Positions 1 to 33,247 are shown, numbered from the stretch's first letter. The stretch: DNA of 33,247 nt from Promethearchaeota archaeon (GCA_011364975.1 RDOE01000037.1:1-33247); one strand, 5' to 3'. Numbers and translations: made by a program. The notes: a model not told the origin generated them from the sequence alone.

Positions 1-1653
1 GAAAATGGGATACTATTAAAAGGTGGAGACTCATTAGAGGCAATAAACAATATTAATACAATCGTTTTTGATAAAACCGGAACATTAACAGTCGGTAAAC
101 CAAAAGTATCAGTGATATATTCTGAGAAGCAGCTAAAAAGAAACGGTTTATCTGAAGAAGAATTATTATATTATGCTGGAAGTGCTGAAATGGGCTCAGA
201 ACATTCCTTAGGACAAGCAATCATTGAAGAAGCTAATCAAAGAGGATTAAAACTAACTACTCCCACAGATTTTGATGCTATTCCTGGAAAAGGGCTTGTG
301 ACTAAAATCAATACAAATAATGTTATTATTGGTAATGAAAAATTAATGGAAGAAAATAATATCAGTATCGATTTGTATAGAAGTAAATTTGAAGAATTCC
401 AATCTAAAGGGATTACTACGATTTTAATTAGTTTAAACAATGAAATTAAAGGGATAATAGGCATCTCAGATAAATTGAAAGATCAAGCTCCATATGCCCT
501 AGAAAAATTGAAAGAAAAAGGTTTAGAAATATACATGATTACGGGTGATAATAAGCAAACCGCCTACAGTATAGGAAAACAACTTAATATTAATGAAGAT
601 TATATTCTTGCTGAAGTTTTACCAAATGATAAAGCAAATAAAATTAAGGAATTGCAAACTGGAAATCATAAAGTAGTGGGGATGGTAGGAGATGGAATAA
701 ATGATGCACCTGCATTAGCTCAAGCAGATGTAGGAATTGCAATTGGATCAGGAACCGATATTGCGATTGAAACGGCAGATATTGTTTTGGTGAGAGGCGA
801 TCTTAGAAATGTTGTTGCTGCTATTAATTTATCAAAAAAGACTTATAAAAAAATGATAACTAATCTATTCTGGGCTTTTATTTATAACCTAATTGGAATT
901 CCGATAGCTGCAGGTATACTATATTATGCAACTGGATTCTTTTTACCACCTTACTTAGCAGCGGTATTTATGGCAACAAGCTCCGTTTCTGTTGTTACAA
1001 ATGCTCTATTTTTAAAACGATATGAACCAAAAACTCCTCAACAACTTGAAGAAGAACGTTTACTACTTACTCAAGAGAAAGTAGTCGATCCAGTATGTGG
1101 AATGGAGATTAGTCCTCAACGTGCAATTGAATATGAGTATAAAGGTAAGATTTATCATTTCTGTAGTTCAAATTGCGAAGCACACTTCAAACAAGATCCT
1201 GAAAAATTTAAAAATTATGATAGTATGGATCCAAAATTGATGCAAACAAAATTAGATGACAATACAGAAGATAATGTGATTGATCCGGTTTGTGGAATGA
1301 AGGGAAAACCAGAAAATTGGGCTGAATACGAACATGAGGGAAATAAATATTATTTCTGCAGTGATTATTGTTTAACTGAATTTAAAAGTAATCCCTCTAA
1401 ATATGTTAAAGCTGAAATTGAAGAAAAAAATCACCAAGGTATTATAAAATCTAATTTAGAAAATATAGAAGGTGAAATAAAAATGGCAAAATTAAAATGT
1501 GTAGAATGTGGTATGGAACAAGACTTGCCTAAACATTGCGGCAAGCCGATGCATGAAGAAGGAGATCAATTAGTTTGCTGGATGGGGTCCTCATGTGGAA
1601 CTCAACCAATCCCAAAACACCATGGTAAACCTATGAAAATCATTGGAAATTAA
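1..1653 (+). CDS. copA: Cu(+)-translocating P1B-type ATPase, 5'-truncated by the window, with two C-terminal YHS/TRASH domains and a Cys/His-rich tail
   Basis: Frame 1 is open from base 1 (ENGILLKGGDSLE...). It carries the phosphorylation motif DKTGTLT at 70-90, SEHSL, TGDN and GDGINDAP. TM motifs AFIYN and MATSS are typical of P1B-1 Cu+ pumps. Two DPVCGM...Y(H/Y)FCSxxCxxxF repeats follow. The ORF-track start at 112 is an internal codon. Confidence 0.93.
   Translation, partial: ENGILLKGGDSLEAINNINTIVFDKTGTLTVGKPKVSVIYSEKQLKRNGLSEEELLYYAGSAEMGSEHSLGQAIIEEANQRGLKLTTPTDFDAIPGKGLVTKINTNNVIIGNEKLMEENNISIDLYRSKFEEFQSKGITTILISLNNEIKGIIGISDKLKDQAPYALEKLKEKGLEIYMITGDNKQTAYSIGKQLNINEDYILAEVLPNDKANKIKELQTGNHKVVGMVGDGINDAPALAQADVGIAIGSGTDIAIETADIVLVRGDLRNVVAAINLSKKTYKKMITNLFWAFIYNLIGIPIAAGILYYATGFFLPPYLAAVFMATSSVSVVTNALFLKRYEPKTPQQLEEERLLLTQEKVVDPVCGMEISPQRAIEYEYKGKIYHFCSSNCEAHFKQDPEKFKNYDSMDPKLMQTKLDDNTEDNVIDPVCGMKGKPENWAEYEHEGNKYYFCSDYCLTEFKSNPSKYVKAEIEEKNHQGIIKSNLENIEGEIKMAKLKCVECGMEQDLPKHCGKPMHEEGDQLVCWMGSSCGTQPIPKHHGKPMKIIGN
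1471..1485 (+). promoter_or_regulatory. Internal Shine-Dalgarno (GGTGA) with in-frame ATG at 1483 inside copA, a possible separate start for a 56-aa Cys/His protein
   Basis: GAAGGTGAAATAAAAATG closely mirrors TAAGGTGAAGTAAAAAATG in front of the next ORF (1675). The ATG falls exactly where the metal-binding tail begins (MAKLKCVECG). Confidence 0.5.
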
Positions 1654-1674
1654 ATAATTAAGGTGAAGTAAAAA

Positions 1675-1809
1675 ATGGAATTAAGATGTATTCATTGCGG
1701 AGAAAGTATGACTTATAATGAAGAAAAGCATACATATGAATGTTATATGGGGCCATCTTGTGGATATATCAGTCTGGATGAATATGTATGCGAAAATTGT
1801 TGTAAATAA
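1675..1809 (+). CDS. 44-aa Cys-rich putative metal-binding protein (not in the ORF track)
   Basis: Translated by hand: MELRCIHCGESMTYNEEKHTYECYMGPSCGYISLDEYVCENCCK*. GGTGA RBS at 1662-1666, 7 Cys, similarity to the CopA C-terminal tail, and oligo-T tracts immediately downstream. Confidence 0.8.
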   Translation: MELRCIHCGESMTYNEEKHTYECYMGPSCGYISLDEYVCENCCK

Positions 1810-1812
1810 ATA

Positions 1813-1829
1813 TTTTTTTTTAATTTTTT
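1813..1829 (+). terminator. Oligo-T archaeal-type terminator after the copA unit
   Basis: T9 (1813-1821) and T6 (1824-1829) directly follow the stop at 1809, between convergent genes. Confidence 0.45.
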
Positions 1830-1850
1830 CTATTAAGGTTAATCAATATA

Positions 1851-3092
1851 TTAAACACTTACTCTTTTTGAATGGAGTGCTATTTCAAGAACAACAATAA
1901 TAATTAACCCTATTGAAGTAATTATCGCAGCAACTATAAAAGAAACCTGATATGAAACAATATCGCTAAATCCATTATAGATTAGTATATCTATTATTGG
2001 ACCTGATATAACGGTGCAAGCAAGACCCCATGAAAGGAAGAATGTTGTATTGTAAAGTCCAAACAATTTTCCACGAGTTGTTGCTGGTATTAACATAGAT
2101 GCAATAGAATAAGCTGCTGCAATAATGATGACTTCGGAAGTTCCCAATAAAAAACTCCCAACAAAAATTAAAATCAAGTTATCTGACATTGCTGTTACTA
2201 ATAAAGCAAGAACCGCTAAAGAGATACCCATTATCAAAGTTCGAGAATCCCCAAATTTTTTACTGAAATTACCTGCAAGGAAACCGAATAATAACGTGGC
2301 AATTGATCTCATATTCGCAATATAACTTAATAACACACTATCTACATTAAACCCATCCTCCAGAACTAAGTATTGAGAATAAGTTACTGAAATTGAATTT
2401 CTTCCAAAATTTATAAATAGGAGCGCTATTATGAAAATAATAAAAATCTTCTTATTGTAATCATTTTGCTGGTCATTATTAACCAACTTATTATTGAATT
2501 CAAGATCTAATTTGATTCCTCCTTCAGGAGTAAACAGCATTGGAAGTGTTGATATAAACATCACAGCAGAAGCAACAATAAATAATGGACCATTGCGAAA
2601 TCCAAAACCATTATTATATAAAAGACCGCCAATGCTTATACCAATCAATCTCCCCAAGCCTCCTATACTTGATAACTGTCCCATCATTTTACTTCTCTCT
2701 TGTGATGGGTATATATCACTAATAAGTGCGCTCCACCCTATATTAGACATTGACCAAAAAGCTTCAATAATAGTTAATCCAATAATTACGATATATCCTG
2801 CTATAAAAAAATCCGTTGCTAAAAGATGGATAAACCATACGAGTGAAGTTCCAATCCCTGCCAGGATTTCTCCAAGAATAATAAATGTTTTTCTTTTTTG
2901 GATTCTATCGCTAATTGGACCCCACACAAAATTTTGAAAAATAACACTCATAATCATGGGAAGCGTAGCGTATAATGTTGTTTCAGTCACAGATAAATTT
3001 AGAAATTCACGTAAATATATTGATAAATAGGTATAAAACATCCCCCTCCTAAACATCGCAAGCATTTGAAAGGATGAAAGTCCAAAAAACAC
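1851..3092 (-). CDS. MFS transporter
   Basis: About 12 hydrophobic segments in two halves. Motif A-like WGPISDRIQKRK and AGNFSKKFGDSR; SDIYPSQERSKMMG and IPATTRGKLFG loops. Exact start uncertain. Confidence 0.88.
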   Translation of the reverse strand: MFFGLSSFQMLAMFRRGMFYTYLSIYLREFLNLSVTETTLYATLPMIMSVIFQNFVWGPISDRIQKRKTFIILGEILAGIGTSLVWFIHLLATDFFIAGYIVIIGLTIIEAFWSMSNIGWSALISDIYPSQERSKMMGQLSSIGGLGRLIGISIGGLLYNNGFGFRNGPLFIVASAVMFISTLPMLFTPEGGIKLDLEFNNKLVNNDQQNDYNKKIFIIFIIALLFINFGRNSISVTYSQYLVLEDGFNVDSVLLSYIANMRSIATLLFGFLAGNFSKKFGDSRTLIMGISLAVLALLVTAMSDNLILIFVGSFLLGTSEVIIIAAAYSIASMLIPATTRGKLFGLYNTTFFLSWGLACTVISGPIIDILIYNGFSDIVSYQVSFIVAAIITSIGLIIIVVLEIALHSKRVSV

Positions 3093-3242
3093 CTTTTTTG
3101 AGGATTTTTTTTCTAAGATCTTTATCCCTAGAGAATGATTAATTTGAGTTTTAAGTTATATTATTTTAAAAGTGTCTCACGTTTCTTATAGTTTCTTTAA
3201 TAAAGTTTTTGCTAATTAGAATTAAAAACTCCTAATTAATAC

Positions 3243-5570
3243 TTAAATAAGTATATCTATATTTTTTTTAGGAAAGGAGTTAATAATTTTCTTTAGATCT
3301 TCCGACTTCTCTAACTTTTCTTTTATTTCCTGAAATTTAGGATAATAATCATATAAAATCTTAAGAATTTGAATCCAATTGCGTTCTAAATCATTGCTCC
3401 CTTTAATATCTTTTCTTAATTTATTAATACTTGCTTTACTTCTCTTTTTATTAAGGAATTTAATAAAACTTTTAGTAATTTCGGTCTTGATTCTTTTAAA
3501 TTCCTCTGGTCTAAAACTTTGAATTGTGTAATTGAGGCTATCATCTGCGATAGGAAAAAACGCGATTATTTTATCTTCAGGCTCATCGGGATTATCAATT
3601 AAGGTGAATTCGATATCCGTTTGATTAATTGATTCTAAGATAGGATATAGTTCCCCTGGTGTAACTCTTGTTTGAAGTTGTATTTCAGCAGCCATTTCTG
3701 AAATAGTAAAGAAGAAATTTGGGTATTTATCCTCGTTTTCAATTCGATAAATATATTCCTTCTTCAATATATCAATAATTTGTTCTTTTAGTGAACTAGC
3801 TAATTCTTTTTGTGTAAATGAAATGGCACTAGACTTTTGTTTCTGGCCAATAACTTTTTGATCTCTTTGTTTCTTTGTATAGTCTGCAGATAATGAAGAT
3901 AAAAACATGTCAGTAGCATTATCAGAGGCTGAATCCGATTTAAGGTCAAGATATTTTTCTCTTTTTTCGGAAATTGTGTTATACAATCTTTCAGATAAAT
4001 ACTTTTTTGCCTTTTTTAAGGCGACACCTTTTTTATCGAATTTCTCTGTAACCGAGGTAAAGTCAATAATTTTTTGAGCTATACCAAAATCATCAGACTC
4101 TTCAGTAATTATTATATTCATGTTATCTCTATCTAACTTATTAATTAAGGAATAGACTTCATTTTTAGGCAATTGAGTCGCTTTAATTAATTCACGATCT
4201 AAAATCTCTAATGGATAGGCCTCACCACGTCTGATATACTCATTCTTAATCAAATTATAAATGATTTCCATACTTTCTTCTTCTTCACTGACTGTTTCTT
4301 TTTGTAAGCGAATAAACATAGAAGTTTCATGCGGTTTTAAATAATACACTAGTAAGGTTATACCTAGAAAAATAATCATTAGGATAGATACCACATATTT
4401 ATCTGCCATAAAAAATTCCCCAATCTCACTTATTGTTTGAGAAGGTATACCTGTTAAGAATGCAAATCTTGTTAAACTTTGTGATAAAACACATCCTAAT
4501 ATTAATAAAATGAGTCCATCTTCTTTAAAAATGAAAAGACGCCACCCTAATGAGCGTCCTAATTTCTTTATTATTCTATATAAAAAAAACATTGAAAAAG
4601 CGAATTCAACTAATACAATTATCCATGAATATAATGCTCCCGAGCCAGTCGCGCCAAAGCTTGCTTTTAATGCAGTTACAGTTACATTATTTAGCATTAA
4701 AAACATCGTAAGTTGAAATATTTGAAAGAAGAATATAAAAAAAACAATTAACGAAAACGTATAATTATCAAATAATCCGGCTCTTCTAGTTTCTGCTTTT
4801 CTACGAGTAAATACGAACTCGAAAATAATAAATAATAAAGTTAAGATTAAACTAAAATAAATTAGGGGCATTACTAATCTCATTTCAATAATGTAAACAT
4901 CTATAGCCTCAGCTTGAGCAAATTGAGCAAAAAAATCAAGCGAAATAAATACAAGTAATGCGCGATAAACAAGCGCTACTATTATTAAAATTGTTAATAT
5001 AAAATATGGGGTTATAAAGGCACCTACGCGTCTTAAGAATGAATACTTTTTAATTAATCGTGTTTCAATTTTTGTGGCATATTTTCGAGAATACATATAA
5101 AATCTAGTACTTAGAAGAATCAACCAAATCGTTGATAATGCAAGTAAATAACTTGAGAGATTAAATTGGGCAAGGAAAATATACAAAAATAAGATAAAAA
5201 GTACCGAAAAAAGCCCTATATACAAAATTGCTTGTTTAATAATAGATTTTCTCTCAAATATAAATTCTCGAAATTTAGCATTACTATATACTAAAGAGAG
5301 GACTAAAAATAGAGTTACAATGCTATTTCCAATAATAAAGAATAAATTTTTGATTAAATCATTACTAAAATAAATTTGAGGAAAATTTATCGCAAAAATT
5401 AGAATAAAAGAACTTATTAAAAAGATAAAATATATGGCATAAAATTTTTTCTCGTATGCGTATGATTTTGGAGCTTCTTTTCCATTTACCACTAATTCAT
5501 GGATGAAAATTTTTCGAAAAGCTCGTTTTAAGGAGTCTTTAATATTTGCTGTAAGATCTTTAACTGGCAT
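3243..5570 (-). CDS. Polytopic membrane protein (about 10-11 TM) with a large soluble C-terminal region containing a duplicated domain; function unknown
   Basis: 775-aa ORF. Residues ~45-410 alternate hydrophobic segments; the remainder is charged and holds two similar ~75-aa units. Confidence 0.8.
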   Translation of the reverse strand: MPVKDLTANIKDSLKRAFRKIFIHELVVNGKEAPKSYAYEKKFYAIYFIFLISSFILIFAINFPQIYFSNDLIKNLFFIIGNSIVTLFLVLSLVYSNAKFREFIFERKSIIKQAILYIGLFSVLFILFLYIFLAQFNLSSYLLALSTIWLILLSTRFYMYSRKYATKIETRLIKKYSFLRRVGAFITPYFILTILIIVALVYRALLVFISLDFFAQFAQAEAIDVYIIEMRLVMPLIYFSLILTLLFIIFEFVFTRRKAETRRAGLFDNYTFSLIVFFIFFFQIFQLTMFLMLNNVTVTALKASFGATGSGALYSWIIVLVEFAFSMFFLYRIIKKLGRSLGWRLFIFKEDGLILLILGCVLSQSLTRFAFLTGIPSQTISEIGEFFMADKYVVSILMIIFLGITLLVYYLKPHETSMFIRLQKETVSEEEESMEIIYNLIKNEYIRRGEAYPLEILDRELIKATQLPKNEVYSLINKLDRDNMNIIITEESDDFGIAQKIIDFTSVTEKFDKKGVALKKAKKYLSERLYNTISEKREKYLDLKSDSASDNATDMFLSSLSADYTKKQRDQKVIGQKQKSSAISFTQKELASSLKEQIIDILKKEYIYRIENEDKYPNFFFTISEMAAEIQLQTRVTPGELYPILESINQTDIEFTLIDNPDEPEDKIIAFFPIADDSLNYTIQSFRPEEFKRIKTEITKSFIKFLNKKRSKASINKLRKDIKGSNDLERNWIQILKILYDYYPKFQEIKEKLEKSEDLKKIINSFPKKNIDILI

Positions 5571-5758
5571 ATTTCAAGTAAATTTAAAAGTCCTATTAAT
5601 ACCGTAATTTAAATAATTATTATTGATTTTTCTCCCAAATAAATTTATATAATTCCTTATGTCATCCTTAATTTACTAAATATTAAACATTTTTTTCGAG
5701 GTATTTTATAAAATCGATGAAAATTTTAAAAATCTTAATATATAATTATAAGATATAC

Positions 5759-6031
5759 ATGGAAAATCAACCAGACAAAGAAACTTTATTAAAGTTAGTA
5801 AAACAAGCAATCGAAATGCTTTGTGAAAAAAATATTTCCAGTGTAGTCATACTTTCTTCTTATAAAATTAATGCTGTTTTAAAGGAACATTTAGGAGTAG
5901 ATATTAGAGTTGACAGAATTGGGCGTGTTTTAAGTAATGTTGCAGAGAGAAATAAGTTAAATCGCTTAAATACCAATATCCCAAAATATAAATTGAACAT
6001 TTCTAAGTTATCTACGCTTGAATTTTTCTAA
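5759..6031 (+). CDS. Small basic protein, possible winged-helix DNA-binding fold
   Basis: Likely start is the ATG at 5759 (MENQPDKE), rather than 5717. Helix-helix-turn-helix-like pattern SSYKINAVLKEHLGVDIRVDRIGRVLSNV followed by a beta-like KYKL. The fold call is inference. Confidence 0.6.
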   Translation: MENQPDKETLLKLVKQAIEMLCEKNISSVVILSSYKINAVLKEHLGVDIRVDRIGRVLSNVAERNKLNRLNTNIPKYKLNISKLSTLEFF

Positions 6032-6067
6032 ATAGAATTAAAAAAGAATTAAAATCTAATATGATCT

Positions 6068-7462
6068 TTACTTTAATTGTCTAAAATCAGAAATCACTTT
6101 CTGCAATCGTTCTATCAAACTTTGAATTTCTTTGTTCTTTTGGATGATAGAATCTGAATTTACATTAAAACTATCAATTTCTAATTTCAAATTATTTTCA
6201 AAACTACTACACGCTTTATCAATATCTGCTTTTAGAATGTCTGTAAGAGAATCTGTAGCTTTATGTAAACTTGACAAGTGATTTTGCAGTGTAGTTATAT
6301 TTGGTTTTATTTGGTTATTTTCTTGGTTAATATGATGTATCTTGACTTCAGTATGTGAAATTTTCTCATTTAATGCTGTTTTAGCGCCTTCAATATAATT
6401 ATTTATCACTTCTAATGAATCTGAGCTTAAATTTTGTAGAATTTGATTAATTTCCTCTTTGAGCTTTACTTGTTCTTCAATTGTTTTATTTAAATATCCA
6501 GAAACATCTTTAATAAAGATTTCAGATATCTCTTTAAAACTTCGAGTAAAATAATTCTCAACATCTTCAAAACCTTCCAACACAGTCTTGCGCATTTGAC
6601 TTACGGAACTTCTTAGTTGTTCTATCCCTCTTAAGGATCCAGTTGACATCGTATTCATCCAAGTTCCAAATTCATTTTGAATATTTTGGTCTATAGATTC
6701 ATTAAATTTCAACATCCCTTCACGAGCGCCTTCTAAAATATTGTTTATTTTGATATTTACTAAATCTTCCTCCTCTTCAATTATAGAATCTTCCGGTGTG
6801 GGAATTTTTTGAAGGTCTCCTAGGATTGGTTTACTAGTTTCATTGTATTCATTGACAATAACAGGTATTTTTTTTTGAGAATCTTCTACAAGGCTTTTTA
6901 CCCATTTAAAATAATCTAATGTATTCGGTTTTTCAATTTCATGCTTTACTTTACCATATTCACTTTCAGGACCTTTTTGATAATTCTTAAACCGAAAAAT
7001 TTCAAACGCATAATTTTTATTATGTTCCAATAATTTATAGTCAAAAACGATGGCAAAACCATGAGGATTCTCCTCATTTTGAAAAATTAGATGATTAGAT
7101 TTATCTGAATTTGATAAATAAATTCCATATCCTAAATGAGAATGATACCATCCGATAATACTAAGTTCTTTTTCTAAATATTTGCTTTTAATCTCAGTGA
7201 AGATATCATTAAGCTCTTGAGTAAAACCTAATTCTACGTTATCACCATGAGTTATTGGTATAACTTCCATAATTTTTAGTTTGTTTTGTGTAGGATCCTT
7301 TTTACCTAAGCAGATTCCTAATACTTCTTGCTTTTCTTCCAAAGAATCATTACCATATTTAAAAACATGCTGAAGCATCTTTCTAAATGCATTATTTGCT
7401 ATAGTAATTTCTCCTTCCTCTAAATATCTAAGTTCTTTTGTATCAATATTATTTGCTGTCAT
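6068..7462 (-). CDS. JAMM/MPN+ metalloprotease domain with long C-terminal helical/coiled-coil region
   Basis: KQEVLG glutamate; GWYHSHLGYGIYLSNSD fits H-x-H-x7-S-x2-D (HSH at 7136-7144); AIVFD and FEIFRF strands; then ~250 aa of heptad-rich sequence. Confidence 0.88.
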   Translation of the reverse strand: MTANNIDTKELRYLEEGEITIANNAFRKMLQHVFKYGNDSLEEKQEVLGICLGKKDPTQNKLKIMEVIPITHGDNVELGFTQELNDIFTEIKSKYLEKELSIIGWYHSHLGYGIYLSNSDKSNHLIFQNEENPHGFAIVFDYKLLEHNKNYAFEIFRFKNYQKGPESEYGKVKHEIEKPNTLDYFKWVKSLVEDSQKKIPVIVNEYNETSKPILGDLQKIPTPEDSIIEEEEDLVNIKINNILEGAREGMLKFNESIDQNIQNEFGTWMNTMSTGSLRGIEQLRSSVSQMRKTVLEGFEDVENYFTRSFKEISEIFIKDVSGYLNKTIEEQVKLKEEINQILQNLSSDSLEVINNYIEGAKTALNEKISHTEVKIHHINQENNQIKPNITTLQNHLSSLHKATDSLTDILKADIDKACSSFENNLKLEIDSFNVNSDSIIQKNKEIQSLIERLQKVISDFRQLK

Positions 7463-8947
7463 TTAATCCCCCTTATTCAATTCTTTTATTTTTTGTAATA
7501 ATTCTTTATTTTCACTTTTAATTTGTCGAATTGTATTATGAAGCGTTTGTTTTTCATTCTCTAATTTATCAATTTTTGCCAATATTGGATCTTTTGAACC
7601 TTCAAGTATCAGAATTGCAGCTTTTAAATCTGCTAATACATTTTTTGAACCCTTATCTAAATTACTAAAAATTGATTCTATATTTTTCAATTTCTTTTTA
7701 TAATTTTCTAAAATCCTGTTATGCTCTGATTTCAACATAGTAGAGATTCTGGTTGCAGTTGGTTCCAAAATATTTGAGATTTCTTTAACGCTATCATTAC
7801 TTTTCATTAAACTTTGCGTTATGTTTTTATTCTCTTTTTCAATTTCAATTAATTTGGAAATGATTTGTTCTAGATTGGATTTAATTTGATCTACATATTT
7901 TTTAAGAGTTTGATTGAAAATGTCTAATAATTGTTTATTAAATTTTTCTGAAAAATTATTTAATTTAATTTCAATGTTATTATTTTCCTCTTTAATTAAA
8001 TCAAGACGATCATCAATGTACAAATCAAGTTGCTTTAATTTTTCTTGAAGAGAATAATTATAATTCTTTTCTATATTGATAACTGATTGTCTTAAGGAAT
8101 CTCGAAGCTCTAATAAGTCTGTTCTCATCTGTGAGGTATTATAAAATATTTTATTTATTATTTCCTGACTCCATGAATTAATCAAATCAATTAATGGCTG
8201 TAAAGTCATCTCTAAAAGCGAATTCATCCCTTCTTTAAAAGAAACAAGTAACTTTGCATAATCTATTTCTGGTTTTTTGATAGCAAATTCCTTCTCTTCT
8301 GGAATCAATACTTCACTAAAAAGTTGGGTAGTTTCGTTTAATTCTAAAATGGGAGCTTCTTTTTTAAATATTTTATTAATTAATTCAATTAAATTAAAAT
8401 AAAAGACAGGATCTTCAGGAGGCTCAACAATACTCTTAACTTCATGATAATCTGAATTTAAAGATTTCGATGGGTCATCTAATCTATATGCTCTAAATCC
8501 TAAGTCTCCAGGTCTTTCCAAATATGTATGATCAAATACTATGCCTATCCCACTAGGATTTCGATCTTGCCAAAATAATTGATTATATTTGTCAGTACTA
8601 GAAAAAAACGTATTTAACCCAGGATGAGAGTGATACCATCCAACTGTAAACCAATGTTTATCGGAATAATTATCAAATATTTGTTGGTCGATATCTCCAA
8701 AAGCCCCCAGCTGTTCTTCAGAAAATTTAACTTCAATTGATCCACCATGACTTACTGGTACAACATCTTCAACAATTACATTTTTAATGGGACCATCTCC
8801 CTTAAGATGTCCAATTAACATGCCCATCACCTCTTTAAACTGATTAGGATCAAGAAATTTAGACCCAAATCTAAGAACATGGAGCAGCATTTTGTAATAT
8901 GCTGTTGGTTTAATCGTAACTAGACTTTGATCAACAAGTTTTCCCAT
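7463..8947 (-). CDS. Rpn11/CSN5-like JAMM/MPN+ metalloprotease with long C-terminal coiled coil
   Basis: VTIKPTAYYKMLLH...EVMGMLIG...VGWYHSHPGLNTFFSSTD closely follows the Rpn11/CSN5 pattern (HSH at 8624-8632). Its stop abuts the ATG of the paralog with no gap. Confidence 0.9.
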   Translation of the reverse strand: MGKLVDQSLVTIKPTAYYKMLLHVLRFGSKFLDPNQFKEVMGMLIGHLKGDGPIKNVIVEDVVPVSHGGSIEVKFSEEQLGAFGDIDQQIFDNYSDKHWFTVGWYHSHPGLNTFFSSTDKYNQLFWQDRNPSGIGIVFDHTYLERPGDLGFRAYRLDDPSKSLNSDYHEVKSIVEPPEDPVFYFNLIELINKIFKKEAPILELNETTQLFSEVLIPEEKEFAIKKPEIDYAKLLVSFKEGMNSLLEMTLQPLIDLINSWSQEIINKIFYNTSQMRTDLLELRDSLRQSVINIEKNYNYSLQEKLKQLDLYIDDRLDLIKEENNNIEIKLNNFSEKFNKQLLDIFNQTLKKYVDQIKSNLEQIISKLIEIEKENKNITQSLMKSNDSVKEISNILEPTATRISTMLKSEHNRILENYKKKLKNIESIFSNLDKGSKNVLADLKAAILILEGSKDPILAKIDKLENEKQTLHNTIRQIKSENKELLQKIKELNKGD

Positions 8948-9376
8948 TTATCTATCACTTAAATTATATAATATGACCTTAATTTGACTATAAATAAACT
9001 AACTTTTCAACTTTAGGTATACTTAATTTTTTTTATATTTTAACTTAATTAATTTAGATCTTGAACCATAAAAAATAAATGAGACCAAATGGGTCAAAAA
9101 ATCCCCTCTATATTAAAATTTATAATATATTTAAGATATTATCCAAGCCCAATAAGCTAAAGCTATAATAAATTTATGTATAGAATTGATATAATGAATA
9201 GTATATTATTCCATGATATCGCTGGAAATTTATTTTTAGCTTTATACCATTATGATAAGGCGATGGATTATTGAAAATTTTAAGAAGTCGCTAAATGTAA
9301 CTATTTTTATTATATCTTTATTTTATTAATACGATTATTTATATGTTTGATTAGTGATAAAAATAGGGTCTAGAAT

Positions 9377-11080
9377 TTGGAAAAAAAAGGAAAAATTAAT
9401 GGTGGGGACGTATTAGTAAAATGCCTCCTTGAAGAAGACGTTAAGTATATGTTTGGAATAACTGGAGGACAATTATTAACAATCTTCGATGCTATTTATA
9501 GATGGGGTAGAGAAAAAGGTATAGAGACTGTAATGTTTCGTCATGAACAAGCAGCAGCTCATGCAGCTGATGCATGGGCAAGAGTAACAAATAAACCAGG
9601 TATTTGTTTTGGAACAGTAGGTCCAGGAGCGTTAGATCTTGTTCCGGGAGTAGGTGCTGCATGGAGTGATAATATTCCCGTAATTGCGATTATTCCACAG
9701 GTAATAAGTGATACAGCTGATAAGTTTTCCCTACAAGGGGGATTAGATCAGATTCAATTGTTCAAACCGATTACAAAGTATCAGAAGAGCGTTCGTAAAA
9801 TAACTGAAATCCCTGATGCTGTACGGAAATGTTTTCGGGAAGCAACTGGTGGTAGACCTCGACCTGTATTATTAGAAATTTATGAAGATGCTTTTCTCGA
9901 ACAAATAGAAGAGAATGAAATTTCGATATATGAAAAAAATCGATATAGGGCAATCGAAAAACCTTCAATTAGTGATGAATTAATTCAAGAATCGTTAAAG
10001 ATGCTAATTAATGCAGAGAAACCATTGATAATCTCAGGTGGTGGCGTTGCTCGAGCAGAAGCATGGAAAGAATTACAGGAATTTGCAGAATATCTTCAAA
10101 TTCCCGTAGCAACCACAATTTCAGGAATTGGTACCATTTCAAATAAATCAAATTGTCATTTAGGAGCCACAGTTGGAGCGATCCAATCTGCAGCTAATAA
10201 ATCAGATGTGGTTTTAAGCCTTGGATGTAAATTTTCATATGTAATGGGTTACGGAGAAGAACCTACTTGGAAGAATTCTCAACAATTAATACAGGTAGAT
10301 ATTGATCCCGCTATGATTGGTCGAACTAAGCCTGTCTCTCTTGGAATTGTAGGTGATTGTAAATCTTTTCTAAATAAGATGTTGAAAGAAGTTAAAAAGA
10401 TAGAGAAAGTTGAATCAAGAAGATGGTTAGAAAAATTGAAAAAACAATCGCAACAATTATTTTCATTTCTTCAGGCAAGTATTTCAAAAGAAACATCTTC
10501 TATTACAGCAGAAAGAATGGTTAAAGAGGTCTTGGAATTTATTGATGAAGATGCGATTTTAATTTTGGACGGTGGAAATATAACTGTTTCTGCGTTTGAA
10601 CAAATAAATCTTTACAAACAAAGGAATCCACTTTCAACACTCCAGTCAACTGGGATGGGTCATTTAGGTACTTCAGTCCCTTATGGAATTGGAGCGAAAT
10701 TAGCGAAACCAAACAAGCAAATAGTTTCTATATCTGGAGATGGAAGCTTTATGATAAATATTCAGGATTTAGAAACGGCTGTGAGACTAAATTTAAAAAA
10801 TTTGATATATGTTGTTGCAAATAACAGTGCATGGGGTATGATAAAAACTATTCAACAATATGCCTTTAATCAAAGTTATATTGATGTAGATTTCCCAGAT
10901 TTTAATTTTGCTCAATGTGCTAAATCTTTTGGTTGCTATGGCGAGATTGTAACCGATCCAAACAATATTAAAGACGCTCTTGAAAGAGCAAAGAACTCTG
11001 GCAAAGTAGCGGTAATAGATGTTAAAATAAAATATGAAACTCCATTGTCAACCAAAATAACCTACGGAATCAATTTCTGA
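9377..11080 (+). CDS. Thiamine-diphosphate-dependent enzyme, acetolactate synthase large subunit/HACL-like family
   Basis: FRHEQAAAHAADAWAR catalytic Glu; GPG; PRPVLLEI; QVDIDP; ThDP-binding motif GDGSF-x~24-NN (ANNSAWGM). No regulatory subunit or other ilv gene adjacent, so the substrate is uncertain. Confidence 0.92.
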   Translation: MEKKGKINGGDVLVKCLLEEDVKYMFGITGGQLLTIFDAIYRWGREKGIETVMFRHEQAAAHAADAWARVTNKPGICFGTVGPGALDLVPGVGAAWSDNIPVIAIIPQVISDTADKFSLQGGLDQIQLFKPITKYQKSVRKITEIPDAVRKCFREATGGRPRPVLLEIYEDAFLEQIEENEISIYEKNRYRAIEKPSISDELIQESLKMLINAEKPLIISGGGVARAEAWKELQEFAEYLQIPVATTISGIGTISNKSNCHLGATVGAIQSAANKSDVVLSLGCKFSYVMGYGEEPTWKNSQQLIQVDIDPAMIGRTKPVSLGIVGDCKSFLNKMLKEVKKIEKVESRRWLEKLKKQSQQLFSFLQASISKETSSITAERMVKEVLEFIDEDAILILDGGNITVSAFEQINLYKQRNPLSTLQSTGMGHLGTSVPYGIGAKLAKPNKQIVSISGDGSFMINIQDLETAVRLNLKNLIYVVANNSAWGMIKTIQQYAFNQSYIDVDFPDFNFAQCAKSFGCYGEIVTDPNNIKDALERAKNSGKVAVIDVKIKYETPLSTKITYGINF

Positions 11081-11248
11081 CTTTTATTAAATTATTTTTT
11101 TATTTTTTAAATATTATATATTTTTAATCTTGAATTATGTTAATTTAATTATTGAGTTGGATTAATTTATTTCAAAAAAAATTCTCTGCCTTAAAATAAA
11201 TGTTTTAAATTAACATTTAGAGAAAAAGAAAATCGTTATACTTTAAGT

Positions 11249-11893
11249 TTAATGTGGAAGTTTTCCACCACAATAAGGACAATATTTCCAATCTAAATCT
11301 TTTCCACAATGAGGACAAAACTCTGATCTTGCTACAGGTTCACCTCTGGGAATTGTTGGTAATTCTCTCGTTGTTTTTAAAGTAGTGGATACACTAGTAC
11401 TTGACTCATGAGTTTTTTCTCCTTTTATTACTTTCATTCTTTCTTTGAATGCCTGTCGCTTCTCGTCCTCTAATTCTTCAGCTGATTTATAATCTTCTTC
11501 TTTAACCCATCCAACAGTTTGTGGTCGTTTTAATGCACTATCTGGTACTTTTTCTAATTCAACTTGTTTAGTTTCCGAAAGTGGTGCAACAGCTTTACGT
11601 TGGTCTTTTTTCTCTAGAGCTTGTTTTACCAGAGCTTGAACTGTCTTCATAATTTGGTGTGGGTTGATATTTGGTATCGCCACAGTTCTGATTACCCATC
11701 CTACAATAAGGTTTTGATTTGGAAATCCTGATTCTCCTAAATCTTCATCTTTATATACATAAGAATCAATAACATCTGTACCCTTTAGTAAACGAGAGGC
11801 CCATTTCCCATTAATAAGCCCTAATTGTATTCTATAGGACGTTCCAGGGATTCCAAGCTGGCTCGTTAAAGGTTCAAATCCTTTTTCTGCCAT
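11249..11893 (-). CDS. Hypothetical protein with C-terminal double zinc ribbon
   Basis: Ends CPHCGKDLDWKYCPYCGGKLPH; globular N-terminal ~100 aa, then a charged linker. Start is ATG 11893 or TTG 11902. Confidence 0.8.
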   Translation of the reverse strand: MAEKGFEPLTSQLGIPGTSYRIQLGLINGKWASRLLKGTDVIDSYVYKDEDLGESGFPNQNLIVGWVIRTVAIPNINPHQIMKTVQALVKQALEKKDQRKAVAPLSETKQVELEKVPDSALKRPQTVGWVKEEDYKSAEELEDEKRQAFKERMKVIKGEKTHESSTSVSTTLKTTRELPTIPRGEPVARSEFCPHCGKDLDWKYCPYCGGKLPH

Positions 11894-12147
11894 TGTAAAC
11901 AACTATAACAAAATTGTTAATTTTAATTTGGTTGGAATCAGTCATTAAATGACTTTTAATAATAATATTATCATAAATTTTGAATTTAAATAGTTTTAGA
12001 TTTAATCTAAATCTATCTATATCTTCATTAGGAAATTCGCATCATATTTCATATGTTTGTCTTTTAGTGAATTATTTAAAGAAAAATAAAGACATAAATA
12101 TGTGCAATAGTATTCATATATCAAAATTATCATTTTGAGTATACATA

Positions 12148-13137
12148 ATGACCGTTCTTTTATCTAAAGAAGTATATTTTACAGTTATAGCTGCCTGTGT
12201 AAGGTTTGCCAATAAAAAAATACCCAAAGTCGATTGGAAAGAAGTGAGTGGAATTTTTATTGGAAAATATGTTGGAGATAGTGAAAATAAAGACCTCTAT
12301 GTTTCAGCTGCTTATCCTATTATGCACGATACATTTGATCCTAATTCATCCACCGACCAATATGACCCACGAAATGTAATTGATGGTTTTGAATATTCAG
12401 ATGAAGATCATGAATCATTTGCCTTAATTGATGAGGAAGCTTTTACACGAGGGGAATTCACTGTTGGATGGTGGCATAGCCACCCCGGATTTAGAGTTAT
12501 GTTATCTGGATTTGGTGATAGAAAAACCACTTTATTTTATCAAGCACAAAATCCATTAGCTATAGCTTTAGTATTTAATCCAGATCGGTTGATACGACAA
12601 ATTGAACTTCCCCAGAAAACAGGGGATCCAATAAAACAGCTAAAAAACGATCCCGGTTTTAAAATTTTCAGATTGAAAGACCCTAATGACCAATACAGTA
12701 ATTTTTATGAAGTAGAATATCGTATAGAAGGATTTGAAAACGAAGAACAAATGGTTAGAATGGCTCAAAAATTAGTCATTGATATTACCAATTTTTTCCC
12801 TGGAGAGGCAATATTTGAAACATATGAAAAATTTATTAAAGAGCGATTGAATGAATTGAATTCCCTTCTGCAAGGTACTGAAGAATATCTAAATACACTA
12901 ACTCGCAAAGGCGAAACTCATAGAATAATTGAAGTATTAGACAATCAGACTCGAGAGATAAGAAGATATGTAGGAGAGACCTATATCAAAATTGAAAATA
13001 TTAAACTATTTATGAATTATCTGGAATACAAAGAACGGAGCATTCTCATTCCTAAGATCGAGAAAATATTACGAGAATGGGATGAAAATATCGCCAATTT
13101 AAATTTGAAGTTAGAAGAAATATCAAAAACGCATTAA
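12148..13137 (+). CDS. JAMM/MPN domain protein with variant motif and C-terminal helical bundle
   Basis: KEVSGIFIG; VGWWHSHPGFRVMLSGFGD (HSH 12475-12483, S 12505, D 12517; spacing S-x3-D); IALVFNP; GFKIFRL; ~130-aa amphipathic helical tail. Confidence 0.88.
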   Translation: MTVLLSKEVYFTVIAACVRFANKKIPKVDWKEVSGIFIGKYVGDSENKDLYVSAAYPIMHDTFDPNSSTDQYDPRNVIDGFEYSDEDHESFALIDEEAFTRGEFTVGWWHSHPGFRVMLSGFGDRKTTLFYQAQNPLAIALVFNPDRLIRQIELPQKTGDPIKQLKNDPGFKIFRLKDPNDQYSNFYEVEYRIEGFENEEQMVRMAQKLVIDITNFFPGEAIFETYEKFIKERLNELNSLLQGTEEYLNTLTRKGETHRIIEVLDNQTREIRRYVGETYIKIENIKLFMNYLEYKERSILIPKIEKILREWDENIANLNLKLEEISKTH

Positions 13138-13146
13138 ACCTTTAAA

Positions 13147-13154
13147 TTTTTTTT
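13147..13154 (+). terminator. Oligo-T terminator candidate
   Basis: T8 run about 10 nt after the stop at 13137, between convergent genes. Confidence 0.35.
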
Positions 13155-13273
13155 GAGTATTCTTGCCCTAAAAAAGTAAAATTAATCTATTATTTAAAAT
13201 CATCTAATAATTTTCCCCTAATTAGGATTATGGGGCACATATTTTTAATAATATATGAGATCAGAAACTTCCA

Positions 13274-13672
13274 TTAAATCATCGCTAATTGAGATGTTTT
13301 AATCAAATTTACTTCGACTTGGATTGGTTTTAATAAGCTTTTTACATCTCCATTACAATTTTGAAAACAATTATTTAGTTCTTGAATAACTTCTCTCATT
13401 TGAATCTTATTTACTTCTCTTTCTGGAGTGGTTTCTTGTTTTCGTATTCTTATTATTGGAGTAGTTTGAGGGAATATTCCCTTATTTGCGTTTAATTCCC
13501 TTAAAAGGTTCTTTAACATTTTTATTTCGATTTTTAAGAATTTAATTTCCTCCTCAATATTAATAGAATTATCATGAGTAATTACTTTTTTATAACAAGT
13601 GGGACCATATCCTAATTTAATGCTTCTAGCAGATTTTAAAACTCTCCCACATCTCTTACATAAAAATACCAT
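13274..13672 (-). CDS. DUF6011-like zinc-finger protein with coiled-coil segment
   Basis: CKRCGRVLKSARSIKLGYGPTC matches the CxxCGRxL...S...GxGPxC pattern, followed by IEEEIKFLKIEIKMLKNLL heptads. ATG at 13672 is preceded by GTGAGGT, a better start than 13696. Confidence 0.75.
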   Translation of the reverse strand: MVFLCKRCGRVLKSARSIKLGYGPTCYKKVITHDNSINIEEEIKFLKIEIKMLKNLLRELNANKGIFPQTTPIIRIRKQETTPEREVNKIQMREVIQELNNCFQNCNGDVKSLLKPIQVEVNLIKTSQLAMI

Positions 13673-13973
13673 TTTTACCTCACTTTTCAGTATCATATTC
13701 TAAGAGGTTTTTTTCTCTACCCCTTTTTAATCATAATAAAAATTTGCTAATTTATAATTTTTGAATTTTATCGGAGGATAAGAATTTGAGAGATTTGTTT
13801 TATTAAATTAAATTTTAATTTATATTGTATCCCATCTATTATAGAACTGAAGATGTAGTTTTAATTTAGAATCAAAAGATAGATTTAAAAGCATAAGTAC
13901 ATAAATTTTGTTGAAATCTCTCAAATTATAATAGTTTTAGAATAATTTTGGACAATTTGAGATTAATAATGAA

Positions 13974-14855
13974 ATGGGAGCATTTTATTTGAATAAAGTT
14001 AAATCCATCATTTTTGGATTTATTATTTTAATATTATTCTTAGACTTACCAATTCATATAAGGGATTCAAAAGCTGATGTATTATTTATTCATGGTATGG
14101 GAACGGGGAATTTTCTTCCTGAAGAGAATAACCCTTTAATAATGACGAACGCAAACGTTATTTTTAATATTGATGCTAAAACGTATCTTAGCAGAATCAA
14201 TATTAATTTTACAGGAAATTATACAATTTTTAATCCTAATAAATCCATGAATGCAACCCTTGTAGCTCCTTTTTCGTTAGATTTTAACGGTCTAGAATCA
14301 TCATGCACTATAAAAATTAGTAATATCACCATAGGTTATCAAGTTCTTGAGTTTAATACCAGTGGCGCTCCTTGGTACGAATATTTAGATTGGAGTCATC
14401 TCCAAAATCGATGTTTCTTATTAATCAATGTTACTTTCCCTGAAAATGATTCGATAACAATTCATTATAGTTTTAATGCGTATATAGATAATATGCATAA
14501 TTATCAAATTTTAAATATTTTTTATGATGTAGGAACTTCTCGTGCTTGGAATGGTACAATCTCAGAACGTGTCGAATTCAAAGTTTATGGTAAACGTCCC
14601 GATTCCTATTCTTCATATAAAGAAAACCTTTTCGAATACAACTGTACGATCTCCGAAATTTATAATGGCATAAGTTATGTATGGGAATGGAAAAATGAAA
14701 TCATTAGTGTTAATAGCGTTTACATCTCCTATTCATACTACAATCCATGGAATAGATTGTTACCTTTCATTATTTTTCCAATATTTATTGGAGTACCCAT
14801 TATTGCGGCAATTATTGCCCTCAAAAAAGCGAAAGGAAAGAAGTATAGAGTTTAA
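13974..14855 (+). CDS. Exported, membrane-anchored beta-rich protein (DUF4424-like)
   Basis: N-terminal signal-like hydrophobic stretch; YDVGTSRAWNGTI motif; many NxS/T sequons; C-terminal TM helix followed by a basic tail (KKAKGKKYR). Confidence 0.7.
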   Translation: MGAFYLNKVKSIIFGFIILILFLDLPIHIRDSKADVLFIHGMGTGNFLPEENNPLIMTNANVIFNIDAKTYLSRININFTGNYTIFNPNKSMNATLVAPFSLDFNGLESSCTIKISNITIGYQVLEFNTSGAPWYEYLDWSHLQNRCFLLINVTFPENDSITIHYSFNAYIDNMHNYQILNIFYDVGTSRAWNGTISERVEFKVYGKRPDSYSSYKENLFEYNCTISEIYNGISYVWEWKNEIISVNSVYISYSYYNPWNRLLPFIIFPIFIGVPIIAAIIALKKAKGKKYRV

Positions 14856-14874
14856 TGTTTTAATATTTTAAATA

Positions 14875-15570
14875 TTATTTCTTTCCTAATGTTTCTTCTT
14901 CCCACTCTTTATATATTGCCATTAACCTGTCGATTTCCTCAATATTAGCACTTATATTAAAAACAAACTTTTTCGAAATAGAGAAATATTCAGCATAAAT
15001 TTCCTTTCTTTTTATCATCTTCTTGACGACATTAATAATTGTATTTTTATCGGCATGACATTTCTGTGAGACCTCTTTAAGCTTAAAATCGGGATACTTA
15101 ATACCTAGATCTAAAATTTCTCGCTTAATTCTAGAGCGTTCTCTATAATTTGGGATAATTTTCAATAAAATAGTCATCAAAAGCATCCCATAATACATTA
15201 TAGGAGTGATATAAAACCATATAGGAAAACTCCTTGATAAAAAGTAATTTTGGAAAAAAAAAGGGAGAAATCTTAGAAAAGAGTCTGCTCCTATGGTTAA
15301 TACTTGAAATAAGATTAATTTGTTAAGATTTAAGTAGATCGCAAATAAAAAGGAAATGAAAAAGAATATAATAATTAAAAATGATGATATTGAAGTAAAA
15401 GCAGAGAAATTTTCATAAAATATTTGCCACCAACTATTGGATGGTATATACTGCAACATATCCATATATAAATCAGATATGATGTTTATATCCATACGGG
15501 ATAAATAAAATGAAAGAATTATAAAGACAAACTGGATGACCCCAATGAACTTTAATAGTGTGCTATTCAT
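14875..15570 (-). CDS. Four-TM membrane protein with C-terminal PCI-like winged-helix domain (paralog 2)
   Basis: Hydrophobic N-half, then LKEVSQKCHADKNTIINVVKKMIKRKEIYAEY...FVFN...NIEEIDRLM. Start moved to ATG 15570 (MNSTLLK) to remove the overlap with the upstream paralog. Confidence 0.72.
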   Translation of the reverse strand: MNSTLLKFIGVIQFVFIILSFYLSRMDINIISDLYMDMLQYIPSNSWWQIFYENFSAFTSISSFLIIIFFFISFLFAIYLNLNKLILFQVLTIGADSFLRFLPFFFQNYFLSRSFPIWFYITPIMYYGMLLMTILLKIIPNYRERSRIKREILDLGIKYPDFKLKEVSQKCHADKNTIINVVKKMIKRKEIYAEYFSISKKFVFNISANIEEIDRLMAIYKEWEEETLGKK

Positions 15571-15596
15571 TTTTTTAATGTTATTTATCTTTAAAA

Positions 15597-16286
15597 TTAA
15601 ATTTCTTTTTTTTTGTAAATATTCTCTTCCCAAATTCTATATTTTTCCATGAGCCTGTCTATTTGTTCAATATTGGCTTCTTTGTTAAACTCAACAAATT
15701 TCTTTTTTTTTGAGTATTCTGCATAAATTTCTTTATTAGCCACCATTTGAAATATTATATGCTCCACTTTCCTTCTATTTATCGCAGACTTTTCAGAAAT
15801 ATCTCTAACTTCTAATCGTGCGAATTTTGTTCCAAAATTTAACAATAACTTTTTAATTAATGAAGATGCTTTCTTATTGGGGATATATACTAAGTACATA
15901 AGGTAAATGCTAATTGCTATAATTGCTCCCATAATAAAGTAATAATAAGCAATAAATATAGTGGGGATCAGACCATAAGTTCTTAGAATATTGTTCAGAT
16001 CAATTATCATTAAATAACAGCTAAAAAATCCAAAGATAGACGCAAGTCTAAACCTAAACTTGTAAAAAAAAATAACAGAAACGAAGATCAACCCGAAAAT
16101 AGTTGTTCCAAAAACACTAGAAAAAATTTCGAATATCATAAATGCTTCATTGGACATCAACAGCTCTGCTTGTATCTCAGAATAAAATAGATCTCTAAAT
16201 ATCAGATTTATTGTTGATAATAACGTTATTAAAACATATATAAATCTAATTAACCAATTCTTTATCTTATATATACTGACTATCAT
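15597..16286 (-). CDS. Four-TM membrane protein with C-terminal PCI-like winged-helix domain (paralog 1)
   Basis: Hydrophobic N-half, then FARLEVRDISEKSAINRRKVEHIIFQMVANKEIYAEY...VEFN...NIEQIDRLM, clearly homologous to the tail of the next gene. Confidence 0.75.
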   Translation of the reverse strand: MIVSIYKIKNWLIRFIYVLITLLSTINLIFRDLFYSEIQAELLMSNEAFMIFEIFSSVFGTTIFGLIFVSVIFFYKFRFRLASIFGFFSCYLMIIDLNNILRTYGLIPTIFIAYYYFIMGAIIAISIYLMYLVYIPNKKASSLIKKLLLNFGTKFARLEVRDISEKSAINRRKVEHIIFQMVANKEIYAEYSKKKKFVEFNKEANIEQIDRLMEKYRIWEENIYKKKEI

Positions 16287-16599
16287 TTAATACGAAATCG
16301 AAAGTATTCTAACACTTGTATTATTATCTTGATATTAAATAATTATCATCTTGACTTATTAAAAGTTTCATAAGCATTATTACGGTAAAAGTATGAGAGT
16401 TATAGAATATTGATAAATCTTGAAGATCTTGCATAAAGATTGTCAAAAAGAAAAACTAATTAAGAATTTTAAGAATGAGAAATATTATAATTCCTATTAC
16501 TAATCTATTGTTTAGAAGGGAAATCTTTTTTTTATTTGAAATTCTTTTTATTTAAACGGATGCTTAACCAAATTAATATTAACTAAATTAAAATGATTA

Positions 16600-18810
16600 A
16601 TGATGAAAAAGATCAATTTTCCTTTTACAGCGATTCTAGGACAAGATAAGATGAAATTGGGGTTGATTCTTAATGTTATTGATCCTCAGATTGGAGGAGT
16701 TCTATTAACAGGTCAACAAGGCACAGGTAAATCTACCGCAGTTCGCTCACTCGTCGAAGTAATGCCCGAAATTGAAGTAGTAAAAGGTTGTCAATTTTCA
16801 TGTAATCCAAAATTTGGATTAGATGATTTATGTCAGGAATGTCAAATTAAGCTTGAAAGAAAAGAGATAGAAATTGAAAAGCGTGAAATGAAACTGATAA
16901 ATCTACCGCTAGGGGTAACGGAAGACATGGTTACAGGTTCTTTGTCTATTGATAAAGTCTTAACAGAAGGGATAAGGAGTCTCCACCCAGGCTTACTTGC
17001 TAAAGCTAATAGAGGTATACTTTATATTGATGAGATTAATCTTCTGCAAGATCATATTGTTGATACTTTATTAGATGCATCTGCTTCTGGCGTTAACATC
17101 ATCGAGAGAGAAGGGATTTCTGTAGTACATCCTAGCCGTTTCATACTGGTGGGTAGTATGAATCCTGAAGAAGGAGAATTGCGCCCTCAAATTGCGGACA
17201 GATTGGGATTAGAAGTTAAAATATTAGCACCAAGAGATGCTAAATTGCGAGCTGAAATCACTAAGCGAGTTATTGATTTTGATGATAACCCTAAAGAATT
17301 CATTAAAGAGTATGAGGCACCCCAAGAAGAATTACGTAATAAAATAATCAAGGCTCGTAAAATTTTAAATTCAGTAAAAATTCCGGCTTCCGTATATGAA
17401 TTTGTTTCTAGATTAGTTAGTGAGTTAGATATTTTTTCCCAGAGAGCTGATATAACTTTCATTCGATGTGCACGAGCTCATGCTGCATTTGGAGGGAGAA
17501 CTCAAGTAATAGAAGAGGATTTAAATGCTGCTATGGATCTAGTTTTTGAGCATAGAATTAAATCCTTACATTATGAAATGACACCTGAGGAAGTGAAAGC
17601 TAAGGTTATTGAGGTATACGGAAAAATAGAAAAAGCACTTGAAGATCCAAAAGTATATCAACCTAATAAAGATACGGAAGGCCCCTTAAAGCATGATGAT
17701 ACTCCACAGAAGGAATTTAAACGACAATCCGTCGACCCAAAGAAAGTAGATATACCTGAGACAGAAGAGCAAAAATTACCACCTCCAAAATATCCTGATA
17801 ATAAAAAGAGAAATCCTACACCTGCTGGTGGTTGGAAAGTAAAAAATGTTCCTGAGTTTGATGATATGGATTTCAATTTTTTTGAAACTGACTCCGATAC
17901 CATGCCCTTGATATATAAAATGGAAAAAAGAATAACCTCAATTTTAGACACCATAAGGAAAGAAAGAAAGGTGACTAATTATGGCGGAAGAGGGATTGGC
18001 AGACGTATAAAAATTGCCTCTTCTCAGAAAGGAAGATATGTATCTTATAGGCAACCAATAAATAAACCGAAGAGTTTAGCATTAGATGCCACTATAAGGA
18101 ATTATTTAAAAAATACAATCTATAATGAGACTAATGTCGAATTTCCAATTAAATTTGACAAATATGATTTAATGGATAAAATTTATGAATATCGGGCTCC
18201 TTTAGTTTTATTCTTTGTTTTAGATAGCTCCGCTTCAATGTATTATGTTATCAAACAAATGACTGATGTTATCCTTTCATTACAACGAGAAGGATATCGT
18301 AAAAAAGATAAAATTAGTTTACTTGTATTTAGGGGTAAGCAAGCTATTGTTCTACAAGAACCAACGGTACATTTTAAAACTGCCATTAACAAATTAAAAA
18401 AGATAGAAGGTAAATCATATACACCTATGGCAGCTGCATTAACAAAGGTTATGAAATTAATAAATGCTGAGAAATTAAAAAACCGAAATGTAATTCCCGT
18501 TATCTTTATTTGTTCTGATTGTGGAGCTAACATCTCATATAAATATCCTGATCTTATTGCCCAGGTTCAATCGGATTATACTATTATAATTAATGAATTG
18601 AAAGAAATAACCAAAAATTTATCAAAGAAAGGAGTTCATATGGTTGTGTTAGAACCAAAGAAATCTTATGCTACTCAAGCATTAGGAGTAAATACTTATG
18701 CCGCAGACGAAATAAAAAAGAATTTCAAGATCTTTGGTGAAGCAGAAATTTTCCAATTTGATAGATATAATCCTAAAAACCTTATATTAGAATTGAAAAA
18801 AATTCTATAA
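16600..18810 (+). CDS. Mg/Co-chelatase ChlI/ChlD-type AAA+ ATPase fused to a vWA domain
   Basis: FPFTAILGQDKMK; Walker A GQQGTGKS; PGLLAKANRGILYIDEINLL (Walker B); MNPEEGELRPQIADR; Pro/acidic linker; MIDAS DSSASM and TPMA in the vWA domain. Confidence 0.9.
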   Translation: MMKKINFPFTAILGQDKMKLGLILNVIDPQIGGVLLTGQQGTGKSTAVRSLVEVMPEIEVVKGCQFSCNPKFGLDDLCQECQIKLERKEIEIEKREMKLINLPLGVTEDMVTGSLSIDKVLTEGIRSLHPGLLAKANRGILYIDEINLLQDHIVDTLLDASASGVNIIEREGISVVHPSRFILVGSMNPEEGELRPQIADRLGLEVKILAPRDAKLRAEITKRVIDFDDNPKEFIKEYEAPQEELRNKIIKARKILNSVKIPASVYEFVSRLVSELDIFSQRADITFIRCARAHAAFGGRTQVIEEDLNAAMDLVFEHRIKSLHYEMTPEEVKAKVIEVYGKIEKALEDPKVYQPNKDTEGPLKHDDTPQKEFKRQSVDPKKVDIPETEEQKLPPPKYPDNKKRNPTPAGGWKVKNVPEFDDMDFNFFETDSDTMPLIYKMEKRITSILDTIRKERKVTNYGGRGIGRRIKIASSQKGRYVSYRQPINKPKSLALDATIRNYLKNTIYNETNVEFPIKFDKYDLMDKIYEYRAPLVLFFVLDSSASMYYVIKQMTDVILSLQREGYRKKDKISLLVFRGKQAIVLQEPTVHFKTAINKLKKIEGKSYTPMAAALTKVMKLINAEKLKNRNVIPVIFICSDCGANISYKYPDLIAQVQSDYTIIINELKEITKNLSKKGVHMVVLEPKKSYATQALGVNTYAADEIKKNFKIFGEAEIFQFDRYNPKNLILELKKIL

Positions 18811-18854
18811 AATTATTAAAAATTTCTTTTAACCTTCATTTCTTAATATCCATA

Positions 18855-20096
18855 ATGGCGATAAAAAAGGAATCTGTTCTAATTATAGGTTTTAATACGC
18901 GCCCTCTAGCTTTTTCTTTATGTAATGCCGGGTATGACGTTTATGCCATAGATTTCTTTGGAGATTTAGATCTTTATCCCTTTGTGAAGGATACCCTTAT
19001 TTTAACGAAGGAGTTAAACTCTAGCTACGATCTACTTAAAGATAGTTATAGTGATTTTATTCCAGCACTAACTTTTAGATTTTTAGAAAAATATTCTGAT
19101 ATTGATTATTATCTTATCGGAAGTGGATTAGATGATCACTTTGAAGAAAGGAAGTTAATTTTAAATATGTTAATTCAAAAAAGAAATCAAATTCATAGTC
19201 TTAATAATGATTTAGATGTTATAAAGCGTGCTCGTGATATAGAATATCTTTATGACTTTTTAAGAGAATTTGATTATAAAGTACCTAAGATAATATCGTT
19301 CAAAGAAAATGATATTAGTCTCCAATATCCATTAATACTCAAAAAGAGGAAAAGTTCTGGGGGTATTAATATCTATAAAATTAAAAACAATGATGAAATG
19401 GTATTAACTCTTAAATTCCTTAAAAAAGATGGATTTAATCCTTATGAATGGATAATTCAAGAATTTATAGAGGGTATTTCAGTTAGTTGTACAGTTATAG
19501 CAAATGGAGTTGAGAGTAAAGTTATATCAATTAATCGCCAAATAATTGGTGAAAAATTTGTAAATTCCCCCAAAGAATTTATGTATTGTGGTAATGTTGT
19601 ACCCGCAAACTTACTAGAAAATGATAATGAACTAATAAAAAAAATATCTCTTCTTTTATCCAACAAACTCAATTTAAAAGGAATTAATGGATTTGATTAT
19701 GTCTTGAAGGATCATTACCCATATTTAATGGAAATTAATCCTAGAATCCCGGGTTCTATAAGAGTCTCTGAAGAAGCTTTAGACGTTAACCTTTTAGATT
19801 TGCATGTTAAAAGCTTTAAGAAGGAACATTGGAATGATATAAAAGTGCTTATTGATAAAACAGATTTTAAGAATTTCTCAACTAAATTGATATTTTTCGC
19901 CCCGAAATTAATCAACGGAAAGATAATTTCGCAAATAAATGCTCTTGATAATATACACGATAAATCAGACCCAAAAAAAGAAATTTTGAAAAATGCACCG
20001 GTATGTTCAATATTATTTAAGGATAAAACATTTGCTGCCTCATATTTTGGAGCTTTAAAAATTGTAGATAATATAATGAAGATTATTTCAGCTTAG
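18855..20096 (+). CDS. ATP-grasp fold ligase (COG2232-like predicted carboligase)
   Basis: NTRPLA...AIDFFGDLD N-terminal signature; K...SSGG loop; IQEFIEG; YCGN; GINGFD; EINPR. Confidence 0.85.
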   Translation: MAIKKESVLIIGFNTRPLAFSLCNAGYDVYAIDFFGDLDLYPFVKDTLILTKELNSSYDLLKDSYSDFIPALTFRFLEKYSDIDYYLIGSGLDDHFEERKLILNMLIQKRNQIHSLNNDLDVIKRARDIEYLYDFLREFDYKVPKIISFKENDISLQYPLILKKRKSSGGINIYKIKNNDEMVLTLKFLKKDGFNPYEWIIQEFIEGISVSCTVIANGVESKVISINRQIIGEKFVNSPKEFMYCGNVVPANLLENDNELIKKISLLLSNKLNLKGINGFDYVLKDHYPYLMEINPRIPGSIRVSEEALDVNLLDLHVKSFKKEHWNDIKVLIDKTDFKNFSTKLIFFAPKLINGKIISQINALDNIHDKSDPKKEILKNAPVCSILFKDKTFAASYFGALKIVDNIMKIISA

Positions 20097-20100
20097 AAGT

Positions 20101-20835
20101 CTATTTAATAATTGATTTTATTTTTACGATATAGGATCCTAATTTTCGTTCATCTGCTTCTGGTACAGCTATTGCAATAATTCTAGTATCATCTAATTCA
20201 TGTATTATAATGGAACCGTTCTCACCTCCAATAATTGAAAATTCCAGTCCTTCCTCAAGTAAAACTCCCGCTAAATTATAAATTGCTGATGACATCGCTG
20301 ATAACATTGGTTCTGGCATTGTCGATTGTACTTTAATTGGTAAACCATCTTTAGTGATTATTGCAATTACTAATGCATTTGGAATGGCTCGCTTTAAAGC
20401 TACAAAAACTTCCTCTTTAATTAAATCACTAGTTTCTATTATGGCACTTATCTGAATCGCAAACCTTTTTAAACTATTGATGTATGAGTCAATTCCTTCC
20501 AATTCAGCCAGTTGCCTATTCAAATAGGCAATCAACGCAATACTTTCCGTTAAGATAGATAAGATTATTCTTTCCTTACCAGTGATTAAGTTATACGAGA
20601 TTCTTTGATTTAAAGAGTCATTTAAAATTTTCGAAGAAAGGAACACCAAGCTACTGCTTGCAGCAGAAATTTCAGACTTGGTCATTTTTATAGTCTTTTT
20701 AAATCTACTCGCTAAATGAGTCCCCCCATGGGTTGATATAGACATTCCAAGAATACTTTTTTGATCAAGTAAGTGCTTCTCTATCAATTCATTTAAATCC
20801 ACATCTAACTGTTTAATACTCTCATCCAGATTCAT
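20101..20835 (-). CDS. Tandem (double) Roadblock/LC7 domain protein
   Basis: Second half has IAIITKDGLPI...MLSAMSSAI...IGGENGSIIIHEL...LG. First half is a diverged copy (MSISTHGGTHLAS...ISAASSSL...ITGKERIILSIL). Start is ATG 20835 or 20868. Confidence 0.82.
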   Translation of the reverse strand: MNLDESIKQLDVDLNELIEKHLLDQKSILGMSISTHGGTHLASRFKKTIKMTKSEISAASSSLVFLSSKILNDSLNQRISYNLITGKERIILSILTESIALIAYLNRQLAELEGIDSYINSLKRFAIQISAIIETSDLIKEEVFVALKRAIPNALVIAIITKDGLPIKVQSTMPEPMLSAMSSAIYNLAGVLLEEGLEFSIIGGENGSIIIHELDDTRIIAIAVPEADERKLGSYIVKIKSIIK

Positions 20836-21032
20836 AGGATTATAATAATTGTAATCAAATATAAACATATTCTTGAATTCTATTTAAACGAATTTTAAAA
20901 GTACCTCTAAGATTGAGATTCTATTGTTGAAATTATAAATAATATTTGTGTTTTTAAAAAGAAATAATTGACTTATATACTAAGAATTAAAAAGATATTA
21001 TTTTATTATTATTTATAAATTGCATAACATTT

Positions 21033-22001
21033 TTGAGTAAAATTATGGATCAATCGAAAAATAAATCAGGGACAAAAGAAACTGATCTAACTTACCTAAA
21101 AGAAGAGCTAGATAAGAAGAACAAAATAATCAAACAATTAGCAGAAAAGATCGATGAGTTCGAAAATACTTTAAAGCAATTTTCTGATGTCGAGCTAAAG
21201 ATAAAAAATAAAGATGACCTAATTGATAATCAAAAAAGATCGCTTAATTTGAAAGAAGATCAAATCAAAACTCTTAAAGATTCGATGAATTTAAAGAATG
21301 AACAGATTAAAACTCTTGAAACATCAATTACAATCAAGGATGAGAAAATCAAAGCCATAGAAAAGTCGATAGAGTTAAAAGAAAGAGAATTAAAGGCTTT
21401 AAACTTATCAACTGTAGATAAAGATCTGTTAAGTGAAAAAGACAATGAAATTGAAAGCTTAAAAGAAAAGGTAAAAGCATTAGGGGAAGAATTAAAGGTT
21501 GTCGATGAGGATTTAGAAGCATTAGAAAATGAAAATGAGAAATTAAGAAATGAATTAGCATCATCGTCTGGCACTAAAATTATTGATTGGACTAATCTAG
21601 AAATTCCTAAGTCCGAAATACTTGAAAAGATGCGAGATATACTTATGAATGCGCTACATAATGTTACAATTGCAGTTCCTGATATAAAAGATTTACAGCA
21701 ACTATATTTGTATGAAATAAGAGCTTCAGTTAATATGAAAATATCTTGTTCTATCGATCCAAGTTTTGAAGAAGATGCTGAACTTTTAGAAGAATTTGAA
21801 AGCCTGGATAATATTTCGATTAGATTATACGAAGGTGAAGATAGATTCGTTATAGATCGCGATGGAGAAGAGTTATTATTAGCAGTGAAGGGTGTAAATG
21901 AAAATAACCATCTTATCATTCATACAAAAGATCCTAAACACATTAAATTTTATCGGGCTATTGTGATGGATTCATGGCTCAGAGCGAGAAAAATTGAGTA
22001 A
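21033..22001 (+). CDS. Coiled-coil protein with C-terminal alpha/beta domain (TrmB-effector/PLD-like fold, tentative)
   Basis: About 170 aa of heptads, then a globular domain (ALHNVTIAVP...RFVIDRDGEELLLA...WLRARKI) with no HKD motif. Start is TTG 21033 or the ATG four codons later. Confidence 0.7.
   Translation: MSKIMDQSKNKSGTKETDLTYLKEELDKKNKIIKQLAEKIDEFENTLKQFSDVELKIKNKDDLIDNQKRSLNLKEDQIKTLKDSMNLKNEQIKTLETSITIKDEKIKAIEKSIELKERELKALNLSTVDKDLLSEKDNEIESLKEKVKALGEELKVVDEDLEALENENEKLRNELASSSGTKIIDWTNLEIPKSEILEKMRDILMNALHNVTIAVPDIKDLQQLYLYEIRASVNMKISCSIDPSFEEDAELLEEFESLDNISIRLYEGEDRFVIDRDGEELLLAVKGVNENNHLIIHTKDPKHIKFYRAIVMDSWLRARKIE
21240..21407 (+). repeat. Four degenerate 42-bp (14-aa) tandem repeats within the coiled coil
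   Basis: Units start at 21240, 21282, 21324 and 21366: SLNLKEDQIKTLKD / SMNLKNEQIKTLET / SITIKDEKIKAIEK / SIELKERELKALNL. Confidence 0.75.
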
Positions 22002-22047
22002 TAAAAGATTTAAAACATAATGATTCTCTTATTCTAAATTTGAGAAT

Positions 22048-22773
22048 TCAATAAAATAGGCAATTTTCTCGTTCACATTTAGAGTTCGATGAAGAAAATT
22101 CACAATGGCTCGGATTATAATTTAAATTAACCCCAAAATTCTCCTTCAAAAACTCTAATGTTTCACATATAGATAACTTAACAGATCTCTTACAGCAATG
22201 CTCTAAGTTATCGGCTATTTTGGATAGTGCTTTTGAAGACATCTTATTAGCTAGCGATCTTGGTATATCTGTACTCGGAGTTGCACTGGTAAATATGCTT
22301 ATAGCTATACCCGATCCTATCCCTGCTCCACAAGAACCGTAGAACCCACACCAACCTCCAGGGATTTTTGATGCCCGCCTAATCGCTTCTTTAATATCCA
22401 GTAAGTTTATTTCCTTTCCATTTGGTTTAAGAATGTTATTATTTCTTAATGTTGTTAAGATTACTGCGGGAGTCAATACATGATGTTCTGGGCCATACAT
22501 TTTGAATTTAGGATGCTTCATAATTTTATCAGCTAACTTAAATGGATCCTTTATTTTTGAAGTTTCACAGATGGACTCAATTATCTCTATAGGTTCTCTA
22601 GAATGACACGTATCACAAATATAATGACCGTCCTCACAATAAATGTTTGTATTAAAAATTTTTCCACAAAATTCACAATTAAGGGTCCTATATTTATCTG
22701 GTTCAACAGTATAAATTAATTTTTTACCACAAATTTCGCAATTATCACTTTTATTATCGTTCATTTTCCCCAA
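22048..22773 (-). CDS. DUF5714-family Cys-rich protein with N-terminal zinc-binding domain
   Basis: CEICG...CEFCG...CEDGHYICDTCH, then GPEHH, GWCGFYGSCGAGIG, CCKR and a C-terminal C-x7-C-x4-C. Confidence 0.82.
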   Translation of the reverse strand: MGKMNDNKSDNCEICGKKLIYTVEPDKYRTLNCEFCGKIFNTNIYCEDGHYICDTCHSREPIEIIESICETSKIKDPFKLADKIMKHPKFKMYGPEHHVLTPAVILTTLRNNNILKPNGKEINLLDIKEAIRRASKIPGGWCGFYGSCGAGIGSGIAISIFTSATPSTDIPRSLANKMSSKALSKIADNLEHCCKRSVKLSICETLEFLKENFGVNLNYNPSHCEFSSSNSKCERENCLFY

Positions 22774-22787
22774 AAAACATGATTAAA

Positions 22788-23648
22788 TTAAATTTCGATC
22801 CAGTATCTTTTTCTCTTTTCATAATGAGCAAGTTGAGAATATCCTGTTTTTCTTAAAATGTCAATTATATGCAAAAAATCATGAGCAATCTCATCCGGAT
22901 GATGGGCGTCTGATCCTAATAATATTGGTATATCTAATTCATACATCAACTTTATAATTTCCAAACTAGGATATTGTTCTCCAACATCCCTTCTTAATCC
23001 ACTGGTATTAATTTCTACAGTTAAGCCACTTTTTTTTATCAATTCAAGCGTTTCTGTAACCTTATTCATAATATTTTCTTTATCTATTGGGCGCTTATTG
23101 AATTTTTTAGGCAGATCAAAATGACTTATGATATCTTTTTCAAAATGCTTTGTTTTAATCATTTCCTGTACTGTATTATAATACAAGATATAAATTTCAT
23201 CAATAGAATTATAATTATTATACTTATCTAAGAATCTACGATCATCAAATGCAAAAATTCCTCCTGTTCCGAACAACATATGAACAGAACCCAATATATA
23301 ATCTAAGCGTTTCTTAAAAGGATTTAAATGGCCATTTAAAGTTTGTTCATGATCTTTAAAAAAATCAATTTCAAATGCTATCTTAACATCAATTTTAGAG
23401 TGGTATTTTTCTTTTAAATTCTCCAAGTTATCCAAATAAAGTTGGATTTCTTCAATATTCATGGAATATTCCTGATATGGAATTTCATTTATTGAAGGAA
23501 GAACCGGGCTTAAATAACCATACGGGAAATGGTCACTTAATCCTATAGTGGTCAAACTTAACTCTATTGCCTTTGTAATATAGTCTTCACATTTACCAAT
23601 AGCATGTCGGCATAAATCGTTATGAGTGTGCCAATCTTCAAGCTTCAA
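22788..23648 (-). CDS. hisJ: Histidinol-phosphatase, PHP family (HisJ/HisK)
   Basis: DWHTHNDLCRHA; SDH; DYILGSVH; SHFDLPKKF; EINTSGLR...YPS; GSDAHHP. Confidence 0.88.
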   Translation of the reverse strand: MKLEDWHTHNDLCRHAIGKCEDYITKAIELSLTTIGLSDHFPYGYLSPVLPSINEIPYQEYSMNIEEIQLYLDNLENLKEKYHSKIDVKIAFEIDFFKDHEQTLNGHLNPFKKRLDYILGSVHMLFGTGGIFAFDDRRFLDKYNNYNSIDEIYILYYNTVQEMIKTKHFEKDIISHFDLPKKFNKRPIDKENIMNKVTETLELIKKSGLTVEINTSGLRRDVGEQYPSLEIIKLMYELDIPILLGSDAHHPDEIAHDFLHIIDILRKTGYSQLAHYEKRKRYWIEI

Positions 23649-23904
23649 AGAAACCTATCCGAAAAGTTTCAATTTCATTCTAATAATTAAGGCTATTAAA
23701 GAAGTTAGATAAAATTTTAGATTTGTTTTATTAACAAGAAATCTGCGAAAATTCAGTAAAAAATAATTCTAACGCTGTTATTTTTAATCCAATTGATTCT
23801 AAAAATCAGATGACAGAAAAATAATATATTTGACTTATTTCAATATATAATACAAAATTATTTAAGAATAGAAAAAAATTCTACTCATACAATATAATAA
23901 ATTT

Positions 23905-26900
23905 TTGGTGCGAATAAGAGTGAGTTCCATAAAAAATTCCAGCAATTTTAATATCGACGAGTTATTTGAAAATAATGAAAATTTAACTTTCCTTGTAGGA
24001 GCGGGAAGTTCCACCAGTTCTCCATCATTATTACCTTCAACAAATAACATAGTTAATGCTCTAATAACTTATTTTTGTCCACCCTCAGAAAAAGAGAAAA
24101 TTTTACAAATAAAAAGCCTGCGATTTGAAAATCTCATTGAAATTATTCATGAATCTATCAATGATAATTTTAAATTTTTAGATTTTTATTTTGATAACGA
24201 TAGACCAAATTTAGAACATTATACCATTGCAGAAATGCTTAATAAAGGAAGCTTCGTACTCACAACTAATTTTGATTCGTTATTAGAACAAGCTCTCTTA
24301 AATTTAGATATCGCCAGAAAAAAAATCATTCCTGTTATAACTGAAAAGGATTATGAAAGATACAATGATCCATTAAAGTTATTCAAAGCTGGAAAGATAC
24401 CTATCTATAAAATTCATAGCTCTCCAAAAAATCTTATCACGGGAGAAGATACAAGGGAATCTTTTATAAATACATTAAAATTGATAGGTAAAAATAAATC
24501 TATGAACAATATTATCCAATTAGAACCTTATAAAGCTCAGCTACTTAATAATATTACAAACAATCGAACATTAATTATAATTGGATATTCCGGCAAACAC
24601 GATTTTGACTTTTTATCCACTTTAAAAACTATGAAAACCCTTAAAAATCTAATTTGGATAAATCATATTTCAAATGGAGAGATGGAGGAGGGTTTGTATG
24701 AATTTGAGGCTAAAAAAGTTAAAACCAAAGAAAAGCTAGATGAATTGGATTCAGTTCTTGCCGAAATCAAGAGATTTAATGATTTTATTAGAATTTTTAG
24801 ATATGACACAAATACAATCAAATTTTTAGAGGAAAAATTTGAACAAAAAGAAATAGTAAGTACAGAACAGCCTTTTCTGGATTTAATGGGTTGGTTAAAA
24901 GAGAATGTAGCAGAACCCAATGATCTAACTAAGCTACTTCTCTCTAGCAAAATATACATTCAAAGTAATGCATATAGTGACGCATTTCGATTGTTGGACA
25001 AAATTTATCGAATGGCAGAAGATTCTGGAGATACTGAATGGAAATCATTATCCTTAATGTATATGGGTTTAATTAATTTTGAGCGATCAAATTTAAACGA
25101 AGCATTAGATTGGTTCCAAAAATCGCTACAATTTCAACTTAAAATCAAAAAATTCCCAAAAAGGGTTTTGATTTTCAAATATATAGGGATGATTTATCAA
25201 TTGCAAAAAAAATATAATGATGCCTTAAAGTTTCTCGAGTTAGCTGTAAAAGAAAATGAAAAGTACAAAAATTATGAGGAAAAATCAAACTTATATCAAT
25301 TAATTGGCAAAAATTATCAATTTCAAAATAAACATGAAGAGGCGTTAAAATATTTTGATGCCGCTTTACGACTTGATGAAAAACTTTTTAGATTGTTTGA
25401 TGAGGCACTAAACTATAAGCAAGTTGGTAAAGTTTATTATTCCAAAAAAAATTATTCTGAAGCTTTGAAAAATTATCAATTAGCCCTTAATATCGTAGAA
25501 AAGTTAGATAATTTAGAAGAAAAAGCAGAAATACTAAATATATTAGGTCACATATTTCATGAAACAGGAGATTCATTAAGAGGTTTAGAAAAATGTAATG
25601 AAGCACTTAATTTCTATAATAAAATTCAAAATATGGAAGGAAAATTAAATTCTCTTAATTTTATTGGTATTATTTACCGGGATCAATGGAATTATCCAAG
25701 AGCTTTAGAATTTTTTGAAGAGGGATTTCAACTAGCTGAAGAACTACAAAATAATGAACAGAAAGCGATTTATAGTTTCCAAATAGGAATAATATATCAT
25801 AATCAAGATAAAAATTTTGAAGCATTAAAATGGTTTGAGGATTCCTTACATCTTTTTGATGAGTTAGGGAACTTTGAAGGGAAAGTTAACAGTTTGAGAG
25901 AAATAGGTAATATTTTTCAATCTCAAAAAGCTTTTGTTAAAGCATTAAAAAGATTTGAACAAGCATTAGAAATCTATGAACAAGTTGAAGATACAAATAA
26001 TAAAGCCTCAATCTTGAACCAAATTGGGCAAATTTTCCTAGAACAAAGAAAGTTTCCAGAGGCTTTACGAAATTTTGAAGCATCTTTTCAGATCTTTTCT
26101 GAGAATGACAATCTTAAGGGAAGTGCTGATAGTTTAAAAAGTATTGGTAATTTTTACTATGAACAAGCTAATTTTAAAGAAGCAATGAATCGTTATAGTG
26201 ATGCCTTAGTTATTGCAAATGAATTAGGTTTAAACGAGATGAAAGCAGATTTAAAAAACAAAATAGGATCCATTTATCAAGATCAAGGTGAATATCCAAC
26301 CGCATTACAGAACTTTGAAGAAGCTTATGATTTGTTTACTGAAGAGAATAACATGGAAGGTAAAATTGATAGTTTGCTTTTCATAGGTTTGAACTATCAT
26401 TATACCGGAAATGATGAAGATGGGTTAAAAAAGTTTGAAGAAGCAATCCAAATCGCTGAACAAATTGGTAATTTACATAAAAAGGCTCAAAGTCTAAACA
26501 TAATTGGCAATATATACCGAGAACAATGGAATCTAGTTGAATCACTTAGAAGATATGAAGAAGCTCTAGTAATCGCTGACCAAATGGGACATTTAGAAGA
26601 ACAAGTACACATTTTGAATATTATAGGAAAAATTTATCAAAGTCAAAAACATTATCCTGAATCAATACGTAGATTTCATCAAGCTATTGATGTAGCTGAA
26701 ACTTTAGGAAATCTTGAAGTTAAAGCTGACATCTATTCAAGTATTGGTGATATTTTTTATGATGAGGAGAACTATACTGAAGCGTTGAAGTGGTATGAAG
26801 AAGCTCTTAAAATTGATGAACAATTAGGTGATTTGAAGGGGAGAGCCCGTAGATTATTGCTTATTGGAAATGTATTTCTCGAACATAACAAATTCGATGA

Positions 26901-27612
26901 GGTACTTAAAAGGTTTAGAAGCGCATTAGAATTTGAAGAACAAATCGGTAATTTAACCAATCAAGCGACTTTAATAAGAAAAATAGGGGAGATTTATCAC
27001 AGACAGGGATTATATCCCGAAGCTTTAAGATGGTACGAAGATGCCTATAAATTATTCGATCAAATTGAAAATTTAGAAGGCAACGCAGACTGTTTTGAAA
27101 GTATTGGAATTATTTATCAAGATTTAAATAATCATTCTGAAGCTCTCAAGTGGTATAGTGAAGCACTTAAACTTTCGGAACAAATCTACGATGAAGATAG
27201 AAAAGCAAGAGTTCTTTGCAAAATTGCTTCCATTTATCATGAACAAGGAATATATAAAGATGCATTTAAACGCTATAATAGTGCTTTAGATATTTTTGAT
27301 AAAAGAGGTGATTTAATCGGTAAAACCTATTGTTTAAATCAAGTAGGATTAGTTTATCAAGAGCGGGGAGAATTTGACGAAGCTTTAAAATGGTATGAAC
27401 GAGGAACAAAAATATTTAAAGTATTAGGCTCATCCAAGGAAAAAGCAGATAATCTTTACAATACTGCTCTTATCTACCGAGATCAGAGTAAATTTATTGA
27501 AGCCTTAAAAACCTTTGAAGAGGTTATGAAAATTGATGAAGAATTAAATAATCATATAAGGAAGGCTGAATCTTTAAATAACATTGGACTCATATATCTC
27601 GATGAAGACTGA
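23905..27612 (+). CDS. SIR2-like (SIR2_2) domain fused to a long 40-aa-period TPR array; frameshifted near the 3' end
   Basis: FLVGAGSS (~23998), TTNFD (24262-24276), YKIHS (His at 24415), IIGYSGKHDFD; then more than 20 repeats of the type A/SLNxIGxIYxxQGxYxEALKxYExALxI. Confidence 0.88.
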   Translation: MVRIRVSSIKNSSNFNIDELFENNENLTFLVGAGSSTSSPSLLPSTNNIVNALITYFCPPSEKEKILQIKSLRFENLIEIIHESINDNFKFLDFYFDNDRPNLEHYTIAEMLNKGSFVLTTNFDSLLEQALLNLDIARKKIIPVITEKDYERYNDPLKLFKAGKIPIYKIHSSPKNLITGEDTRESFINTLKLIGKNKSMNNIIQLEPYKAQLLNNITNNRTLIIIGYSGKHDFDFLSTLKTMKTLKNLIWINHISNGEMEEGLYEFEAKKVKTKEKLDELDSVLAEIKRFNDFIRIFRYDTNTIKFLEEKFEQKEIVSTEQPFLDLMGWLKENVAEPNDLTKLLLSSKIYIQSNAYSDAFRLLDKIYRMAEDSGDTEWKSLSLMYMGLINFERSNLNEALDWFQKSLQFQLKIKKFPKRVLIFKYIGMIYQLQKKYNDALKFLELAVKENEKYKNYEEKSNLYQLIGKNYQFQNKHEEALKYFDAALRLDEKLFRLFDEALNYKQVGKVYYSKKNYSEALKNYQLALNIVEKLDNLEEKAEILNILGHIFHETGDSLRGLEKCNEALNFYNKIQNMEGKLNSLNFIGIIYRDQWNYPRALEFFEEGFQLAEELQNNEQKAIYSFQIGIIYHNQDKNFEALKWFEDSLHLFDELGNFEGKVNSLREIGNIFQSQKAFVKALKRFEQALEIYEQVEDTNNKASILNQIGQIFLEQRKFPEALRNFEASFQIFSENDNLKGSADSLKSIGNFYYEQANFKEAMNRYSDALVIANELGLNEMKADLKNKIGSIYQDQGEYPTALQNFEEAYDLFTEENNMEGKIDSLLFIGLNYHYTGNDEDGLKKFEEAIQIAEQIGNLHKKAQSLNIIGNIYREQWNLVESLRRYEEALVIADQMGHLEEQVHILNIIGKIYQSQKHYPESIRRFHQAIDVAETLGNLEVKADIYSSIGDIFYDEENYTEALKWYEEALKIDEQLGDLKGRARRLLLIGNVFLEHNKFDEVLKRFRSALEFEEQIGNLTNQATLIRKIGEIYHRQGLYPEALRWYEDAYKLFDQIENLEGNADCFESIGIIYQDLNNHSEALKWYSEALKLSEQIYDEDRKARVLCKIASIYHEQGIYKDAFKRYNSALDIFDKRGDLIGKTYCLNQVGLVYQERGEFDEALKWYERGTKIFKVLGSSKEKADNLYNTALIYRDQSKFIEALKTFEEVMKIDEELNNHIRKAESLNNIGLIYLDED

Positions 27613-27847
27613 TGCCTGGAAAAGGTGTAATGAAGCATTAAAAATCTATGAGGATTTGAACAATCATGAAGGAATCGCAGATAGTAAATATAAACTTGGA
27701 TTGACTTATTTAGAACAAAAAAGTTATGCTGAAGCTTTAAAGCATCACGAAGAAGCTCTTACTATTTTAAATGAGAATGGTTTAGGCAAAATACCTCTGA
27801 GTAAAGTTCTGAAAAGCAATATAAAACTAATAAAAAGCAAAATCTAA
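27608..27847 (+). pseudogene. Out-of-frame continuation (last ~1.5 TPR plus cap) of the SIR2-TPR gene
   Basis: TDAWKRCNEALKIYEDLNNHEGIADSKYKLGLTYLEQKSYAEALKHHEEAL continues the repeat broken at NIGLIYLDE. Confidence 0.75.
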
Positions 27848-27882
27848 TTACCTTAATATTATATTAATTTTTTCTTATTTCC

Positions 27883-28722
27883 TTATGTGTGAATAACTAT
27901 TTCTAAACTAGATCTTTTTTCCATTTCTATTTTTTCATATCTATTAATTAACCAAGGCAATACTTTATCATAAAGAATATACAAATAGGGGGCTCCCTGA
28001 TTAAAGAGAATTATTATTTCATATAGTAAAAATTCAATTCCAGTTGGGCGGATTCCCGTAATGAATAAAGGAAATTCCATAAAAAAAGATTCCAAGCATC
28101 CAATTATAAAAATAAAATAAATTATACGAATATTTTTGCTTTTAAGTCTTTTTGTCCCATAAATAATAATTAATGTTAGATATCCTATTATCACATTTAC
28201 AATCCAGAGAATAAATTGCGAAGACATGTGGCGCACAGTCACTACTGGTGTATCATTAAGGGGAATCCAGAAAGAAAGGAATGGAATAAATATCCATGAT
28301 ATAAAAAATAATGATGTGAATAAAGTCACTTCTTTGTAATCCTTTTTTTTAAAATTTTCAAATACTATCCATAACCAACCAAACGCGAACATTGCATATG
28401 AAAAAGTCATCATAAAATCTGCGCCAAATTTTAACCAAAAATAATCTCCTAAAGGGCGAGGAATATACACACCACCTATCCAATATTCCCGTATATATGT
28501 TCCAGGAGGATATGTGGAATTTACAAGTATATTAAACCACGCTATAGCGTCAATAATATATACACATATCCCGGTAAAGATGCCAAAGTAAAGTGCAGCC
28601 CATTTCTTTTTTTTTATTAAAAAGCCTACCCATATTGATAGAAATAGCGCATCAAAGTAAATATAGTCATATTGAAAGAATCGCCATGCTTCTTTAAAAG
28701 AATCAATTACTTCATATAGCAA
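27883..28722 (-). CDS. Integral membrane protein (about 7 TM), unknown function
   Basis: 279-aa ORF with repeated hydrophobic segments and polar intramembrane residues (D, E, NQG). Confidence 0.75.
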   Translation of the reverse strand: MLYEVIDSFKEAWRFFQYDYIYFDALFLSIWVGFLIKKKKWAALYFGIFTGICVYIIDAIAWFNILVNSTYPPGTYIREYWIGGVYIPRPLGDYFWLKFGADFMMTFSYAMFAFGWLWIVFENFKKKDYKEVTLFTSLFFISWIFIPFLSFWIPLNDTPVVTVRHMSSQFILWIVNVIIGYLTLIIIYGTKRLKSKNIRIIYFIFIIGCLESFFMEFPLFITGIRPTGIEFLLYEIIILFNQGAPYLYILYDKVLPWLINRYEKIEMEKRSSLEIVIHT

Positions 28723-28826
28723 TATTTTATCCCAACAGCTGAGTCAACTTAATATTGAATACGTTTTTCTAAAATAAACCCCTTTTTAAAAGATATGAGA
28801 TTATTAAGAGTGTTAAAAGTAAGGAT

Positions 28827-29480
28827 TTAATATGATTCAATATATTGTTTTATATATTCTGATACACGATCTGCCGGCTTATAAATACCAAAATGCCCTT
28901 CACATAAAATATCTGCTTTAAGGTCTAAGAGCCTTTTTAGAGATTTTTGATATTCACCAAAATCGCTAACTCCGGGAATAATTGGACCATGAAGATCCTG
29001 GCCAAAGAGAATTTTAACCCCCTCTATCTCTAATAAAATACTAATTGAACCGGGGGTATGTCCTGGGGTGTGAATGCATTCAAATTGATAATTACCAAAT
29101 TTTAATATTTCTTTTTCCCCTTGTAGCTTTTTGTATAATTTAATTGGTTTATATTTTACCCCATACCACGATGCGGCTGTCTCTCTGTCATATCCTGCCT
29201 CCTCTATAGGAATCGAATCAAGTTCATGAGCATAAAATCTTAATTTTTTATTATACTCTTTAAGATCATAACACGCAGCAATATGGTCAATATGAAAATG
29301 AGTAATTATACAATGTTGAATATCTAATGGATTCAAACCAAGTTTCGCAATCTTTTTAATTAAATTAAGGGACATTCCACAATCAATTAATATTAATCCA
29401 TCACTACTTTCGGAATCTATGAGAAAGACGGAACAACCAGAGTCTCCCACATGATAAACATTTTTATATACTTTTTCCAT
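28827..29480 (-). CDS. Metallo-beta-lactamase fold hydrolase (glyoxalase II-like)
   Basis: LIDCG; THFHIDH (HxHxDH); HTPGHTPGS; FGQD; CEGH. Confidence 0.92.
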   Translation of the reverse strand: MEKVYKNVYHVGDSGCSVFLIDSESSDGLILIDCGMSLNLIKKIAKLGLNPLDIQHCIITHFHIDHIAACYDLKEYNKKLRFYAHELDSIPIEEAGYDRETAASWYGVKYKPIKLYKKLQGEKEILKFGNYQFECIHTPGHTPGSISILLEIEGVKILFGQDLHGPIIPGVSDFGEYQKSLKRLLDLKADILCEGHFGIYKPADRVSEYIKQYIESY

Positions 29481-29529
29481 ATTAGTACACCATAGTTAAA
29501 AATTCAAAATGATTTTCAATTCTTATCTC

Positions 29530-30330
29530 TTAATCGAAGTAATATTTCTTGTAGAGAAGGATAGTTATAACTGCAGCAAACCCAGTTGAGAACAGTACAT
29601 CAGATGCATAATGGGCTCCAAGAACTATTCGCGATAATCCCACAAAAAATCCCCATCCAAGTACTAATATTACAATAATTATTTTTCGGTAGTCCTTCCA
29701 TTTAAGATCTTTAACTGTAATTAAAAGCGGAAGGAACATCCATCCCATTGCGGCATGACCCGAAGGAAAGCTATAATTACCAGTTATTCCCTGTGGTATG
29801 AACCATGGAGTGAAATTGCTATAATCAAAAGCAAGATCTCTGAATCGTATCCTCCCAAAAAACAATTTAGTAAGCTGTACAAAAAGCAGTGGATTTAACA
29901 ATGCTAAGATCGAAATAATTGCGGAAATTGAACGATAACTTTTCCAATCTTTATTCCACGTGACAATTATAAATACGGTTATTGGTATTATTAAACAGAT
30001 CCCTGATAAGATGTCGGTTTCATTTGTATCGATAATTCCATATAATAAATAGATGATTCCACTTACGATTGATAAATAACCTGGAATTTTCTGTTTCTTC
30101 AAATCCTTAATATATCCTCCTATTAATATAGCTAATCCTATTGAAATTAACCCATAACCTGGAGGTTCACCATATTTAGCTCCGAAATCACCCCAAAGAG
30201 AATTCTCATCGACAAAACTGATAGAAATCTGTAAATCGAAAATTCCAAAGAAAAGTGCTAAAATAATCCAAAGAACAAGAATAATTAAAAATAGGTAACC
30301 TACTTGAGTTCTGAAGAAATTTAGTTTCAT
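29530..30330 (-). CDS. PAP2-family membrane phosphatase
   Basis: C1-like KLFFGRIRFR; C2 SFPSGH; C3 SRIVLGAHYASD; multiple TM segments. Confidence 0.92.
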   Translation of the reverse strand: MKLNFFRTQVGYLFLIILVLWIILALFFGIFDLQISISFVDENSLWGDFGAKYGEPPGYGLISIGLAILIGGYIKDLKKQKIPGYLSIVSGIIYLLYGIIDTNETDILSGICLIIPITVFIIVTWNKDWKSYRSISAIISILALLNPLLFVQLTKLFFGRIRFRDLAFDYSNFTPWFIPQGITGNYSFPSGHAAMGWMFLPLLITVKDLKWKDYRKIIIVILVLGWGFFVGLSRIVLGAHYASDVLFSTGFAAVITILLYKKYYFD

Positions 30331-30372
30331 ATTAATTATCTCATATGAGATACTATAAAAAACTAATTATAA

Positions 30373-31107
30373 CTAACTTGACATATGATTTACATAATTT
30401 ACAAGCAATTTTGGATAATCTGTGTAAATTGCGGCAATGGAGTGATCCTTATATTTTAGATTCAAAACCTTTATTATTCTTTTTTCTTCATTAATATCCC
30501 AGGCATAACACTCTAATTTGTTATCAATAATTATTTTAAAATTTTCGAAATTCACTCTCTTGCCTTTAAGATTTATGGCTTTTACTCCTAAATCTCTTAA
30601 CTTTGAAAAATTAACATTTTCATTTGTAATTTTTCTTATTGATTCATTTAATGTATGGATTAGGGCTACATTTTTATTGTAATATCTTAAAGCTTTAATA
30701 ACAATTAACTTTCGTTCGGTTATTTCTATTTTATCTAATACTTGGTAATCTAACGCTAAATTTATTAATTTTTGACCCTCCTTTTTTCCCCTTATATCAA
30801 AACTATATCTCAAATCATCCTTCTTTTCATTAAAAGCAGTAAATAGTTCTTCAACCGTAGGTATTTCTCGATTATCTCCAAATTCAATATTTTTTAATTG
30901 TTTGAGAGTCAATTCCTTGACGCTAATCCACTGCGAGTCTAACGTTATAAATGGATCATGGAAGCATACCAATATGTTATCCTTAGTTAACTGAATGTCA
31001 GTTTCTATTCCTACACCTGCTTCAACAGCCTTCTTAAAACAAGATATAGTATTTTCAATGCAATATCCCATACCGCCTCGATGACCAAAGATGTAAGGAG
31101 GATTCAT
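30373..31107 (-). CDS. Glycerophosphodiester phosphodiesterase (GDPD)
   Basis: GHRG...ENT; IETDIQLTKD...VCFHD; IPTVEEL; IYTDYP. Confidence 0.92.
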   Translation of the reverse strand: MNPPYIFGHRGGMGYCIENTISCFKKAVEAGVGIETDIQLTKDNILVCFHDPFITLDSQWISVKELTLKQLKNIEFGDNREIPTVEELFTAFNEKKDDLRYSFDIRGKKEGQKLINLALDYQVLDKIEITERKLIVIKALRYYNKNVALIHTLNESIRKITNENVNFSKLRDLGVKAINLKGKRVNFENFKIIIDNKLECYAWDINEEKRIIKVLNLKYKDHSIAAIYTDYPKLLVNYVNHMSS

Positions 31108-31221
31108 TCTAATTCATCACAATATCCTAAATTAATATTTTAAAACAAATGAAAAAATATAGTTTTTATTGAAATTTGAATTAACTATCTTACATAAAAC
31201 TCAAAAGAGATTTTAATTGAC

Positions 31222-32040
31222 ATGGAAAATGAAGAATCTCAGAATAAAGAAAAAAAACATTTTTCAGCAAAAATTAAAAATTATGTTCATAATCTTTTAG
31301 ATTTCTCTAAATTTGATAAAAAAACGATTATTTTCATAGGAATCTTTATTATATTAATAATTTTTTCAATATTCTTACTTTATTATAGTTTTTTTATTGA
31401 TACTCAGTTCCTCTATCGAATTGTGGTAGAATGGTTTGTAAATCCGATCTACTTATTAGGTTTTCTTGGTATACTGCTGTTTATTGTAATTATGGCAATT
31501 CAAGGGTTAATTGTACCTATACCTTCAGAAATAGTCTTATTAGCAACAGGGATGATTTGGGGTTTAGTTGGAGGGGGCTTTATGGGTATAATTGGATCAA
31601 TGGCCGCTGCGATGTTATGCTTTTATGTGAGTAAAAAAGGAGGAAGACAATTAGCTAAAAAGTTTGTTGGAGAGAAAGCAATTGAAATGGCAGATAATTT
31701 CATTCATAAATATGGGATATGGGCAATAATTATTGCCAGATTTCTACCTTTCATAGCATTTGACCCAATAAGTTATGCTTCGGGATTAGTTGATATGGAT
31801 GTAAAAAAATATTCAATAGGCTCCTTCATCGGTTCAATTCCCAGAGCGTTCTTTTATTCATGGTTAGGTGCATCATTAGGGATTGTCCCTCCAATCAATT
31901 TTAATGATCTTCCATATGAAGCGATCGATGCTCAAGCTAATTTATTTAATAATGTTCTTTTAATAGTTTTAGTTGTTTTGGTCGGTATTTTTATTGCTTA
32001 TTATCTTTTTAGCAAATTCTATGGAAAAAAGAATAGTTAA
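31222..32040 (+). CDS. DedA superfamily TVP38/TMEM64 (VTT domain) membrane protein
   Basis: QGLIVPIPSE...GMIWG...G; ARFLPFIAFDPISYASG; GSIPR. Confidence 0.9.
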   Translation: MENEESQNKEKKHFSAKIKNYVHNLLDFSKFDKKTIIFIGIFIILIIFSIFLLYYSFFIDTQFLYRIVVEWFVNPIYLLGFLGILLFIVIMAIQGLIVPIPSEIVLLATGMIWGLVGGGFMGIIGSMAAAMLCFYVSKKGGRQLAKKFVGEKAIEMADNFIHKYGIWAIIIARFLPFIAFDPISYASGLVDMDVKKYSIGSFIGSIPRAFFYSWLGASLGIVPPINFNDLPYEAIDAQANLFNNVLLIVLVVLVGIFIAYYLFSKFYGKKNS

Positions 32041-32336
32041 CCCTTATCATTTATCTCTTTATGGCTTCTTTATTCTTTAATTACGTTTCAAACCTTCAAA
32101 TAAAACTTTATTTACTTTAATGTTCTAATAAGATTAACTTTTATATAATTTAAGAAATTAGGAGATGTTTCCCAATTAATAAAGAGTCAATATTAAAAAT
32201 AACTAGTAAGTTAAATCTAGTTCTAGGTATACTTTGCTTTGTTTTTGAATTCTTATATTTTACTTTACCATCAAATTTTATTCTGTATGATATATTCGGA
32301 TTTATTCTTATAAGTACTTGGTTTCTTAGTATTTTC

Positions 32337-32612
32337 ATGGTGTATTTTGAAGACAAATATCTAATTAAATCTACGGAAATTGGAAAACGAATTAATAGGA
32401 ACTCATATTATTTCATAGCCAGCTTTATCATAGGAATTCTCTTAATCTTATTCGGTATAATTTTTACGACTTTTATTTTGGAGGGCTTTCTTTATATTCT
32501 TGGATATATCATGAACATTTCAGGATTTTTTCTAATATCAGGTTACATTGTCCACTTTTCTCTAATTACTTATGAAAATATTGATAAAGAGGGTGTGTGG
32601 AAATTTGAATAG
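32337..32612 (+). CDS. Small two-TM membrane protein
   Basis: 91 aa with two hydrophobic helices; its stop overlaps the start of the next gene. Confidence 0.6.
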   Translation: MVYFEDKYLIKSTEIGKRINRNSYYFIASFIIGILLILFGIIFTTFILEGFLYILGYIMNISGFFLISGYIVHFSLITYENIDKEGVWKFE

Positions 32613-33247
32613 AAAAGTGACATTAAGAATATTAAAAGTTTTCTTAAAAGGATTATGTTATGCTACTCTTCTTGTTGGTATTCTTTTTACATTAGTATTA
32701 CTTATCCCAATACGAAATGGGCTTTTCATATCAATTTCCTACTTTATAACACAGATCACCGGATTTTTAATGTTCTTCTACCTATTGACTACTATCTTAT
32801 TACTAAAACTATCTATAAGAAAAAGAACAAGAAATTGGAATAGAATTGCCATTTCTACCATCGGATTATCCCTAACTATAATTAATGCATTACCCTTAAT
32901 CATAACTCCAATAACCATCCAAACTGCGGAACAAGAATTCAATACAGCATATGGTATCGATTGGAGGGGTCAAATACCTCCTGATGTTGAATCTCATTTT
33001 TTAACATCCCAATTCAGTCTTTCTAGTTACTTTCTAGGATTTCCTCATAGGGATTGTAAAATCGAGACTGATATATTATATTATGATGCCGATGGAATTC
33101 AATTATACTTCGATGTATACTATCCTCGAGATAGTAATCGAGCTTTACCAGGTAATAATAGCATCATTATTAAAATTCATGGAGGCAGTTGGCAATTTGG
33201 GGATAAAACTCTCGGCAACGTATTAGTTTTAAATAAGTACCTTGCAG
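32605..33247 (+). CDS. Membrane-anchored alpha/beta hydrolase (HSL/Aes-like esterase), 3'-truncated by the window; not in the ORF track
   Basis: Frame 1 is open from TTG 32605 (GAGGGTG RBS at 32589-32595) to the window end. Three TM segments, then LYFDVYYP...IIIKIHGGSWQFGDK (oxyanion-hole motif). Confidence 0.82.
   Translation, partial: MNRKVTLRILKVFLKGLCYATLLVGILFTLVLLIPIRNGLFISISYFITQITGFLMFFYLLTTILLLKLSIRKRTRNWNRIAISTIGLSLTIINALPLIITPITIQTAEQEFNTAYGIDWRGQIPPDVESHFLTSQFSLSSYFLGFPHRDCKIETDILYYDADGIQLYFDVYYPRDSNRALPGNNSIIIKIHGGSWQFGDKTLGNVLVLNKYLA

Follow-up and report, generated by a model that had tools for sequence, protein, structure and literature searches.

The two genes studied here lie back to back on one strand of a 33,247-nucleotide stretch of DNA from a Promethearchaeota archaeon (GCA_011364975.1, RDOE01000037.1:1-33247), the whole of which we call the window. 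Their junction reads ...AAGGGGGAT TAA ATG..., that is, the stop codon of the upstream gene, A, is followed by the start codon of the downstream gene, B, with 0 intergenic bases. A purine-rich, Shine-Dalgarno-like run, AAGGGGGA, sits 5 nt ahead of the ATG of B. Such a motif precedes B in 37 of 43 loci under a strict pattern and in 38 of 43 under a loose one, compared to means of 1.6 and 5.3 of 43, respectively, in control windows within A. With starts called mechanically, the gap between the two genes is at most 15 nt in 43 of 44 loci. A BLASTP alignment of the two proteins spans 411 aa with 26% identity (E = 1e-35) and extends into their tails. The zero-spacer pair of paralogs described in an earlier note on this DNA is thus confirmed by both the TAA|ATG junction and the alignment.

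Table 1. Features of the A-B locus and its neighbors (positions counted from the first letter of the window)
Feature	Position	Strand	Basis
Gene A: MPN+ protein, 494 aa, conserved and predicted catalytic member	7463..8947	-	ORF, Pfam JAB 47.9 bits
A MPN domain, residues 9-195 (E39 at 8831-8833, H106-D119 at 8591-8632)	8363..8923	-	AlphaFold2 model
A flexible linker, residues 196-236, motif PPILExNETPDLFGDIxxP	8240..8362	-	pLDDT <50 at 197-236
A helical tail, residues 237-494	7466..8239	-	single helix at 231-492 in AlphaFold2 model
Shine-Dalgarno-like run in last codons of A	7467..7474	-	read from sequence
Gene B: MPN paralog, 464 aa	6068..7462	-	ORF, Pfam JAB 47.0 bits
B MPN domain, residues 18-195 (E46; H107-D120 at 7103-7144)	6878..7411	-	BLASTP alignment with A
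B linker, residues 196-240, motif PILIKExxE...DLQEIP	6743..6877	-	ortholog alignment
B helical tail, residues 241-464, length nearly constant	6071..6742	-	colinear with A tail (BLASTP)
775-aa membrane protein	3243..5570	-	synteny, hydropathy
104-aa protein, convergent with B	5717..6031	+	adjoins B in 41 loci, 60-77% identity
217-aa protein: N-terminal domain, conserved linear motifs, C-terminal zinc ribbon	11249..11902	-	synteny, alignment
MPN3: third MPN paralog, 329 aa, intact JAMM motif, shorter helical tail, divergent	12148..13137	+	Pfam JAB 32.8 bits, synteny

A and B both exceed the Pfam JAB (PF01398) cut-off of 22.5 bits. The JAMM catalytic motif is defined as E...HxH-x7-S-x2-D, and the intact copies that had been claimed for the two proteins are present in both translations, at E39, H106, H108, S116 and D119 in A and at E46, H107, H109, S117 and D120 in B. 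The translation of A also contains the motifs AYYKMLLH, EVMGMLIGH and VGWYHSHPGLNTFFSSTD, which bears out their description as Rpn11/CSN5-like; the corresponding motifs of B are AFRKMLQH, EVLGICLGK and IGWYHSHLGYGIYLSNSD. Together with the MPN fold of the A model (residues 9-194; overall pLDDT 73 and pTM 0.40), the JAB scores and motifs are the features of the JAMM/MPN+ family, and A is predicted to be a zinc-dependent isopeptidase.

The closest solved structures are eukaryotic or eukaryote-like MPN proteins, in line with the Rpn11/CSN5-like motifs seen in the earlier note. The A model gives 195 Foldseek matches in the PDB at E <= 1e-3; the top match is BRCC36, including its C-terminal helix (~300 aligned columns), followed by CSN5, Rpn11 and eIF3h. 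Isolated MPN cores of BRCC36, CSN5, Rpn11 and the Caldiarchaeum Rpn11 homolog align to A with TM-scores on the target of 0.6-0.74. By sequence profile, the best PDB match of A is the Caldiarchaeum Rpn11 homolog (2.9e-14), and B matches Rpn11 (1.3e-12), CSN5 (2e-11) and Rpn8 (4e-4). No archaeal desampylase-type JAMM is found among the solved-structure matches at E <= 1e-3.

Archaeal JAMM1 desampylases and other Prok-JAB enzymes are small, single-domain proteins that have the JAMM motif in common with A and B. Against the Prok-JAB model, whose cut-off is 25 bits, A reaches 25.1 bits and B 16.5 bits, in each case less than the ~47 bits obtained with JAB. The NCBIfam desampylase model, with a cut-off of 130 bits, scores A at 18.9 bits and does not match B.

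C-terminal to its MPN domain, each protein has a linker and a long helical tail. The A linker, which has a conserved motif, measures exactly 41 aa in each of the 45 orthologs, and the B linker is 37-46 aa in 44 of 45. The earlier note gave the helical tails as 250-290 aa, and the observed lengths come close, at ~259 aa for A and 225 aa for B. The tails have hydrophobic periods of 3.55-3.65 (A) and 3.65 (B). That of A consists of a ~218-aa core up to P454, similar in length to the near-constant 225 aa of B (223-227 aa in 40 of 45 orthologs), and a zipper-like C-terminal extension of variable length. Length differences among A orthologs are mostly C-terminal, and of the eight listed insertions of at least 4 aa between positions 405 and 490, six are 7 or 14 aa long. 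The lengths of the A and B tails do not co-vary (r = -0.22), and one locus (L027) has mid-tail indels in A (+14 aa) with no equivalent in B. Neither protein has a predicted membrane segment. Tail matches to apolipoproteins, ZorA and chemoreceptors were rejected as homology and are attributed to helical composition bias.

Several neighboring genes are conserved with the pair. In most loci the gene for the 217-aa zinc-ribbon protein immediately precedes A and has the same orientation. The Pfam zinc-ribbon matches of the protein fall below their cut-offs, and its N-terminal domain, modeled by AlphaFold2 at a pLDDT of ~90, has 0 Foldseek matches in the PDB at E <= 1e-3. The 104-aa protein has no match in Pfam, NCBIfam, PADLOC or PHROGs. 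In the 775-aa protein, ~10 transmembrane helices are predicted between residues 43 and 411, and the C-terminal half (~365 aa) is soluble; Pfam and NCBIfam give no match to this protein, and a protein atlas returns only hypothetical Asgard clusters. Pfam searches found no ubiquitin, E1, E2 or E3 gene within the window, so any assignment of a substrate is a guess.

Two other genes in the window were considered as partners and set aside. A 25.7-bit PCI match proved to be the winged-helix end of a multi-pass membrane protein (15597-16286), a protein absent from all 77 other loci. A nearby VWA protein offers no evidence of being a MERIT40 analog: it is a ChlD/BchD-like, chelatase-type AAA-VWA protein that scores 586 bits to a 'putative cobaltochelatase' model, which is below that model's cut-off.

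The A-B pair is present in 44 loci besides that of the window, a recurrence beyond chance. Among species-representative genomes, 43 related Asgard loci include a full A and sequence downstream of it, and in every one of them B directly follows A; the adjacency persists where identity has fallen to 35% in A and 23% in B. In a 54-row tree, A and B each form a single clan (SH-aLRT 96 and 100). The pair is therefore old, and a recent, lineage-specific duplication without conserved adjacency, the outcome that would have counted against the earlier proposal, is excluded; the duplication that gave rise to A and B probably took place within Asgard archaea. Part of this adjacency reflects relatedness, because ~14 functionally unrelated flanking genes are syntenic across the same loci. 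Taken as a whole, the data support the view that these eukaryote-type MPN paralogs, with their helical tails, are a pair that is conserved and tightly coupled.

A signature difference between the two paralogs lies in their catalytic residues. Each of the 45 A orthologs retains all five JAMM residues (E/H/H/S/D). Of the 46 B orthologs, only 9 do so, the other 37 having lost at least one. A second, independent set, made of database matches plus the window, gives the same picture (121 of 121 for A, 14 of 51 for B). The residues are also intact in 31 of 31 MPN3 sequences, in 25 of 25 C-family members and in 5 of 5 distant single genes. The degenerate B motifs are of several types, including EHRSD and EIRTT, and when mapped on the A tree each catalytic residue of B requires 4-7 changes. 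The nearest relatives of the window have lost different B residues, namely E to Q, the second His to Arg and the first His to Val. In the B of the window itself the five residues are EHHSD, and its 5 relatives with 61-99% identity share them.

These counts divide what the earlier note had proposed, which was that both subunits are still active and that the pair resembles a state before pseudoenzyme formation. Activity of both subunits may hold for the lineage of the window, where B is intact in the window and its 5 relatives, and the label 'inactive partner' does not fit the window for the same reason. Activity of both would not extend to most of the family, which combines an intact A with a degenerate B in 37 of 46 cases. 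Likewise, the sublineage of the window retains the motif in both proteins, but the loss of residues from 37 of 46 B proteins and from none of 45 A proteins means that the family shows pseudoenzyme formation under way or complete. In this asymmetry the pair is reminiscent of eukaryotic proteasome-type complexes, in which an active MPN subunit is paired with an inactive one.

The distance matrices of A and B are closely correlated (r = 0.94; partial r = 0.84 when two neighboring genes are controlled for), with the caveats that 18 of 44 loci were usable and that matrix entries are non-independent. When either A or B is compared instead with MPN3 or with the zinc-ribbon protein, the partial correlation is 0.04-0.19, and we reject co-evolution of these two neighbors with the pair; for MPN3, no co-variation beyond phylogeny is seen (0.04-0.09). 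The A/B correlation could also arise from exchange of the adjacent genes as a unit, or from a rate and composition common to paralogs.

Complex prediction gives a weak signal for A plus B, with a median score of 0.48 (runs of 0.43, 0.48 and 0.49) against 0.00 for the best of three controls; this score concerns A plus B only and does not separate a heterodimer from a homodimer. The runs share at least 30% of their contacts, and the partner pLDDT is 66-70. On calibration sets, 58 of 80 solved complexes attained the pass mark, as did 2 of 110 mismatched pairs; passes at or below 0.60 comprised only 7 of the 80 solved complexes along with both passing mismatches. The A plus B score may also owe something to solved Rpn8-Rpn11-type dimers remembered by the model, and similar scores can be obtained with close paralogs.

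To the observed operon anatomy, adjacency, MPN fold and motifs, asymmetric residue loss and A/B co-variation, our preferred explanation adds heterodimerization, coiled-coil geometry, enzymatic activity and substrate, all of which we infer. We put it at slightly better than an even chance that A is an obligate zinc isopeptidase and B a partner with dispensable catalysis, the two being joined via their MPN domains and a long coiled coil. One operon would thus encode two eukaryote-type MPN paralogs that work together, with A most likely removing or processing ubiquitin or a ubiquitin-like modifier. B, with its translation coupled to that of A, would be a stoichiometric partner, most likely bound by MPN-MPN contacts and by an in-register coiled coil of the two ~220-aa helical segments. 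Its own catalysis would be dispensable, with the site repeatedly lost in other lineages and intact in the genome of the window. The short motifs in the conserved 41-45-aa linkers probably dock other proteins, and the coiled-coil stalk would set the catalytic heads apart from whatever the tails or linkers bind.

In an alternative explanation, A and B function as separate enzymes, on their own or as homodimers, which remained neighbors after tandem duplication through slow change in gene order. We consider this unlikely, although several observations are compatible with it: the whole neighborhood of ~14 functionally unrelated genes is syntenic, both proteins of the window carry intact motifs, the complex score is weak and blind to the distinction at issue, and a structural study reports that the Caldiarchaeum Rpn11 homolog crystallized as a homodimer (PMC6043591). 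However, an independent enzyme would not be expected to lose catalytic residues in 37 of 46 cases while retaining its length, MPN core, linker motif, adjacency and coupling, and the partial correlation of 0.84 between A and B is far above that with the other neighbors. A different possibility, which we judge very unlikely, is that the pair, possibly with MPN3, is mainly structural or tethering, with a coiled-coil stalk whose MPN heads bind ubiquitin-like or other proteins and with catalysis secondary. Scaffolding by non-catalytic MPN domains does occur in eukaryotes. More than half of each protein is tail, that of A being modeled as one 260-aa helix, and the tail profiles have matches to apolipoproteins, to chemoreceptor coiled coils and to the tail of ZorA. 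The neighbors conserved with the pair include a zinc-ribbon protein and a large membrane protein. However, the apolipoprotein and ZorA tail matches are weak and typical of helical composition bias, neither A nor B is predicted to enter the membrane, and the invariance of the five catalytic residues of A (45 of 45 and 121 of 121) argues for selection on its catalysis.

It is extremely improbable that the pair belongs to an anti-virus defense or mobile system of the Bil/CBASS type, which uses JAB proteases with E1/E2-like enzymes. The PADLOC JAB match for A is weak (14.9 bits, E = 0.003) and B has none, and the ZorA-tail matches that could also point this way are weak as well. A and B do evolve faster than their neighbors (mean p-distances of 0.49 and 0.60 versus 0.20-0.42), and a SIR2-TPR protein is encoded 15 kb from the pair. 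However, no E1, E2 or Ubl gene adjoins A-B, the PHROGs matches are coiled-coil noise only, and the pair has a fixed chromosomal position with housekeeping-like flanks conserved in at least 40 genomes, unlike defense islands.

Among known systems, the pair can be compared with the eukaryotic MPN+/MPN- heterodimers of PCI complexes, Rpn11-Rpn8, CSN5-CSN6 and eIF3h-eIF3f. As across the A-B family, these combine an MPN protein that is always catalytic with a paralog that loses its JAMM residues, and they too have helices C-terminal to the MPN core. Their members Rpn11 and CSN5 are among the best sequence or fold matches of A and B, the B profile reaching Rpn8 too. Unlike these pairs, A and B are encoded in an operon, B is still intact in some lineages, and no PCI partner of the kind found in the eukaryotic complexes occurs in the window. 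The tails also differ, those of A and B being 225-260 aa and modeled as single helices, whereas the eukaryotic ones are short bundle helices.

In BRCC36-Abraxas/ABRO1, an MPN+ enzyme requires an MPN- partner, to which it is held by the MPN domains and C-terminal coiled-coil helices, and complexes of this type (the BRISC and BRCA1-A cores) have UEV and VWA accessory subunits. BRCC36 resembles A in fold through to the C-terminal helix, but the predicted coiled coil of A-B is much longer, and no UEV (BRCC45-like) partner is seen near the pair. The Rpn11 homolog of Caldiarchaeum subterraneum (PDB 6fjv, 6fju), considered here together with the JAMMs of Asgard ubiquitin operons, is, like A, an archaeal, eukaryote-like MPN+ enzyme. 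It is ~200 aa long, lies beside Ub/E1/E2/E3 genes and has no degenerate partner paralog, whereas A and B are 464-494 aa, paired, and away from ubiquitin-system genes in the window.

The 2018 structural study describes active/inactive MPN pairing as not known in archaea (PMC6043591). A further reading, which we regard as quite unlikely, is that the A-B operon is a prokaryotic counterpart, possibly a relative, of Rpn11-Rpn8, CSN5-CSN6 and BRCC36-Abraxas; Asgard archaea would then already have paired an active MPN with a partner that drifts into a pseudoenzyme. On this reading, present-day lineages would between them retain the whole series, from both sites intact to a partner entirely dead. A bolder version would join the stalk, the linker motifs and the zinc-ribbon and 775-aa membrane proteins into a deubiquitinating machine that is specific to Asgard archaea and associated with the membrane.

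A, the presumed catalytic partner, does not vary at its active site, and the second partner spans from intact, as in the genome of the window, to dead in several independent ways. Three questions thus become testable with recombinant proteins: whether the role of the partner is structural or activating, whether catalysis by B is of consequence where its site is retained, and how pseudoenzymes arise. Searches of the full-text literature yielded no published description of the A-B pair, although the supplementary tables of Asgard signature-protein and asCOG surveys may list the families. A profile search of 1.84 billion representatives gave scores of at least 117 bits for all of the best 150 matches, compared to ~49 bits for Rpn11 in the PDB. 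In the representative library, 141 clusters (50% identity) match the family profile at E <= 1e-30, and the A-B family appears as a further uncharacterized, widespread component of the Asgard ubiquitin-like toolkit.

Genes A and B, two adjoining MPN/JAMM paralogs in the window, form a real operon, conserved among Lokiarchaeia-like Asgard archaea, whose products are a pair of MPN proteins of eukaryotic type. The B ATG directly follows the TAA stop of A, with no bases between, and the last codons of A hold a purine-rich run, AAGGGGGA, in a window that is AT-rich (25-36% G+C). Both proteins exceed the Pfam JAB (PF01398) cut-off of 22.5 bits (A 47.9, B 47.0) and score lower with Prok-JAB (25.1 and 16.5 bits). 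The translations contain AYYKMLLH, EVMGMLIGH and VGWYHSHPG...S..D in A, and EVLGICLGK and IGWYHSHLG...S..D in B; the two align at 26% identity over 411 residues (E = 1e-35), including their tails, the long C-terminal helical parts. The ORFs, junction, translations and alignment confirm the abutting paralogs and motifs described in an earlier note. A T run on the minus strand (6040-6046) lies in the 36-nt gap between the B stop and that of the convergent 104-aa gene and, from its sequence, could be a candidate archaeal terminator.

Coordinates of the genes discussed (window positions unless a locus is named)
Feature	Position	Strand	Description
A	7463-8947	minus	ORF, 494 aa
B	6068-7462	minus	ORF, 464 aa
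MPN3, third MPN paralog	12148-13137	plus	329 aa; acidic insert, helical tail of ~130 aa
ChlI/ChlD-like AAA + VWA protein	16600-18810	plus	adjoins MPN3 in most loci
TPP-dependent enzyme	9377-11080	plus	acetolactate-synthase-like domain set
SIR2-TPR protein	23905-27612	plus	1235 aa; SIR2-like N-terminal domain, long TPR array
C family example	L077:9881-11470		
C family example	L066:9890-11446		
MPN-PCI protein	L051:907-2538	plus	543 aa; uncultured archaeon

At 90% clustering, A has 340 relatives and B has 50, from Asgard (Promethearchaeota) assemblies; those that carry a name are annotated as 'Mov34/MPN/PAD-1 family protein' or 'proteasome lid subunit RPN8/RPN11'. When species-representative genomes were scanned, 497 of the 605 candidate stretches were confirmed, and the best 80 of the 497 were kept as 77 loci, in which all ORFs were mapped by BLAST and HMM. 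Within these best 80, B lies immediately 3' of A on the same strand in 43 of 43 loci with a complete A and downstream sequence. A is also complete in just one more locus, L029, which stops 20 nt past it, and in L050 a truncated A is followed by B. With starts called mechanically, no more than 15 nt separate A from B in 43 of 44 pairs. Ahead of B, a strict pattern finds a Shine-Dalgarno-like motif in 37 of 43 loci and a loose one in 38, against control means of 1.6 and 5.3 of 43 for 40 windows inside A.

A tree of 54 rows groups A, B and MPN3 into one clan apiece (SH-aLRT 96, 100 and 100), with longer branches in B, so the duplication is older than the divergence of all these lineages. Adjacency across Asgard genomes, which the earlier note had proposed as a check, holds in every assessable locus, and the recent duplication lacking conserved adjacency that it had set against its own reading does not fit the clans or this gene order. 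More distant Asgard genomes, including Sigynarchaeum and one 'Bathyarchaeota'-labelled assembly, have A-like genes with no adjoining partner.

The pair sits in a conserved block, with the AAA-VWA protein, the divergently transcribed MPN3 and a 217-aa zinc-ribbon protein on one side, and the convergent 104-aa protein, a 775-aa membrane protein, an MFS transporter and a P-type ATPase on the other. Because these unrelated genes are syntenic too, A-B adjacency alone partly reflects relatedness. The AAA-VWA protein is the most conserved member of the block (73-86% identity) and matches 'putative cobaltochelatase' at 586 bits, under the cut-off of 779. In the window, the gene of the TPP-dependent enzyme is an insertion, oppositely oriented, that separates A from the zinc-ribbon gene; it is missing at this position in most loci, and L033 has one there. 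The segment 13274-16286 is absent from all 77 loci drawn from the best 80 of 497 stretches. It encodes a DUF6011 protein, a 293-aa protein with hydrophobic ends and two multi-pass membrane paralogs, whose weak Pfam PCI match is a C-terminal winged helix with a shared 'EIYAEY' stretch. Farther along, PADLOC models of TPR and SIR2-type candidate defence proteins match the SIR2-TPR protein.

The five JAMM residues (E, H, H, S, D) are intact in A in 45 of 45 genome loci and 121 of 121 independent database hits, and in B in only 9 of 46 and 14 of 51, respectively. They are also intact in MPN3 (31/31), in a fourth paralog family, the C family (25/25), and in distant single genes (5/5 genome loci). 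Three more B orthologs have EHHTD, and the degenerate patterns vary (QHHSD, EHRSD, E[ILN]RTT, ELHSG, QCH[VD]D and others). Mapped onto the A tree, each B residue takes 4-7 changes and the intact/degenerate label at least 3. Among the nearest genome relatives, the E of B is changed to Q in L001 and L003, the second His to Arg in L002, L004 and L005, and the first His to Val in L033; all 5 closer metagenomic relatives of the window's B (61-99% identity) have an intact motif. Across its orthologs, B still keeps the MPN core residues, its linker motif and the length of its tail, as well as its position and coupling. In the alignments, one member of the pair has lost its active-site residues repeatedly, so that B catalysis seems dispensable across the family and retained in the window's sublineage. 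The earlier proposal that both subunits are still active may hold for this sublineage, where the B motif is intact, and does not fit the motif of most B orthologs. The E[ILN]RTT pattern occurs in two groups that are separate on the A tree (L006, L007, L008 and L042; L016, L021, L022 and L026), and these B orthologs carry '...SRPGWGLDFTE[IV]TI...'; either a transfer of B from one lineage to another or a mistake in the quick tree could account for this.

AlphaFold2, given 41 orthologs, modelled A (pLDDT 73, pTM 0.40) with an MPN domain spanning residues 9-194, a linker that is disordered (197-236) and a single unbroken helix from 231 to 492. The hydrophobic period of both tails is 3.55-3.65 residues, and no membrane segments are predicted in A or B. 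All 45 A orthologs have a linker of exactly 41 aa; it carries PPILExNETPDLFGDIxxP, to which the B linker motif, PILIKExxE...DLQEIP, is related. Of 45 B orthologs, 40 have a tail of 223-227 aa; ortholog comparison gives A a tail core of ~218 aa ending at a conserved proline, P454, beyond which a zipper-like extension varies in length. Eight A insertions of at least 4 aa are listed between positions 405 and 490, and six of them measure 7 or 14 aa. Weak tail matches to apolipoproteins, chemoreceptor coiled coils and the ZorA tail were read as helical composition bias, and kinship with these proteins was rejected.

In PDB profile searches, A matched the Caldiarchaeum Rpn11 homolog CsRpn11 (E = 2.9e-14), Rpn11 (3e-12), BRCC36 (3e-10) and CSN5 (4e-10), and B matched Rpn11 (1.3e-12), CSN5 (2e-11) and Rpn8 (4e-4); neither found an archaeal desampylase-type JAMM at E <= 1e-3. 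A desampylase assignment for A was rejected (NCBIfam model 18.9 bits, cut-off 130). Foldseek with the A model ranked BRCC36 top, with ~300 aligned columns including the C-terminal helix, followed by CSN5, Rpn11, CsRpn11 and eIF3h. Fuchs et al. place Asgard JAMMs nearest to Rpn11. By analogy, the A-B arrangement may work like eukaryotic MPN+/MPN- pairs. BRCC36-Abraxas is nearest in form because of its coiled-coil tails, although those of A-B are far longer than in the eukaryotic complexes, which also differ from A-B in that it has no conserved PCI or UEV partner. Our full-text literature search found no description of the pair, and within that scope the operon is previously undescribed.

The most serious alternative to joint action is that A and B are independent enzymes or homodimers. 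Across the 18 of 44 loci with six neighbourhood proteins near full length, the distance matrices of A and B correlate more strongly than those of any other protein pair (r = 0.94), and the partial correlation is 0.84 after removal of the AAA-VWA and membrane protein signal; when A or B is paired with MPN3 or the zinc-ribbon protein, the partial correlation is 0.04-0.19, so no co-variation of MPN3 with A or B was seen in these loci. A and B also evolve fastest in the block (mean p-distance 0.49 and 0.60, vs 0.20-0.42). These correlations are suggestive of joint action, with the caveat that matrix entries are not independent and adjoining genes may be exchanged together. Complex prediction with full-length A and B (41-row alignments, three runs, three controls) scored 0.43, 0.48 and 0.49 (median 0.48; best control 0.00), with partner pLDDT of 66-70 and contact agreement between runs of at least 30%, and was graded 'weak support'. 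Of 80 solved complexes 58 reach the pass mark, as do 2 of 110 mismatched pairs, but passes at 0.60 or less comprise only 7 of the 80 solved complexes plus both mismatches, and the A+B pass may be the model's memory of solved MPN dimers.

Two further rivals are that A-B is mainly a structural stalk, to be weighed with the long tails and the invariant active site of A, or that it is a defence system. In the joint-action model that we propose, A would be an obligate zinc isopeptidase and B, produced in step with it, would bind A by contacts between the MPN heads and along an in-register coiled coil of ~220 residues. The short linker motifs and the variable terminal zipper of A might recruit further partners or build higher-order assemblies. 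Likely substrates would be Asgard ubiquitin or ubiquitin-like conjugates or precursors, a step that comes from the family because the window holds no ubiquitin or ubiquitin-like gene.

Other MPN proteins were also met. The C family proteins (L052-L077) are ~520 aa, with an MPN domain and a TPR/SNAP-like helical C-terminal region, and their gene stands alone, elsewhere in genomes that also have the A-B pair. One such gene, resembling those of Asgard loci, is on a contig labelled Candidatus Nanopelagicaceae bacterium (L060, DATKTW010000100.1), which is probably mis-binned. The L051 protein has TPR repeats at its N terminus, a JAB/MPN domain (53.3 bits) and, at its C terminus, a PCI winged-helix match (30.3 bits, cut-off 22); as an MPN-PCI fusion in an archaeon, it merits separate attention.
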